NCBI GenBank assembly: GCA_902590345.1
Contig: CACIWK010000001.1
Location: 142,010 to 206,009, forward strand
Length of the DNA: 64,000 nt
Reading direction: 5' to 3'
From: an uncultured Pelagibacteraceae bacterium
GTDB lineage: Bacteria > Pseudomonadota > Alphaproteobacteria > Pelagibacterales > AG-422-B15
This document shows, one piece after another, positions 1-64,000 of this stretch; the stretch's first letter is position 1, and each line of letters starts with the position of its first letter. The notes beneath the pieces were generated by a model. That model had not been told where the DNA came from. It did no database searches and was given only the letters and a program-made list of their open reading frames with translations. The position numbers were made by a program, and so were the translations under genes.

Positions 1-132
1 TACGATGGCAATTTTGCCGATAGAATCAGACGATATCACCATTACGAATATTCAATAAAGATAAAATAAATCTATCGATTTTTTTGAAAATTTAATTAGA
101 CGATTGATTTTTTTGCTGTAAAATTTTTTTCC

Positions 133-489
133 ATGAGCGCAACAAATTCACTCCTCAGATTTTGGGAAGAACAAATGGGAACCTCACATCGCTCAAGTAA
201 GCATTTTTTTAGAAAAACTCCGTCTCATTATCATATGATGCTCCTTGTAATGTCAGCCCATCAAAATAAAGAAAAGCTATGTGTTGAAGAATTAAAGACA
301 AAGCTCTTTCATACATCTCGGCCTAAGTCATCTATGATGATTAATGAGGCTTGTGACAGAGGTTTCATACATTTAGAGAAAACAGAGAACGATAAAAGAC
401 GAAAAACAGTAAAACCAAGCTCAGAGTTGATTAAAGAATTTAAAAATTATCTTAATTCAATGAAAAATATCAATTGGAAGTCCGAATAA
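133..489 (+). CDS. small winged-helix (MarR-like) DNA-binding protein, 118 aa
   Basis: C-terminal half reads as a recognition helix plus beta-wing (SRPKSSMMINEACDRGFIHLEKTENDKRRKTVKPSSELIKEF). Clear paralogue of 56409..56786 (SKDKRVKIIQPSGELIDEF). Confidence 0.45.
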   Translation: MSATNSLLRFWEEQMGTSHRSSKHFFRKTPSHYHMMLLVMSAHQNKEKLCVEELKTKLFHTSRPKSSMMINEACDRGFIHLEKTENDKRRKTVKPSSELIKEFKNYLNSMKNINWKSE

Positions 490-494
490 TAATT

Positions 495-1235
495 TCAAGA
501 AAAAATTTTTTCAAAGAAGTTAGACATCTCTCGCCATGAATGCTGATCGGCATGTGCATCGTAAAATAATCCTGAGTTTCGATCATTAGCTTCAGGATTT
601 GTAAAAGCATGCCCAACATTGCCGTAAGCATGAATTTGCCAATTTGCTTTCTTTGAATTTAATTCATCAGCTAAATCAATCATATTTTGTGGAGTAGCCA
701 TGGGATCATCGTATCCATGTAGAATTAAAATCGATGAGTCAATTTTTATTGTTCCTTTTAATTGGTTTCCTGAACTTGCCGTTGGTGCGTCATATAATCC
801 ATGAAAACTAACAACCCCTTTTACATCTTCGCCTGCCCTAGCCAAATCAAGTGCACATTTTCCTCCAAAACAAAATCCAATTGCTCCGGTTTTGTTTTCA
901 TCAACTTTATCAAAATTCTTGAGGGTTTGAAAAGCATGGATCATTCTTTGTTGAAGCAATACACGGTCAGAATTAAATTCATTCATCAACTCCATTGACT
1001 CTTGGGGATTTGAACCTCTTCTTCCCTGTCCATATAAATCCATAGCAAATGCAAAGTACCCAAGCTCAGCAAGTTGTTCTGACTTCTTAATATCAAAATC
1101 AGAATGGCCTCCATAAGCATGACATACAAGCACCCCTGGTCTTGGTGTATCAAAACTATCCTCATAACTTATTGAACCTTCAAATTGCACACTAGAATTA
1201 GCGGAACCATAAACTAGTTTTTCAGTTTTGATCAT
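495..1235 (-). CDS. dienelactone hydrolase family alpha/beta hydrolase
   Basis: Nucleophile elbow with Cys (GFCFGG), then HGYDDPMATP and GHAFTNP, at the length and spacing typical of DLH-fold enzymes. Confidence 0.8.
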   Translation of the reverse strand: MIKTEKLVYGSANSSVQFEGSISYEDSFDTPRPGVLVCHAYGGHSDFDIKKSEQLAELGYFAFAMDLYGQGRRGSNPQESMELMNEFNSDRVLLQQRMIHAFQTLKNFDKVDENKTGAIGFCFGGKCALDLARAGEDVKGVVSFHGLYDAPTASSGNQLKGTIKIDSSILILHGYDDPMATPQNMIDLADELNSKKANWQIHAYGNVGHAFTNPEANDRNSGLFYDAHADQHSWREMSNFFEKIFS

Positions 1236-1237
1236 GC

Positions 1238-2401
1238 TTATAAAATACCCTCATACGAGTTAATGTAAAGTTGCTTCATTTCATCAAAACTTATATCGCG
1301 TGGATTTGGTCCAGTGGATGGATCTTTCAGGGCCATTTCACTAAGTAGCTCAAAATCAAATTCTTGATTAAGCTCCTTCAATGTATGAGGGATAGCGAGT
1401 TCATCTCTTAGCTTCAATATCCAAGACAGAAATCCATCAAATGTAGAATTCTCTAATTCTAAGTATTTTGTTAATAGTTGTATCCTCTGATTTATAATCG
1501 GTTCATTAAACTTAAGTACATATGGCATAAATATTGCATTTGAAAGACCGTGATGAATATCATTAACTGCATTAATAGGATGTGAAAGAGAATGTATTGC
1601 TCCTAGTCCTTTTTGAAATGCAGTTGATCCCATTGATGATGTTACTAACATTTTTGATCTTGCAAAGATATCATCAGGATTTTTATAGGCACTTAGAAGA
1701 CTATCTTTCACGTTCTTTATCCCTTCTAGTGCAATACCATCTGCCATAGGATGAAAACCTCTAGCACAGTATGCCTCTAAACAATGAGCTAAAGCATCCA
1801 TACCTGTTGCGGCTGTGAGATGAGGTGGAAGAGATAAAGTTAAATTTGGATCAAGTATTACAAGGTCTGGTAAGAACGAGGGATGAAATATTATTTTTTT
1901 TGTCTTATCACTTTCGTCCAAAATAAGTGATGCGCGGCCTGTTTCAGAACCTGTGCCAGCCGTAGTTGGTATCGCAATTACTTTTGGAAGTTGATCTGTA
2001 ATAGCCATTGTCCAATTATCCCCAATATCTTCGAAAAACCACAGGTTTTCCCTCTGTTTTGTCATAAATGCAATTGCTTTACCAGCATCAAGAGAACTGC
2101 CTCCACCAATCGCTATTACACCATCGTTATTGTTAGACAAAAAGTGTTCAACGCCGTCTATTACGTTCTTGCCAGTCGGATTTCCTTTTATATTTGAAAA
2201 AATTGAGTGTTTGATTTTATTATTTTTTAATAATTCAATAATTTTTATAAAGTTTTTATTAGAGGTAAATTCTGGATCGGTAACAACTAAAGGATTTTGC
2301 ATGCCTTGAGCTTCTAAAGCATTTGGGATCTCTAGGGAACGGCCTAAACCAAACCATATTGGGGTAGGGTAATTCCAGCTAACATTATCAATATCACTCA
2401 T
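1238..2401 (-). CDS. iron-containing (group III) alcohol dehydrogenase
   Basis: GGGSSLDAGKA NAD-binding motif. Metal-ligand regions GMDALAHCLEAY and IHSLSHP. Confidence 0.85.
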   Translation of the reverse strand: MSDIDNVSWNYPTPIWFGLGRSLEIPNALEAQGMQNPLVVTDPEFTSNKNFIKIIELLKNNKIKHSIFSNIKGNPTGKNVIDGVEHFLSNNNDGVIAIGGGSSLDAGKAIAFMTKQRENLWFFEDIGDNWTMAITDQLPKVIAIPTTAGTGSETGRASLILDESDKTKKIIFHPSFLPDLVILDPNLTLSLPPHLTAATGMDALAHCLEAYCARGFHPMADGIALEGIKNVKDSLLSAYKNPDDIFARSKMLVTSSMGSTAFQKGLGAIHSLSHPINAVNDIHHGLSNAIFMPYVLKFNEPIINQRIQLLTKYLELENSTFDGFLSWILKLRDELAIPHTLKELNQEFDFELLSEMALKDPSTGPNPRDISFDEMKQLYINSYEGIL

Positions 2402-2407
2402 ACTTTT

Positions 2408-3316
2408 CTATAGCGTTGGCGGTGTAGTTTTTTTTGTAGTACCAAAAGCATAAAAACTTATAGCAATAATAATTACCAAGCCACCCATCAAAGTTATGTT
2501 TGAGGGAACTTCGTTTACTCCAAATAAAGGTATCCAACACCAAATTACTCCTCCCACAACTTCTGTCAAAGAAAGTAACATAAATTCTGCTGCAGGCAGA
2601 TAGCGCGCACCTAAACTTAAAAGTATAAGTCCAATCCCGACTAAAGTTCCATGTAGCATACTTAATAAAATATTTTGTAACGGCATTGAGTAACTGTCAG
2701 CAAATAAAACAATCATAATCATTGAAAAAAGTGAGCAGGCAATTCCAGCAATAATGATTGTCGTAAATTTAGGTGTGTCTGGTTGCCATCTGAGCGTTGT
2801 TGCAAATATTGCAAATCCAATAGAACAGAATAAACCAAATATCCAACCTAAAAAGGTTCCTGCATACCAGTCATTATAAGCCATTAGAAAGATTCCAAAC
2901 AAAGATACAAAACACGCTATCGCAGTTGTGATGCCAATTTTTTCTTTTAAAAAGATATATGCAAAGAGCCCGGCAAATAATGGTTGTGTGCCAATCATAA
3001 ATAATGTGGTAGCCGCAGAGGTATAAGTCATTCCAAAAATAAAAAATATAAAAGCTGCGGCAAGACCAATGCCACCCAATAAACCAGATGATCCAACTCT
3101 ATTAAAATTATGATAGAAAGAAATTCCTTCGTTATAAATCAAATATATCAACAAAATTGTTGCTACAACTATACCTCTATAAAAAAGGTAATGCCATTGA
3201 TAGACCTGAGCATCTACCATATACCTAACAGTAGGAGCTCCAAAACTCCATATCAAACCAGCAGATAGTGCCAGTATAAAACCTATTAAATATGTTTTGT
3301 TATTCTGCTCTGTCAT
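2408..3316 (-). CDS. EamA/DMT family transporter
   Basis: About 10 hydrophobic helices in two halves. The ORF runs to 3421, but the ATG at 3316 (MTEQNNKTYLIGF) avoids overlapping the divergent gene. Confidence 0.75.
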   Translation of the reverse strand: MTEQNNKTYLIGFILALSAGLIWSFGAPTVRYMVDAQVYQWHYLFYRGIVVATILLIYLIYNEGISFYHNFNRVGSSGLLGGIGLAAAFIFFIFGMTYTSAATTLFMIGTQPLFAGLFAYIFLKEKIGITTAIACFVSLFGIFLMAYNDWYAGTFLGWIFGLFCSIGFAIFATTLRWQPDTPKFTTIIIAGIACSLFSMIMIVLFADSYSMPLQNILLSMLHGTLVGIGLILLSLGARYLPAAEFMLLSLTEVVGGVIWCWIPLFGVNEVPSNITLMGGLVIIIAISFYAFGTTKKTTPPTL

Positions 3317-3362
3317 ATAATCTACTGCAGAATATATAAATAATAGCCTTATGACACTATAA

Positions 3363-4504
3363 ATGACTACAGAAAATGAGATAACAGCATTGGGTGAGTT
3401 TAATAAAAAGTTCGAAAACACTTACGAATTATTCAAGAAAAACTTAGAAAATGATGAGGAGGTGGGTGCGTCATTTGCCGTTTATCAAAATGGGGAAGTT
3501 TTGGTAAACCTTTATGGCGGCTATCGGGATCGTGATAAAAAAACAAGTGGGACCAAAATACAATAGTAAACATCCATTCGACCAGTAAGGGAATTGTTGC
3601 GATGATTGTTGCTAAATTGATTGATGAAAACAAACTAGATTTAGAGAAAAATGTTGCTGATTACTGGCCTGAATTTGCGAACGGTGGAAAAGAAGGTATA
3701 AAAGTAAAGACATTACTCTCGCATCAAGCAGGGATGTATGGATGGAGACAACCTATAGATGAAACCGATTTTTACAAATGGGACTATGTAGTTAATCTGC
3801 TGGCAAATCAAAAACCATATCATAAAGCTGACGAAAAAATATGTTATCATCCAAAAACGATCGGTTTTTTGGTTGGTGAATTAATTAAACGGGTGACCAA
3901 TAAATCAGTCGGTAAGAACTTGGAAGAGTTACTGAATAGTCCTCTTGAAACTAAATGTTTTATAGGTACACCATTGGTATATCATGACAATATTGCTGAG
4001 CTAATTAGCTCTGAAAGCCTAAGGAAGGCTTTTAGTGATCCTACAAATGTAGATGAGTATCTAATTACTGCGTTTCTTAATCCCGCAAACAGAACAAAAA
4101 CAGCAAACACAGCTGAATGGCGACTTGCAGAAATTCCAGCTATGAACTGTCACTCTAATTCAAAATCACTTGCAAAAATTTATGATTTTTTCTTATCACA
4201 TTTATCAAATAAATTTATTTCATCAAATACCTTTGAAACCCTTACTACAGTTGCTGTAAGTGGAGACGATCATGTAATGAAGTCCCCTATGCAGTGGTCA
4301 CATGCAGGTTATAGTGTCGGTGGTGGAAAATTATTTGGTAAAAGCAGTAAAGCATTTGGTCATACTGGATGGGGCGGTTCTATGGCATTTGGGGATCCTG
4401 AAAATGGAATTAGTTGCGCATACACAATGAATTTATTAACTGGATCCATGCTCGGTGATCAAAGAGCACTTAAATTAGTTGAAACAATATATGATGCCCT
4501 ATGA
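3363..4504 (+). pseudogene. class C beta-lactamase-family serine hydrolase/esterase, split by a frameshift in an A7 run (3537-3543)
   Basis: The N-terminal 67 aa ORF (3363..3566) and the ORF 3602..4504 are two parts of one roughly 385 aa protein. The S-x-x-K catalytic motif (NIHSTSKGIV, 3569-3598) lies between the two tracked ORFs, in the downstream frame. That downstream frame opens right after a TAA at 3536-3538. Confidence 0.7.
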
Positions 4505-5832
4505 AACTAAGTTTTAGATCAAAATTGTTTTACGGTGGTGGTGATTTTGCCATTAATATAATGTGGCAACTGACTGTCTTCTACTTACTATTTTTTTATA
4601 CAGATATTTTTGGATTATCGCCTGCAAACGCTGGCTTAGTTTTCTTTTTAGCGAAAATCTGGGACGCATTTACTGACCCGATTATGGGGTACATTGCAGA
4701 TAATACTTCGACCAGATGGGGGAAATTCAGACCTTATATCTTGTTTGGATCAGTCCCCGCACTAATAACGATTATTCTATGTTTTACCTCACCTGATTTG
4801 TCACAAACAGGTAAATTTTACTGGGCACTATTTACATACATTACATTCACGACTTTATATACAATCATTGCTATTCCAGTTGGATCGCTCATTCCAGCGA
4901 TGACTCAAGACAGAGATGAAAGAACATCGCTCGCATCATTTAGATATTTAGGAGCCAGCTCTGGATCAATTGCTGTTGCAGTTCTAACATTGCCTCTAGT
5001 TGGCCTTTTTAGCTCACCACAGTTCGGATTTCCAATTGTAGTGGGTTGTTTGGCAGTCCTTGGAGCTATTTTTGCATTTCTGTGTTTTTTTAATACTAAA
5101 GAAGTTTATTCAAAGCCATATGAAGAAACCATTGGTATTAAAAAAGTTACTAAAATGGTATTTAACAATTATCCATTACATTTCGTAATATTGGCACTTT
5201 TAACAACTTGGGTTGCAAATAATATCAAGCAACTAACAGTTGTCTATTTTGTAAAATATAATCTTCAATTAGAGGCTTACTTTAGTCCAATTTTACTTGG
5301 CGTGATTTTACAAATTATGTTTGGTGCATATTTAGTTAACTTAATAAAACATAGGTTTGAAAAAAAGACTTTATTCATGATTGGAACATTTCTTTACGTA
5401 ATCACAGATTTAATAATCTATTATATTACTGGTTATGAAAACTTTTGGTTATTAGCTTTTATTGCAACCTTTGGCTTCATTGGTTTCGGTATGGCAGGTG
5501 TCATGGCCTGGTCAATGATAGCTGATACAATCGAGTATGGTGAATGGAAATCTGGATTTCGTGCTGAAGGAGTCTTAAATGCAGCTCACGTATTTGTTTT
5601 TAAATTAAGTGTTGGTTTTAGTGCATGGCTTGCTGGAGTAATTCTTGAAAGCACAGATTATGTGGCAAATGCAATAGATCAAAGCCCAGAAACATTGAAT
5701 GGTCTATTTATTATGGGATATATTTTTCCAGCTGTTGCCGGAACTATAGCAATAATAGTTACTTACTTTAATAAGTACGATAGTAACTTTTATGAAAGAA
5801 TATTTTCTGAATTAAAACAAAGACAAAGTTAA
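4501..5832 (+). CDS. glycoside-pentoside-hexuronide (GPH):cation symporter, MelB/YicJ-like
   Basis: GPH signature DAFTDPIMGYIADNTSTRWGKFRPYIL; 12 predicted TM helices; ATGA overlap with the upstream gene. Confidence 0.85.
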   Translation: MKLSFRSKLFYGGGDFAINIMWQLTVFYLLFFYTDIFGLSPANAGLVFFLAKIWDAFTDPIMGYIADNTSTRWGKFRPYILFGSVPALITIILCFTSPDLSQTGKFYWALFTYITFTTLYTIIAIPVGSLIPAMTQDRDERTSLASFRYLGASSGSIAVAVLTLPLVGLFSSPQFGFPIVVGCLAVLGAIFAFLCFFNTKEVYSKPYEETIGIKKVTKMVFNNYPLHFVILALLTTWVANNIKQLTVVYFVKYNLQLEAYFSPILLGVILQIMFGAYLVNLIKHRFEKKTLFMIGTFLYVITDLIIYYITGYENFWLLAFIATFGFIGFGMAGVMAWSMIADTIEYGEWKSGFRAEGVLNAAHVFVFKLSVGFSAWLAGVILESTDYVANAIDQSPETLNGLFIMGYIFPAVAGTIAIIVTYFNKYDSNFYERIFSELKQRQS

Positions 5833-5835
5833 GTT

Positions 5836-6867
5836 ATGAACACGGTCTCGATTGGTGAGGGCTTTGGCAGAGTTAACCTCATTGGAGAGCATTTAGACTA
5901 TAATGGTGGACATGTTTTACCGTTACAAATCAAGAACTCAATTATCTGTGAGATCGTTGAAAATAAAAATAGTGAATCTATTTCAATAGTTTCAGATAAA
6001 TATAACGACTCTTTAACTGTTAAGAAACTCGAAAAAAGAAATAATTGGGCAGATTTCGTTATTGGATCATGTCTTTATTTTGAGAAGAGGTTTTCAGTTA
6101 AGATTAACAATATCTCAATTTACATCAAAAGCAGCCTTCCATTGGGAGTCGGTCTCTCTTCCTCTGCTGCAATCACCGTAAGTACTTTAAAATCGCTAAG
6201 TTGCTATTTTCAAAAAAATTTAGCAGATGAAGATTTAATTAATTTAGCATTTGAGGTTGAAAATGATTTTGTTGGTGTGGGTGGTGGAGTTATGGATCAA
6301 TTTGTATCGGTCTTAGGAAATCATTATGAAGCTCTTTTTCTTGATACCTTTAATAAAAATTATGAATTGATACCAATTTTTCAGGATTATCAATTTCTAA
6401 TAATTGACAGCAACACACGAAGGATTTTATCAGATAGTGAGTTTAACAAAAAAAAAGAATTATGTCTCAATGCTGCAAAAAAAATGAAAATTCAAAACCT
6501 CTGTGCAAAAACAAAAATTGATGAAAATGATATTCAATTACTTTCAGATGAAGAGCTTAATGTTAGTAAACATGTAATTGAGGAAAATTTGAGAGTTGTA
6601 AAAGCAGCTCAATTTTTAAAAGATAATAAAGCTGAAGAATTTGGAAAATTAATGACAGAAAGTCATATTTCTTTATCACGACACTATAGAGTTTCAACTG
6701 ATAATTTAAATAAGTTGGTTGATCTATCTAATTCCTTTGGCGCTTTAGGATCTAAACTCACTGGAGCTGGTTTTGGTGGTGCAATCGTAACTTTAGTAAA
6801 AAAAGAGCTGGTTGAAGAACTTAAAAAGTATATTCTTGATGGGTATCCAAATGCTAAATTTATATAA
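5836..6867 (+). CDS. galK: galactokinase (GHMP kinase)
   Basis: Galactokinase signature GRVNLIGEHLDYNGG; GHMP motif PLGVGLSSSAA; C-terminal TGAGFGGA. Confidence 0.85.
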   Translation: MNTVSIGEGFGRVNLIGEHLDYNGGHVLPLQIKNSIICEIVENKNSESISIVSDKYNDSLTVKKLEKRNNWADFVIGSCLYFEKRFSVKINNISIYIKSSLPLGVGLSSSAAITVSTLKSLSCYFQKNLADEDLINLAFEVENDFVGVGGGVMDQFVSVLGNHYEALFLDTFNKNYELIPIFQDYQFLIIDSNTRRILSDSEFNKKKELCLNAAKKMKIQNLCAKTKIDENDIQLLSDEELNVSKHVIEENLRVVKAAQFLKDNKAEEFGKLMTESHISLSRHYRVSTDNLNKLVDLSNSFGALGSKLTGAGFGGAIVTLVKKELVEELKKYILDGYPNAKFI

Positions 6868-6869
6868 TT

Positions 6870-8114
6870 ATGAAACTTAATTTACCAAAAGATTTTATAT
6901 GGGGTACAGCGACTGCTGCTCATCAAGTAGAAGGAAATAATACAAACTCAGATTTTTGGCTGCTTGAAAATACAAAAAATACCACATTTGCTGAACCGTC
7001 AGGAATTGCTTGTGATCAATTGAATAGATATGAGGAAGATATTAAGCTTATGTCATCTCACGCAATACAGTCCTATAGACTATCTATTGAATGGGCTCGT
7101 ATCGAAGAGTCCGAGGGAGAATTTTCAAATGAAGCAATTGATCATTACAAAAAAGTTTTGGATTGTTGTCATGAAAATAATCTTCAAACGTGCGTCACAT
7201 TCCAACACTTCACTTCCCCACTTTGGTTTACAGCTAAAGGAGGTTGGGAAAAAAAGGAAAACGCAGATTTATATGTTAAATATGCTGAATTTGTAACAAA
7301 AGAGCTGGGTGACCGCATAGATACGGTTTGTACAATAAATGAGGCAAATTTAACTGCATGTTTTGCGCACACATTTCCTATCTACCCTGAACAAGGAATG
7401 AAAACTATCATGCCATTTGTTGAAGATGCCGCTAAATCATGCGGGTCAACTCTAGATAATTTTGGCCCTTTTCTATTTGGCCATCCCTATAAAATACGTG
7501 ACTGTATGATGGCGGCGCACGTAAAAGCGTTTCCAGTTATCAAAGGTCTACTTACAAAAAATCAGCCTGTTGGTATTACACTTTCAATTATGGATTACCA
7601 AGCGGCAGAAGGAGGCGAACAAACACGCGATATTGCTCATGCTGAAACAGTGGATGTGTGTTTGGATCAAACTAAGGACGACGATTTCATTGGTATTCAA
7701 ACGTATACACGTCACACCTATGGTCCTGAGGGCATCATGAAACCAAACGTCAATGATGAAAATATGCTTGTTATGGGATATGAATATTATCCTGAATCAT
7801 TAGAAAATGTATTGAGGTATGTTGCTCCAAAAATAAATTGCCCGATGATTGTGACTGAAAATGGGATTGGCACAGATGATGATAATCAGAGAATAAAATA
7901 TATCACTACAGCATTAAAAGGACTTCAAAGCTGTTTAGATGACGGTTTAGATATTCGAGGTTATTACTATTGGTCATTTCTGGACAACTTTGAATGGATA
8001 TATGGCTACAAACCGCGTTTTGGTTTAATCGAGGTGAACAGAGATACTTTAGAAAGAAAAAGTAAAGAAAGTTTAAAATTTTACGAGCAAATTATCAGAA
8101 ACTCTCAATCCTAA
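6870..8114 (+). CDS. glycoside hydrolase family 1 (beta-glucosidase/beta-galactosidase)
   Basis: FIWGTATAAHQVEGN N-terminal signature; acid/base TINEAN; nucleophile IVTENGIG. Confidence 0.85.
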   Translation: MKLNLPKDFIWGTATAAHQVEGNNTNSDFWLLENTKNTTFAEPSGIACDQLNRYEEDIKLMSSHAIQSYRLSIEWARIEESEGEFSNEAIDHYKKVLDCCHENNLQTCVTFQHFTSPLWFTAKGGWEKKENADLYVKYAEFVTKELGDRIDTVCTINEANLTACFAHTFPIYPEQGMKTIMPFVEDAAKSCGSTLDNFGPFLFGHPYKIRDCMMAAHVKAFPVIKGLLTKNQPVGITLSIMDYQAAEGGEQTRDIAHAETVDVCLDQTKDDDFIGIQTYTRHTYGPEGIMKPNVNDENMLVMGYEYYPESLENVLRYVAPKINCPMIVTENGIGTDDDNQRIKYITTALKGLQSCLDDGLDIRGYYYWSFLDNFEWIYGYKPRFGLIEVNRDTLERKSKESLKFYEQIIRNSQS

Positions 8115-8545
8115 ATTTCGTTACTCTCTGCCTGAGTAAGAAAGCAACCATTAATCAGCCATTCGCCGTCTTCTTGTTGCTGCATTGAGTAAATTGCAGT
8201 TACGAATTCACCTTCAGGATCAACTAAATATACTTCTAGGGAAGGTACTCCATCTCTAAGTGATATCTTGCCAAAGTTCACACTTTTGGGACGATAAACG
8301 GCCTGGTACTGACCTACAACCATTTCACCAAACGCTTTTGGACTTGGAAATATTTTCTTAATAATTGGCGATGCAAAAGAATAAGCTTTTTCGAAATCAT
8401 CATTTTGAAATGCTTGAAGCTGCTGACTTACAACAGAAATAATCTCTTTTTCGTCCTCATCAGTAAGTGAAAATGCAGATGTGCTTATTAAAAGAACAAC
8501 TAAAAATGGAAGTACTAATCCTTTGACAATCTTAGTCGTCAACAT
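8111..8545 (-). CDS. secreted DUF4864-like protein
   Basis: N-terminal signal peptide. QLQAFQNDDFEKAYSFASP...WLINGC matches my recollection of the DUF4864 pattern. Confidence 0.45.
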   Translation of the reverse strand: MLTTKIVKGLVLPFLVVLLISTSAFSLTDEDEKEIISVVSQQLQAFQNDDFEKAYSFASPIIKKIFPSPKAFGEMVVGQYQAVYRPKSVNFGKISLRDGVPSLEVYLVDPEGEFVTAIYSMQQQEDGEWLINGCFLTQAESNEI

Positions 8546-8903
8546 CGGCGAATATTTTAAGCTTTCTTGCTTTTAATATAAGAACAGCTATGGCAATCAA
8601 TAAAATAGCACCACCCTCGTAAAGCAACATGCTTGGATCCATAGTTTTGCCCTGTAAGATTATTAAACGTGCAACAGCAGTAATAGCAATAAACAGAGGT
8701 ATACTTATTCTAATTCTATTTAGTGTCCAATATTCTCTAATCATTTGTATAACTTCGAGATAAATAAATAACAAAAGTAAGTCTGCAAGTTCAACGAGAT
8801 TTTTTTCATACATTGCATATATTTCATAGCCAATAGCTATAACCGTAGCAAAAATAATTATTACCAGAGCTATTTTTTCAATGTATTTAATTGTATCTAT
8901 CAT
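8532..8903 (-). CDS. PsiE-family (phosphate-starvation-inducible-like) membrane protein
   Basis: Four TM segments. IAITAVARLIIL...LLYEGGAILLIAIAVLILK resembles E. coli PsiE. ATGA overlap with the thiolase stop codon. Confidence 0.5.
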   Translation of the reverse strand: MIDTIKYIEKIALVIIIFATVIAIGYEIYAMYEKNLVELADLLLLFIYLEVIQMIREYWTLNRIRISIPLFIAITAVARLIILQGKTMDPSMLLYEGGAILLIAIAVLILKARKLKIFADVDD

Positions 8904-10081
8904 AAAATCTCAAAAAGACCTGCTGCTCCCATTCCGCCACCAACGCACATTGTTACAACACCGTATTTAGCGTTTCGTCTCTTACCTTCTATTAAAATAT
9001 GTCCTGTCATTCTAGAGCCGGTCATACCATATGGGTGTCCAATAGAAATTGATCCTCCGTTTACATTTAATTTCTCATTATCAATTCCTAGCTTATCTCT
9101 ACAGTATAAAACTTGAACTGCAAATGCTTCGTTCAGTTCCCATATATCGATATCATCTACCTTTAAGCCGTGTTGCTCTAGGAGTTTTGGTACAGCAAAT
9201 ACTGGTCCTATACCCATCTCATCGGGCTCACAAGCTGCAACAGAAAGTCCTCTAAAAATTCCCATAGGTTCAATATTTCTTTTTTCTGCTTCTTCAAGAT
9301 CCATTAACAAACATGAAGATGCTCCATCTGACAGCTGACTAGCATTGCCCGCAGTAATATATTTATCAGGTCCCATGACTGGCATTAAACCAGCAAGACT
9401 CTCAAGTGTAGTTTGTGGTCGATTACACTCATCTTTATCAACTGTTACCTCTTGTTCTGTAACTTCCTTTGTTTCTTTGTTCATTACATCCATTTTTGTC
9501 GTTAAAGGAACAATTTCGTCTTTAAATTTTCCTGCAGTTTGAGCTGCAGCTGTTCGTTGTTGACTTTGTAGTGAATATTCGTCTTGGTATTCTCTGCTTA
9601 CTTTGTATCGATCTGCTACAACATCAGCAGTATTAATCATAGGCATCCATAATGCTGGACAAATTTTTTGAAGTTCAGGCTCAATAAGGTGTTTCATGTT
9701 CATGTTTTGCTGTGTCATTGATATTGACTCTACTCCCCCACCTATAGCTACTTTAATCCCATCAACAATAATTCTTTGAGCAGCTACCGCTATTGATTGT
9801 AAACCTGATGAACAAAAACGATTTATTGTAGTACCTGGCACAGTTACGGGGCATCCTCCTGCAATTGCAACATTTCTTCCAATGTTATGACCTGTTGCTC
9901 CCTCTGGTTGTCCACATCCAAAAATTACATCTTCTACTTCACCAGCTTCAACTCCTGCTCTTTCAATAGCATGTTTAACAGTATGGCCACCCATTGTAAT
10001 GCCGTGAGTTTTGTTAAATCCACCTCTCATAGCTTTTGCTAATCCAGTTCTTGCAGTTGAAATTATCGCAGCTTCTCTCAT
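8900..10081 (-). CDS. acetyl-CoA C-acyltransferase (thiolase)
   Basis: Active-site Cys region NRFCSSGLQ; NVNGGSISIGHPYGMTG; C-terminal MCVGGGMG. Confidence 0.9.
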   Translation of the reverse strand: MREAAIISTARTGLAKAMRGGFNKTHGITMGGHTVKHAIERAGVEAGEVEDVIFGCGQPEGATGHNIGRNVAIAGGCPVTVPGTTINRFCSSGLQSIAVAAQRIIVDGIKVAIGGGVESISMTQQNMNMKHLIEPELQKICPALWMPMINTADVVADRYKVSREYQDEYSLQSQQRTAAAQTAGKFKDEIVPLTTKMDVMNKETKEVTEQEVTVDKDECNRPQTTLESLAGLMPVMGPDKYITAGNASQLSDGASSCLLMDLEEAEKRNIEPMGIFRGLSVAACEPDEMGIGPVFAVPKLLEQHGLKVDDIDIWELNEAFAVQVLYCRDKLGIDNEKLNVNGGSISIGHPYGMTGSRMTGHILIEGKRRNAKYGVVTMCVGGGMGAAGLFEIL

Positions 10082-10270
10082 ACTATATTGCCCTTAAAAA
10101 TATTTAGAAAACCGTAAGATAGACTTTTTATATAAAAAAAAAAGTTTAATTTTATTTAAAAAATATATCATAAATACCCTCAATTTTGGCAAATATTTTT
10201 CTTTATTCTGCTTGACCATATCTGAATTGAAGTCTAGAAAGTCGCATTCTTTGAATTAGGGAGATTCTCT

Positions 10271-10708
10271 ATGGTCATGTTAAAGACAGAAGTATCAGCA
10301 CCAAGCTGGGTACCAGAAGGATACAAAAAACTTGGATGGCATGCTGGCTTTGATGTCTTAATTGGACCAATGTATTTTAAAAAAGAAGAGAATAACCAAT
10401 ATAAATTCATTACTAAAATTTTGGATAAGCATCTCAATGCTCATGGTATTGCGCATGGTGGCTACTCTATGTCATTAGCAGATATTTTCTTAGGATCTAT
10501 GGTATTTGCTGCGTGTGGAAAAAAACCTTGCAGTACTATTTCACTGAATTGTAACTTTGTAAGTCCAGGTCTTCAGGATGATATTGTTGAATGTGATGCT
10601 AAGGTTACAAGAACTACGAAATCACTCGTCTTTATTGAAGGTAATTTGATCTCACAAGATAAAATTATTTTATCAGCCTCAGGTATTTGGAAAATATTAA
10701 ATCAATAA
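10271..10708 (+). CDS. PaaI-type hotdog-fold thioesterase
   Basis: HGIAHGGYSMSLADIFLG core typical of PaaI/YdiI thioesterases; AGGGAG Shine-Dalgarno sequence upstream. Confidence 0.7.
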   Translation: MVMLKTEVSAPSWVPEGYKKLGWHAGFDVLIGPMYFKKEENNQYKFITKILDKHLNAHGIAHGGYSMSLADIFLGSMVFAACGKKPCSTISLNCNFVSPGLQDDIVECDAKVTRTTKSLVFIEGNLISQDKIILSASGIWKILNQ

Positions 10709-11235
10709 TAATTCATAAATCGATCAAGGCTGATATAAGTTTTCATATCATTAATCTTATTAGTTTTAAGTAGTCTTCTTACTTCTTGGACTGAATATAT
10801 TTTTGTCTCTAGAACCTCATCTTCGTCAAAATTTGTTTCACTCTTCTTATAGCAATGAGTTAGATAGCAGTGCACTAAGCAAGTGTTATATGCTGGGGTT
10901 GAAAAGTATTTGCCTATCATTCTCCAATTTTTTCCATGATAACCGGTTTCTTCAATTAATTCTCTTTTAGCACAACTTAATGGCCTTTCTCCCGGGTCAA
11001 TAGTCCCTGCTGGGACTTCAAGCATAATTTGATCTGATCCGTATCGATATTGTTTGAGCAAAACTATAAATTTCTTATCAATTATTGGAACAATACAAGT
11101 TATACCATCGTGTACAATAAGATCCCTAATAGTTTTTTTTCCATTTACCCATTTAACTTCATCAAAATGTAAATCAAAAACATTAGCTTTAATTTTTTTC
11201 TTGGTTTTAATAAATTTTGCTTTTCTTAGAGTCAT
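10702..11235 (-). CDS. NUDIX hydrolase (ADP-ribose pyrophosphatase-like)
   Basis: NUDIX box GTIDPGERPLSCAKRELIEETGY. Confidence 0.8.
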   Translation of the reverse strand: MTLRKAKFIKTKKKIKANVFDLHFDEVKWVNGKKTIRDLIVHDGITCIVPIIDKKFIVLLKQYRYGSDQIMLEVPAGTIDPGERPLSCAKRELIEETGYHGKNWRMIGKYFSTPAYNTCLVHCYLTHCYKKSETNFDEDEVLETKIYSVQEVRRLLKTNKINDMKTYISLDRFMNYY

Positions 11236-11732
11236 TTTTGAAAATCTCTCATATTAATAAATTCGACTTTTGAATGATGCTGTTCAATCAGATTTATCAG
11301 GTCATTCGGAGCTATCGACACTGTTGACGTATTGATTAAAGGATGAAAATTCACGATTTCATACTCCATAAACTCTTGATCAAAGAAAAATTTAACTTTT
11401 TTTTCTTTATCGTTTAATAATCCAAATGGAGATACTGATCCAGGTTTGATACCTAGAATATTCATTAAATAATCTTCATTTGCAAAAGACAATTTTTTGG
11501 AGTTTAAAGGTACTGATGCTTTTTTTAAATCAGCAATAATATCCTCAATAAAACTTACTAGAAAAAAATTATTTTTTTTATCTTTCAAAAAAAGATTCTT
11601 TGAATGCGCACCATCAATTGAACCTCGAAGATTTTTAGAATCTTCGACTGTAAATAGTGGTTTATGTTCAGTAATTTTGTAACTAATAGAATGTGACTCT
11701 AACAAATTTATTAATGAATTTTTATCAAACAT
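11232..11732 (-). CDS. YbaK/ProX-type aminoacyl-tRNA editing domain protein
   Basis: HSKNLFLKDKK and GSVSPFG motifs typical of prolyl-tRNA synthetase-associated trans-editing domains. Confidence 0.65.
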   Translation of the reverse strand: MFDKNSLINLLESHSISYKITEHKPLFTVEDSKNLRGSIDGAHSKNLFLKDKKNNFFLVSFIEDIIADLKKASVPLNSKKLSFANEDYLMNILGIKPGSVSPFGLLNDKEKKVKFFFDQEFMEYEIVNFHPLINTSTVSIAPNDLINLIEQHHSKVEFINMRDFQK

Positions 11733-12601
11733 TAAGCAAGTGAACTTAATTTTTCTTTATACTTTGAGTCGGGCATTTGATTAATAAGAATTCTAAGTTG
11801 TTTCTTTGTAATCCATCCATTTAGATATGAGTCCATTTCGATAGATCCAAATAGCTTTTTTTCTTTTATTTGATATTTGTTAATATAGTTTGAAGCTTCA
11901 AGCATTTCTTCAGCATCACCAGTGTCAAACCACTTAACATCTTTTTTTAATGTAAAAACTTTTAAAAGCTTTTTTTTAAGATAAGATTGATGAACATCAA
12001 CTATTTCTAATTCTTTTCTTTTGGAGGGCTTTAAATCCTTAACAATTGATATGGAGTCCTTATCATAAAAATAAAGACCGGGTATTGTAAGATTACTCTT
12101 TGGTTTTTTTGGTTTCTCAATAATTGATTTTATATTTTTTTCTCTATCGTATTCAATAACTGCTGATTTGTGTGGATATTTTGTCTTTACAGCTAAAACA
12201 GCAGCTCCATCCTTGAGCGACTGAACTTTTTTTAAAGTTGATGTGAAGCTCTTACCAACAAATAAATTATCAGCTAAGGCTAAAACAAATGGTTTTTTAT
12301 TAATAAATTTTTTGGCAATATTAACTGCATCAGGAATTCCAATTTGTTTTTTTTGAAATGTATAACTGAATTTCATGCCAAGCTGTTTTCCCGAGCCAAA
12401 TAGTTTTCTAAATTCTGGTATATCTTTCTTTTGAGATATAAATAGCACCTCGCGAACACCAGCCTTAATTAAGTTTGATAACGCGTAATAAAGCAGAGGT
12501 TTATCGTATAAAGGCAAAAGAGGCTTCACTGTTACTTTTGTTGCAGGCGAAAGTCGAGTTCCCTTGCCGGCAGCGAGAATAATGCCTTTTTTAAATCTCA
12601 T
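11732..12601 (-). CDS. sugar-1-phosphate nucleotidylyltransferase (RfbA/G1P thymidylyltransferase-like)
   Basis: N-terminal GIILAAGKGTRLSPATKVTVKPLLPLYDKPLLYY signature. Confidence 0.75.
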   Translation of the reverse strand: MRFKKGIILAAGKGTRLSPATKVTVKPLLPLYDKPLLYYALSNLIKAGVREVLFISQKKDIPEFRKLFGSGKQLGMKFSYTFQKKQIGIPDAVNIAKKFINKKPFVLALADNLFVGKSFTSTLKKVQSLKDGAAVLAVKTKYPHKSAVIEYDREKNIKSIIEKPKKPKSNLTIPGLYFYDKDSISIVKDLKPSKRKELEIVDVHQSYLKKKLLKVFTLKKDVKWFDTGDAEEMLEASNYINKYQIKEKKLFGSIEMDSYLNGWITKKQLRILINQMPDSKYKEKLSSLA

Positions 12602-12624
12602 TAAAATTTAGTTTGTTAAAAATA

Positions 12625-13476
12625 CTATTTACTTGATTTATGTTTCAAGAAATTTTTATCTCTTAAATTTCTATACTCTGGCTTTTTCTTTTGCATTTTT
12701 GACATCATTGTAGTCATCACATCTTCTTTATGAAGCGTAGCTGCATTCCATAGTGCCACATTATCCAAGCCCTCTTTAACAGAGTGATCTCTTGAATAAT
12801 TGAGAACTTCTTTTGTAACCCACATCGCAAGTGGTGTTTTTGATGCTAATTTTTCAGCCATTTCAAAAGCACTATCAATCATTTCTTCATGACTCTCATG
12901 CAAAGAGCTCACAAGACCTACTTCTTTTGCTCTTTCAGCAGATATCTTTTCTCCCATCATAGTCCACTCACGCGCTATACCAGCAGGTATAATTTTTGGT
13001 AATCTTTGTATAGTTCCAATATCTGCTGCCAAACCTACATTTATTTCTTCAATTAAAAAAAATGCATCTTTTGTACAAAGTCTTATATCAGCGGCAGTGA
13101 TTAAATCGATACCTCCACCAATACATCCTCCTTGGACAGCGGCAACAACTGGAAATCTCGCATCTTCCAAACATGAAGCAGCACGTTGCAGAAACTTTAA
13201 CTGTTGAATAAAATATCCCCTACTTCTGCCAAGCTCTTGGTTTGTTTCGTGTTCAACAACATCATCTTTAAACATGCTAAGGTCTATTCCAGCAGAAAAG
13301 TGTGGTCCCGTGGAAGATACAATTAAAGCTCTAATCTCACCACTATCATCAAGCTCTTCAACTTCCTTTGGAAATAATCTCCAGAAATCCTCGTTCATTG
13401 AATTTCTTTTTTCAGGCCTATTGAACCTGATATGAGCAATTGAATTATTTATTTCAACATCAAAGGGTTTTGGCAT
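12625..13476 (-). CDS. enoyl-CoA hydratase/isomerase (crotonase) family, dienoyl-CoA isomerase-like
   Basis: Oxyanion-hole segments GPHFSAGIDL and AAVQGGCIGGGIDL. Confidence 0.85.
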   Translation of the reverse strand: MPKPFDVEINNSIAHIRFNRPEKRNSMNEDFWRLFPKEVEELDDSGEIRALIVSSTGPHFSAGIDLSMFKDDVVEHETNQELGRSRGYFIQQLKFLQRAASCLEDARFPVVAAVQGGCIGGGIDLITAADIRLCTKDAFFLIEEINVGLAADIGTIQRLPKIIPAGIAREWTMMGEKISAERAKEVGLVSSLHESHEEMIDSAFEMAEKLASKTPLAMWVTKEVLNYSRDHSVKEGLDNVALWNAATLHKEDVMTTMMSKMQKKKPEYRNLRDKNFLKHKSSK

Positions 13477-13550
13477 GTTTTTTTCCTCGCTTTAGATAAG
13501 TGATCTATATAAAGTATATATACATTTAAAATTAGAGAAATATATAAAAA

Positions 13551-14399
13551 ATGGCTATTAATTACGAAGAAATAATGTCCATGACTTCAGAAAACATTGA
13601 AGTTTCCTATACTGATAAAGACTCAATTCTCTATAGTCTAGGCGTCGGTCTTGGGAATGACCCAATGAATTTAGATGAATTAAAGTTTGTCTATGAAAAT
13701 TCACAAATTGCATTACCGTCAATGGCTACTAATTTTCAATATCACTCACCATTATTGCTGAAGACAAATATTAATTTCATTATGGTTGTTCATGGTGAAC
13801 AGAGATTATCTGTAACCAATCCTTTACCTGTCTCAGGAGATTTTATAGCCAACGCAAAAGTTATAGGTTGTTATGATAAAGGTCCTGGTAAGGGTGCAGT
13901 TATTGAGGTTGAAACAACTGTAAATCTTAAAAAAGATAATACGGAAATCTGTAAGCTCGTTAGTACAACATTCGCTAGGGGGGATGGTGGCTTTGGTGGA
14001 CCTGAGTCTCCAAAAAAAGAATTAGTAAGACCTGAGGGTAAACCAGATTATGTACATGAAATAAATACCAAACCTGATCAAGCATTAATTTTTAGACTTT
14101 CAGGTGATTACAACCCATTGCACTCTGATCCAAATTTTGCAAAGTCTGCTGGTTTTGAACGGCCAATTCTACATGGCATGTGCACATACGGTATCGCATG
14201 CAGATCAATTATTGAAAGTGTCTGCGATAAAGATGTAAAGAAACTTAAAAGATTTGATTGCCGTTTTTCTTCACCTGTATATCCTGGAGAAACAATAGTT
14301 ACAGAAATGTGGATAGATGGTAATAATGTTTATTATCAGTGCAAAGCAAAAGAACGTGATAAGATGGTAATTAAAAATGGAGTGAGTGAAATAATATGA
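13551..14399 (+). CDS. MaoC-like double hotdog (R)-hydratase
   Basis: Hydratase 2 motif RLSGDYNPLHSDPNFAKSAGFERPILHGMCTYG. Confidence 0.8.
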   Translation: MAINYEEIMSMTSENIEVSYTDKDSILYSLGVGLGNDPMNLDELKFVYENSQIALPSMATNFQYHSPLLLKTNINFIMVVHGEQRLSVTNPLPVSGDFIANAKVIGCYDKGPGKGAVIEVETTVNLKKDNTEICKLVSTTFARGDGGFGGPESPKKELVRPEGKPDYVHEINTKPDQALIFRLSGDYNPLHSDPNFAKSAGFERPILHGMCTYGIACRSIIESVCDKDVKKLKRFDCRFSSPVYPGETIVTEMWIDGNNVYYQCKAKERDKMVIKNGVSEII

Positions 14400-15583
14400 T
14401 ACCAAAAGTTGGAATTTCTGAGGGTAAAGAACCTCTTTTTTATAATGAGTCTCATCATGCATGGAGAGAAGAAGTAAGAAAATTTGTTTCAAAGGAAATA
14501 GCTCCTTTTGTTGAAGAATGGGAAGAAGCTGGTGAGTTTCCAAGAGAACTCTATAAAAAAGCCGCTGATGTAGGTCTAATGGGAATGGGCTATGACGAAA
14601 AGTATGGCGGTACAACAGAAGGTATTGATATCTTTCACGGCATCGTAACAGCTGAGGAATTCGCCCATGGATGTGGTGGTGTTTCAGCAAGTCTTTTATC
14701 ACACAATATTGCGATACCATTAATACAATCTTTGGGTACAGAAGAGCAAAAAGAAAAATTTATTCCCCCAGTGGTAAGAGGGGAAAAGATAGCAGCTCTT
14801 GCAATGACAGAGCCTTCGGGAGGATCAGATGTTGCAAGTTTAAAAACTAAAGCAGTTAGAAAAGGCGACCATTTCATCGTTAATGGCTCAAAAATGTTCA
14901 TCACAAGTGGAATGCGTGCTGATACATATGTAGTTGGTGTAAGAACTGGTGGTGAAGGTGCTACCGGAATATCAGTTCTGGTTATTGAAAAGGATACGCC
15001 TGGCTTCACGCAAACACCTCTCAAAAAAATGGGATGGCTCAGCTCCGATACAGCTGTACTTTACTTTGATGATTGTAAAGTGCCTGTAGAAAATTTGATT
15101 GGTGGAGAAAACAGTGGCTGGATTGGTGTGATGAGCAACTTCAGTCAAGAAAGACTTGGTATGGCAGCTGGTATGAATGCATACTCTCAAATTTGTATTG
15201 ATGAAGCTGTAGCTTGGGCAAAAGAGCGGAAAACATTTGGTAAGCCATTGATTGATAATCAGGTGATAAAACATAAACTCGTTGACATGAACAGAGCAGT
15301 TAAAACATCAAGGGCTTGGACTGAACTGCTATCTTGGAGAGTAATGAATGGTGAAAGTCCAATTGCAGACTTGGCAATGCTGAAAGTACATGCAAGTAAA
15401 GCAATGGAACTATGCGCAAGAGAAGCAATGCAAATACTTGGTGGAGCGGGATACCTTCGAGCTAATAGCGGGCCTGGAAAAGTTGAGAGAATTTATCGAG
15501 AAGTAAGAGTTAATGCCATTGGCGGTGGATCAGAAGAAATAATGTACGATTTAGCTGCAAGACAATTGGGATATAGATCTTAA
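14396..15583 (+). CDS. acyl-CoA dehydrogenase
   Basis: ALAMTEPSGGSDVAS, GGAGYLR and IGGGSEEIM (catalytic Glu region); ATGA overlap with the MaoC gene. Confidence 0.9.
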   Translation: MIPKVGISEGKEPLFYNESHHAWREEVRKFVSKEIAPFVEEWEEAGEFPRELYKKAADVGLMGMGYDEKYGGTTEGIDIFHGIVTAEEFAHGCGGVSASLLSHNIAIPLIQSLGTEEQKEKFIPPVVRGEKIAALAMTEPSGGSDVASLKTKAVRKGDHFIVNGSKMFITSGMRADTYVVGVRTGGEGATGISVLVIEKDTPGFTQTPLKKMGWLSSDTAVLYFDDCKVPVENLIGGENSGWIGVMSNFSQERLGMAAGMNAYSQICIDEAVAWAKERKTFGKPLIDNQVIKHKLVDMNRAVKTSRAWTELLSWRVMNGESPIADLAMLKVHASKAMELCAREAMQILGGAGYLRANSGPGKVERIYREVRVNAIGGGSEEIMYDLAARQLGYRS

Positions 15584-17353
15584 TTAAAACTCTGCAACTT
15601 CCATATCCATCATTGACGACTTGCCTGCTTGCACTTTTTTTGAGTACATAGTTAACTCTGGCATAATCTTTTCAACAAAATACGTTCCAGTTTTTATTTT
15701 ATTTTTATGAATAGGTTCATTTTTTCCAACTGAGAACTTTGCCATGCGTGCCCACATATATGTCATTGAAGATAGAGCTACTAAATTTAGGTAATCAGTA
15801 GCAGAAGCAAGAGCATTTTCGGGATCCTGCATACCGTTTTGCATTAACCACATTGTTGATGCAGTAACTTCATTGAGAGCATTCTCGAGAGGTTTAATAA
15901 ATGAGGATATTTCCTCATTATCTTTATTTTCAGATAGAAATTTTTGAACCTCTTTTTGGAAATTTTGTAACAACCGTCCCTGGTGCATTGTTAATTTTCT
16001 TCCAACTAAGTCTAACGCTTGAATGCCATTTGTACCCTCATATATCATTGTAATTCTTACATCTCTCATGTACTGCTCGAGAGGATATTCTTTTGTAAAA
16101 CCACTACCACCTAAAACCTGTAAAGATTCTGAACAATTTAAAAAACCTCTGTCAGTGCAGTAAGCTTTAATTATTGGTGTCATCAATGCAGCAAAATCAT
16201 CAGCTTCCTGTCTAACTTTTTCATCGGGATGATCTTCTGCAAGATCAATTTTCATTGCTGTATAAATGCATAATGCACGCATTGCTTCAGTTGTTGCTTT
16301 GACATTCATTAACATTCTTCTTACGTCAGGATGAACGATTATATTGTCAGCTTTACTACCTTTGTCTTGCTTATCCTTGACAACTGACCTCATTTGTTTT
16401 CTTTCTTTTGCAAATTCTAAGGCGTTTTGATATGAGATCTCAGACATTGCTATACCTTGGAGTCCAACTTTTAAACGTGCATCATTCATCATCAGAAACA
16501 TTGCTTCCATACCTTTGTTTTTTTCTCCAACAAGCCAACCTTTTGCATTTTCAAGGTTCATAACGCAAGTTGGCGAAGAATTAATTCCAAGCTTATGTTC
16601 TAATCCGCCACAATAAATTGTATTTCGAGAATTATCATCCAGTCTCTTTGGTACAAGAAATAAACTTATTCCTTTAATACCCTCGGGTGCGTCTGGTGTT
16701 CTTGCAAGTACAAGATGAATAATATTTTCTGTTAAGTCATGTTCGCCAAATGAAATCCAAATTTTTTGGCCTGTTAATTCATAGTGGTCATCTTTAGGAA
16801 CTGCAGTTGATTTTATTAAACCAAGGTCAGTTCCACACTGCGGTTCTGTTAGACACATAGTGCCCATCCACTCACCTGAAGTCATATTAGGTAGATATTT
16901 ATCCTTAAGTTCCTCTGTAGCTTTTTTTAAGATAGTCTTCATTGCACCGTGACTTAATCCTGGACCCATATAGAATGCCATATTAGCAGCTATTCCAATC
17001 TCACCTGCAAGTATGGCAGTCGTGAACGGTGCTCCACCGCCACCATATTGAGTTGGCATAGTAGCACCAACATAGCCTGACGACTTTACTGCATCATACA
17101 ATTTTTTAAATCTTTCAGGAGTATGAACTTCAGGACCTTCTGCGCCGTCAGTGACATATTTTAAGCCTTCTCTATCTCCAATTTTGTTACTATCTATTAC
17201 TTCTTGCTCATTAAGGCGCCCAATTTCAGAAACAACGCTCATGAGAGTTTCGGAATCATATTCCTTGAACTTTTCTATGCCAGCAATGACCTCATCGTAG
17301 TTAAGCATAGCCAGATTGTATTTGAAATCTTCTATTGGACTTTTGTACGACAT
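15584..17353 (-). CDS. long (589 aa) acyl-CoA dehydrogenase with extra C-terminal domain (FadE/DmdC-like)
   Basis: MCLTEPQCGTDLG; VLGGSGFTKEYPLEQYMRDVRITMIYEGTNGIQ; roughly 150 aa C-terminal extension. Confidence 0.85.
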   Translation of the reverse strand: MSYKSPIEDFKYNLAMLNYDEVIAGIEKFKEYDSETLMSVVSEIGRLNEQEVIDSNKIGDREGLKYVTDGAEGPEVHTPERFKKLYDAVKSSGYVGATMPTQYGGGGAPFTTAILAGEIGIAANMAFYMGPGLSHGAMKTILKKATEELKDKYLPNMTSGEWMGTMCLTEPQCGTDLGLIKSTAVPKDDHYELTGQKIWISFGEHDLTENIIHLVLARTPDAPEGIKGISLFLVPKRLDDNSRNTIYCGGLEHKLGINSSPTCVMNLENAKGWLVGEKNKGMEAMFLMMNDARLKVGLQGIAMSEISYQNALEFAKERKQMRSVVKDKQDKGSKADNIIVHPDVRRMLMNVKATTEAMRALCIYTAMKIDLAEDHPDEKVRQEADDFAALMTPIIKAYCTDRGFLNCSESLQVLGGSGFTKEYPLEQYMRDVRITMIYEGTNGIQALDLVGRKLTMHQGRLLQNFQKEVQKFLSENKDNEEISSFIKPLENALNEVTASTMWLMQNGMQDPENALASATDYLNLVALSSMTYMWARMAKFSVGKNEPIHKNKIKTGTYFVEKIMPELTMYSKKVQAGKSSMMDMEVAEF

Positions 17354-17465
17354 AGGTTTAAGAATATTTATTGTAGTTTAAATATATATAACCTTTGTCT
17401 CATAAATTGCAAATTTCTAATTTTGTTGGCCATATCGATGGGGAAAGTCTGAAAAGTTTAGAATT

Positions 17466-18389
17466 ATGAGTATTTATCTGCCTATTGCAGAGCTCTCAGT
17501 TAACATTTTTCTATTATTGTCTTTAGGTGGAGTTGTAGGATTTCTGTCAGGCATGTTTGGTTTAGGTGGAGGCTTTTTAATGACCCCATTACTAATATTT
17601 ATAGGCATACCTACCAATGTTGCGGTAGCAACTTCAGCAAACCAAATTGTTGCATCATCAATTTCTGGAACATTAGGACATTGGAGACAAGGTCTTGTAG
17701 ATTTTAAAATGGGAGGAGTATTGCTTATTGGCGCCTTCTTTGGATCAATCTTGGGCGTTTGGATATTCAGTAGGCTTGTTGCAATTGGTCAAATTGATAC
17801 TGTGATCTCAATTCTATATTTTGCTCTTTTAACAGGTATAGGTTTATCAATGCTGATTGAAAGTTCTAAAGTAATAAGGGATAGAATAAGAAGAAAAAGT
17901 GTTAAACGAAAGATTCATTATCATAACTGGGCGCATAGATTGCCCTTCAAAGTTAGATTTTATAAATCTAAATTATACATAAGTGTTATTCCTCCAATTA
18001 TAATTGGTTTTGTGATCGGCATCTTATCAGCAACAATGGGCATTGGTGGTGCTTTCATATTAATCCCTGCAATGATTTATTTTTTGGGAATGCCAACCTC
18101 AAAAGTAATAGGCACATCGTTATTCCAAATTATTTTCATAACTGCACTTGTTACAATTCTACATGCTACTACTACTTTTGCTGTTGATGCAGTTCTAGCT
18201 TTCTTTTTAATACTTTCTTCTGTAGTTGGTGCTCAAGTAGGGGTATTAGCGGCCAATAAGTTAAGAGGTGAAGAAATAAGGGCTTTACTAGCCATTATAG
18301 TACTTGGTGTTGCAACTAAAATTGCGCTTGATTTGTTAGTAGAGCCTAACGAAATTTTTAATTTATCTGTAATAAGATTAGTTTTTTGA
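17466..18389 (+). CDS. TauE/SafE (DUF81) family anion exporter-like membrane protein
   Basis: Duplicated halves, each with a GxGGG motif (FGLGGGFLMTPLL and MGIGGAFILIPAM). Confidence 0.8.
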   Translation: MSIYLPIAELSVNIFLLLSLGGVVGFLSGMFGLGGGFLMTPLLIFIGIPTNVAVATSANQIVASSISGTLGHWRQGLVDFKMGGVLLIGAFFGSILGVWIFSRLVAIGQIDTVISILYFALLTGIGLSMLIESSKVIRDRIRRKSVKRKIHYHNWAHRLPFKVRFYKSKLYISVIPPIIIGFVIGILSATMGIGGAFILIPAMIYFLGMPTSKVIGTSLFQIIFITALVTILHATTTFAVDAVLAFFLILSSVVGAQVGVLAANKLRGEEIRALLAIIVLGVATKIALDLLVEPNEIFNLSVIRLVF

Positions 18390-19180
18390 TGATCAAACAA
18401 TTAATTATTTTATTTTATTTTTTGACTGGAGTGTTAACGCCTTCAATTTCAATTGCACTTGTAATTGGCTCAGACCAGGAAGAAATATATATAGACGCAA
18501 ATTTCTCTGGTGAAGAGCTTCTTGTTTTTGGGGCATTTTATTCTGATCCATCTCAGTCAAGAGATAGTAAAAGTGATATACTTATAGAAGTTGTCGGCCC
18601 TCCTGAGGATGTTGTATTAAGAAAGAAAGACTCATATTTTGGATTTTGGTTGAATTCTAAAAGTGTAACTTTCAGAGATGTACCAGGTTTTTATTATCTT
18701 TCGAGTACATCTGAACTTACAGATGAATTTTTAAGGAATAATCAAATCGGACTACTTGAGAGAAATAAATCAGAGATGATTGATTGGAGCTTACTTACTA
18801 CTGATTGGGGAAGCATTATAAATGAAAAGGAAAAAGAAGAATTCTATAATGCTCTAATTAGAACAAAGCAAAATGATAGTTTGTACAAACAAGTTTCAGA
18901 TGAAATTGAAATAATTGATGGAAATCTATTCAGATCTTATATTGATATTCCAAATACCGTTCCTGTAGGAGAATACACTGTTAATCTTCATTTAATTATA
19001 GATAATGAGGTGTCTCAGGAATATTCTTATAATTTTATGGTTACTAGAGTTGGAATTGAGGAAGCAATCTATTCATTTTCAAAAAACTATCCATTCTTTT
19101 ACGGATTGATTTCCTTGATAATTGCAATAATTATTGGTTGGAGTGGTGCTGAAATATTTAAAAGATTTAGAAGAATTTAG
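18386..19180 (+). CDS. TIGR02186 / Alph_Pro_TM family protein (signal peptide plus C-terminal TM anchor)
   Basis: IYIDANFSGEELLVFGAF near the N-terminus and a single C-terminal TM. It follows a DUF81 gene, which is the pairing typical of this family. ATGA overlap upstream. Confidence 0.55.
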   Translation: MMIKQLIILFYFLTGVLTPSISIALVIGSDQEEIYIDANFSGEELLVFGAFYSDPSQSRDSKSDILIEVVGPPEDVVLRKKDSYFGFWLNSKSVTFRDVPGFYYLSSTSELTDEFLRNNQIGLLERNKSEMIDWSLLTTDWGSIINEKEKEEFYNALIRTKQNDSLYKQVSDEIEIIDGNLFRSYIDIPNTVPVGEYTVNLHLIIDNEVSQEYSYNFMVTRVGIEEAIYSFSKNYPFFYGLISLIIAIIIGWSGAEIFKRFRRI

Positions 19181-19911
19181 TGACTGAAATATCATATTTA
19201 TATGTAGTTCTTGCAGGACTCCTTAGTTTTCTATCTCCATGTGTATTACCAATTGTTCCAGGTTACTTGTGTTTTATGGCGGGAACTAGTTTGGATAAAT
19301 TACAATTGGACCAAGGTGATGAAATTAAAAAAAAGGTTTTTAGTTTTTCATTAAGTTTCGTGTTTGGGTTTTCAACTGTATTTGTAATCTTAGGTGCTTC
19401 TGCAACTTTACTAAGTAGCTTAGTTTATGAATATCTCGATATTTTACGTATTGCTGGAGGAATAATAATTATTATTTTTGGTATTCATTTTATGCAAATC
19501 ATACAAATACCATTTTTAAACAGGGAGATGAGATACCAAATTGAAAGCTATAGACCAGGTATAGTTGGCTCTTATGTAATTGGTTTATCATTTGCATTTG
19601 GATGGACACCTTGCATTGGGCCTATTCTAGGAAGTGTTTTATCGATAGCCGCAAGCTCAGAGACAGTAACGTATGGAATAGTTTTACTAATGCTGTATTC
19701 AGCTGGCTTGGGCATACCTTTTCTAATAGCAGCTTATGCAATAAATGGCTTTATGAAATTTTTATCAAGAATAAGAAATTATATAAGATTAATCGAAATT
19801 TTTACTGGTCTTTTACTAATTTTATTTGGTATCCTGATACTAACAAACAGAATTCAAGAATTGGCTTTCTTTTTTATAAAGTATTTTCCATTCTTAGCGC
19901 AATTTGGATAA
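19180..19911 (+). CDS. ccdA: cytochrome c biogenesis thiol-disulfide transporter CcdA (DsbD family)
   Basis: The two conserved Cys motifs LSPCVLPIVPGYL and GWTPCIGPILG. GTG start shares one base with the upstream TAG. Confidence 0.8.
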   Translation: MTEISYLYVVLAGLLSFLSPCVLPIVPGYLCFMAGTSLDKLQLDQGDEIKKKVFSFSLSFVFGFSTVFVILGASATLLSSLVYEYLDILRIAGGIIIIIFGIHFMQIIQIPFLNREMRYQIESYRPGIVGSYVIGLSFAFGWTPCIGPILGSVLSIAASSETVTYGIVLLMLYSAGLGIPFLIAAYAINGFMKFLSRIRNYIRLIEIFTGLLLILFGILILTNRIQELAFFFIKYFPFLAQFG

Positions 19912-19921
19912 AGGAGTAAAT

Positions 19922-20797
19922 ATGTTTCAAAAAGATTTATTAAAAAATAAAAGAATTTTAGTTTCCGGTGGAGGATCGGGACTTGGTAAAGCTATGGCAA
20001 CAAGGTATTTAGAACTTGGTGCTGATGTCTATATCTGCGGTAGAAGAAAGTCTGTACTAGATGAAACGGCTAAAGAGCTTATGGATATGCACGGAGGGTC
20101 TGTGAAATCAATCTCATGCGATATCAAGGTTCCTGAAGCAATAGAGGATATGGTGGATGAAATTTGGAGTGAAGGACCACTGACTGGGCTATTAAACAAT
20201 GCTGCAGGAAATTTTATTTCGAGAACAGAAGATTTATCTCCGAGAGCATTTACTGCTATTTCTAATATTGTTTTCAATGGAACGTTTTATATGACAAATG
20301 CAATAGGCAAAAGGTGGTTAGCTGAAAATTTAAAAGGAAGTATAATTTCTATTTTAACTACATGGATTGATAGCAGTGGTCCATATACAGTACCATCAGC
20401 AATGTCTAAATCTGGTTTAGCGACAATGACCAGATCTCTTGCGGCTGAATGGGGAAATAGAGGTATAAGATTAAATGCTATATCGCCTGGGCCTTTTCCG
20501 ACTAAAGGTGCGTGGGATAGATTAGCGCCAGGTGGAAAAGGTGCTAATATGATGGAGTCAATTCCTATGAAAAGAACAGGAGAACTCAGTGAGCTCGCAA
20601 ATTTAGCCACTTTCTTAATGGCAGATGGAGTTGATTACTTAACTGGAGAAATCATTACAATTGATGGGGCTCAATGGTTAAATCATGCAGGTAACTTCTA
20701 TGAAATGTTAAAAGATGTAACTGATCAAGAATGGGAGCAGCTCAGAAATATGATTAAAGCGTCAAATGATGCTGATAAAGCAAAAAGGTCTGTCTAG
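19922..20797 (+). CDS. SDR family oxidoreductase, 2,4-dienoyl-CoA reductase-like
   Basis: VSGGGSGLGKAMA cofactor motif. AAGGAG Shine-Dalgarno sequence 6 nt upstream of the ATG at 19922; the tracked ORF start at 19904 is probably too early. Confidence 0.8.
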   Translation: MFQKDLLKNKRILVSGGGSGLGKAMATRYLELGADVYICGRRKSVLDETAKELMDMHGGSVKSISCDIKVPEAIEDMVDEIWSEGPLTGLLNNAAGNFISRTEDLSPRAFTAISNIVFNGTFYMTNAIGKRWLAENLKGSIISILTTWIDSSGPYTVPSAMSKSGLATMTRSLAAEWGNRGIRLNAISPGPFPTKGAWDRLAPGGKGANMMESIPMKRTGELSELANLATFLMADGVDYLTGEIITIDGAQWLNHAGNFYEMLKDVTDQEWEQLRNMIKASNDADKAKRSV

Positions 20798-21597
20798 ATA
20801 AAAGAGTCCTTAAAAAGCTTTTTGCTCAACCCTCTTATGAGTGATGGAAGGTGTCTCATAAAAAAAGATGCAAATTTTGCTTCAAACCCAACTGGATGAT
20901 GAATACTACTTGAGTCATAAGCTGACCAAACTGAACTTACGACCTTTTCAACTGGATAAACTTTTGTTTTTTGATTCACAAATTCACGGTCCAATTGACT
21001 TTTTGCACCAGTAGTAACAGCTTCAGCATCTAAGATAGGTGTTTCGGTAAACCAAGGATTAATTTCAGATACCTTAATGCCATACCGCTCAAACTCAATA
21101 CGCAAATTTTCGGTAAGAGAACTTACGGCATGCTTTGTTGCTCCATAAACTGATATGCCTGGCGCTGTAATAAGTCCTGCAACTGAACTGGTGTTAAGTA
21201 ACATGCTGTTTTTCGTACTTTTTAAAATTTCAAGCATTGCAAAACATCCATTAACAACGCCTTTAAAGTTTACATCAATTATTTTGTTCATTTCCTCAAT
21301 CTTTATATCCTCAAATGCTCCTGCAAAGTTTGCTATACCTGCATTATTAAAAAATATATCGCATCTACCACCTGTATATTGTGAGAAACTTTTTTCTGCT
21401 TCAATCCAATCTTCAATATTTGTTACATCTAACTTTTGATACATACACTTATTATGACCAATGATGTCGGCCACCTCTTTAAGACCTTCTTTATCAATAT
21501 CGAAAAGCCCTACATTCCACCCATTTTCAGCAAACGATATTGCAGTTGCCTTACCGATTCCTGATGCTGCGCCAGTAATAAAAATACTTTTTGTCAT
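20794..21597 (-). CDS. short-chain dehydrogenase/reductase
   Basis: ITGAASGIGKATA and YGATKHAV (YxxxK). Confidence 0.85.
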   Translation of the reverse strand: MTKSIFITGAASGIGKATAISFAENGWNVGLFDIDKEGLKEVADIIGHNKCMYQKLDVTNIEDWIEAEKSFSQYTGGRCDIFFNNAGIANFAGAFEDIKIEEMNKIIDVNFKGVVNGCFAMLEILKSTKNSMLLNTSSVAGLITAPGISVYGATKHAVSSLTENLRIEFERYGIKVSEINPWFTETPILDAEAVTTGAKSQLDREFVNQKTKVYPVEKVVSSVWSAYDSSSIHHPVGFEAKFASFFMRHLPSLIRGLSKKLFKDSFI

Positions 21598-21603
21598 CTT
21601 GAG

Positions 21604-22218
21604 CTATAGTCCTTTTAAAAATAACTTAGTTGCAAATAAGCTTACCTCAGATGGTTTCAAATCATTTCTTTCTAATAATTGGTCACCAAGATTAACGCTA
21701 ACGGCAATGACAGATGTTACCATAAGTGAAATATCGTTTTGAGGAAATTTAATAATTTTTGATATATTTACTGTTACTTCTAGCAGTTTTTTATTAAAAT
21801 TTTGGTATTCTCTCGAATTTTGATTCAACCATTTAAGATCTAATATATATTTTTTATTATTTTTAAAAAAAATATAATTTTCTGCGTCGTTGGATATCCA
21901 ATTAAACCAGCAATTAAAAGCAATACTAACTAATTCATCAAAAGTTTTGGCTTTATTTATTTTAGGAATGATAAAGTTACTAAATTCATTAATTAGCCTA
22001 TTTACAATAACCAAAAAAACTTCAACTTTATCATCATAGTAATTATAAAATGTCCCAGAACCTAAACCGGCCTCAGATACAATCTCCCTTACATTAGAAC
22101 TATCAAGACCCTTTTCAGTAAAAACTTTTCTTGAAGCTAAAATTATGGAGTCACGATTTTGTTGCTTGTTAAGCTGCCTCTTTCTTTTGTTAAAAGGAAG
22201 ATTAAGGGTTTTATTCAT
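21604..22218 (-). CDS. TetR/AcrR family transcriptional regulator
   Basis: N-terminal HTH ILASRKVFTEKGLDSSNVREIVSEAGLGSGTFYNYY. Confidence 0.75.
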   Translation of the reverse strand: MNKTLNLPFNKRKRQLNKQQNRDSIILASRKVFTEKGLDSSNVREIVSEAGLGSGTFYNYYDDKVEVFLVIVNRLINEFSNFIIPKINKAKTFDELVSIAFNCWFNWISNDAENYIFFKNNKKYILDLKWLNQNSREYQNFNKKLLEVTVNISKIIKFPQNDISLMVTSVIAVSVNLGDQLLERNDLKPSEVSLFATKLFLKGL

Positions 22219-23258
22219 TTATTATTTGCACCGACAGCTTCTGAAATATTTGTAAATTCATCATCTTTGATAAGTTTAACAAGATCAATTAAAATCTTAT
22301 TTATTAGTTGCGGGCCACCATAAGTAAGTGAGGTATACAATTGTACTAAAGATGCACCTAGTTTGATTTTATTATATACGTCTAATGCACTACTAACACC
22401 ACCTACACCAATTAAAATGATTTCTTGATTAGTCTCTCGATATAACAATTTTAACACTTTATCTGATAAATCCTTTATCGGAGTGCCAGATAATCCACCG
22501 TCTCTTTTCTTATTGAGATCTCGTAAAGTTTCAGGTCTTGAAAGTGAAGTGTTTGTAGCAATAATTCCATCGATATTATATTTATTAACAAGATTAAGAA
22601 TCATACTGTAGTGATCATTTGTATTATCAGGATCAATTTTTAGCATGATTGGTTTTCTATATTTTTCCTCATTCCTAATTTGAGAAATGTCTCTTAAAAG
22701 TACTTCAAGATATTCTTTTCTTTGTAATTCACGTAGGGCTTCAGTATTTGGAGATGAAACATTAATGGTTATATAATCACAGGAGACTGAAATCTTTCTG
22801 TAAATTTTTAGATAATCATCAATGAAATTTTTAGTGTCTTTATTTGGTCCAATATTTGATCCGACAATACCCGTCCTTTTTGCAGACATAAGATTCTTTA
22901 CAAACCTTTTTTCTCCCATGTTATTAAAACCCAATTTATTAATTATGGCGTTGTCCTTTTTTAATCTAAAAATTCTTGGCTTTTCATTCCCATATTGTGG
23001 CTTCGGTGTAACAGTTCCACATTCCACAAATCCAAATCCAATCTTTAATAGAGGGTCTATTAATTCAGCGTTTTTATCAAAGCCAGCTGCAATGCCTAGT
23101 GGGTTACTGAAGCTTAGGCCTTTAAGATTAGTATGCAAACTTTGATCTTGAAAACCTTTACTTAATAAGGGGCTTCCATATTTTATTAATTGTATTGTGA
23201 CGTTATGAGCAGTTTCTGGTGGCAAAAGCTGAAGCATACCGGTTAACAAACTCATCAC
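22215..23258 (-). CDS. pyrD: dihydroorotate dehydrogenase (quinone), class 2
   Basis: NPLGIAAGFDKNAE, GFVECGTVTPKPQYGNEKPRIFRL, IIATNTS, GGLSG. Confidence 0.9.
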   Translation of the reverse strand: MMSLLTGMLQLLPPETAHNVTIQLIKYGSPLLSKGFQDQSLHTNLKGLSFSNPLGIAAGFDKNAELIDPLLKIGFGFVECGTVTPKPQYGNEKPRIFRLKKDNAIINKLGFNNMGEKRFVKNLMSAKRTGIVGSNIGPNKDTKNFIDDYLKIYRKISVSCDYITINVSSPNTEALRELQRKEYLEVLLRDISQIRNEEKYRKPIMLKIDPDNTNDHYSMILNLVNKYNIDGIIATNTSLSRPETLRDLNKKRDGGLSGTPIKDLSDKVLKLLYRETNQEIILIGVGGVSSALDVYNKIKLGASLVQLYTSLTYGGPQLINKILIDLVKLIKDDEFTNISEAVGANNK

Positions 23259-24811
23259 TTGCTCACTTTTATTCTTTCTCTAATAAGTTGTATTGTTTCT
23301 TTTATGCCGTAAATGGCAATAAAAGTACCAAATCTTGGTCCATCACTTTTGCCGAAAAGAACCTGATAAATAAGTTTGAACCAGTCTCTTAAATTATCAA
23401 ACTTATAATCTTTACCAATTTGATAGATTTCAGTCTGTATAGTCTCAGCATCAACATTGTCTGGCAAAAGCTCAATTCGATTAATTAAATCTAAAAAAAT
23501 ACTTTTCTCTTCTTCACTGGGTACTTTAAATTGAATTTTATCGGCATTAACATTCTTTTCGAATGATATTGCTCCAGTTATAAGTTCTAGCAAAAAATTA
23601 TGATCAGAATTGATGACTGAATCATCATATTTTTTTATAAAATCTAGAATGAAATCTGGATCACTCTTTCCACTAGCTGAAACTATATTTAATATTAAAT
23701 TGAAAGAGATAGGTATTGATCCAATGTGATTCTGACTATTCATGATATGCCAAACTGGATTTTCAATTTTTTCCTCATCATTTTGGTCATTAAATTTATT
23801 TAAATGACTCAAAAATTCATCAACTGATTTGGGGATCACATCAAGAAATAATTTTTTTGCTCTTCTTGGATTTTGGTACATAAAGTAGCTTAATGTTTCC
23901 TTAGGGGCATAAGACAGCCATTCTTCAATACTCAAACCATTTCCCTTTGATTTTGAAATCTTTTCACCATTCTGATCAAGAAACAATTCATAGAAATAAT
24001 TTTCGGGAGGTTGATGCCCTAAAGCACGGCATACTTTGGATGAAAGTTGAAAAGTTGGTATCAAGTCTTTACCATACATTTCATAATCAATATCTAAAGC
24101 ACACCACCTCATTGCCCAGTCCACTTTCCATTGTAATTTGCAATTACCATCTAAAATAGACTGTTCAATTTCCTTATTATTCTGGAGATACACAACCGTA
24201 TTTTTTTCAGTATTGATTGAAATAATTTCAACTTCGAGTACGTGTCCTGTTTCTGGGCAAATTGGTAAAAATGGACTGTAAGTTTTTTTTCTTTCCTCTC
24301 CTAATGTTGGTAATATTATTTTTTTAATCTCATCATAAGAATTTAAAACTTTAATTAATTGGTCATTGAAGAATCCTGACTTATAAAGCTCTGTCGCGCT
24401 CTTAAAAGAATATTTGAACCCAAACTTATCAAGAAATGCTTGCAACATCTCATTGTTATGGTTTCCAAAACTCTTTGATGTTTCAAAAGGATCTGGAATC
24501 GAGGTTAGAGGTTTGTGTAAATTTTTTTCCAAAATTTCCTGATTAGGAACATTATCAGGAACTTTTCTTAATCCATCCATATCATCAGAAAAAGCAATCA
24601 ATTCAACTTCATAGTCAGATACCGCTTTTATAGCATTTAGCACCATGGTGGTCCTTGCGACTTCTCCGAAAGTACCTATGTGGGGAAGTCCACTTGGTCC
24701 ATAACCAGTCTGAAGCTTGATTTTTGAATGATCTTTGAGGTTAGCTCTCTCGACTATCTTTCTAGCTTCTATAAATGGCCATGCTTTTGAATTTTCATTT
24801 ACTATTGTCAT
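23255..24811 (-). CDS. lysK: lysine--tRNA ligase, class I
   Basis: PSGLPHIGTFGEVARTT (HIGH-type) and KISKSKGNG (KMSKS-type). Likely start is the ATG at 24811 (MTIVNENSKAWPF). Confidence 0.85.
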   Translation of the reverse strand: MTIVNENSKAWPFIEARKIVERANLKDHSKIKLQTGYGPSGLPHIGTFGEVARTTMVLNAIKAVSDYEVELIAFSDDMDGLRKVPDNVPNQEILEKNLHKPLTSIPDPFETSKSFGNHNNEMLQAFLDKFGFKYSFKSATELYKSGFFNDQLIKVLNSYDEIKKIILPTLGEERKKTYSPFLPICPETGHVLEVEIISINTEKNTVVYLQNNKEIEQSILDGNCKLQWKVDWAMRWCALDIDYEMYGKDLIPTFQLSSKVCRALGHQPPENYFYELFLDQNGEKISKSKGNGLSIEEWLSYAPKETLSYFMYQNPRRAKKLFLDVIPKSVDEFLSHLNKFNDQNDEEKIENPVWHIMNSQNHIGSIPISFNLILNIVSASGKSDPDFILDFIKKYDDSVINSDHNFLLELITGAISFEKNVNADKIQFKVPSEEEKSIFLDLINRIELLPDNVDAETIQTEIYQIGKDYKFDNLRDWFKLIYQVLFGKSDGPRFGTFIAIYGIKETIQLIRERIKVSK

Positions 24812-24962
24812 ATAAGTGACAATAACATAAATAAGCGGTAATTCGGTGAAAAACAAACAATTTTTTTAATTGAAGTAAACTAAAAAAGAACTATTTGGGC
24901 TTATAGAGATAATAATAAACCTATAAATTTTATTAATTTTAATATAGTACTCCTATCTGATT

Positions 24963-25568
24963 ATGAAAAAAAATAAACTAAGAAAACCTACTCAAAGTGA
25001 AGCAGAAGAAGCGGTTCGTACATTAATTAAGTGGGCTGGGGACGATGTAACACGCGAAGGTTTACTTGACACGCCGAAAAGAGTAGCCAAGGCATACAAG
25101 GACTGGTTTTCTGGATATGATGAAGATCCAAAAGAAATTTTAAAAAGAACATTTTCAGAGACAGGTGGTTACGATGAAGTCATTATGTTAAAAGACATTA
25201 GAATTGAATCACATTGTGAACATCATATTGCGCCATTTATTGGAAATGCTCACGTTGCATATCTTCCTAACAAAAGAGTTGTTGGCATCAGTAAATTAGC
25301 AAGAATTACCAATATATTTGCTAAGCGAATGCAGGTTCAAGAAAAGCTAACTTCTGAGATCGCAACATGTATACAGGATTGTTTGAAGCCTAAAGGAGTT
25401 GCAGTTGTGGTTGAAGCACAACATGAGTGTATGACCACCAGAGGAGTGCATATGCCAGGCATATCAATGGTCACCAGTAAACTTCTAGGAAAATTTAGAA
25501 CAGATGCCTCTACACGCAGAGAATTCTATAGTATGCTAAATCAAGGTCCCATACTTAAAAAAAGCTAA
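24963..25568 (+). CDS. folE: GTP cyclohydrolase I
   Basis: [11 protein letters not shown] zinc/active-site motif and QVQEKLT. Confidence 0.9.
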
Positions 25569-25586
25569 TATATATTTATCAACTAC

Positions 25587-27038
25587 ATGCTTAATTTTAA
25601 ATTAATACTTAATGTATTAGGTTTCTTATTGATTGCTTTGAGTTTTGTTTTGCTCGTGCCAGCTATATTAGATCTAGCTTTTCGTAATGAAACATGGCAA
25701 TCATTTATAATAAGTTCAATAATTACCCTAGGATTTGGAATTACTTTTTTTATTTCAACAAGAAATTCTGCAGAAAATAAAATCCAAACTCAAGATGCAT
25801 TTTTAATTACTACGTTATCCTGGGTTTTTATTTGTATTTTTGGTTCCCTACCTTTCTTTTTAGCTAACCTTAATATTAGTTTCACAGACTCAATTTTTGA
25901 GTCAATGTCAGGCATTACAACAACAGGATCGACAATTCTAAGCGACATTAAATCTATGCCTGAGGGTATTCTGCTTTGGCGAGGGCTTCTTCAATGGATT
26001 GGGGGAGTTGGTATAATAGTAATGGCAATTAGTATACTTCCTGTATTGCAAGTCGGAGGCATGCAGGTCTTCAGAACAGAGTCATCAGATACAACAGAAA
26101 AGATCTTACCAAGAACTGCTCAGGTTTCTTTTGCAGTAATCATAATATACATATCATTAACAGCTCTTTGTTTCATATCTTACTGGTTAAGCGGTATGAG
26201 AATTTTTGACTCCCTAATTCATTCAATGACAACAATAGCTACTGGAGGTTTTTCAACAAGAAATGATTCCTTCGCTAGCTTTGATAATCGATCAACAGAA
26301 TATATTGCAATCTTATTTATGATATTAAGTAGCCTTCCAATTTTAATATATCTTGAGGTTACACGTAATGGAATCAAAAGTTTTTTTAGAGATACCCAAA
26401 TAAAAACTTTTTTAATCATAATTCTTGTAAGCTCTTTATTAGTAATTTCTTACCTATGGATATTTGATCTTAAAGGTTTTGAACAATCTCTAAGACATGG
26501 TGCTTTTAATGTTGTCTCAATTATTACTGGCACAGGTTATACTTCCGATAATTATAATTTGTGGGGACCGTTTCCAATTTACTTACTTTTTTTTGGTATG
26601 TTTGTCGGTGGCTGTGCTGGTTCAACTACTTGTGGGATAAAAGTGTTTAGATTTCAGATATTATTTGAAACTTTAAAAATGCAAATTCAAAAGCTCTTAC
26701 ATCCTCACGGTGTTTTTATTCCACACTATAATCACAGAAAAATACAAGATGAAGTAACATCTTCAGTCATGAGTTTCTTTTTTATATTCATACTTAGTTT
26801 CATAACTATTACTCTGCTATTATCTATGACTGAGCTAGACTTTGTAACTTCATTATCAGCTGCTGCAACTTCTCTGGCCAATGTTGGACCAGGACTTGGG
26901 GTCACAATAGGTCCCGAAAATTCTTTTTATGCTATATCTGATCCAGCTAAATGGATTCTGATATTCTCAATGTTGTTGGGAAGACTAGAAATATTAACTG
27001 TCTTAGTTATCTTTCATCCTGCTTTTTGGAAGAAATGA
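25587..27038 (+). CDS. trkH: Trk-type potassium uptake protein TrkH
   Basis: Four pore-loop-like motifs (GITTTGST, IATGGFS, TGTGYTS, NVGPGLG). Confidence 0.85.
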   Translation: MLNFKLILNVLGFLLIALSFVLLVPAILDLAFRNETWQSFIISSIITLGFGITFFISTRNSAENKIQTQDAFLITTLSWVFICIFGSLPFFLANLNISFTDSIFESMSGITTTGSTILSDIKSMPEGILLWRGLLQWIGGVGIIVMAISILPVLQVGGMQVFRTESSDTTEKILPRTAQVSFAVIIIYISLTALCFISYWLSGMRIFDSLIHSMTTIATGGFSTRNDSFASFDNRSTEYIAILFMILSSLPILIYLEVTRNGIKSFFRDTQIKTFLIIILVSSLLVISYLWIFDLKGFEQSLRHGAFNVVSIITGTGYTSDNYNLWGPFPIYLLFFGMFVGGCAGSTTCGIKVFRFQILFETLKMQIQKLLHPHGVFIPHYNHRKIQDEVTSSVMSFFFIFILSFITITLLLSMTELDFVTSLSAAATSLANVGPGLGVTIGPENSFYAISDPAKWILIFSMLLGRLEILTVLVIFHPAFWKK

Positions 27039-27947
27039 TTAGAATAATTTCTTTAAAATTTCCTTTTGAACAAAAAGTCTATTACTCGCTTCTTGCCAAA
27101 CTCTTGAATTATTTCCGTCTATCACACTAGCTTCAACTTCCTCATTTCTATTTGCTGGAAGACAGTGCATGAAAACACTATCCGATTTAGCCTTTTTCAT
27201 AATATTATCAGTAACTCTAAATTCTTTGATTAAATCATAATCCTGAGTCTTTATATCCTCTCCCATTGATTTCCAGGTATCTGTTATGATAGCATCAGCT
27301 TGGGAAAGAATTTGATTATTTATTTGATGACTTACAATGCCATCTAGATCGGCTGAAATACCGTATTCCTTCATTTTTTCACTATACTTTTCAAACCATG
27401 TCTCCGGGCAAAAGATATTAAATGAAAAGCCTAATTCTTTTTTAAAAGCCTCGATCCAAGAATTTGCAACATTTGTTATAGGTCCCATCCAAACAATATT
27501 CAATTTTTCTAAACTACCTCTCTCCTCTAATAACGTCATCAATCCAGCTAGGCACTGGCACGGATGTGATAAGTTGGATAGTGCATTAATCACAGGTAAA
27601 TTAGATAGCTTGGAAGCATTCATTATAGTTTTATGATCGTTGACCCTAAGAATAAGACCATCAGCATATAGTCCAAATGTATTAATAGTATCACTTACGC
27701 TTTCTTTATCGTTACCTAGATGAATATCTTCCTTATTTAAAATTGTTGTGAAGCCACCTAATTGTTTTATTGCAATATCAAACGATAGCCTTGTTCTGGT
27801 CGATTTTTTTTCAAAAAACAATACTAGATTTTTCCCGTTCAGATGATTTTGTATTATTTTTTTAGACCTTTTATTTTGTAAGGCATTATCTAATAAGCTA
27901 GTTAATTCACTCTTTGAGAGTTCTTTTATATCTATGAAATTTTTCAT
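27039..27947 (-). CDS. argF: ornithine carbamoyltransferase
   Basis: STRTRLSFD carbamoyl-phosphate motif, DTWKSMG and HCLPA. Confidence 0.85.
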   Translation of the reverse strand: MKNFIDIKELSKSELTSLLDNALQNKRSKKIIQNHLNGKNLVLFFEKKSTRTRLSFDIAIKQLGGFTTILNKEDIHLGNDKESVSDTINTFGLYADGLILRVNDHKTIMNASKLSNLPVINALSNLSHPCQCLAGLMTLLEERGSLEKLNIVWMGPITNVANSWIEAFKKELGFSFNIFCPETWFEKYSEKMKEYGISADLDGIVSHQINNQILSQADAIITDTWKSMGEDIKTQDYDLIKEFRVTDNIMKKAKSDSVFMHCLPANRNEEVEASVIDGNNSRVWQEASNRLFVQKEILKKLF

Positions 27948-29113
27948 TATTTAAACTCGCTACAAGTAGCTCTTATTTTATCGATTGCTTCATCGCATTC
28001 AGTTAGTGTAAGATTTATTGGAGGCAAAAGTCTTACAACATTATCTGAAGCTTTTACAGTTAGTATATATTTTTCTCTTGCTAGATTAACAAACTTATCA
28101 TTTTCAACTTTACACTTTAGCCCTAAAATAAATCCTTTTCCTCTGATATTTTCAATGACGCTTGGAAAATCAGTAATCACGCTTTGAAGTCCTTCATAGA
28201 GTTTTTTTGCAACTATATTAATTTCACTAAAAAATTCGTCTTTTAACATTATATCCATAACAGCATTTCCGACTGTACAAGCAAGTGGATTACCTCCGAA
28301 AGTTGAACCATGAGAACCAAAATCCATTTTTTCACCAACTTTTTTTGATGTCAGGCAAGCACCTAATGGAAAGCCATTTCCAATAGCTTTAGCTATTGTC
28401 ATAATATCTGGATTTACTGCTGACCATTCATATGCAAATAATTTTCCTGTTCTACCCATGCCGCATTGCACTTCATCAAAGATGAGAAGGCAGTTATTTT
28501 CATCACAAATTTTCCTTAATCCCTCAAGGCATTGCCTAGGAACTTCTCTTATACCGCCCTCACCTTGTATTGGTTCAATGATTACTGCAGCAGTTTTTTC
28601 ATTTATTGAGTTCTGAAGCTGCTCATGATCACCAAACTCAAGAAATTTAAAATCATTTACTGTGGTATTAAAAGAGCTGAGCTTGTCTGGACCTCCCGCT
28701 GCAAGCGCCCCTATTGTTCTGCCATGAAAAGAACCTGAAAAACTTAAGATTTCTGTTTTATGTGATAAATTCTCTAAACTATGAAAATATCTTCTAGCAA
28801 TTTTTATGCTTGCCTCAATAGCTTCAGTACCTGAATTACAAAAGAATACATAATCAGCGAAAGAATTATCGCATAATCTTTGTGCGAGTTTTTCTTGTTC
28901 TGGTATCTGATATACATTTGATAAATGCCATAATTTATCAATTTGTTCTTTTAATTTATCGTTTAGATATGGATTTGAATAACCTAGGGAATTAACCGCT
29001 ATTCCTGTACCAAAATCTAAAAACTTCTCCCCTGATTTTGTGTACAAATAGCTACCAACTCCATGGGTAAATTCTAAGTTTGATCTTGGGTATGTCGGAA
29101 GAACATTGGTCAT
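27947..29113 (-). CDS. argD: acetylornithine (succinyl-diaminopimelate) aminotransferase
   Basis: Class III aminotransferase motifs FCNSGTEAIE, DEVQCGMGRTGK, TIAKAIGNG (PLP Lys), TFGGNPLAC. Confidence 0.85.
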   Translation of the reverse strand: MTNVLPTYPRSNLEFTHGVGSYLYTKSGEKFLDFGTGIAVNSLGYSNPYLNDKLKEQIDKLWHLSNVYQIPEQEKLAQRLCDNSFADYVFFCNSGTEAIEASIKIARRYFHSLENLSHKTEILSFSGSFHGRTIGALAAGGPDKLSSFNTTVNDFKFLEFGDHEQLQNSINEKTAAVIIEPIQGEGGIREVPRQCLEGLRKICDENNCLLIFDEVQCGMGRTGKLFAYEWSAVNPDIMTIAKAIGNGFPLGACLTSKKVGEKMDFGSHGSTFGGNPLACTVGNAVMDIMLKDEFFSEINIVAKKLYEGLQSVITDFPSVIENIRGKGFILGLKCKVENDKFVNLAREKYILTVKASDNVVRLLPPINLTLTECDEAIDKIRATCSEFK

Positions 29114-29114
29114 T

Positions 29115-29882
29115 TTATGGTCTCAATTTATAGCCTGATTTTAACATCAAATAATTTATCACGATAAGAAATATAAAAATTATTAATAATATAAAAATAG
29201 CTGAAAGGTATGAAGAGTCACTTACACCTAAAAAGCCATAACGAAAACCATCAATCATATAAAAAAAAGGATTTATTAAACTTGCCGTTTGAATGGGTCC
29301 TGGTAACACAGTTATCGAATAGAATGTACCAGAAAGAAAAGACAACGGAACAATCACAAAGTTGCCTACCGTTCCAAGATGATCCCATTTTTCAGCCCAT
29401 ATTCCTGAAATAGTTCCAATTAAAGACATGATTGCTGAAGCTATTATAGCAAAAATAAGAATTATATAGATATTATAAATACTAACATCAGCGAAAGGGT
29501 ACATCATGAGAGCGCAAGCAACCGCAACAACTAGCCCCCTGGTAATTCCAGCTAAAGTAAAAGCTAAAATTATTTCAATATTATTAAGAGGCGGCATCAA
29601 GAGATCAACAATATTGCCCTGTACTTTAGACATCAAGATGGAAGAAGAATTATTCATAAAGGCATTTTGAATGATGGTCATCATTATCAAGCCTGGGAAT
29701 AGAAAACTTTTAAAGCTATCAAGTGGATAATTTGTTCTTACAGAACCAATCGCTGTAGTAAAGATTACCATAAAAAGCAAACTGGTTGCTGCAGGTGCAA
29801 CAATTGTCTGGAGTGGGATTTTAGTAAATCTTTGCACTTCTTTTTTGTATAAAGTAATAATACTTATTGAGTTGTACTGCAT
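29115..29882 (-). CDS. ABC-2 type transporter permease (YadH-like)
   Basis: About 6 TM helices in the size and topology of ABC-2 permeases. No ATPase gene is adjacent. Confidence 0.6.
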   Translation of the reverse strand: MQYNSISIITLYKKEVQRFTKIPLQTIVAPAATSLLFMVIFTTAIGSVRTNYPLDSFKSFLFPGLIMMTIIQNAFMNNSSSILMSKVQGNIVDLLMPPLNNIEIILAFTLAGITRGLVVAVACALMMYPFADVSIYNIYIILIFAIIASAIMSLIGTISGIWAEKWDHLGTVGNFVIVPLSFLSGTFYSITVLPGPIQTASLINPFFYMIDGFRYGFLGVSDSSYLSAIFILLIIFIFLIVINYLMLKSGYKLRP

Positions 29883-29904
29883 AGCGACTGTTTAATTAAA
29901 TTTC

Positions 29905-29919
29905 TTAAAATGTCATTAA
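29905..29919. promoter_or_regulatory. TTAA-N7-TTAA (CtrA-box-like) motif upstream of gcrA
   Basis: TTAAaatgtcaTTAA read directly in the 188-bp gcrA upstream spacer. Such motifs are common by chance in AT-rich DNA. Confidence 0.2.
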
Positions 29920-30070
29920 TATTTAGATTTCAGTAATTATTCTATTCAACTGATATTTATAGATAAATTTTTATACTCACAGATTGAGCAATATTATCAA
30001 CATTTAGTATATTTATATTGAATTTTGTCAAAATGTAGTGGTAAGATTTACCATCTATTAAGGAGAAATT

Positions 30071-30526
30071 ATGCCCTGGACACATGAAAGAATTGAGAAG
30101 CTCAAACAGCTATGGGATGAAGGCCTAACAGCCAGTAGAATTGCAGCGGAATTAGGCGAAGTCACAAGAAATGCGGTAATTGGTAAAGCACACAGATTAG
30201 GTCTTTCTGGCAGGATGGCTTCAAAAAGTAAGAATAATGGAATTTCCATAATACGGAAAAAAAGAATAAATGTATCAAAAGGTCAGAGAGTAATTGATAT
30301 CTCACCTGTAATTGACGAGCCCATGAACCCAACGTCATTTCAAGATATTAAGGATGGCTTATGTAGATGGCCTTTGGGAGAGCCAGAAGAAGTAGGTTTT
30401 AAATTCTGTGGCAGAAACACAAATGAAGGATTTGTATATTGCCAATCTCATCATAAACAAGCTTATCAGCCGTTAAGCAAGTTAAGAGAAAGAAAGAAAG
30501 TCAAAAGGAAATATAGAATTTCTTAA
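30071..30526 (+). CDS. gcrA: cell cycle regulator GcrA
   Basis: WTHERIEKLKQLWDEGLTASRIAAELG..TRNAVIGKAHRLGL N-terminal domain; C-terminal CRWPLG...FCG...YC region; AAGGAG Shine-Dalgarno sequence. Confidence 0.85.
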   Translation: MPWTHERIEKLKQLWDEGLTASRIAAELGEVTRNAVIGKAHRLGLSGRMASKSKNNGISIIRKKRINVSKGQRVIDISPVIDEPMNPTSFQDIKDGLCRWPLGEPEEVGFKFCGRNTNEGFVYCQSHHKQAYQPLSKLRERKKVKRKYRIS

Positions 30527-30614
30527 AAGATAAATTCAAGTGAAAGGCTTAGGCCAAAAGAAAAAATCAATAAGATAACAATTACAAATATTACTCCATT
30601 AATTAAATTCATTC

Positions 30615-31679
30615 TTAATCCTTTTTATATTTAGGTGCAAGTTTTTCGCCGTTTCGAATTTTATCTTTGATCTCTTTTATTGTTGACTCCATTCTAACAT
30701 ATCTTTCTGCAGTGGATGGATGTGTTCCTCCAGTTGAGTAAATTGAATTAGGAACTTCTACAGCAAACCTTCTCCAAAAATTCACCGCATCATCCAAGTT
30801 ATAACCTGATTTCGCTAAAATATACATACTTAGATAATCAGCTTCATTCTCATATTCAACTGAATAAGCTGTAGCGCCAATACTTTGACCCATTTCCATC
30901 ATATCTTGTGGCAGACCAATATATATTCCCACCAATAAACCTAGCAGAGCACCGGTCGATGCATTTTGCATTTTATCAGCCACATGTTTATTTGCATTGT
31001 GACCCAGTTCATGTGCAAAAACAATTGCTGCACCCGTCTCATTTTGTATTAGCCATTTTGCCATCCTGAGAGAAAAAACCATAATCTCTCCATTTGCAAA
31101 AGCATTGAAAGTGTTGTTATCAAGATCAATTACAAAGTTAAAACGACATCTTTGCTCGCTTCTAATTTTTATAGTTTTAAACTCATCTCCCCTAAGGATC
31201 TTGAATTCATATAATTTTTGATATTCTTTATCAATTTTCTCAATATAAGATTTGAACGCATCTTCACCCTGAATTAAGCTTTCACCATCTATTTCTAAAA
31301 TCTCGTCACCAACTAAGATACCTGCTTTGCTTGCAGGCGAGTGATTACCTAAACTTACAACTTTTAATTTTGAGTTTAGTGAAAGGCTTTTGTTGATTTC
31401 TTTACGGATACTTTCGTATGCAGAGAACTCATTTGCAAGATTCATACCCAATGCGAATATTCGATCATCCTCAGCACATAGATCTGAAGCGCTGAACAAT
31501 ATGTCAGTACCCATAGTTGAAAATGGCAAATATGTGTCAAGCCATGAGTCAGCAAACATTTGGTTTTGTATATCTCTTTCTTTATCAGTTATTGTTGTAC
31601 TGTAGTCTGGAAGCTGTGTTTGCGGTTGAGCACAAGAAATAAGAAACAACAAAGCTAAAATTGAGAATTTTTTAATCAT
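30615..31679 (-). CDS. M48 family metallopeptidase lipoprotein with PDZ-like insert
   Basis: Lipobox LFLISC; HELGHN zinc motif; PDZ-like SPASKAGILVGDEILEIDG. Confidence 0.75.
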   Translation of the reverse strand: MIKKFSILALLFLISCAQPQTQLPDYSTTITDKERDIQNQMFADSWLDTYLPFSTMGTDILFSASDLCAEDDRIFALGMNLANEFSAYESIRKEINKSLSLNSKLKVVSLGNHSPASKAGILVGDEILEIDGESLIQGEDAFKSYIEKIDKEYQKLYEFKILRGDEFKTIKIRSEQRCRFNFVIDLDNNTFNAFANGEIMVFSLRMAKWLIQNETGAAIVFAHELGHNANKHVADKMQNASTGALLGLLVGIYIGLPQDMMEMGQSIGATAYSVEYENEADYLSMYILAKSGYNLDDAVNFWRRFAVEVPNSIYSTGGTHPSTAERYVRMESTIKEIKDKIRNGEKLAPKYKKD

Positions 31680-32551
31680 TTCCGTTCTGAATGTTCTTTT
31701 CGAATCATATAGTATGAGTGAATAAATATAATAATTATTATAAAAATACCACCAATCAAGGTCTTTTCGGTTGGTACTTCACTGATAAAAAACCACACCC
31801 ATAAAGGTCCTAAGGCCGTCTCGAGCAAAAAGAAAATTCCTACTTCAGGAGAACTAATGAATTGCGGTGCAATACTTATAAATACAAAGGATACACCTAC
31901 TGTAACTATCATTAATGACAAAAGTATTAAATCAGTTGAATTAATTATGAAACTATTAACAAAGAATACTGCTACGCAAGCTGTTAAAAGTTTTCCTAAT
32001 ATATATGAGGGTACAAAATTGATATTTGGTGAACTTCTCATTACGGTTAAGCTTGCTCCAACAAATGCAGCACAAAGAAGTCCATAAAAATCACCCAGAT
32101 ATCGATTAAGCTCGTATGACTCATAGAAAATATAAATTACAGCAATCAAACAACCAAGAGAGCAGATCCAAGTGATCAATTGCGGTTTTTCATGAAGAAA
32201 AATAAATGAAAATATTGACGCAATTATCGGTACAAGACTAATCATTATTAAAGCATTTGCGACATCTGTATTCGCTAAGGCTAAAATAAATGTAATGTTA
32301 GATCCCATTATTAAAACTGCATTTAACAGCCCGGGTTTTCCGATACTCATAAAATCTGATACAGCTCTAGCACTGAAGAAAACAAAATAGCCAATTAATA
32401 ATGCAGTTCCAGGAAACAGAGATCTATAAAACAAAAGGTTCCATGTATCAATTGATACGAGTCTTATGATTAGTGAGTCTGGAGTTACAATCATTACTCC
32501 AATAAATGCAAGTAGGGTTCCCTTTTGTGTATTTGATAATTTGTTAAACAT
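31676..32551 (-). CDS. EamA/DMT family transporter
   Basis: Ten hydrophobic segments in two EamA-like halves; ATGA-type overlap with the M48 gene. Confidence 0.75.
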   Translation of the reverse strand: MFNKLSNTQKGTLLAFIGVMIVTPDSLIIRLVSIDTWNLLFYRSLFPGTALLIGYFVFFSARAVSDFMSIGKPGLLNAVLIMGSNITFILALANTDVANALIMISLVPIIASIFSFIFLHEKPQLITWICSLGCLIAVIYIFYESYELNRYLGDFYGLLCAAFVGASLTVMRSSPNINFVPSYILGKLLTACVAVFFVNSFIINSTDLILLSLMIVTVGVSFVFISIAPQFISSPEVGIFFLLETALGPLWVWFFISEVPTEKTLIGGIFIIIIIFIHSYYMIRKEHSERK

Positions 32552-32560
32552 AAATTTTAA

Positions 32561-32637
32561 TGGCGCGCCGGGAGAGATTCGAACTCCCGACCCCCAGATT
32601 CGTAGTCTGGTGCTCTATCCAGCTGAGCCACCGGCGC
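32561..32637 (-). tRNA. tRNA-Arg (anticodon ACG)
   Basis: The reverse complement reads GCGCCGGTGGCTCAGCTGGATAGAGCACCAGACTACGAATCTGGGGGTCGGGAGTTCGAATCTCTCCCGGCGCGCCA. It has a 7-bp acceptor stem, anticodon loop CT-ACG-AA, a GTTCGAATC T-loop and an encoded CCA. Confidence 0.9.
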
Positions 32638-32669
32638 ATATAGGTTGATTATAGTTTATTTTCGTATAA

Positions 32670-33365
32670 TCAAACCAAAAATCTTTTTTTTATAAATTTG
32701 TAAATTACAGGAACTATTACAATTATACTTATCAATAAAACAGGAAGTAAATACTCTATTTTTAAAATATCACTTGATGAGAAATTTTGCGTTTCCATAA
32801 TATTTTGAATTCCATTTCCAATACTCACTAAAATATATGCCCAGGGAATAACACCAAAGATCGTTGCTATAAAATAGTCTCTAAACTTCATATCCAAGAC
32901 AGCTGGAAGTAAATTTTGTATTCCAAATGGAACTCCTCCTATTACTCTTATAAAGAGTAAGTAGCTTATCGAATTACGATTAAAACCATCTTTGAACTTT
33001 TTAAATCTTTCACCGAATTGTTTTAAAATATAAGCTTTAAATAAGTATCTACCGTACAAGAATACAATTACTGCTCCCGTGATTTCACCAATTATAGCTA
33101 TGAGTAATCCTATATATAGACCAAAGTAAAATCCTGCTAAAATACACACTGGTGTTATTGGACCCATTAAAGAAATCATCACTGCAATTATTAGGATGCA
33201 TATAACAACTGAGAGTGATGGATAGGAAAGAATATAATCCTGAATATATCCATGTTGGTTTATTAGGAATTCCATGGATATAGGGTTATATTTCCCCAGA
33301 AAATATAAAATTAGAATGATAGCAAGACCAATCCCCAGTAACCTTAATGACTTATTTTTAAACAT
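32670..33365 (-). CDS. TVP38/TMEM64 (DedA-related, SNARE-associated) membrane protein
   Basis: Multi-TM protein with the VIGGVPFGIQNLLPAV region typical of this family. Confidence 0.6.
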   Translation of the reverse strand: MFKNKSLRLLGIGLAIILILYFLGKYNPISMEFLINQHGYIQDYILSYPSLSVVICILIIAVMISLMGPITPVCILAGFYFGLYIGLLIAIIGEITGAVIVFLYGRYLFKAYILKQFGERFKKFKDGFNRNSISYLLFIRVIGGVPFGIQNLLPAVLDMKFRDYFIATIFGVIPWAYILVSIGNGIQNIMETQNFSSSDILKIEYLLPVLLISIIVIVPVIYKFIKKRFLV

Positions 33366-33388
33366 ATTTCTTATTTAATGAATATTAA

Positions 33389-33417
33389 TTGACTATCAAT
33401 AGAATGCAATTTATAAG
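33389..33417 (+). promoter_or_regulatory. sigma-70-like promoter for rpmH
   Basis: TTGACT, 17 nt spacer, then TATAAG, about 25 nt upstream of the rpmH ATG. Confidence 0.4.
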
Positions 33418-33441
33418 CCAATCACCTAACAAAATAGAGTT

Positions 33442-33576
33442 ATGAAAAGAACATTTCAACCAAGCAACTTAGTCAGAAAAAGACGTCATGGATTCAGAGC
33501 ACGTTCTGCGACTAAAGATGGAAGGATTATTTTGGCTAGGCGCCGTGCTAAGGGCAGAAAAGTTCTCTCAGCTTAG
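33442..33576 (+). CDS. rpmH: 50S ribosomal protein L34
   Basis: Not in the ORF track (44 aa). Translates to [44 protein letters not shown]. Confidence 0.9.
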
Positions 33577-33589
33577 AACAAGATATTCA

Positions 33590-33922
33590 ATGAACAAATT
33601 AGAGACATTAAAATCCTCAAAGGATTTTCAAAGAGCTAAAAGTGGACTCTTCTTTAGAAGTAAGTCCTTTTTATTGCAGGCTTACAAGGATAAATCATGT
33701 AACAAGGTAAAAGTTGGATACACAGTTTCAAAACAAAATGGAAACGCTGTCGTAAGAAATAAAATAAAGAGGCGATTAAGAGTAATTGCAAAAAATATTA
33801 TTGGGGAATATGGTATTAAAAATTGGAATTACGTAATTATTGGTAAGAAGAACTCGCTTATTGAAGATTTTAAAAATCTAGAATTTGAAATGAATACAGC
33901 AATTAAAAAAATTCATAGTTAA
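33590..33922 (+). CDS. rnpA: ribonuclease P protein component
   Basis: RNR motif NAVVRNKIKRRLR. The start is set at the ATG at 33590 (MNKLETLKSSKDF), because the tracked start at 33488 overlaps rpmH. Confidence 0.8.
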   Translation: MNKLETLKSSKDFQRAKSGLFFRSKSFLLQAYKDKSCNKVKVGYTVSKQNGNAVVRNKIKRRLRVIAKNIIGEYGIKNWNYVIIGKKNSLIEDFKNLEFEMNTAIKKIHS

Positions 33923-33925
33923 CAA

Positions 33926-34159
33926 ATGAAATCAATTTTTATATTTCTTATAGTATTATATCAAAGATTAATCTCTCCATATTTTCCCTCATCATGTCGT
34001 TTTATGCCAACATGCTCTGAGTATGCAAAAGAGGCAATTGAAGAGCACGGCTTAATTAAGGGAACATATTTAGGTATGAAGAGAATAACAAAATGTCATC
34101 CAATAAAGCTTTTAGGTGGTTCGGAAGGTTATGATCCTGTTCCAAAAGAGAAGAAGTAA
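33926..34159 (+). CDS. yidD: membrane protein insertion efficiency factor YidD
   Basis: [27 protein letters not shown]. Confidence 0.85.
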
Positions 34160-34162
34160 CCT

Positions 34163-35884
34163 ATGGAAAGTAGAAATCTAATACTTGCAATAATACTCTC
34201 GGTAGGTGTTCTATTTATCTGGAGCTTTTTCTTTGAAGCACCTGAGCAAGAAATGCTTAATGGAGAAATAGAAAGTGGTGACGTGTCTGAGGTGAACTCA
34301 AATGAACTTGATATGGAAGCCATTGATGAAATTGAGAGATCTCTTGGTATTGCCGAAAATGATAACATTGGTTTAGACGAGGCGCTGAGCGCTGATAAAA
34401 GAGTAAAAATTGAAACAGACAGCATTATTGGGTCAATAAATCTTAAAGGTCTAAGAATTGATGACATTGTTCTCAAAAAATATAATGAAACTCAAGAGGA
34501 GTTTTCAGAAAAAATTAGAGTTTTACGACCAATTGATACTTATGATGGCTATGAAGTAACATTTGGATGGATTAAAAATCAGGACGCTAATTTTGAAACA
34601 CCAAATGCTGAGTCTATCTGGAAAGTGTCTAATAGCAATGCTACTCTCACATCTAACAACGAAGTTGAATTTGAATGGAGCAATACAACTGGCCAAACAT
34701 TTATAACGACAATCGGCTTAGATGAAGACTATTTATTTGATATTACACAAGAAGTTAAAAATAATTCTAAAGAAGAAATTATTATAAATAACGCAAGTAA
34801 GGTAACAAGAAAGCAGGCACCTTCTTTATCTGGCATGTTTATTCTGCATGAGGGGTTGCTTGGTGTCTTACAAGAAAAGCTTGAATTAATAGATTACGAC
34901 GATCTAAAAGATGATGAAGAAACACTAAACTTTGAAAGTGATAATGGTTGGGTGGGCATTACAGATAAATACTGGTTAGCTGCGCTCATTCCAGATCAGA
35001 ATAAATCATTCAAAGCTATTTATACTTATGATAACGGATACATCGCTTACTATAGATCTCTAAATGCAACAAAAGTTGAAGCTGGCAGCGATCACATTGT
35101 TGAGAGTCAAATATTTATTGGTGCTAAAGAAGCAAAACTCATCGATCGATATCAAGAAGATTATGGGATTTATAATTTTGATTTAGCGATTGACTGGGGC
35201 TGGTTCTATTTTCTCACAAAACCTTTATTCAACGTAATTTACTTCTTTTCTGAATTATCAGGAAACTTTGGTCTAGCTATCATCATATTAACAGTTATTA
35301 CAAGAATTGTTTTCTTTCCTCTTGCTAACTGGTCATTCATCTCGATGGCTAAGATGAAAATGCTTCAACCTGAAATGACAAGAATTAAAGAACTTCACAA
35401 AGATGATAGAGCGCAGCAACAACAGGCGCTGATGGCTTTGTATAAAAAGGAAAAAGTAAATCCAATCTCAGGATGTTTGCCAATACTTATTCAAATTCCA
35501 TTTTTCTTTGCGATTTATAAGATGTTATTTGTTTCAATTGAAATGAGGCATGCCCCTTTTTATGGATGGATTCAAGACCTTGCTGCAAAGGATCCAACGA
35601 CCATATTTAATCTTTTCGGTCTCATACCGTGGGATCCGCCATCATTTATGATTATAGGGATTTGGCCAGTGTTGATGGGCTTAACTATGTACATACAACA
35701 AAAACTCAACCCAGCTCCTCCCGATCCAATACAAGCAAGAATATTCATGTTCTTTCCGCTCTTTATAACAATTCTCTTAGCACAATTTGCTGCTGGTCTT
35801 GTAATTTACTGGACAACAAATAACGTGCTCTCAATTATTCAGCAGTGGATAATCAATAAAAGAACCACGGTCAAAACAAATTAA
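34163..35884 (+). CDS. yidC: membrane protein insertase YidC
   Basis: Large periplasmic domain followed by NFGLAIIILTVITRIVFFPL and PISGCLPILIQIPFFFAIY. Confidence 0.9.
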   Translation: MESRNLILAIILSVGVLFIWSFFFEAPEQEMLNGEIESGDVSEVNSNELDMEAIDEIERSLGIAENDNIGLDEALSADKRVKIETDSIIGSINLKGLRIDDIVLKKYNETQEEFSEKIRVLRPIDTYDGYEVTFGWIKNQDANFETPNAESIWKVSNSNATLTSNNEVEFEWSNTTGQTFITTIGLDEDYLFDITQEVKNNSKEEIIINNASKVTRKQAPSLSGMFILHEGLLGVLQEKLELIDYDDLKDDEETLNFESDNGWVGITDKYWLAALIPDQNKSFKAIYTYDNGYIAYYRSLNATKVEAGSDHIVESQIFIGAKEAKLIDRYQEDYGIYNFDLAIDWGWFYFLTKPLFNVIYFFSELSGNFGLAIIILTVITRIVFFPLANWSFISMAKMKMLQPEMTRIKELHKDDRAQQQQALMALYKKEKVNPISGCLPILIQIPFFFAIYKMLFVSIEMRHAPFYGWIQDLAAKDPTTIFNLFGLIPWDPPSFMIIGIWPVLMGLTMYIQQKLNPAPPDPIQARIFMFFPLFITILLAQFAAGLVIYWTTNNVLSIIQQWIINKRTTVKTN

Positions 35885-35885
35885 A

Positions 35886-36773
35886 ATGTCTATAAAAAAT
35901 AATGTGAGTGAAAGCTCTGAGCTTTTACAGAAATATTGGCCATCTGGAAAAAAATATTTTAAAGGCACAGACCAATTTATAAAAAGATATAAAAATCGAA
36001 TTATTGTTATCAAATACGGAGGTTATGCTCTTACAAAACCATATTTAGTAAAATCTTTTGCAAAAAATATTGCTCTTCTGAACCAATTGGGAATGAAAGT
36101 TATTATTGTTCATGGTGGAGGGCCGCAAATTGAAAATCAATTGAGAAAGAAAAAAATTAAGAATGAAGAATACCTAGGTTTAAGGGTTACAACAAAACAG
36201 ATCTTAAGTGTTGTTAAGACGGTTCTAGCCAATGATCTCAATAAACTTATTTCAAATGAAATTACAAAATATGGCGGTAAACCCAAACGTTTTGATGGAA
36301 TAAGACAAAAAATCATCAATGCAAAAATAGCCATGAATGGGAATATTGGTTTTGTTGGAGAGCCCAAAAAAATTAATAAATCATTAATTCAAGCAGCGCT
36401 GGGTAAAGATCAAATACCTGTGATTGCACCGTTGGGATATGATTCAAATAAAAATACGCTAAATATTAATGCTGATACTGCAGCTGCGTTTATCGCTGAG
36501 ACAGTCAAAGCCGAAAGACTTCTGCTTTTGACAGATGTAGAAGGGGTAATGGATAATAACAAAAAATTAATTACCGAGCTGGATCGTAAAAAAGCATTTC
36601 AATACATAAAAAAAGGCACTATAAAAAGTGGTATGATTCCCAAAATTAAGGCGTGTTTCAATACCCTTAAAAATGGGGCAAAAGGAGTTGCTTTAATCGA
36701 TGGTCGTAAACAAAATGCCGTGGTTATGGAGCTTTTAACCACGAAAGGTGCAGGAACACTGATAAAAAAATGA
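35886..36773 (+). CDS. argB: acetylglutamate kinase
   Basis: IVIKYGG and IVHGGGPQI amino-acid kinase motifs. Confidence 0.85.
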
Positions 36774-37594
36774 GTGATAATACAGAATTAAAAAATAAAA
36801 TTGAAAGTGCTTGGGAAAATATTGCTAAAATTTCTCCTAACGATACGGACATCGCTGATGCTGTAAATGAAGTTATAAAAAAACTTGATAATGGACAATT
36901 TAGAATTGCAGAAAAAAACGGCAATGATTGGATTGTTAATCAGTGGTTAAAAAAAGCCGTTCTTATATCATTCCGAATAAATGATAATAAAATTTTAAAA
37001 GGACCCTATACGTCTTGGTATGACAAGGTGAAAGGTAAAACTGTTGATTGGAATGAGGATCAATGGAAAGAAGCTGGCTACCGACATGTTCCAAATGGTA
37101 CCGTTCGCGAAGGATCATTCATAGGTAAAGGTGTAGTTCTGATGCCATCCTTTGTAAATATTGGCGCTTATATTGATGAAGGCACAATGGTTGATACATG
37201 GGCAACTGTTGGCTCATGTGCTCAGATTGGAAAAAACTGTCACTTATCAGGCGGTGTTGGTATTGGCGGTGTTTTAGAACCGCTACAAGCAAATCCAGTA
37301 ATAATTGAAGACAACTGTTTTGTTGGTGCGAGAGCTGAAGTTGCCGAAGGTGTAATTGTTAGAGAAGGATCGGTTCTTTCAATGGGAGTATATTTAGGAG
37401 CATCAACAAAAATTGTGAACAGGTCTACAGGTGAAATTAGTTACGGTGAAGTGCCTGCTTATTCTGTAGTAGTTCCAGGAAGCCTTCCAAATGAAGACCC
37501 TAAAAAGCCGAGTTTATATTGTGTTGTAATCGTTAAAACAGTTGATGAAAACACAAGAAAGAAAACATCGATAAACGATCTACTCAGAGAATAA
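36770..37594 (+). CDS. dapD: 2,3,4,5-tetrahydropyridine-2,6-dicarboxylate N-succinyltransferase
   Basis: Hexapeptide-repeat core [40 protein letters not shown]; ATGA overlap with argB. Confidence 0.9.
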
Positions 37595-37597
37595 ATT

Positions 37598-38743
37598 ATG
37601 GAAGTTGTTGAACTAACAAAATCACTTATTTCTTGTCCAAGTGTTACACCTAATAACGAAGGGGTATTAGACCTACTCCAAAAGGAGCTCACTGACATGG
37701 GATTTGTATGCAATCGTTATTTATTTAGTGATACTGATACCCCGGATGTAGACAATTTATTCGCAAAGATTGGGAGTGGTGCACCACATTTATGTTTTGG
37801 TGGTCATACTGATGTTGTTCCTGTTGGTGATGAAAATGCATGGAATTCAAATCCATTTGAGGCCACTGAAAAAAATGGAAAGTTATATGGCCGTGGTGCG
37901 AGTGATATGAAATCTGCTATAGCTGCATTTGTTTCAGCAGTAAGAGAATACCTAGAGAATAATGAGATGAAAGGCACCATAAGTCTCTTAATTACAAATG
38001 ATGAAGAAGGTCCTGCAATCAATGGGACAAGAAAAGTACTAGAAGAAATTTATAAAAATGGAGAAAAGATAGATAGTTGCTTGGTAGGGGAACCAACATG
38101 CCCAAGTAATTTAGGTGAAATGATTAAAATTGGAAGAAGAGGCAGTATTACCACAACTATTAAAGTTTCAGGGAAACAAGGTCATGTTGCCTATCCAGAA
38201 TGGACTCTCAACCCAATAAATCCTCTGACATCAATACTCAATACACTGTGTAATTTAGAGCTTGATAAAGGTACAGAAGACTTTCCACCATCAAATATGG
38301 AAATTGTTAAAATTGAGTCAAGTGAAGGTGCGACTAATATTGTTCCACAAACCTCAACTGGAATATTTAATATTCGGTACAATATTAATCACACAAAAGA
38401 GAGTCTTCAATCAATGATCAATGAAGTTGTTTCAAAAAATATCAATAATAGTGACTATAAAGTTGATATAACTTTTAACAATTCTGCAGAACCATTTTTA
38501 ACTGAAAAAGGTAAATTTACAGAGATAGTGAAAAGTTCTGTTGATGAGATTACAGGAATGAATTCTTCACTAACAACAACAGGTGGAACATCAGATGCAA
38601 GATTTTTTAAAGACTACTGCGAAGTAGCAGAGTTTGGACTTATTGGAGAGACCGCACACCAAATTGATGAAAATGTAAATACTGAGGACATAACTAAGCT
38701 TAAAGAAATTTATAGTCTTATAATCACTAAGTACTTCCAATAA
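37598..38743 (+). CDS. dapE: succinyl-diaminopimelate desuccinylase
   Basis: M20 motifs GGHTDVVP, GRGASDMKS, NDEEG. Confidence 0.85.
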   Translation: MEVVELTKSLISCPSVTPNNEGVLDLLQKELTDMGFVCNRYLFSDTDTPDVDNLFAKIGSGAPHLCFGGHTDVVPVGDENAWNSNPFEATEKNGKLYGRGASDMKSAIAAFVSAVREYLENNEMKGTISLLITNDEEGPAINGTRKVLEEIYKNGEKIDSCLVGEPTCPSNLGEMIKIGRRGSITTTIKVSGKQGHVAYPEWTLNPINPLTSILNTLCNLELDKGTEDFPPSNMEIVKIESSEGATNIVPQTSTGIFNIRYNINHTKESLQSMINEVVSKNINNSDYKVDITFNNSAEPFLTEKGKFTEIVKSSVDEITGMNSSLTTTGGTSDARFFKDYCEVAEFGLIGETAHQIDENVNTEDITKLKEIYSLIITKYFQ

Positions 38744-38876
38744 AAATCAACTATTTATCAATTTTAGAGCTATTTAGGTATTATACTATTAGCAACATTA
38801 GCATGATGGTCAAAGCTATATCCAATTTAAGGGGGGAAGGATTAAAATTCCATCTAGTTCCAAACATAATAAATAC

Positions 38877-38978
38877 CTAAATAATTGCTCCAGCTATTTG
38901 AAAAAGAAAGTAAACAGTCAAGATTACTGGGAAAGCCCTAAGAAAGTAGTTAAATGATTGCTCAAATATTTTTTTCAT
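38877..38978 (-). CDS. possible 33-aa hydrophobic mini-protein, open in frame past a TAG for 31 more codons (to the TAA at 38781-38783)
   Basis: Hand translation gives MKKIFEQSFNYFLRAFPVILTVYFLFQIAGAII-TAG-VFIMFGTRWNFNPSPLKLDIALTIMLMLLIV-TAA. That is 65 codons with a single stop, in AT-rich DNA. Confidence 0.2.
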   Translation of the reverse strand: MKKIFEQSFNYFLRAFPVILTVYFLFQIAGAII

Positions 38979-39023
38979 AATTATCTGTTACAGATTATTT
39001 GCTGAATTCGGGAGGGGAATAAC

Positions 39024-39119
39024 ATGTCAATTTGGCAAAGGCATAAAATTAATATTGATAGCTATTTGATTAGTATGTGGCCATGTTTGATGAAATGTAT
39101 AGCGATGACGCTCAAATAA
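39024..39119 (+). CDS. possible 31-codon upstream ORF with a strong Shine-Dalgarno sequence, overlapping the ATP-grasp gene start
   Basis: GGAGGGG at 39011-39017 lies about 8 nt before the ATG at 39024. Translation: MSIWQRHKINIDSYLISMWPCLMKCIAMTLK. Confidence 0.2.
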   Translation: MSIWQRHKINIDSYLISMWPCLMKCIAMTLK

Positions 39120-40489
39120 GAAAGCACTACTTACAAGTAAATTCATGGTTGAGAACCATGTCATCCACAGTTATTAGCCAAAAGAATTTTGAAGCTGAGT
39201 CTCATTTTAAAAGAATTGGTATTACTTTTTCGGTCAAAGATGATGATATGACTGAACGAATCATCCCTTTTGACCTAATTCCAAGAATTCTTACAAACTA
39301 TGAATGGGCTAAGATAGAAAAAGGTGTTCTACAAAGAGCGAAAGCTCTAAATGCTTTTCTTCACGATATTTATAATAGTGGTGAAATTTTTAAGGCGGGG
39401 ATTGTTCCAAAAGAAATTGTTTATAAAAAATCGTCGTATGATCAGTCTATGATCAACTTTTCACCTCCTAGAAAGATTTATAGTCCAATAATTGGTGTTG
39501 ACTTAGTCAGAACAGGAAAAGATGAGTTTTATGTTTTAGAAGACAACTGTCGTACACCATCTGGTGTTTCATACATGTTGGAAAATAGAGAAATCATGAT
39601 GAAAATGTTTCCTGATTTGTTTCACACGAATCGTGTTTTACGTGTTGATGACTATCCTACTAGATTATTGCAGACGCTTATGAGTCTTGCCCCAAAAAAA
39701 TGTGATAGCAATATACCAACAGTTGTCCTATTAACCCCAGGTCATTTAAATAGTGCATATTACGAGCATACTTTTTTATCCGACCAAATGGGTATTGAAA
39801 TGGTGGAGTCACAAGATCTTTTTGTTGAAAATGATTTGCTCTATATGAAGACAGTTGATGGACCAAAAAAAATAGATGTTGTTTATCGAAGAATTGATGA
39901 CGAATTTTTAGATCCTCTTTGTTATAACCCGGACTCAGTTATTGGTGTCCCGGGGATCACTCAAGTTTATAAAACAGGTGGTGTGAATATATGCTCAGCT
40001 CCTGGTGCTGGTATCGCAGACGACAAAGCTATTTATATATTTGTCCCTGAAATGATAAAATTTTACCTTGGTGAAACACCTATTCTAGATAATGTTGAAA
40101 CATGGAGATGTGAAAGAGATGACGAATTAACTTATGTATTAGAAAATATTGAAAAACTTGTGGTGAAAGAGGTTGATGGTTCAGGTGGTTATGGAATGTT
40201 AATTGGACCTAAATCAACTAAAGCTCAAATTTCAGACTTCTCTACTAAACTGAAAAGTAACCCTCGAGGATATATTGCTCAACCAACATTAGACTTATCA
40301 TCCTCACCAACTTTAATAGATAATGAAGTTTCAGGAAGACGAGTTGATTTACGTCCATTCTGTCTAGTTGGAGAAAAAGTACAATTATGCCCAGGGGGAT
40401 TAACAAGAGTTGCATTAAATAAAGGATCGTATGTAGTAAATTCATCACAAGGGGGAGGAGTAAAGGACACTTGGGTCCTCGCGGATTAA
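39077..40489 (+). CDS. circularly permuted type 2 ATP-grasp protein
   Basis: FDEMY..IRKHY N-terminus, GITF, IPFDLIPRI, LEDNCRTPSGVSYMLENR, YRRIDDEFLDPL, GAGIADDKAIY, GGLTRVAL..GSYVVNSSQGGGVKDTWVL. The start may instead be the ATG at 39083. Confidence 0.85.
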   Translation: MAMFDEMYSDDAQIRKHYLQVNSWLRTMSSTVISQKNFEAESHFKRIGITFSVKDDDMTERIIPFDLIPRILTNYEWAKIEKGVLQRAKALNAFLHDIYNSGEIFKAGIVPKEIVYKKSSYDQSMINFSPPRKIYSPIIGVDLVRTGKDEFYVLEDNCRTPSGVSYMLENREIMMKMFPDLFHTNRVLRVDDYPTRLLQTLMSLAPKKCDSNIPTVVLLTPGHLNSAYYEHTFLSDQMGIEMVESQDLFVENDLLYMKTVDGPKKIDVVYRRIDDEFLDPLCYNPDSVIGVPGITQVYKTGGVNICSAPGAGIADDKAIYIFVPEMIKFYLGETPILDNVETWRCERDDELTYVLENIEKLVVKEVDGSGGYGMLIGPKSTKAQISDFSTKLKSNPRGYIAQPTLDLSSSPTLIDNEVSGRRVDLRPFCLVGEKVQLCPGGLTRVALNKGSYVVNSSQGGGVKDTWVLAD

Positions 40490-40490
40490 C

Positions 40491-41426
40491 ATGCTAAGCA
40501 GAACAGCAGAGAATCTTTACTGGATTAGTAGATATATGGAAAGAGCAGAAACTATGGCACGCCTTCTTGATGTGGGTTATAGAATGTCCTTGTTTCCTAA
40601 CCCTAAAGGCTACCATAATGAATGGGACTCAGTATTATCAGCTGCAGGTGCCGCTCAGGGTTATTTTACTAAATACAATGAAATAAATCAGGAAAATGTT
40701 GAGGATTATATTTTTTTTGATGAAGAAAATCCTTCCTCAGTATACAGCTGTATATCCAAAGCTAGAAATAATGCTCTATTAGTGAGGACTGCATTCACTC
40801 CTGAGGCATGGGTTGCGATTAATAAGTCATACAAAGAGATATTGGAGCTAAAAAATAAAAAATTTACTCGTGCTGATCTACCAAACTTTACTGAATGGAC
40901 TATTCAACAAGTAAATATGTTTCGGGGATCAGCAAACTCATTATTACGAAATGACGGATATCATTTCATATTTCTTGGTACATTCATTGAACGAGCAGAT
41001 AATTCTGCAAGATTGCTCGATGTAAAATATTTTGTACTACTTCCCACTGCTGATTATATAGGGGGAAATCTTGATAATTTACAATGGATTATACTTTTAC
41101 GATCACTATCTTCATTTCGCGCTTTTAGATGGGCTTATGATGGAGACGTGACCTCAACAAAAATTGCGCATTTTTTTATACTTAATAATGATTGTTCACG
41201 TTCTTTAAGTTTTTGTATAAATAATATTGTTTATCATCTTAATTGTTTGAAATGCAGTCCTGATAAAATCAGTGATATTTACTCTGGCCTTAAATCAGTT
41301 CATAATTCTGTGAAAGACGAAACTGTCGAATCAATTATTGAATATGGTTTGCATGAGTATGTGACCAATTTTGTATCGAAGATATCTTTCTTAGACAATC
41401 AAATTCAAAATCATTTTTTTAGGTAG
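40491..41426 (+). CDS. Alpha-E domain protein
   Basis: MLSRTAENLYWISRYMERAETMARLLDV N-terminus and a second ERADNSARLLDVKY repeat; 1-nt spacer after the ATP-grasp gene. Confidence 0.85.
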   Translation: MLSRTAENLYWISRYMERAETMARLLDVGYRMSLFPNPKGYHNEWDSVLSAAGAAQGYFTKYNEINQENVEDYIFFDEENPSSVYSCISKARNNALLVRTAFTPEAWVAINKSYKEILELKNKKFTRADLPNFTEWTIQQVNMFRGSANSLLRNDGYHFIFLGTFIERADNSARLLDVKYFVLLPTADYIGGNLDNLQWIILLRSLSSFRAFRWAYDGDVTSTKIAHFFILNNDCSRSLSFCINNIVYHLNCLKCSPDKISDIYSGLKSVHNSVKDETVESIIEYGLHEYVTNFVSKISFLDNQIQNHFFR

Positions 41427-41429
41427 ATT

Positions 41430-42251
41430 ATGTTACTTACAATCAATCATACAACAAATTATGAATACGATGATAACCTATTAGGGTTAATTCAAACAAC
41501 AAAGTTGACTCCATCACCCTATAATGGTCTTAAAATTTTGGATTGGACTGTAAAAAGAAATAACAAATCTGGAGGCGAAATATTTAGAGATGGAGAGGGA
41601 AATAATATAATTAACTTCAAAGGCGAGCCATCAGAAAAGGAAATTAAATTTGTAGTTAAAGGTGAAGTTGAAACAATTGATACAAATGGAGTGTATGAAA
41701 GTTTGAATGATAAAATAGATCCTTATGTCTATTTAAGAAGTACAATTTTAACACTACCAAATGATAAAATAAAAGAGCTAGCTTCTATTGCCTCAAAAGA
41801 TTGTTCAAATGAAGATACTGTAACTATTGCTCATGACTTAATGCTCTTAATTGCGAAAAAAATTAAATATGAACCGTATACCACCAATACGAACACAACT
41901 GCAGCTATGTCAATAGATCAAGAAAAGGGTGTTTGCCAAGATCAAGCACATATAATGATTTCTGCTGCTAGAAATCTGGGCATTCCCTCAAGATATGTAA
42001 ATGGCTACATGCATAAAAATAGAAATGACTCTGAATTTCAAGCTACACACGCATGGGCTGAACTTTATATAGATAAACTTGGTTGGGTTGGATTTGATCC
42101 TACAAATCAATGTTGTCCTGATGAGAGATATATTCGAGTTTCATGCGGCTTAGATGCAAGTTATGCGGCGCCAATCAGAGGGATCTTTTATGGTAACACC
42201 GCAGAAAAATTAGATATAAATGTTCAAACAATTGAAAACTGCTCACAATAA
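41430..42251 (+). CDS. transglutaminase-family cysteine protease/transamidase (Bact_transglu_N plus core)
   Basis: Intact Cys-His-Asp triad context: GVCQDQAH, THAWAELY, GFDPTN. Confidence 0.85.
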   Translation: MLLTINHTTNYEYDDNLLGLIQTTKLTPSPYNGLKILDWTVKRNNKSGGEIFRDGEGNNIINFKGEPSEKEIKFVVKGEVETIDTNGVYESLNDKIDPYVYLRSTILTLPNDKIKELASIASKDCSNEDTVTIAHDLMLLIAKKIKYEPYTTNTNTTAAMSIDQEKGVCQDQAHIMISAARNLGIPSRYVNGYMHKNRNDSEFQATHAWAELYIDKLGWVGFDPTNQCCPDERYIRVSCGLDASYAAPIRGIFYGNTAEKLDINVQTIENCSQ

Positions 42252-42992
42252 TTAGTATTTAACCTCCATAAAATATAATCCCTCAGGAGGAGCAAGTGCC
42301 CCGCATTTAGAGCGATCTTTTGAATTAAACGCTTTTTCAAAATCACCAGACGACCAACTTTTTTCTCCAACTAGCTTTAAACTTCCAACAATTGATCTAA
42401 CTTGATGATGCAGAAATGATTTTGCAGTGAAACCGAAATAGATATTTTCTTCTGATTGACTAATTTTTAGGCTGTCTAAAGTTTTTATTGGACTATCAGA
42501 TTGACAATGGGCCGAACGGAATGTTGTAAAGTCATGCTGACCCTCAATTGAAGGAATGCATTCCTTCATCAAATCAACATCAATGTCTTTATGTACTTGC
42601 CAAGCTCTTCCCTTCTCAATAGTGAGTGGTGACTTTCTGTTTACTATTCTATAAAGGTATTTTCTCTGAGTTGCATCAAATCTTGCATGAAAATCATTAT
42701 GTGCTTTCTCTACTTCCAATATGGAAATAGGAAATGGCCTCAAATGATCGTTTAATGCATTCTTAATCACATATGGTTCAAGTAATTTGTCTGTAACATC
42801 AAAATGAGCGACCTGCCCCATTGCGTGGACACCTGCATCTGTTCTACCAGCCCCAAAAATAGTTATGTTTTCCTCAAATATATTACTTATTACTTTTTCA
42901 ATACACCCTTGAACTGATTGTCCATTTTCTTGTCTTTGCCATCCGACAAACGGAGTACCATCATACTCAATTTTTATTTTAAACCTATTCAT
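42252..42992 (-). CDS. truA: tRNA pseudouridine(38-40) synthase
   Basis: GAGRTDAGVHA catalytic Asp motif. Confidence 0.9.
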   Translation of the reverse strand: MNRFKIKIEYDGTPFVGWQRQENGQSVQGCIEKVISNIFEENITIFGAGRTDAGVHAMGQVAHFDVTDKLLEPYVIKNALNDHLRPFPISILEVEKAHNDFHARFDATQRKYLYRIVNRKSPLTIEKGRAWQVHKDIDVDLMKECIPSIEGQHDFTTFRSAHCQSDSPIKTLDSLKISQSEENIYFGFTAKSFLHHQVRSIVGSLKLVGEKSWSSGDFEKAFNSKDRSKCGALAPPEGLYFMEVKY

Positions 42993-43906
42993 TTAATATA
43001 AGAGCCAACTTCAATTTTATATCCTAAGAGAAAGTCATTGATTGTACAATCTTGTTTACCTTCAACTCTGAGAAGCAACGGTCTTATTGAATTAATACCA
43101 CAACCAATTAAAAATTCTTCATTCATAATCTTTCCGGCCTCACCTTGCTCATGAATTACCTCAGCCTTCAGTATTTTAATTCTTTTATTATTTAGTGAAA
43201 ACCAAGCACATGGACTAGGATTATAGGCATTTATGCGTCTATTTACTTTCTCGGCATTTTCAGTCCAGTCAATTAAAGCTTCTTGTTTTTGTATTTTCTT
43301 CGCATAACAGGCCTGCGTGTCATTTTGTTTAGTAAACTGAATAGAGCCATCTAATCTATCAATAAAGTTTATAAGCAATTCAGCTCCTTCATTTGCGAGT
43401 TCTTTTTCTAACTCACTGTAGTTTTGTTGTTCTATTTTTATTTCTTTTTGTAGCCCAATATCTCCTGAATCAAGGCCTTTATCCATTTTCATAATTGTAA
43501 CGCCCGTAGTCTGATCACCTTCAATCATTGCTCTTTGAATTGGTGCGGCACCCCTCCACCGAGGAAGTAAAGATGCATGTACATTATAACAACCAAGTTT
43601 AGGTAAATTGATTACTTGTTCAGGTAATATCAGTCCATAAGCAACAACAATAATCATATCCAAATTCATTTCTCGTAGTTTTTTTAATTCCTCTGATGAA
43701 CTAATCGAAGGAGGCGAGCTAATTTCTATATTTTTATCTTCAGCAAATTCAGCCACTGGTGAAATTGATAATTTCATTCCTCGGTTAGCCTTTTTTGCGG
43801 GAGATGTGTACACTCCCACCAAATGATTATTTGAAGAAATAATTTTTTTTAAAGATGGCACTGCGAATGGGGCTGTGCCCATGAATAGGATGCGATAATT
43901 TTTCAT
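42989..43906 (-). CDS. fmt: methionyl-tRNA formyltransferase
   Basis: NVHASLLPRWRGAAPIQ. Confidence 0.9.
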   Translation of the reverse strand: MKNYRILFMGTAPFAVPSLKKIISSNNHLVGVYTSPAKKANRGMKLSISPVAEFAEDKNIEISSPPSISSSEELKKLREMNLDMIIVVAYGLILPEQVINLPKLGCYNVHASLLPRWRGAAPIQRAMIEGDQTTGVTIMKMDKGLDSGDIGLQKEIKIEQQNYSELEKELANEGAELLINFIDRLDGSIQFTKQNDTQACYAKKIQKQEALIDWTENAEKVNRRINAYNPSPCAWFSLNNKRIKILKAEVIHEQGEAGKIMNEEFLIGCGINSIRPLLLRVEGKQDCTINDFLLGYKIEVGSYIK

Positions 43907-43911
43907 TTTAT

Positions 43912-44448
43912 CTAAGCGACGATTCGTTCTTTTTTTGAATGTTTTCTTGTTTTGATGAGCTTCTTTACAATCATGTTGCGTTTCATATTTGATAAATGAT
44001 CAATAAAAAGAATTCCCTCAAGATGATCCATTTCATGTTGGATGCAGGTCGCTAATAATCCTTTAGCGTTTAGGGTTGACTTTTTTCCATTATAATCAAG
44101 AAAGTTTATTTCACATTCTTCTGGACGATCAATTTCTGCGTATTGATCTGGGACCGATAAACATCCCTCTTCATACGTTGAAAGATTTTTTGTTTTTACT
44201 GTAATTTCAGGGTTAACAAAATAAAGGGGTTCTTTTATACCCTCTTCATTTCTCCAGCTTATATCCATCACAATTACACGCAAAGGAACTCCGATTTGAA
44301 CTGCTGCTAAACCTATTCCAGGTGCGTCATACATGGTGTCCAACATGTCATCCATTAGATCCTGGATCTCTTTAGTCACTTCATCAACTGGTTTTGAAAT
44401 CTGTTTTAAAAACGGATCTGGAGCAGTTAAAATCTTTTTTACTGTCAT
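43912..44448 (-). CDS. def: peptide deformylase
   Basis: GIGLAAVQIG, EGCLS, HEMDH. Confidence 0.9.
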   Translation of the reverse strand: MTVKKILTAPDPFLKQISKPVDEVTKEIQDLMDDMLDTMYDAPGIGLAAVQIGVPLRVIVMDISWRNEEGIKEPLYFVNPEITVKTKNLSTYEEGCLSVPDQYAEIDRPEECEINFLDYNGKKSTLNAKGLLATCIQHEMDHLEGILFIDHLSNMKRNMIVKKLIKTRKHSKKERIVA

Positions 44449-44517
44449 AATCTTTAGATAGGCTAACTTATATATAAGGTCAAGATTGAATAAAAAAATT
44501 GAGAAAATACAATAAAA

Positions 44518-45123
44518 CTAAATTTTTTGTCGTGCCCTGAGAGCAGCGGCAATAGTTCCTTCATCCATGTAATCCAACTCTCCGCCAACAGGTACACCGT
44601 GACCTAAGCGACTTACTTCAACACTGTGTTTTGACAATGTATCTGCTACGTAATGAGCGGTTGTTTGACCATCAACTGTTGCACTCAAAGCCAATATGAC
44701 TTCATCAATTTTCTCGCCTTCAATTCGATCAATCAGTTTTTTTAAATTTAAATCATCTGGCCCAATGCTGTTTATGGCTGATAGGGTGCCACCCAGCACA
44801 TGATACAGTCCATTAAATACTTCAGATTTCTCAAGTGCCCATAGATCTGCGATATTTTCAACAACACAGATTTGATTTTTAGATCGACCCTCATCTGCGC
44901 AGATCATGCATGGAGAGTTTACATCGATGTTTCCACAAATTTCACATGTAACAATATTTTCACTCGATGATAAAAGCGACTCAGCGAGTGGGACCATTAA
45001 CTGTTCTTTGTTCTTTATTAAATGAAGTGCTGCTCTGCTCGCAGATTTGGGTCCAAAACCTGGCAGTTTACTAATTAAAAGTATTAACTTATCAATTTCT
45101 GGATTAGATATACGGGATTTCAT
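44518..45123 (-). CDS. recR: recombination protein RecR
   Basis: C4 zinc finger CEICGNIDVNSPCMIC and a Toprim segment. Confidence 0.9.
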   Translation of the reverse strand: MKSRISNPEIDKLILLISKLPGFGPKSASRAALHLIKNKEQLMVPLAESLLSSSENIVTCEICGNIDVNSPCMICADEGRSKNQICVVENIADLWALEKSEVFNGLYHVLGGTLSAINSIGPDDLNLKKLIDRIEGEKIDEVILALSATVDGQTTAHYVADTLSKHSVEVSRLGHGVPVGGELDYMDEGTIAAALRARQKI

Positions 45124-45124
45124 A

Positions 45125-45448
45125 CTAGAAAGGCAGTTTCATTCCTGGAGGAAGTTTTATACCACCGGTAAGAGAACTCATTTCATCCGCAATTTTTCTT
45201 TGAATTTTGTCTCTCGCATCATTAAAAGCTGCAACTATCAAATCTTCTAAAATTTCTTTCTCATTTTTATCTATCGCTGTTTCGTCAATGTTTACAGAAG
45301 TTACATTATTTTTTCCATTTATAGTTATTTTAACTATTCCTCCACCTGAGATACCCTCGGCTTCCAGTGTTTCTACCTTTTCCTGAGCCTCAGCCATTTT
45401 TTTTTGCAAGTCTTGGGCCTGCTTAATCATATTGTTAAAATTATTCAT
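45125..45448 (-). CDS. ybaB: YbaB/EbfC family nucleoid-associated protein
   Basis: Size, MIKQAQDLQKKMAEAQE N-terminus, and position between dnaX and recR. Confidence 0.85.
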   Translation of the reverse strand: MNNFNNMIKQAQDLQKKMAEAQEKVETLEAEGISGGGIVKITINGKNNVTSVNIDETAIDKNEKEILEDLIVAAFNDARDKIQRKIADEMSSLTGGIKLPPGMKLPF

Positions 45449-45450
45449 AT

Positions 45451-46725
45451 TTATTTCTCTTCAATTTGTTCAACTTCAGTTCCGGGAAAGAAATCAATAA
45501 TTTCTTTTACTTTTGGATCCATTTCTGAAGATGTTTCTCCTGATTTATCCTGTATTTTATTATCATTTTTTTCAACCATATTATTTAGTTCACTTATTAA
45601 TTCATTAGGTTTTGGTATGTCATTTAAATAAATGATCCTAATGATTAACATTTCAAGAGAAGTTATGGGAGAAAATGAGTCCGTAACTTCATGCAATCCC
45701 TTATTTAACATTTGCCAGATCATTGAGAGGGTAGATACATCTAGATTACCTGCTACCTCTTGTACTGCGCTATATTCACTTTCTGTAAGTGAGCTTTTAA
45801 CTCCCTCAGCTGCATCAATATTAATCATAGTCAAACTATGAACAGTTTCTATCAGATCTTTTACGATCATTGATGGATCAGCTCCGTTGTCATAAAGTTC
45901 GTTTATTTTTTCAAGTGACTGTTGAGTTTGACCAGCAGTAATGAATTTGATTAGTTCTAAAATTTTGGTTGGATCATTTAAACCGATCATCTCTTTCACT
46001 TGCTCTTCAGAAATATGCTTACCTGAAAATGCAATAGATTGATCGAGTATAGAAAGGCCATCTCTTACAGATCCATCTGCAGCTCTTGCGATAATTTTTA
46101 ATGCACCTTCTTCAAAATCAACTGACTCCTTTTCACATATGGATTTTAAAAAAATAACTAAATCATCAGGTTCAACCCTTTTTAAATCATATCTTTGGCA
46201 TCTTGATAGTATAGTTGTAGGTATTTTTCTTACCTCAGTAGTCGCAAAAATAAATTTCACATGAGGCGGCGGCTCTTCCAATGTTTTAAGTAATCCATTA
46301 AAGGCTGCGGTCGATAACATGTGAACTTCATCTATAATATAAACTTTATACTTTGATGACACAGGCGAGTATTGAACGCCTTCAATCAGCTCTCTTATGT
46401 CAGCTATTCCGGTGCGCGATGCTGCATCCATTTCATAAACATCAACACTTCTTGACTCTGTTATCGCTTTACAATTGTCACAAACCCCGCATGGCTCGTT
46501 GTTGTCTTGCTCCGATATATTTAAACAATTTAGTGATTTTGCAATAATTCTAGCTGTTGTTGTTTTCCCTACACCTCTAACTCCTGTGAGTAAATAAGCG
46601 TTGGCAATTCTATTCATCTCAATTGCATTTTGTATTGTCTTAGACATGAGATCTTGACCAATAAGTTCACTAAACTTTAGCGGTCTATATTTTAATGGAA
46701 TAGGTATGTTGGTTGTTTCGGACAT
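45451..46725 (-). CDS. dnaX: DNA polymerase III clamp-loader subunit DnaX (gamma-sized, 424 aa)
   Basis: Walker A GVRGVGKTTTARI, zinc module CGVCDNCKAI, Walker B YIIDEVHMLS, sensor SRCQRY. Start taken at the ATG at 46725. Confidence 0.9.
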   Translation of the reverse strand: MSETTNIPIPLKYRPLKFSELIGQDLMSKTIQNAIEMNRIANAYLLTGVRGVGKTTTARIIAKSLNCLNISEQDNNEPCGVCDNCKAITESRSVDVYEMDAASRTGIADIRELIEGVQYSPVSSKYKVYIIDEVHMLSTAAFNGLLKTLEEPPPHVKFIFATTEVRKIPTTILSRCQRYDLKRVEPDDLVIFLKSICEKESVDFEEGALKIIARAADGSVRDGLSILDQSIAFSGKHISEEQVKEMIGLNDPTKILELIKFITAGQTQQSLEKINELYDNGADPSMIVKDLIETVHSLTMINIDAAEGVKSSLTESEYSAVQEVAGNLDVSTLSMIWQMLNKGLHEVTDSFSPITSLEMLIIRIIYLNDIPKPNELISELNNMVEKNDNKIQDKSGETSSEMDPKVKEIIDFFPGTEVEQIEEK

Positions 46726-46743
46726 AAAAATCACTAATCTTTA

Positions 46744-46835
46744 GTGGGAGATCAACGTAACCCAAATATCTTCGTTACGGCTGCTTCTTTTCAGACCTGA
46801 CCGGATTGGCGAATAACTTGTCTACTCAATCTCCC
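46744..46835 (-). ncRNA. ffs: signal recognition particle RNA (4.5S, small bacterial type)
   Basis: The reverse complement contains CCGGTCAGGTCTGAAAAGAAGCAGCC, which closely matches the conserved domain IV of E. coli 4.5S (GGUCAGGUCCGGAAGGAAGCAGCC). Terminal GGGAGAT/ATCTCCC pairing closes the hairpin. It sits just upstream of dnaX, the usual position. Confidence 0.8.
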
Positions 46836-46840
46836 AAAAT

Positions 46841-46849
46841 ATTGTATCA
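46841..46849 (-). promoter_or_regulatory. extended -10 element (TGATACAAT) for ffs
   Basis: Read on the minus strand, TGATACAAT sits about 6 nt before the GGGAG that starts the predicted SRP RNA helix. Confidence 0.35.
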
Positions 46850-46887
46850 TAACGAAAATAAAATGTTGTTTAATAAATAATAAATTA

Positions 46888-47811
46888 ATGAACAAAATAA
46901 TATTTGCAAATAATCCTCTCGATAGAATGTCAGGTTTTAGAAGCGATAAAGACTGGCAAAAAGCAAATTTATTGGACAATGAAACACGTTTTGTTGTTTT
47001 TCACTCAGGGAAACCATTGATACACGTGAGCAGTGAACCTGGCTCAAATTCAACAATTTTTTTAGCCACATATGATCAAATAAAAAATTTTATTGAAGAT
47101 GCTTATTTGCTTTTCCTAGGCAAGTTAAAAAATAAAAGCTACTACGCCATAGATTTATCAAAAAGTAACAAAGACTTCGACAAAACTGCATTTCCTAACT
47201 GTAAATTTATTGATTTAAGATCGATAGCGCAGAGTATTTCCCCAGAAGACACAGGTATTCTTGCCCAGGCTAAGTCCATGGTCGAATGGAATTCATCCAA
47301 TATTTTTTGTACCAGATGTGAAAGTTCCCGACTTGAAACTGTTGATGCAGGTTGCAAAAAAATTTGCAAAAATTGTAACGCAGAATTATTTCCTCGTGTT
47401 GACCCTGTCGTAATCATGCTTCCTATTTTTAAAGACAAATGTTTACTCGGTCGCCAAAAAATATTTCCACCCAGAATGTTCTCAGCACTGGCAGGTTTTT
47501 TAGAACCGGGTGAAACCATCGAAGATGCAGTTATTAGAGAAGTTAAAGAAGAAGTGGGATTAAATGTTACAAGTGTTGAGTATAAATTTACCCAACCATG
47601 GCCATTTCCTTCTCAATTAATGATCGCATGTTTCTGTCAAACAGATGGTGATACAACTGATTTAGATCAGGATGAAATTGAAGATGCAGTATGGTTATCT
47701 CGAGAAGACTTAAATCGTATATTCGTTGGTAAAAGCCCTGACAGGATATGGATACCTCCTGCAATGGCTGTAGCTCACCAATTAATTGTTGCTTGGATGC
47801 ACAATAAGTAA
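46888..47811 (+). CDS. nudC: NAD(+) diphosphatase / NADH pyrophosphatase NudC
   Basis: Zinc ribbon CTRC...CKNC followed by NUDIX box GFLEPGETIEDAVIREVKEEVG. Confidence 0.8.
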   Translation: MNKIIFANNPLDRMSGFRSDKDWQKANLLDNETRFVVFHSGKPLIHVSSEPGSNSTIFLATYDQIKNFIEDAYLLFLGKLKNKSYYAIDLSKSNKDFDKTAFPNCKFIDLRSIAQSISPEDTGILAQAKSMVEWNSSNIFCTRCESSRLETVDAGCKKICKNCNAELFPRVDPVVIMLPIFKDKCLLGRQKIFPPRMFSALAGFLEPGETIEDAVIREVKEEVGLNVTSVEYKFTQPWPFPSQLMIACFCQTDGDTTDLDQDEIEDAVWLSREDLNRIFVGKSPDRIWIPPAMAVAHQLIVAWMHNK

Positions 47812-47812
47812 A

Positions 47813-48646
47813 CTAATTGTTTCTATATGAATGTTTTGGATAAACGCCTAAGACTTTCAGTTTTTCAGTATAAAAGGATAATTCTTCTAAAGCTCCTTTT
47901 ACCGATTGATCTTCAGCATGGCCATCTAGATCAATATAGAATTGAGCTTTATTAAAATCACCATCAACAATAAAACTCTCTAATTTAGTTAGATTGACTC
48001 CATTAGTTGCAAAACCTCCAAGTGCCTTATAAAGAGCTGAAGGAACACTCTTTACTTCAAATATGCAACTTGTCAGGTATGACAATTTTTCGTTTCTTTC
48101 TTGTTGAAGATCTTTTGACATTATTAAAAATCGAGTTGTATTATTTTTGATGTCTTGAATATTTGTATCTACTATATCTAATCCATAAGTATCAGCTGCA
48201 AGTGTTGAGGCAATCGCTGAGTCTTCCATTGTCCCTTGCTCACTAATAAATTTCGCAGAACCTGCAGTGTCCGCCATTATGATGACATCTAAATTATATT
48301 TTTTTATCGCAGCATGACATTGTCCAATTGCCATAGAGTGACTACGTACATTTTTAATTGTATCTAAGGAAGCGCCTGGTTTTACCATTAACTGATGATT
48401 GATCTCTTGAAAGTGTTCTGAATATATTTTTAAATCATATCCACCAAGTAAGTAGTGAATATCCGCTACCCTGCCCGCGACTGAGTTTTCAATTGGTATC
48501 ATGGCTAAATGACACTCTGATGCATTAACTTGCTCCATAGCAGACTCAAATGTTCTGCACGCAACAGGATTGTGATCAGGCGCAGCTTCAATGCACGCAA
48601 GATGTGAATAAGCTCCGAGTTCACCCTGGAAAGCTATTTTTTTCAT
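47813..48646 (-). CDS. pheA: prephenate dehydratase
   Basis: PDT domain with NNTTRFLIMS (TRF motif) and a C-terminal ACT-like domain. Confidence 0.85.
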   Translation of the reverse strand: MKKIAFQGELGAYSHLACIEAAPDHNPVACRTFESAMEQVNASECHLAMIPIENSVAGRVADIHYLLGGYDLKIYSEHFQEINHQLMVKPGASLDTIKNVRSHSMAIGQCHAAIKKYNLDVIIMADTAGSAKFISEQGTMEDSAIASTLAADTYGLDIVDTNIQDIKNNTTRFLIMSKDLQQERNEKLSYLTSCIFEVKSVPSALYKALGGFATNGVNLTKLESFIVDGDFNKAQFYIDLDGHAEDQSVKGALEELSFYTEKLKVLGVYPKHSYRNN

Positions 48647-49386
48647 TTGTTTAATATCTTTCTAATTTCTTCTAAGTCATCCGGAGTATCAACTCCGAGA
48701 GGTAAAAAGTCAATTAAACCAATTTTTATTTTCATATTGTTATCAAGTGCTCTTAATTGCTCTAATTTTTCATTTTTTTCTCGATCAGTTTGAGACAAAG
48801 TGACAAATTTTTCTAGAGCATCTCTCTTAAAAGAGTAAATACCTATGTGATGAAAAAGATTATTAGAGTCGTAATCTCCTTGTTCTCTTGCAAAATCCTC
48901 TGCATAAGATTCAGTTTCACTACCAGATAAATTACAGACTGCTTTTACAAATTGTTCTTTCTTTAGATCTTCCTCTCTTTCAAACTGGGTGACCAGTGTG
49001 CCTATTTCATCTTCTTCTGATGATAATAAATTTAAAACTTTCTCTAAAGCCATCGAGTTAATTGTTGGCAAGTCGCCTTGCAAGTTAATGATGTAATGAA
49101 TCATTTTTCCTGGATCAATTACTTGAAGCGCTTCGTACATGCGATCGGTACCTGTCTGATGATTAGTAGAAGTTATGCATACATCGCCTCCAAGACTTTC
49201 AATACACTTGGCGATTTCATCACTATCTGTAGCAACCACTACTCGACCCAAATCAGAAGCTATGGCTGACTCCCAAACATGTTGGATCATTGGTTTGCCA
49301 GCAATGTCGAGCAAAGGCTTATTTGGTAGCCTGCTCGCTTGTAATCTGACCGGGATAATTATCGCTGTGTTTTCTTGGCTTATCAT
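48643..49386 (-). CDS. kdsB: 3-deoxy-manno-octulosonate cytidylyltransferase
   Basis: IIPVRLQASRLPNKPL N-terminus and LQGDLP. Confidence 0.85.
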   Translation of the reverse strand: MISQENTAIIIPVRLQASRLPNKPLLDIAGKPMIQHVWESAIASDLGRVVVATDSDEIAKCIESLGGDVCITSTNHQTGTDRMYEALQVIDPGKMIHYIINLQGDLPTINSMALEKVLNLLSSEEDEIGTLVTQFEREEDLKKEQFVKAVCNLSGSETESYAEDFAREQGDYDSNNLFHHIGIYSFKRDALEKFVTLSQTDREKNEKLEQLRALDNNMKIKIGLIDFLPLGVDTPDDLEEIRKILNK

Positions 49387-49474
49387 AAATAAATTATGCG
49401 ACTAGAAGACGCATAAAAACTTGATTAAATTCGGTTATTGTTTAAATAATTATCTAATTACGTCAAGAGACATC

Positions 49475-50029
49475 ATGGATTCATTTGAAATCAATAAAAT
49501 TGTAGCCTGTGTATTAGTTGTGGCCCTTGTATTTATCGGTTTAGCAAATTTCAGTGAGATTTTATATCATGTTGAAAAACCCGAGGTAGCAGCCTATCAA
49601 GTTGAAGGTGCTGAAGATATGGTGGTGTCTGCATCAGCAGCAATGGCAGATGACACTGCTACAGCGGAACCTGAAATACCAATACAGACTCTGCTTGCAT
49701 CAGCGGATATAGAAAAAGGTGCAAAGGTCTTTAAGAAATGTTCACAGTGTCATGTTGTGGAAAAAGGCGGAGCAAATAAAATTGGGCCAGCGCTCTGGGA
49801 TATTGTAAATAAAGATATTGGTTCAAAAGAGGATTATAAATACTCAAACGCAATGGCGGCCTATGGTGGCAACTGGACATACGAACAACTTAACGGATAT
49901 CTTTTAAATCCAAAAAAATATATTGAAGGTACAAAAATGTCTTTTGTAGGTCTAAAAAAAGAAAAAGATAGAGCGAACGTCATACTTTATTTAAGAAGTT
50001 TCAGCGATAATCCTGCACCCATTGAATAA
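49475..50029 (+). CDS. membrane-anchored class I cytochrome c
   Basis: N-terminal TM helix, CSQCH haem site, distal MSF(V)GLKK Met region. Start taken at the ATG at 49475 rather than the TTG at 49421. Confidence 0.8.
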   Translation: MDSFEINKIVACVLVVALVFIGLANFSEILYHVEKPEVAAYQVEGAEDMVVSASAAMADDTATAEPEIPIQTLLASADIEKGAKVFKKCSQCHVVEKGGANKIGPALWDIVNKDIGSKEDYKYSNAMAAYGGNWTYEQLNGYLLNPKKYIEGTKMSFVGLKKEKDRANVILYLRSFSDNPAPIE

Positions 50030-50092
50030 GTTCAAATAATCTTCAATTTATTGATTGACGTTAGTTAGCACTATTACCTATTCTAATATTTA

Positions 50093-51424
50093 ATGACGAG
50101 AGAAAATGTAGGATTATCAATTTATTTTGATAATAGAATGCTGCGCATCTTGCTGCTTGGAGCAATTAGTGGTTTTCCTTGGGTGATAATTGGAAGTGCT
50201 CTTTCACTTTGGCTTAAAGACTATGAATTATCAAGAAGTACAATTGGATGGGCGGGTCTTATTTTTAGTGTATATGCAATTAACTTTATTTGGGCGCCAA
50301 TTATTGACCGTGTAAAAATTCCTTTCTTGACACAAAAAATTGGCCACAGAAAATCGTGGATCATTTCTTTACAAGCAATAATACTGGTATGTCTATTTAT
50401 TTGGACAACTCTCAATCCTGTTACAAATTTAGAACTAATTATTTTAATTGGATTATTGATAGCTATTTCCTCGGCATCTCAAGATATAACAATTGATGCT
50501 TTAAGAATTGAGCAAATAGGTGAGAATGAAAAAGCATCAATGGCAGCTGGCGCATCAATAGCTGTGGTTGGTTGGTGGACGGGTTATAAAATAGGTGGAA
50601 TGCTCACACTTTTTGTTGCTGATTATTTTGAACAGCAAGGCTTAGCTAATTATTGGCAATTAACTTTTCTGTTCATTTGCCTAATCATTTTTCTTTTTAA
50701 TATCGGACTTTTATTTATTCCAGAAGATCTATCGAATAAAAGGCATGTTGCTCAAAAGAGTGATCAAGATCGTTTAAAGTTAAATAAATTTTCAGCCTGG
50801 TTTGTAAGTACTATCGTAAGTCCACTAATTAGTTTCTTCAAAAAAAATGGTTTAACCATCAGTCTGTTGATTATCGGGTTCATATTTTTATTTAAAATTG
50901 GTGAGGCATTTTTGGGACGTATGTCCATAATATTTTACGATGAAATGGGATTTTCAAAATCGGATATTGCAATTTACTCAAAAGGACTTGGATGGATAAC
51001 AACAATTGTATTTACATTATTGGGTGGTTGGTTTTCCATAAAATCAGGTGTTGTTAGAGCGCTATTCATTTCAGGAATTGCAATGGCGATTACAAACATA
51101 ATGTTTAGTGTAATGGCATGGTCTGAGAAATCAGTTTTACTCTTTGCTGCCGCGGTATTACTTGATGATTTGGCTGCAGCTTTTGCAACTGTGGCTTTTG
51201 TTACTTTTATTTCGCTACTTGTTGACCGAACATATACCGCAACTCAATATGCCCTTTTGGCATCGCTTGGAACAGCTGGAAGAACACTAATGGCATCATC
51301 ATCAGGATCATTAGTCGACTGGTTGCAGGGTGATTGGGGTATTTTCTTTATAATTACCGCTGTCATGGTAATTCCTTCATTGATTTTGCTCTGGTTTATT
51401 AGAAATAAATTTTCATTTAATTAA
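50093..51424 (+). CDS. ampG: AmpG family muropeptide MFS transporter
   Basis: LRILLLGAISGFPW N-terminus, WAPIIDR, and MFS topology typical of AmpG. Confidence 0.8.
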   Translation: MTRENVGLSIYFDNRMLRILLLGAISGFPWVIIGSALSLWLKDYELSRSTIGWAGLIFSVYAINFIWAPIIDRVKIPFLTQKIGHRKSWIISLQAIILVCLFIWTTLNPVTNLELIILIGLLIAISSASQDITIDALRIEQIGENEKASMAAGASIAVVGWWTGYKIGGMLTLFVADYFEQQGLANYWQLTFLFICLIIFLFNIGLLFIPEDLSNKRHVAQKSDQDRLKLNKFSAWFVSTIVSPLISFFKKNGLTISLLIIGFIFLFKIGEAFLGRMSIIFYDEMGFSKSDIAIYSKGLGWITTIVFTLLGGWFSIKSGVVRALFISGIAMAITNIMFSVMAWSEKSVLLFAAAVLLDDLAAAFATVAFVTFISLLVDRTYTATQYALLASLGTAGRTLMASSSGSLVDWLQGDWGIFFIITAVMVIPSLILLWFIRNKFSFN

Positions 51425-51425
51425 T

Positions 51426-52256
51426 TTATAATCTTCCAAGCTTTTTTATCTTACCATTTGATTTTAATATTCTTTTCTTCGCTGTACTTAGTGGCTCAAT
51501 CGCTGTTTTCATATGAAAAGCATTTGCATGAATGATATTCGAATTATCAATCATCATCGCAACGTGCCCTTTCCAAAATACTAGATCTCCCGCTTTGAGA
51601 TCTTTTTCATACTTGACTTCATTTGTTACGAATAGCTCTTGCATATCTGTATCCCTTGGAAAAGGCCTATTATTAATCTGATGAAGATTTTGGACTAGCC
51701 CTGAACAGTCTATGCCCATTGAATCTCTTCCGCCCCAAAGATACGGAGTATCTAGGTACTGCTTTGACAAATCTATATGATTGAATTTACTGCTTTTAAT
51801 CTTTACTAGATCTAGACTTGGGCACCAGCCCAAATTTTTAATTAAAGAATATTTTCCCCTAATTTTAATTACCTCAACTAATGAGTTGAAACTTAAGTAA
51901 CCTTTTGTAACACTTTTAATATCTGGTTTAGTGTAAATAACTGTTCTTAAGGAGATAACTTTTGAATTAGGTTTATAGATTTTTCTTGTTAAATTAATTG
52001 TAGGAGTATATCCAACATAATTATCTCTTCGAGACTGAATCCAAGACCATCCATTTTTGGTTTCAAAGACATCGCATTCTTCACCATACAATAGTTGGGT
52101 GCTTAATTTTGATCCTTTATTTGAATAAAGTGGAGTAAATGCACTTTTAACTGTAGCCAGCTTTGCCGTTACATATTTTTTTCTTTTTACAATAGCCTTG
52201 TATGCAGTTGATGCTAAATCTCTTCTTATTGGAGTAATTCTTGTGTCAAATATCAC
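51426..52256 (-). CDS. NlpC/P60 (C40) peptidase with SH3-like N-terminal domains
   Basis: Catalytic GIDCSGLV and GHVAMMID. Confidence 0.75.
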   Translation of the reverse strand: MIFDTRITPIRRDLASTAYKAIVKRKKYVTAKLATVKSAFTPLYSNKGSKLSTQLLYGEECDVFETKNGWSWIQSRRDNYVGYTPTINLTRKIYKPNSKVISLRTVIYTKPDIKSVTKGYLSFNSLVEVIKIRGKYSLIKNLGWCPSLDLVKIKSSKFNHIDLSKQYLDTPYLWGGRDSMGIDCSGLVQNLHQINNRPFPRDTDMQELFVTNEVKYEKDLKAGDLVFWKGHVAMMIDNSNIIHANAFHMKTAIEPLSTAKKRILKSNGKIKKLGRL

Positions 52257-52265
52257 TTCTATTGA

Positions 52266-52586
52266 CTAAAGGGCAAGACCGAGATAGAGAAAAACAATTA
52301 TTAAAATACCAATACCGCCAAAGATCATGGTCGCCCTAATCGTGACATCTAACTCCCTAGCTGCAAATAGGTGATAGATTAATGAGCCGATTAGAGGAAT
52401 GAACATGACGACAAATGTCCAAATTACTTTTCCAGTCGTTCCTCTGTATTTTGAAAGAAATAAATCAAATAATGCAGTAGACGTCCATGTCGCATATAAA
52501 AATATGGGAAGATAGTAGCCATAAAAGTTAAAAAATAATGATAAAAACGGTACATCATTTAATGGAAAAAAAGTAACACCTGGCAT
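52266..52586 (-). CDS. small membrane protein with PLD-nuclease-N-terminal (PLDc_N)-like motif
   Basis: ALFDLFLSKYRGTTGKVIWTFVVMFIPLIGSLIYHLFA. Confidence 0.45.
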   Translation of the reverse strand: MPGVTFFPLNDVPFLSLFFNFYGYYLPIFLYATWTSTALFDLFLSKYRGTTGKVIWTFVVMFIPLIGSLIYHLFAARELDVTIRATMIFGGIGILIIVFLYLGLAL

Positions 52587-52623
52587 CTAAAATCTCCTAT
52601 AAATAGGTTAAACAATTAAACTA

Positions 52624-54285
52624 TTAGTTCAAATAGTTTCTTGCTTCTTCTGGTAATTCAATATCATTCAGCTCATCTTCGAATTGTTGAAAAACCTCAA
52701 CAGCTGGCTTTACAGACTTTCTGATCATATAGGTAGGTAAATTTTTCTTATCATATCCTTGATTTAACAACTTTTCCATAATTGGCATATTTGGTTGATT
52801 TTCAGGTTTAGGAAAAGATCTCCAGTCACCTTGTTGATATCCGCCATCACTCGCATGAATAATTCTTGCAAGCGACGACCACATACCTGATAGATCTGAA
52901 CTTAATGGAATATACCCTGCGTCACAATTATTTAAAGATTGTAAACCTGGCGGTATAGATGTATTAAAATAGTTTCCTTTAAAACAATTACCAAGATTGG
53001 ATACACCACTAATTGCCATGTCTGCCCTGTTAGATGATAAAATTAGATTATCTTCAACTCTGTTTCCATGGGCTGGCCAATAATTCACATCAGCTGCTGC
53101 GGTAAGAATAACACCGTATAGATCATGATTAGCAATTACATTATTTTTGATTATGTTATTGTTGCCGCCAGCAATGATAACGCCGTTGCCAAAAGATAAG
53201 TAAGTTGATTTTGTAGCAGGAGCATCATTATTGTTGTTATTTTCAATTAAGTTCCCAATAATAAATGTCTCTCTTTCAGGGGGTAGTAATTCAGAATCTA
53301 ATGTGTTAGGCGCTAGTCCTCCTTTGTTATTCCTAAATACTGAACTAATAATGTATAGGGAGCCTCCTGAATTCGTTCCGGAATAACCTAATCCATTATT
53401 TTCTGAAATAACATTATTTACAATTGCATCACAAGGATAGCATTGCCCAATATAAAAGCCTGCGTCAGGAGAACCTGATGCATAAGAATGTTCTAACACA
53501 CCATCAACTGCATCAAATGCATAAACACCATAGTCGCCATTATTGTAAGCTGTTAAATATGATCCCCTGTAACCCTTAACTGTTGCCCAGTAAAAACCAT
53601 TGAGCAATGCGTTACGTGCAGTAATGTTTTCAATCACAACGCCATCGACACCTGCAACAAGAACACCGTTGCCTCTTTCAAATTCACCATCAATAATTGT
53701 ATTATTTCTATCCCAGCCACGTATTGTTATTGATGGAACATTCACAACAACTTCTTCGTAGTAAACCCCGGGTTTAATAAGAACTAAGTCCCCAGGATTT
53801 GATGCATTAACTGCATCTTGAATTGTTTCATAATCATTCGGTACATTTCTTACGGATCCAGAGAAAGATGAAACTACATCCATTTTTGAAAAGTTTGTAT
53901 AGTCTTCATAATTAATATCACCAACAACAACAGATCCTACCATTCCCCATTCGCCATCAGGTGATGCATGGAATGAGCATAGGTATTTGTATAAGCCTTC
54001 AGCTTCATATGTAATATCTAGGTAATCACCTTTTGGTATTTCTTCATATGAGCCCCAGGTTTCATCAACTGCAATTACATTATGTGGATTATTGCCCCAA
54101 TTATTAAATCTAACCTTGCCTCCCTCGTTTATTCTGACTACTGGAGGAGAGTAAGAATTATCTATTACACGTACTCCAGTGAAAGCGGCCGATTGATTTG
54201 GGTCATTGTCACACGATGTAAAAAAAATCAACGATGACAAAAAGAAAAGTATAACTATGAAACTTTTTTTTATATTGAACATCAC
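52624..54285 (-). CDS. lipoprotein fusing an N-terminal cupredoxin domain to a right-handed parallel beta-helix (NosD-like) domain
   Basis: Lipobox FFTSC. Type-1 copper ligand pattern: PHNVIAV ... YLCSFHASPDGEWGM. Then ETIQDAVNASNPGDLVLIKPGVYYEEVVV, followed by repeated G-x-x-(I/V)-x-N beta-helix turns. Confidence 0.65.
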   Translation of the reverse strand: MMFNIKKSFIVILFFLSSLIFFTSCDNDPNQSAAFTGVRVIDNSYSPPVVRINEGGKVRFNNWGNNPHNVIAVDETWGSYEEIPKGDYLDITYEAEGLYKYLCSFHASPDGEWGMVGSVVVGDINYEDYTNFSKMDVVSSFSGSVRNVPNDYETIQDAVNASNPGDLVLIKPGVYYEEVVVNVPSITIRGWDRNNTIIDGEFERGNGVLVAGVDGVVIENITARNALLNGFYWATVKGYRGSYLTAYNNGDYGVYAFDAVDGVLEHSYASGSPDAGFYIGQCYPCDAIVNNVISENNGLGYSGTNSGGSLYIISSVFRNNKGGLAPNTLDSELLPPERETFIIGNLIENNNNNDAPATKSTYLSFGNGVIIAGGNNNIIKNNVIANHDLYGVILTAAADVNYWPAHGNRVEDNLILSSNRADMAISGVSNLGNCFKGNYFNTSIPPGLQSLNNCDAGYIPLSSDLSGMWSSLARIIHASDGGYQQGDWRSFPKPENQPNMPIMEKLLNQGYDKKNLPTYMIRKSVKPAVEVFQQFEDELNDIELPEEARNYLN

Positions 54286-54287
54286 TA

Positions 54288-54506
54288 TTAAAATCCTACT
54301 AACAATCTTCTTGCAAGACCTATAATTGGTGCAAGGAAACCAAGATTACCTTTAGTCAGCATAAAGACTATTGCAATTATAATAGCAGCAAAAATAATTA
54401 TTTTAATAACACGAGATAATTTTCCTGGTTCAGTATTAACTAAAGCTCGTATAATGAAATATAATGTAGCAGCACCTAAGACAAAAAAGACTAATATTTT
54501 AATCAT
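54288..54506 (-). CDS. 72-aa membrane protein of unknown function (two to three hydrophobic segments)
   Basis: Hydrophobic segments. It ends 2 nt before the lipoprotein start, which suggests translational coupling. Confidence 0.4.
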   Translation of the reverse strand: MIKILVFFVLGAATLYFIIRALVNTEPGKLSRVIKIIIFAAIIIAIVFMLTKGNLGFLAPIIGLARRLLVGF

Positions 54507-54556
54507 GACATATTCAAATACAAAAGACTAGATTGACTTAAGAAATAAATCAACTG

Positions 54557-55159
54557 CTATAGGTTATTTTCAGCCTCGTATTTTTCTATTGCTTTAGAAA
54601 GTTCTTTCTTTTCATAGCAATTGAAATTGCAAAGTTCTGTTAAAATCGCGAGATTTTCTAATGCTTTACTGTATCTATCAGTTTGTAGAAATAATTCTCC
54701 TTGATAAGCAAGAATTCCCTCGTGTTTAGAGTCAATTTCTAATCCGGTACTATAGTAAATTTCAGCATCTTCAAATTTACCCAACTTACGACTGGTAAAC
54801 CCAATTAAATTCCATCCACTCGCATTTAAGGGATTTTCATATACATAAGTTTCTAAATCTTTTAGAGCTCCCTCGAGGTTGGCTTTCTTTTCAATTTCAA
54901 ATTCAATTCTTCTAAGCTCGTCATCATAGCCAGTTGAATTTTTATACATTCCACTACCGCCACCAGCAGACGAACCACTTCCAGAGCTACTACTGCCGCT
55001 AGAGCCGCCACTACCACCACTGCCGCCAGAGCCGCTACTACCGCCACTGCCGCTACTACCGCCACTGCCGCTACTACCACCACTGCCGCCAGAGCCGGCT
55101 GCAAAAGCAGAAAATCCAAGAAATAGACTTAAAATTATAACAAAAAATATTTTTTTCAT
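54557..55159 (-). CDS. secreted TPR-repeat protein with a roughly 50-residue Gly/Ser linker
   Basis: Signal peptide MKKIFFVIILSLFLGFSAFA, then (GSGGSS)n, then TPR-like helices (ASGWNLIGFTSRKLGKFEDAEIYYSTGLEID...). Start taken at the ATG at 55159. Confidence 0.6.
   Translation of the reverse strand: MKKIFFVIILSLFLGFSAFAAGSGGSGGSSGSGGSSGSGGSSGSGGSGGSGGSSGSSSSGSGSSAGGGSGMYKNSTGYDDELRRIEFEIEKKANLEGALKDLETYVYENPLNASGWNLIGFTSRKLGKFEDAEIYYSTGLEIDSKHEGILAYQGELFLQTDRYSKALENLAILTELCNFNCYEKKELSKAIEKYEAENNL
55031..55084. repeat. three tandem 18-bp units (gccgctactaccgccact; the third has one mismatch) inside a longer GC-rich imperfect repeat (about 54951-55100)
   Basis: Read directly. The units encode GSGGSS on the minus strand. 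Confidence 0.85.
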
Positions 55160-55179
55160 ACTTTCATCATTTAGTTCAG

Positions 55180-56028
55180 ATGATATATATTTCAATCATA
55201 AGTATGACTGAAACTCAAATTTACTCATTTGGTGTGCCAATTATCCTTGCATTAATAGCTAGTGAGGTAATTTATTCAAGTATTTATAAGCTTAACTACT
55301 ATACGCTAAAAGACTCTCTGGCTGGTCTGGGACTATTGGCAGGAAACTTTATTGTCGGTTTGCTCACAAAGGGCTCAATATTTCTTGCATATGTATATCT
55401 CTATCAATTCAGAATTATTACTATCGATGAGGTTTTACCTAGTTGGGTGGTATGGTTACTTACTTTCATAATCGTAGACTTTGTCTATTACTGGTATCAT
55501 AGATGCTCTCATAGAGTAAGGTTTTTTTGGGCTGTCCACATGAATCATCATTCAAGTGAAGAGATGAATTTTTCGGTTTCTCTCAGACAAGCTTGGTTTG
55601 GTGGGATTAATAAATTTCCTTTTTTCATGATCATTCCTCTAATTGGCTTTAATCCAATTATAACTGCAGTTGCTAGTTTGATATTGATGTTGTGGGGCGT
55701 AACCGGTCATACACAATGGATAAAGAAATTAGGGCCACTAGAATATATATTTGTAACTCCATCTCATCATAGAGTTCATCATGGTAGTAATGAGGAATAT
55801 ATAGACAAGAATTATGGAAATTTTCTTATAATTTGGGACCGTATGTTTGGAACATTTGAAGAAGAAAAGAATGACGTCGTATATGGCATAAGAGAAAATG
55901 TTAAAACATTTAACCCAGTTAAAATAACATTCCTTTTTTGGAAAAATATGATTACTGATTATAAAAAATCAAAAAATTTAAGAAATAAGTTTCTTAGTCT
56001 ATTTGGATCTCCTGAGTGGAAGCCATAA
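55180..56028 (+). CDS. fatty acid hydroxylase / sterol desaturase superfamily membrane protein
   Basis: Histidine boxes HRCSH, HMNHH, HHRVHH. Alternative start is the ATG at 55204. Confidence 0.8.
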   Translation: MIYISIISMTETQIYSFGVPIILALIASEVIYSSIYKLNYYTLKDSLAGLGLLAGNFIVGLLTKGSIFLAYVYLYQFRIITIDEVLPSWVVWLLTFIIVDFVYYWYHRCSHRVRFFWAVHMNHHSSEEMNFSVSLRQAWFGGINKFPFFMIIPLIGFNPIITAVASLILMLWGVTGHTQWIKKLGPLEYIFVTPSHHRVHHGSNEEYIDKNYGNFLIIWDRMFGTFEEEKNDVVYGIRENVKTFNPVKITFLFWKNMITDYKKSKNLRNKFLSLFGSPEWKP

Positions 56029-56035
56029 TTTTAAA

Positions 56036-56263
56036 TTATCTCGGATTATCACGAATATATTCTATAAATTGCTCTAGCTCAGGTATCTTATCATCTGAAA
56101 TATCGCTATAAGACATACCAAACCGACTCTTAATCTCTAAAGCAATATGAGCATAAGGGTTGCGACCTTTTGGATGTGATGGGTGTTCGGGTAGTTTTCC
56201 TTTTAGCTCGTCACCAGTTTTTTGTATTAGTTTCCATATTTTCTTTTTATTTTCTTCGTTCAT
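56036..56263 (-). CDS. hypothetical 75-aa soluble protein
   Basis: ORF only; I recognise no family. Divergent from the winged-helix gene at 56409. Confidence 0.35.
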   Translation of the reverse strand: MNEENKKKIWKLIQKTGDELKGKLPEHPSHPKGRNPYAHIALEIKSRFGMSYSDISDDKIPELEQFIEYIRDNPR

Positions 56264-56408
56264 TAATAAATGCTTTTTATTTAAATCAATAAAAACAGTA
56301 AGTTATTAATCTATATCTTATTATATGCCGCCAAACTGGCAAATAATTATTATTAATAATTATCCATACTATTTAATAATACAATTCAAACCTAAAAAGA
56401 GATTTATT

Positions 56409-56786
56409 ATGAAAACTGAAAAAATTTTTGAGCAAGTTATCAAACAAATTAAAGTTTTTGAAAGTGCGGGTGATAGGAGAGTTTTTAGCCGTCTTAGCCA
56501 TTTTCGTCGATCGGTTTATGGTATCAGAATATGTTACGAGATTATGAGACTTTATTTTGATTCTAACATCAACAAAATTGAGTGTACGAAAGAATATCTG
56601 ACGAAAAATATGTCAGACCTCGCATCTAGAGCAACTATTATAAATTTTATAAACGATGAGATTAGTAAAGGCTCACTTGTCACTCAAATAAGCTCTAAAG
56701 ATAAAAGAGTAAAAATTATCCAGCCATCAGGTGAACTCATTGATGAATTCACAATGTGGCTAGATATGATAGATAAAGCAGCTTAA
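56409..56786 (+). CDS. small winged-helix (MarR-like) DNA-binding protein, 125 aa
   Basis: SRATIINFINDEISKGSLVTQISSKDKRVKIIQPSGELIDEF parallels the protein at 133..489. Start taken at the ATG at 56409 (MKTEKIFEQ). Confidence 0.45.
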   Translation: MKTEKIFEQVIKQIKVFESAGDRRVFSRLSHFRRSVYGIRICYEIMRLYFDSNINKIECTKEYLTKNMSDLASRATIINFINDEISKGSLVTQISSKDKRVKIIQPSGELIDEFTMWLDMIDKAA

Positions 56787-56993
56787 TTATTCTGCAGCTT
56801 GTAGATTTACTGCTGAGACTTTTCCATCTTTTTCCTCAGCGTCGTATGATATTTTTTGGCCTTCATCCAATTTTTTCATACCAGCAGCTTGAACAGCTGT
56901 GATGTGTACAAAGATATCTTTATCACCTTCTTCAGGAGCAATAAATCCGTATCCTTTTTTTGGATTAAACCATTTAACAGTACCAGTAGCCAT
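56787..56993 (-). CDS. cspA: cold-shock protein (CspA family)
   Basis: RNP1/RNP2 motifs KGYGFI and DIFVH; 68 aa. Confidence 0.9.
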
Positions 56994-57001
56994 AGTTGTT
57001 A

Positions 57002-57048
57002 TTCCTTTTTTATTTAATTTAGACTTCGTATTACTCCAAAAAAAGGAA
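57002..57048 (-). promoter_or_regulatory. 10-bp hairpin in the csp 5' leader whose 3' arm contains the Shine-Dalgarno sequence
   Basis: The mRNA reads UUCCUUUUUU, a 27-nt loop, AAAAAAGGAA, then UAACAACU-AUG. Confidence 0.3.
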
Positions 57049-57185
57049 CAAAAACGTAATCTTTAGACGGATCTTATAGCTATATATAGACTAAAAGTAA
57101 ATTGTTTTAATGATAATAATTGAATTAACTTTACGTTTAAATTTGCAAAATACTCATGTCTAAATAGATGGTATAACTTGATTTT

Positions 57186-58547
57186 ATGGATCTGACTAAA
57201 GATAATATTTCAACTTTAATAAGGCAAATTGCAATTCCTTCAAGTGTTGGTACTCTTTTTCAAACACTCTATAACATCGTTGATGTTAAGTTTGCTGGAT
57301 TAATATCACCTGATGCTATCACTGCTATTGCAAAATCATTTCCAATTTACTTCATTATTATTGGGTTTACCGCGGGTTTATCCATAGGAGTTACAGCGCT
57401 AATTTCAAATGCTCTTGGAAAAAATGATGAGAAAAAAGCATCGCTCCTTCTTGCACAGGCTATTCTTACTAGTTTAATTATATCTGTCGTAATTTCGTTG
57501 GTTGGAATTTATGGAACAGAACCTATTCTTATATTTTTGAAAACAAATCCTGAAATTATATTCTATGCAAAAGACTATATGGATATAATTTTTATTGGCG
57601 CCTCACTGTTTTTTTTACAATTGACCATTAATTCATTTCTAGCTTCTAAAGGGGATACAAAGTCTCTAAGAAATGTCCTAATTATTTCATTCTTTCTTAA
57701 TCTAGTTTTGAATCCCACATTTATTTATGGAATATATTTTATTCCTGCAATGGGGGTGAAGGGTATAGCCTTAGCAACATTATGTTCACAACTGTTTGGA
57801 CTAATTTATATTGTTATGAAGGTAAATAAGACAAATTTAAAAAAATTTCTTTACCCAGAATGCTTCGTGCCCAAATATAATTTACAAAAAGAAATTTTAA
57901 CTCAAGCAGTTCCCGCTACAATTTCAATGATGCTCATTGGTTTGGGGGTTTTTGTCTTATTATTTTATGTTTCAAGCTACGGGGATTATTCAGCAGGCGG
58001 GTATGGTGCAGCGATCCGCTTTGAACAACTTTTTCTATTACCTGTTTTAGGCTTAAATGCCTCTACTCTCGCTTTAGTTGGTCAAAATTTTGGTGCTATG
58101 AATTTTAGCAGAATTCATGAGACTTATAATAGGTCAATTTTTTATGGAACTTTCTTTATGGCTATATGTGGACTATTTATTTTCTTTTTATCAGACTACA
58201 TCATGTACTTTTTTAGCGATAATAAAGAAATTATTTTCTATGGATCAACCTACCTGAAGATCGCTGCATTTGCCGGACCTTGCTATCCAATTTTCTTTAT
58301 TTCGTCAGCATTACTTCAAGGACTTAAAAAACCAAATTATCAAATGATAATTAACTTAATGAGAATGGTGATATTGCCAGTTTGCGGACTTTCCGTTGCA
58401 GTTCTCTATTTAAAAGTTGATTTTACTACAATGTTTTTAGTGATATTGATAATTAACTACATATTTGCAGCTGCAGTCTACAAATTTTCGACTTACCAAA
58501 TCAGCTTTATGCAAAAAAACTATAATCCAAACTTTGATGCCGTTTGA
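57186..58547 (+). CDS. MATE family efflux transporter
   Basis: 12 TM helices; N-terminal IPSSVGTLFQTLYNIVDVKFAG typical of MATE/NorM. Confidence 0.85.
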   Translation: MDLTKDNISTLIRQIAIPSSVGTLFQTLYNIVDVKFAGLISPDAITAIAKSFPIYFIIIGFTAGLSIGVTALISNALGKNDEKKASLLLAQAILTSLIISVVISLVGIYGTEPILIFLKTNPEIIFYAKDYMDIIFIGASLFFLQLTINSFLASKGDTKSLRNVLIISFFLNLVLNPTFIYGIYFIPAMGVKGIALATLCSQLFGLIYIVMKVNKTNLKKFLYPECFVPKYNLQKEILTQAVPATISMMLIGLGVFVLLFYVSSYGDYSAGGYGAAIRFEQLFLLPVLGLNASTLALVGQNFGAMNFSRIHETYNRSIFYGTFFMAICGLFIFFLSDYIMYFFSDNKEIIFYGSTYLKIAAFAGPCYPIFFISSALLQGLKKPNYQMIINLMRMVILPVCGLSVAVLYLKVDFTTMFLVILIINYIFAAAVYKFSTYQISFMQKNYNPNFDAV

Positions 58548-59284
58548 TTGAAAAATCCTTTATTTTTTTGATCTGAAATCCAATGATTTATAAAGTTTAT
58601 CCATTCTTGGTCACCTCTCGGTAACAAAATTGCGAATAGTTTTGCATTTTTAGGCTCATCAATATTTATGATAGATAGCTCTGGATATAAATTGATAAGC
58701 TTCAAAGCATCAACTCTACTTGTTAATGATACATCAGCTCTTCCTGACAGTACTTCCTGATATTCACGCGCAGGAGCTTCAACCATCACAATATTTGAGT
58801 CTGGAAACGATTTTTTAGCTTCATTTTCAAAGACTGTTCCGAGCGTAACAGCAACTGTTGTATTTGCATTATTGATGTTATCCCAGCTTCCAATATTTTC
58901 TAAATTCTTAGCCAGAGCCATTGCTACCGTTCCGGTGCCATAGTATGAATTTGAATAACCAGCGGTAAGTGCTCTCTGAGTCGTTATTGAAGCGCTGGAT
59001 GTCATGTGGTATTTAGAGGCTACCACACCTGAAACCAGATTTTTCCAATCTGTTGCAACAAACTCAATATCAACACCCATATCTTCAGCGAGTTTTTTAG
59101 CCACATCAATATCGTAACCCTCGTATTCATTCGTTTCGGGATTCATAAAGCTCCAGCCTGGAAAATCACCAGTTGTTCCGACTTTAAGCACACCAGTTTT
59201 CATAATTTCATCTAGTGTTGATGCATGTGATAAAGATGAAATAAATAATGCAATAGAAATTAATAAGGCATGAATGAGCTTCAT
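58520..59284 (-). CDS. ABC transporter substrate-binding protein, family 3 (polar amino acid type)
   Basis: Signal peptide, GVLKVGTTGDFPGWSF, GYDIDVAKKLAEDMG. Confidence 0.8.
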   Translation of the reverse strand: MKLIHALLISIALFISSLSHASTLDEIMKTGVLKVGTTGDFPGWSFMNPETNEYEGYDIDVAKKLAEDMGVDIEFVATDWKNLVSGVVASKYHMTSSASITTQRALTAGYSNSYYGTGTVAMALAKNLENIGSWDNINNANTTVAVTLGTVFENEAKKSFPDSNIVMVEAPAREYQEVLSGRADVSLTSRVDALKLINLYPELSIINIDEPKNAKLFAILLPRGDQEWINFINHWISDQKNKGFFNQTASKFGL

Positions 59285-59357
59285 ATGATTTTCCTCTTTT
59301 TAATATTTTTTAAAAATTATACGTTTATATTTAAATAATATAATTATATTTTTTATC

Positions 59358-60116
59358 ATGAATTTCAACATAGCTGGAAAAATCAATGTCTTCTTAGTAC
59401 TTTTGTCTTTATTAGTATTAACAGGATGTTCATCAAATTATCAATGGGGCTGGTATGTAATTCTGCCAAATAATAAGATTGGACTATCGAATATAGAATT
59501 CTTAATTGGTGGTTTAGGTTACACCATAATTCTATCAGTAATATCAATTATAATTGCAATATTTTTGGGCTTAATTGTTTCTGTTGCAAGCATTTCAAGA
59601 AATAGAGCTCTTAACTACATAAATGTTGGCTATACAGAGATAATTAGAGCAATACCAGTTTTAGTAATGATTTTATGGGTTTATTATGGATTACCTGTTT
59701 TGCTAAACCTAAATTTTACTGCATTTACTGCGGGGATCATCGCATTAAGTATCTGTGAGAGCCCATTTATAGCAGAAATTTTCAGATCTGGTATCCAAGC
59801 CGTACCTAAAGGTCAAAAAGAAGCCGGTTCATCTATGGGTATGAATTTTTTTCAAATTTTCTACCACATCACGTTACCTCAAGCAGTTCGAATAATTTTA
59901 CCCGCATTAGGCAATCAATTTGTTTACATGCTCAAGATGTCATCCCTTGTATCAATCATTGGTCTGAATGAGTTAACAAGAAAAGCTAATGAGCTCGTAG
60001 TGAGTCAGTATCGACCATTAGAAATTTATACATTTTTAGTATTAGAATATTTAGTCCTCATTCTAGTAGTTTCTTTTTTAGTAAGACGTCTTGAGAAGAG
60101 ACTTAAGGTTTATTAA
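59358..60116 (+). CDS. amino acid ABC transporter permease (His/Glu/Gln/Arg/opine family)
   Basis: EAA loop EAGSSMGMNFFQIFYHITLPQA. Confidence 0.85.
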   Translation: MNFNIAGKINVFLVLLSLLVLTGCSSNYQWGWYVILPNNKIGLSNIEFLIGGLGYTIILSVISIIIAIFLGLIVSVASISRNRALNYINVGYTEIIRAIPVLVMILWVYYGLPVLLNLNFTAFTAGIIALSICESPFIAEIFRSGIQAVPKGQKEAGSSMGMNFFQIFYHITLPQAVRIILPALGNQFVYMLKMSSLVSIIGLNELTRKANELVVSQYRPLEIYTFLVLEYLVLILVVSFLVRRLEKRLKVY

Positions 60117-61573
60117 GTCCCACAAAAAGTTTTATAGGGAATATTTGTTTTAGTTGGCGTTTTCAAATATTTGATGTTTACTTTTTTTAACTGGTAAGGT
60201 GAAGAAATTATTTCGTTAAGCTCATTAAACTTATCAAGCTTTCCCTCTGTTTCTGCTTCACTAAGTGCTTCTTCAACTAAATAATTTCTTGGAATTAAAA
60301 TTGGATTACAACTCATCATAACATCTAAATATTCCTTACTTTTAACTCTTTTTTTCCATTCTCTTTTCCAAATATTAAACTCATCATCTTCAAACTCTTT
60401 ATCGTCTGCATGATCATAATTCATTAGATTGCAAAATGTATTTGTAAAATCCGGTTTTTTTTGTTGCATCCATTTGATTAAGTTGTTGATGAGTTCTTCA
60501 TCATTTTCGCTTTGATCTTTAATACCTAGTTTTTTTTTCATCATTTGAAGCCATCTGTCCTTAAACAATGAACTAAACGTGTTTAAAAGATTTTGTGCAA
60601 TTTCAATTGATTTTTTCTCGTTCTCATCGATGAGTGGTAATAAGCACTCTGCTAGTCTCACTAAATTCCATTGAATTATTGAGGGTTGATTGGCAAAAGA
60701 ATATCTTCCTTGAGTATCAATTGAGCTAAAAACTGTATTGGCATCATAATGATCCATAAAAGCGCAAGGTCCATAATCAATTGTCTCTCCTGATATTGTT
60801 GAGTTATCAGTATTCATGACTCCATGAATAAATCCAACACGCATCCATTCTACAATTAAGTTTATCTGATTTTGCATGACAGCTTTTATGAATTCAATCG
60901 CTATATTTTCGGAGAATTTTAAATTACTGAAATGTCTTTTTATTGAGAAATCTAGAAGAGATTTCATGCTCTGATAATCTTTGTGTGCTGCTAAAAACTG
61001 AAAAGTACCGATTCTTATATGGCTGCTTGCTACTCGTGTTAAAATAGATCCTTTTAATGGAACTTCTCGGTAGACTTTTTCTCCAGTCTCAACAACTGCT
61101 AAACTTCTTGTAGTTGGAATACCTAAATAATACATTGCTTCACTAATTAAATATTCACGTAACATCGGTCCCAATGCAGCCTTACCATCTCCGCCTCTTG
61201 AATAAGGTGTTCGCCCTGAGCCTTTATACTGGATATCAAATATTTCACCTTCTGGGGTCATTTGTTCACCAATAACGTGAGCTCTACCGTCACCAAGAAT
61301 TGTAAATTGCCCAAATTGATGCCCTGCATAAGCCTGCGCAAATGGCTTTGAACCATGAGGCAGTGTATTTCCTGAAAATAAATTTGATAGGTCTTTTTCA
61401 GAGATCCCTTTTAAATTTAGGCCAAGTTTTTTGGCGAGTTGATTATTGATAATTATTGTGCTTGGATTATTAACTGCGTCTGGTTTTAATTCTGAGAACA
61501 GTTTGTCAGATATTTGGGTATAACTGTTTTGTAAATTCCATCCTGGATCAGAAAGGGATACATTATTCTTCAT
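60113..61573 (-). CDS. selO: protein adenylyltransferase SelO (YdiU family pseudokinase)
   Basis: YAGHQFGQFTILGDGRA, KGSGRTPYSRGGDGKAALGPMLREYL, FIHGVMNTDN. Confidence 0.85.
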   Translation of the reverse strand: MKNNVSLSDPGWNLQNSYTQISDKLFSELKPDAVNNPSTIIINNQLAKKLGLNLKGISEKDLSNLFSGNTLPHGSKPFAQAYAGHQFGQFTILGDGRAHVIGEQMTPEGEIFDIQYKGSGRTPYSRGGDGKAALGPMLREYLISEAMYYLGIPTTRSLAVVETGEKVYREVPLKGSILTRVASSHIRIGTFQFLAAHKDYQSMKSLLDFSIKRHFSNLKFSENIAIEFIKAVMQNQINLIVEWMRVGFIHGVMNTDNSTISGETIDYGPCAFMDHYDANTVFSSIDTQGRYSFANQPSIIQWNLVRLAECLLPLIDENEKKSIEIAQNLLNTFSSLFKDRWLQMMKKKLGIKDQSENDEELINNLIKWMQQKKPDFTNTFCNLMNYDHADDKEFEDDEFNIWKREWKKRVKSKEYLDVMMSCNPILIPRNYLVEEALSEAETEGKLDKFNELNEIISSPYQLKKVNIKYLKTPTKTNIPYKTFCGT

Positions 61574-61617
61574 TGTTGTTGTAAACTTAATTTAATTTTA
61601 CAAATATTTATATCAAA

Positions 61618-62040
61618 ATGTTAATACAAAAAGAACTTGAAATAGTAGTTGAAGGTAAAGGACTCTACAATATTACAGATATTATTAATCAAGCTATAAG
61701 CAAACATAGGATTTCAAAAGGTATCTGTACAATATTTATCAAGCATACTTCAGCTTCTCTAATTGTTCAGGAAAATGCAGACCCTAACGTTCTTAAAGAT
61801 CTAGAAAATTACTACGACAAAATCGTACCCGAAAAGGATAATTACTTACATAGTGAAGAGGGTCCGGATGATATGCCTGCACATATTAAATCTTCACTAA
61901 CCAACACAACACTGAGCATTCCAATTAAAGAAAAAAAACTTGATCTTGGTATATGGCAAGGAGTGTATTTGTTTGAGCACCGGTACAAGAATAATGATCT
62001 TGGGATAAAAAGAATTATTTCAATGACAGTGATAGCCTAG
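61618..62040 (+). CDS. yjbQ: YjbQ/UPF0047 family (secondary thiamine-phosphate synthase-like)
   Basis: HTSASLIVQENADPNV...EGPDDMPAHIKSSL. Confidence 0.8.
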   Translation: MLIQKELEIVVEGKGLYNITDIINQAISKHRISKGICTIFIKHTSASLIVQENADPNVLKDLENYYDKIVPEKDNYLHSEEGPDDMPAHIKSSLTNTTLSIPIKEKKLDLGIWQGVYLFEHRYKNNDLGIKRIISMTVIA

Positions 62041-62489
62041 TGAGGCATTCTAAATTTATCATGGCAAGCTTTGCAACTTGACCAAATTAAATTCTTTTGA
62101 GCCTCTTTTAATTCATCTCCTGTAAGGTTAGCAGCAATTTGGGTAAATTTTTTGACTTTGTCTGAGGTTTCAATCATCAACGCATTGAATTCATCTTTTT
62201 GAAGCCAAATAGTTGGCAAAGCTTCTGTATCATAACCTGTTTTTGAATTATCAGGGAAAAGGTCGATGAGCTTATCATAATTGACGCTCATTTTTTTAGA
62301 GAGCTCTATTACTTTATCATTATTACCTTTTGCTATTTCTGCAGACATTCTCTTTGCATGGCTATAATTTTGCTTAAATAATGATTTTCTTTCTTTTATA
62401 ATTTTTCCATGGTCGTCGGCAAAACTAATAAAAACAAGAAATAGAGAAGCTAAAATTGATGAAAGCAGTATTTGCAAAATTGTTTTCAT
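62037..62489 (-). CDS. class II cytochrome c (cytochrome c'/c556-like)
   Basis: Signal peptide, four-helix-bundle length, and the haem site CKACH placed near the C-terminus. Confidence 0.7.
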   Translation of the reverse strand: MKTILQILLSSILASLFLVFISFADDHGKIIKERKSLFKQNYSHAKRMSAEIAKGNNDKVIELSKKMSVNYDKLIDLFPDNSKTGYDTEALPTIWLQKDEFNALMIETSDKVKKFTQIAANLTGDELKEAQKNLIWSSCKACHDKFRMPH

Positions 62490-62505
62490 ATTTTAAATAT
62501 ATATT

Positions 62506-63033
62506 ATGAAAATTAAAAATGACAATAGCACTTATGGGATTCTTGCTCGAGCCTTTCACTGGCTCACTTTTTTAATTTTATTATTTCAACTACCTTTAGG
62601 ACTTTATTTAGACAATTTGGAGTTTTCTGAATTTAAACTAACCGTTGAAAATATACATATTGTTATTGGCATAAGTATTTTTTATTTAACATTACTCAGA
62701 TTGATTTGGAAATTTCTTAATCCAAAGCCAATAACTTCGGCTGTAAATAAATTACAATTGATAGCATCAAAAGCAGTACATGGACTATTTTATGTTACGC
62801 TTCTTTTGATTACAATCAGTGGAATCTTAAAACTTTTACTTTCTGGAGAAGAAGTAAATTTTATTATATCTAAGGTCTACATTGACTATTTTAACTATGA
62901 ACTTGCGGACCAATTCCACGTTGTTCATGTTATTTCAGCGTATTTTTTGGCGCTTCTTTTCACTATTCATTTAGGGGCTGTTGTGTATCATCATCTCATA
63001 CAAAAAGACCCTATATTAAAAAAAATGCTGTGA
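62506..63033 (+). CDS. cytochrome b561 family protein (CybB-like)
   Basis: ARAFHWLTFLILL first-helix His, four TM segments, and C-terminal FHVVHV...IHLGAVVYHH histidines. Confidence 0.75.
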   Translation: MKIKNDNSTYGILARAFHWLTFLILLFQLPLGLYLDNLEFSEFKLTVENIHIVIGISIFYLTLLRLIWKFLNPKPITSAVNKLQLIASKAVHGLFYVTLLLITISGILKLLLSGEEVNFIISKVYIDYFNYELADQFHVVHVISAYFLALLFTIHLGAVVYHHLIQKDPILKKML

Positions 63034-63039
63034 TTAAAG

Positions 63040-64000
63040 ATGACCGATAATTCTAATTTGTCTCAATTTCTTGATAGACTAGAAAAATTAAGTGATGAAA
63101 CTCGAACTGAAGCAAAAAATAAAAGGCATAAACTTGGATTAAGAACAGCAAGAGAAAATCTTGATCACTTAGTTGATAATAAAAGTTTTTTAGAGTACGG
63201 AGCTTTTGCGGTAGCAGCTCAAAGAAATAGAAGAAAGTATGAAGATCTTCAAATTGATACTGCGGCAGACGGTATTATTACTGGATTTTGTAAAATCAAT
63301 TCTGATCTTATTGGTGAGGAAAAGTCTTATGCGGTCAGTATTGTTTACGACTATTCAGTATTGGCAGGTACTCAAGGTTTTTTTCATCATAAGAAACTTG
63401 ATCGCATCTGTGAAAAAGCAAAAGAGTTTAAACTTCCAATAGTCATCTATACTGAAGGTGGAGGTGGAAGGCCTGGAGATACAGATGTAACAACATCTGT
63501 TGCTGGTTTGCATGTCCCATCTTTCGCACTCTGGGCAAGTTTGTACGGTAGATGTTTGAGGATTGCTATTAATAATGGATTTTGTTTTGCTGGTAATGCA
63601 GCTCTTTTTGGAAGTGCAGACATCAGGATTGCTACAAAAAATTCCTGGATAGGAATGGCAGGTCCTGCAATGATTGAAGGTGGTGGACTTGGAAAGTTTG
63701 ATCCAAAAGAAATAGGACCGTCAGATATTCAAAAAAATAACGGAGTGATTGACTATGTTGCTGAAGACGAAAAAGAGGCAACTATTATTGCTAAAAAAAT
63801 ACTCTCATACTTTCAAGGAGACATTAAAGATTGGAAAGCTGATGATCAGACTCAACTGAGTAATATTATGCCCAAAGATAGAAGATGGTCTTATCCAGTA
63901 AGAGACATTATAAAAATAATTTCTGATATTGAAGAATTTACCGAGATAAAACCTGAATATGGAAAAGGAATTGTTACGTGCTTTATTAGAATAGAAGGAA
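63040..64000 (+). CDS. acyl-CoA carboxylase carboxyltransferase subunit (partial, runs off the window)
   Basis: Hand translation from the ATG at 63040 gives MTDNSNLSQFLDRLEKL...ARENLDHLVDNKSFLEYG...VLAGTQGFFHHKKLDR...PIVIYTEGGGGRPGD. This is the carboxyl_transferase N-terminal pattern. The frame stays open to the window edge. Confidence 0.75.
   Translation, partial: MTDNSNLSQFLDRLEKLSDETRTEAKNKRHKLGLRTARENLDHLVDNKSFLEYGAFAVAAQRNRRKYEDLQIDTAADGIITGFCKINSDLIGEEKSYAVSIVYDYSVLAGTQGFFHHKKLDRICEKAKEFKLPIVIYTEGGGGRPGDTDVTTSVAGLHVPSFALWASLYGRCLRIAINNGFCFAGNAALFGSADIRIATKNSWIGMAGPAMIEGGGLGKFDPKEIGPSDIQKNNGVIDYVAEDEKEATIIAKKILSYFQGDIKDWKADDQTQLSNIMPKDRRWSYPVRDIIKIISDIEEFTEIKPEYGKGIVTCFIRIEG

Follow-up and report, generated by a model that had tools for sequence, protein, structure and literature searches.

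An Anbu-less ATP-grasp/Alpha-E/transglutaminase operon in SAR11 bacteria with a proposed role in the nitrogen economy

INTRODUCTION

Circularly permuted (CP) ATP-grasp, Alpha-E and transglutaminase-fold proteins form a bacterial family that was described as an amidoligase system by Iyer et al. 2009 (as cited in PMC5666114, PMC6376114 and PMC3495828), and the idea that such a module both writes and erases a modification has already been published (Zhang & Aravind 2012). The family has drawn interest also because the proteasome relative Anbu is linked to it. In 2008, versions without Anbu had already been recorded, and COG2308 is found in genomes that lack Anbu (Valas & Bourne, PMC3235984); because of these reports, the stand-alone form is a known variant. 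Database searches return at least 7,384 Alpha-E and at least 8,000 ATP-grasp proteins over the thresholds, and despite this very large size the family has been an orphan since 2008–2009. In the literature searched, no product, substrate or phenotype is assigned to any family member; a preliminary description of the present locus had stated this for substrate and product.

The ATP-grasp protein of the Yersinia operon frees orthophosphate from ATP, an activity shown only for that orthologue, whereas no stable complex was detected among the operon proteins and Yersinia Anbu displayed no peptidase activity on standard substrates (PMC6376114). The physiological data concern nitrogen. In Pseudomonas putida, nitrogen limitation induces PP_2685-2688 (PMC3235984, note added in proof; PMC3325844; PMC8050072), and the Pseudomonas operon is non-essential under non-stress conditions. 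The Burkholderia cenocepacia cluster is down 6- to 9-fold in an ntrC mutant (PMC5491218), and in ocean metagenomes the domains of the module co-vary with urea-metabolism domains (PMC3597751). Here, we analyse a three-gene version of the module from a SAR11 genome.

RESULTS

Gene order and reading frames

The locus belongs to an uncultured Pelagibacteraceae (SAR11) genome and lies in a stretch of 64,000 nt, the whole of which is referred to as the window. Three open reading frames follow one another on the + strand at 39077-40489 (470 aa), 40491-41426 (311 aa) and 41430-42251 (273 aa), and the nearly end-to-end, co-directional arrangement described previously is reproduced, with spacers of 1 and 3 nt. 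All three frames and both spacers stand as first given; only the start of the first gene is revised, as homologue alignment replaces the GTG at 39077 with a conserved ATG at 39083 (MFDEMY..., 468 aa). ATP-grasp products of 468 aa likewise occur among database relatives and in four other SAR11 genomes. On the opposite strand, truA (42252-42992, - strand) abuts the transglutaminase gene with 0 nt between them. The three genes are as follows.

39083..40489, + strand: circularly permuted type-2 ATP-grasp, predicted ATP-dependent carboxylate-amine ligase, 468 aa (Pfam, PDB match, alignment)
40491..41426, + strand: Alpha-E protein, obligatory ligase partner, 311 aa (Pfam Alpha-E, 8.6e-83 over the full profile)
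41430..42251, + strand: transglutaminase-fold protein, predicted cytoplasmic Cys-His-Asp thiol amidohydrolase or transamidase, 273 aa (Pfam)

Pfam matches to all three proteins bear out the ATP-grasp, Alpha-E and transglutaminase assignments of the preliminary description, and the motifs quoted there are located at ATP-grasp residues 154, 310 and 456 and at transglutaminase residues 167, 207 and 221. Independent gene calls with precomputed Pfam matches reveal the identical three genes in identical surroundings in four other SAR11 genomes, and in the SAR11 loci compared the module occupies a fixed site between housekeeping genes. All related loci uncut by a contig end have the complete triad of genes, so that the three-gene arrangement is far beyond chance.

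The three proteins

The ATP-grasp protein matches Pfam CP_ATPgrasp_2 at 3.7e-154 over the full-length profile and CP_ATPgrasp_1 at 1.6e-137, with no GSP_synth match in Pfam and no match in NCBIfam. Its best PDB match is 3n6x (E 6.4e-176), an uncharacterised structural-genomics entry that is also the sole match when the PDB is searched with the ATP-grasp family profile; no characterised ligase is retrieved. The comparison with characterised ligase families proposed in the preliminary description thus ends with none of them claiming the protein. The depositors of 3n6x, a close homologue, named it 'putative glutathionylspermidine synthase' (PDB entry), a name that favours an alternative in which the module serves small-molecule nitrogen salvage or conjugate metabolism. 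The ligase would then amidate metabolites, giving for example a gamma-glutamyl or glutathione-like amine or polyamine conjugate, the transglutaminase-fold protein would be the amidase, and no protein would be tagged. Such a pathway can be likened to glutathionylspermidine synthetase/amidase or to ATP-dependent urea amidolyase. It would also suit the conservation of the ligase, in which 208 of 470 positions reach ≥98% conservation in a set of 80 homologues from SAR11 to Rhodobacterales, as for a universal small substrate; such constancy accords with an invariant small-molecule substrate no less than with a protein target. However, the placement of the ligase by Pfam in the CP_ATPgrasp families and not in GSP_synth, together with the lack of a characterised ligase within profile reach in the PDB, argues against this alternative, which we consider somewhat unlikely overall.

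The transglutaminase-fold protein matches Bact_transglu_N (8.8e-10) and Transglut_core (1.1e-21) in Pfam. In alignment, Cys169, His207 and Asp223 superpose on the Cys/His/Asp residues of PDB 3isr and 6g49 and are invariant in 77 transglutaminase homologues, so that the intact Cys/His/Asp context proposed earlier extends to solved proteins of this fold.

The AlphaFold2 model of the Alpha-E protein is all-helical (15 helices; pLDDT 85, pTM 0.86) and finds no significant match among PDB folds (best E 0.2). An internal duplication is detected by hhalign (probability 97.3%, E 2.7e-11), and each half carries the motif ERA(E/D)xxARLLDV. Because the model is confident and without a relative among solved structures, and the duplication is clear, the role of Alpha-E is the chief structural question of the system. 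At loci uncut by a contig end, the ATP-grasp gene is followed by the Alpha-E gene in every lineage examined, SAR86 included.

Selection and the distribution of Anbu

The gene order is kept in 80 loci. Conservation at Rhodobacterales distance is highest for ATP-grasp (∼61%), followed by Alpha-E (∼47%) and the transglutaminase (∼41%). The dN/dS ratios of the ATP-grasp, Alpha-E and transglutaminase genes are 0.046, 0.010 and 0.065, respectively, a range of 0.01-0.07 that is equal to or tighter than that of the housekeeping neighbours. Therefore, the three-gene form is under strong purifying selection, as had been surmised from the streamlined surroundings. A near-identical allele is present on 261 contigs among the matches listed, which come from several ocean datasets, and the module has been exchanged by recombination among SAR11 genomes.

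In 48 of the 51 Rhodobacterales-type (non-SAR11) loci, Anbu is encoded directly downstream of the transglutaminase gene, whereas tblastn with a cut-off as loose as E <= 10 returned no Anbu match from the 64-kb window or from any of the 29 SAR11-type loci (527 kb of SAR11-type sequence). Both counts agree with the earlier statement that Anbu is missing here and present in many other genomes. Its absence from the window and from all SAR11-type loci could indicate a decaying, non-functional remnant of a four-gene Anbu operon after Anbu loss. We give this a negligible probability, since the three frames are intact in every SAR11-type locus uncut by a contig end, the catalytic residues are invariant and a near-identical allele recurs on so many contigs; the selection data (dN/dS 0.01-0.07) led us to reject it.

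The SAR86 loci contain Anbu, ATP-grasp and Alpha-E, and no transglutaminase was found at the locus even at E <= 10 (8-kb loci). They are the mirror image of SAR11. As SAR11 keeps the three-gene version and SAR86 another reduced version, the gene content points to the ligase and Alpha-E as the probable core, with the two hydrolases as putative alternatives. In the loci compared, no transporter or other metabolic gene accompanies the module, and no candidate tag or substrate gene is conserved beside it across lineages. For small-molecule conjugation the latter result is favourable, but the former is not, and the frequent pairing with the proteasome-family Anbu is easier to explain by peptide or protein substrates.

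Upstream region

Three further features adjoin the module on its upstream side.

39025..39052, + strand: 28-nt conserved box, TGTCA-N3-TGGCAA-N3-CAT-N-AAATTAA; candidate operator, promoter element or 5′-UTR element
38877..38978, - strand: small ORF-a, 33 aa, hydrophobic, divergent from the operon; membership of the module doubtful
38781..38867, - strand: small ORF-b, 28 aa, MFGT[KR]WNFNPSP..., one hydrophobic helix; membership of the module doubtful

The box always starts 58 nt before the ATP-grasp ATG. All 11 Pelagibacteraceae loci that extend over the upstream region carry its exact pattern, of which the 64-kb window has a single copy. Across six diverged genomes its spacing is constant and gapless, and 21 of its 28 columns are invariant; elsewhere in the intergenic sequence the figure is 11 of 76. 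The box matches no Rfam family. The protein sequence of ORF-a is conserved in 14 related loci and is missing from a group of loci (L014-L029) where the module has another chromosomal context. ORF-b is kept wherever a Pelagibacteraceae locus covers the region, also in L012. Since their frames differ in L010, ORF-a and ORF-b are distinct; neither has a Pfam match.

In other systems, ATP-grasp ligases make macrocyclic ribosomal peptides. The two small conserved ORFs just upstream in the window and the recombination of the cassette between SAR11 genomes are compatible with a graspetide-like ribosomal-peptide or anti-phage defence cassette that is unlinked to core nitrogen physiology. We disfavour this explanation as very improbable: the small ORFs are on the opposite strand, hydrophobic and restricted to the lineage of the window (missing in the L014-L029 group and elsewhere), the cassette has a fixed site amid housekeeping genes and is highly conserved, not diversifying, and none of the three proteins matches a PADLOC model (E <= 0.01).

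Glutamine riboswitches on orthologous operons

The strongest functional clue, which the preliminary description missed, is nitrogen status, as indicated by NtrC/sigma-54 induction and riboswitch leaders. All 16 loci of the L014-L029 group have tandem RF01739 aptamers ahead of the operon, and single aptamers precede it in L092, L101, L103 and four SAR86 loci. These orthologous operons span three marine lineages other than that of the window and score 59-66 bits against a gathering score of 35. In a sample scan, the 111 riboswitch-controlled first genes include amt (21), the module ATP-grasp (19), glnA (16), gltB (2) and gltD (2), and in some single genomes the riboswitch is found on both amt and the module operon. 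A post-aptamer box is common to the amt and ATP-grasp leaders, and the glnA leaders have a close variant. In the window, there is no RF01739 match at the gathering score over 64 kb and none at E <= 10 in 38650-39200, and the core pattern is unmatched. As the window's own lineage is without the glutamine riboswitch, nitrogen control of its copy is extrapolated; by analogy with the related operons, this copy would probably be regulated by nitrogen as well.

The sole glutamine riboswitch to have been characterised works as an ON switch. Among the riboswitch-associated Amt paralogues of cultured SAR11, one is confined to nitrogen-replete and another to nitrogen-limited cells. The glutamine-riboswitch literature searched (exclusive of Ames & Breaker 2011) does not list the module operon as a target, and no paper in the literature searched combines 'glutamine riboswitch' with 'ATP-grasp'. 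The riboswitches on the related marine operons point to a role in the nitrogen economy, and the riboswitch leaders together with the published NtrC-dependent induction in Pseudomonas and Burkholderia place the module in nitrogen metabolism.

Two of the alternatives draw on these data. Co-regulation with amt, glnA and gltBD, i.e. with small-molecule nitrogen assimilation, and the co-variation with urea-metabolism domains in ocean metagenomes are in agreement with amidation of metabolites. In the other alternative, the ligase and amidase would form a regulatory covalent switch that reversibly modifies one nitrogen-assimilation enzyme or regulator, e.g. glutamine synthetase, as a stand-in for PII/GlnD/GlnE in streamlined genomes. 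The leader architecture common to the operon, glnA and amt fits such a switch, as do the control of the glutamine synthetase-inactivating factor by the same riboswitch class in cyanobacteria (PMC6212724) and the lack of GlnB, GlnD, GlnK and NtrBC in SAR11 (PMC3870248). However, Pseudomonas and Burkholderia possess NtrC and PII (glnB, glnK), which respond in these bacteria, and still carry a nitrogen-induced copy of the operon; hence it cannot be only a PII/NtrC replacement. We regard the switch as quite unlikely.

DISCUSSION

Taken with a probability of roughly 0.55, our preferred reading is that the module is a minimal, Anbu-less amidoligase operon that works in SAR11 and belongs to the nitrogen economy of the cell. 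In the mechanism envisaged, the ATP-grasp protein and its obligatory partner Alpha-E would convert a carboxylate to an activated acyl-phosphate at the expense of ATP and would join it to an amine, yielding an amide or isopeptide bond that the Cys-His-Asp transglutaminase-fold enzyme would hydrolyse or transfer. The ligase–Alpha-E pair would constitute the invariant core, and the hydrolase slot would be occupied by the transglutaminase in SAR11, by Anbu in SAR86 and by both in most bacteria. We infer a cycle of ligase followed by amidase, and consider a peptide or protein carboxylate the likelier substrate, with reversible tagging or processing presumably serving amino-acid and nitrogen recycling. 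A broader proposal, offered tentatively, is that ATP-grasp/Alpha-E with one interchangeable hydrolase may be an unrecognised core component of the nitrogen economy of bacteria in general, which in streamlined ocean bacteria would be wired to intracellular glutamine beside Amt, glutamine synthetase and GOGAT, and would act either in an ATP-dependent nitrogen-salvage reaction or in a pupylation-like tagging cycle for the recycling of protein nitrogen.

A ligase–Alpha-E core with alternative hydrolases would make reconstitution simpler, and the riboswitch leaders and NtrC control imply that substrates and phenotypes are to be sought in shifts of glutamine and nitrogen supply. Alpha-E itself offers an unexplored fold. 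If nitrogen recycling or salvage is indeed the function, the module is relevant to the way in which the ocean's most abundant heterotrophs live with chronic nitrogen scarcity, and because SAR11 and SAR86 are so abundant it would rank among the most widely deployed unexplained enzyme systems of the surface ocean.

Comparison with known systems

Glutathionylspermidine synthetase/amidase, in which an ATP-grasp amide ligase and a papain-like cysteine amidase act on the same bond, is a proven write/erase pair. Unlike the present module, it is a fused polypeptide of the GSP_synth family with a CHAP amidase and no Alpha-E partner; the window proteins have no GSP_synth or CHAP domain in Pfam, where the ligase falls only into CP_ATPgrasp families and the thiol enzyme into Transglut_core. 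In the Pup-proteasome system of actinobacteria, which is linked to amino-acid recycling under nitrogen starvation, proteins are tagged by a carboxylate-amine ligase, the tag is taken off by another enzyme, and a proteasome-family protease is present as well. The ligase of that system, however, has an unrelated, glutamine synthetase-like fold (PafA/Dop), and here there is neither a Pup-like tag gene nor an ATPase ring, while SAR11-type loci are without even Anbu.

With respect to the RF01739 (glnA RNA) regulon, the ATP-grasp orthologues of three lineages are directly behind aptamers, as are amt, glnA and gltBD, whereas the window's operon is without an aptamer. PP_2685-PP_2688 of P. putida and I35_5080-5083 of B. 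cenocepacia resemble the module in their domain families (DUF404/407 = CP_ATPgrasp, DUF403 = Alpha-E, transglutaminase-like), the likeness being one of families. The P. putida operon includes Anbu and the Burkholderia operon an additional large transglutaminase-domain protein, neither of which is part of the window's operon; both operons are NtrC/sigma-54-activated under nitrogen limitation.

The window differs from the 'Anbu operon' as described in that it and all SAR11-type loci are without Anbu, a frequent but non-obligatory member, in its streamlined SAR11 host, which according to the literature is without NtrBC and PII, and in its control region with a lineage-specific conserved box. Judged by its domains and gene order, the module is nevertheless a member of this known CP-ATP-grasp/Alpha-E/transglutaminase amidoligase family: the three families and their order are identical, the genes are tightly coupled, the Cys-His-Asp triad is intact, and the module is consistent with the published prediction of a peptide ligase with a tag-reversing peptidase.

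Gene organization and family assignment

The ATP-grasp, Alpha-E and transglutaminase genes of the module are co-directional with spacers of 1 nt and then 3 nt, and the transglutaminase ORF directly abuts truA at the stop codon of that oppositely oriented gene, exactly as the preliminary description had it. Its family calls are borne out by Pfam profile searches, and the sequence motifs it quoted are found in place.

Genes and structured RNAs of the window that are considered here
39077-40489, + strand: ATP-grasp ORF (ligase), Pfam CP_ATPgrasp_2 (E 3.7e-154) and CP_ATPgrasp_1
40491-41426, + strand: Alpha-E ORF, Pfam Alpha-E (8.6e-83, whole profile covered)
41430-42251, + strand: transglutaminase ORF, Pfam Bact_transglu_N (8.8e-10) and Transglut_core (1.1e-21)
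Upstream flank of the module: yidC, argB, dapD, dapE (housekeeping)
Downstream flank of the module: truA, fmt, def, recR, ybaB, dnaX (housekeeping)
32564-32637, - strand: tRNA gene
46740-46838, - strand: bacterial small SRP RNA (50.7 bits), just downstream of dnaX

The last two entries are the only Rfam matches in the 64-kb window that attain the gathering score. The frame of the first ORF stands as originally read, but its start does not, as the upstream regions of related genomes, once aligned, show a conserved ATG at 39083 (MFDEMY...) to be the start rather than the GTG at 39077; the ligase length of 468 aa is also that of public gene calls. The ligase does lie outside characterised families, since NCBIfam holds a named family for none of the three proteins and a PDB search with the ligase family profile returns a sole match, the uncharacterised structural-genomics entry 3n6x, and no characterised ligase. 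The AlphaFold2 model of the ATP-grasp, built from a shallow alignment (pLDDT 50, pTM 0.38), is unusable and was kept out of the fold search. To regard the three genes as a defence or ribosomal-peptide cassette is disfavoured, the defence version by PADLOC, which matches none of the three module proteins.

Conservation, selection and exchange of the cassette

Single-cell genomes of uncultured Pelagibacteraceae (SAR11) with equal synteny encode proteins 99-100% identical to the ligase, and one near-identical allele recurs in several ocean datasets, on 261 contigs altogether. The gene triad is intact in all of 80 related loci except those cut by a contig end. At Rhodobacterales distance, identity to the window is 60-63% for the ATP-grasp, 44-50% for Alpha-E and 38-45% for the transglutaminase, and conservation reaches at least 98% at 208 of the 470 ligase positions. 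In the transglutaminase, Cys169, His207 and Asp223 do not vary in 77 sequences and are aligned to the Cys/His/Asp residues of 3isr and 6g49, two solved proteins of the transglutaminase fold, which places the triad at the catalytic positions. In the unsaturated comparison of the window with the related locus L011 (dS 0.14-0.19), dN/dS is 0.046 for the ATP-grasp, 0.010 for Alpha-E and 0.065 for the transglutaminase, with housekeeping neighbours at 0.03-0.12. Together, the intact triad, the conserved residues and the low dN/dS show that the module is functional and under strong purifying selection, as had been proposed for the three-gene core on its own, and the range of 0.010-0.065 excludes a decaying remnant.

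The region is also a mosaic. Between positions 37598-42992 of the window and locus L007, and likewise between L008 and both L009 and L010, the module genes are saturated (dS 2.4-3.3) although the flanking genes differ by a dS of only ~0.1-0.15; dapE and truA show a divergence intermediate between flanks and module. Homologous recombination appears to have exchanged the cassette and its upstream gap among SAR11 lineages while their chromosomal site stayed fixed. Some Pelagibacteraceae genomes (L009 and L011; in L011 at 7258-7677, - strand) carry an extra gene for a 139-aa 4HBT_2 thioesterase between dapE and two small ORFs, which the window is without; this gene is an insertion/deletion polymorphism adjoining the cassette.

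Alpha-E is an internally duplicated helical protein

The AlphaFold2 model of Alpha-E is confident (pLDDT 85, pTM 0.86) and all-helical with 15 helices, and a Foldseek search of the PDB with it finds nothing significant (best E 0.2, TM about 0.2). The protein consists of a helical module of ~150 aa duplicated in tandem: residues 8-95 align with residues 158-250 (hhalign probability 97.3%, E 2.7e-11), and either half carries an ERA(E/D)xxARLLDV motif. The conserved charged residues of these motifs are invariant in sets of 41 and of 77 sequences. Constant coupling to the ligase and the lowest dN/dS of the three argue against a passive tag and for a role of Alpha-E as a functional subunit or as a specificity factor.

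Complementary reductions of the operon

In Rhodobacterales-type loci a gene for a 241-aa protein lies ~30 nt 3' of the transglutaminase gene. This protein is the proteasome-like Anbu, as judged by its similarity to solved Anbu structures (E 1e-70 to 1e-75) and a Pfam Proteasome match. By tblastn, Anbu is present in 48 of the 51 non-SAR11 loci, the remaining three of which stop just past the ligase, whereas none is detected at E <= 10 in the window and 29 SAR11-type loci (527 kb; flanks of up to 10 kb). The absence of an Anbu-like gene at the module is therefore upheld, and it is consistent across SAR11-type loci (0/29) but not beyond them. SAR86 loci are reduced differently: an esterase gene and Anbu (- strand) are followed by a riboswitch, ATP-grasp and Alpha-E (+ strand) and, directly after Alpha-E, by a convergent 425-aa gene resembling prolyl-tRNA synthetase, with no transglutaminase in these loci at E <= 10.

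Composition of the operon by lineage (loci of 8-17 kb)
SAR11-type and second alphaproteobacterial group: ligase and Alpha-E, yes; transglutaminase, yes; Anbu, no
SAR86: ligase and Alpha-E, yes; transglutaminase, no; Anbu, yes
Rhodobacterales-type: ligase and Alpha-E, yes; transglutaminase, yes; Anbu, yes

The SAR11 and SAR86 reductions mirror each other. The simplest reading of these 8-17 kb loci is that ligase and Alpha-E would form the indispensable core, for which one hydrolase may suffice.

Control region of the SAR11 operon

The ~333-334-nt gap upstream of the window's operon gives no credible Rfam match and, even at E <= 10, no match to the glutamine riboswitch aptamer (RF01739), which is likewise absent from the window's lineage; consensus scans for promoters and terminators in this gap remain at background level.

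Features between dapE and the operon
39025-39052: 28-nt box TGTCA-N3-TGGCAA-N3-CAT-N-AAATTAA, a single occurrence in the window
38877-38978, - strand: small ORF of 33 aa, MKKIFEQSFNYFLRAFPVILTVYFLFQIAGAII
38781-38867, - strand: small ORF of 28 aa, MFGTRWNFNPSPLKLDIALTIMLMLLIV

The 28-nt box is kept in 11 of 11 Pelagibacteraceae loci covering the region, its start lies a constant 58 nt upstream of the ATP-grasp ATG, and it has 21 invariant columns out of 28 versus 11 of 76 outside it. It does not qualify as a sigma-54 promoter (TGGCA...GCAT), the GG-to-GC spacing being ~7 nt and not 12; SAR11 is also not known to carry rpoN. A 31-aa ORF (39024-39119, + strand) with a strong Shine-Dalgarno-like GGGAGGGG is rejected as spurious, as its start codon is missing in the related loci L008-L010. 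The two small ORFs listed are hydrophobic, conserved at the protein level, missing from public gene calls and without a Pfam match; they are separate genes because their frames differ in L010.

Glutamine riboswitches precede orthologous operons

In AT-rich marine alphaproteobacterial single-cell genomes (L014-L029), whose ligase is 73-76% identical to that of the window and lies in another chromosomal context, a tandem pair of glutamine riboswitch aptamers is present in the leader of the operon (59.5-66 bits; RF01739 gathering score 35). This arrangement is found in 16 of 16 loci, L028 showing a single copy where the contig start cuts the locus. A scan of a species-representative genome collection with the aptamer core pattern, a scan that samples the regulon rather than counting it in full, gave at least 120 stretches, and the first downstream gene could be identified for at least 111 aptamer groups, with cluster identities checked by Pfam.

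First gene downstream of the aptamers (counts among the matches listed)
Ammonium transporter (amt): 21
ATP-grasp family of the operon: 19
Cyanobacterial small ORFs: 18 + 8 + 3
Glutamine synthetase (glnA): 16
Gcw_chp porin-like protein: 7
Glutamate synthase large subunit (gltB): 2
Glutamate synthase small subunit (gltD): 2

Riboswitch-led ATP-grasp lineages (among the matches listed)
L014-L029 type: tandem aptamers
Second alphaproteobacterial group (L092, L101, L103, L143): ligase 56-60% identical, single aptamer ~41 nt before the ATG
SAR86 Gammaproteobacteria (L147, L185, L197, L203): ligase 44-47% identical, single aptamer

On re-scanning, 7 of 7 single aptamers attain the Rfam gathering score, and individual genomes (e.g. 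AG-414-N23 and AG-470-M17) carry the riboswitch on both amt and the module operon. In AT-rich marine Alphaproteobacteria (L086-L204; e.g. L109 6006-6185, L119 3414-3590 and L088 2310-2555) the tandem aptamers are followed by a conserved box, AATTTCCATAGCTAAGCATGA, common to amt and ATP-grasp leaders, of which glnA leaders carry a close variant, TTTCATAACTAG.GCATGA. In its strict form the box follows 44 of 140 aptamer groups among the matches listed, and it may be either an expression platform common to these leaders or a leader ORF of very small size. The leader of the window's operon matches this box at 14 of 17 positions (E 0.2), as a degenerate copy would; the match is not kept within its own group and is attributed to chance.

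Targets of the glutamine riboswitch named in the riboswitch work examined are PII, glnA, gltB, amt, PMT1479 and gifB/DUF4278. The module operon is not among them, and "glutamine riboswitch" and "ATP-grasp" are nowhere mentioned together in the searchable library; the link is a new observation. The same scan shows adjacent amt paralogues, two per genome, each behind its own tandem aptamers in marine Alphaproteobacteria (L118 411-529 and 2453-2570; L177 38-156 and 2078-2196). In SAR86 and other Gammaproteobacteria (L099, L178, L179) and in L189 and L201, aptamers precede unannotated small ORFs, one family of 52-54 aa ending in ...KKD(L/V)FFPYYL and another of 71 aa beginning with MTKWEYK(I/V)VDHSNS....

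As to the direction of control, the sole characterised glutamine riboswitch switches translation on (PMC6212724), Klähn et al. left the effect on marine glnA genes open, and of the riboswitch-associated Amt paralogues of cultured SAR11 one appears only under nitrogen-replete and another only under nitrogen-limited conditions (PMC3870248). In folding predictions for L092 and L101 with the aptamer helix enforced, a CUCUUUC/GAAAGAG hairpin right before the AUG sequesters the ribosome-binding site, which would fit glutamine-dependent repression; in L101, however, it also forms without the aptamer constraint, and competing pairings are poorly conserved.

Proposed function and relation to known systems

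The definition of a four-gene "Anbu operon" goes back to Valas & Bourne 2008 (PMC3235984), who already saw its ligase, COG2308, in genomes without Anbu. Iyer et al. 2009, as restated in later structural papers, predicted a peptide-synthesis or tagging system. The "write/erase" pairing of ligase and thiol protease/transamidase in the preliminary description is a prediction already in print (Zhang & Aravind 2012). The structural papers term the functional hypotheses unconfirmed; they report that no peptidase activity of Anbu is detectable, that the operon proteins form no stable complex among themselves and that the Yersinia ATP-grasp releases orthophosphate from ATP (PMC6376114). We found no later paper assigning the operon a substrate or product, in agreement with the earlier statement. 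As a whole the earlier interpretation is supported, and none of the findings it had named as contrary (a characterised ligase family, an assigned product, a misaligned triad) turned up.

Several reports connect the operon with nitrogen. It is reported as the most up-regulated gene set of nitrogen-limited P. putida (PMC3235984, note added in proof), induction of PP_2685-2688 is confirmed in two later datasets (PMC3325844, PMC8050072), and mutation of ntrC lowers the Burkholderia cluster 6- to 9-fold (PMC5491218). The main text of a SAR11 nitrogen-limitation study (PMC3870248) does not mention the module genes. In ocean metagenomes the abundance of module domains follows that of urea-metabolism domains (PMC3597751), and because of this co-variation a strong Rfam 5_ureB_sRNA match (103 bits; L029 253-543, - strand), ~7.5 kb upstream of a riboswitch-controlled module, is of interest; its most likely source is the coding region of a urease gene, ureB.

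We favour a nitrogen-linked ligase/hydrolase, with a probability of about 0.55. In the proposed scheme the ATP-grasp, with Alpha-E, would spend ATP in the cytoplasm to make an amide bond, which the thiol enzyme of transglutaminase fold would cleave or transfer, giving a ligase-amidase cycle tied to nitrogen. A peptide or protein would be a likelier substrate than a metabolite, and the protein-tagging version is put forward tentatively. The main rival, a pathway of small-molecule conjugation or salvage along the lines of glutathionylspermidine synthetase/amidase or urea amidolyase, is favoured by how extremely the ligase is conserved and by its being co-regulated with assimilation enzymes; we consider it doubtful. 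A regulatory modification switch is possible but unsupported, and improbable. The system is of a known kind, with a mechanistic hypothesis in print since 2009-2012, and what is new from the window is the minimal, Anbu-less SAR11 form of the operon. The added value lies chiefly beyond the window: orthologous operons are wired to glutamine riboswitches, and SAR11 and SAR86 have reduced the operon in complementary ways. With these two results, what had been a vague orphan gains a defined physiological axis and a minimal list of parts.
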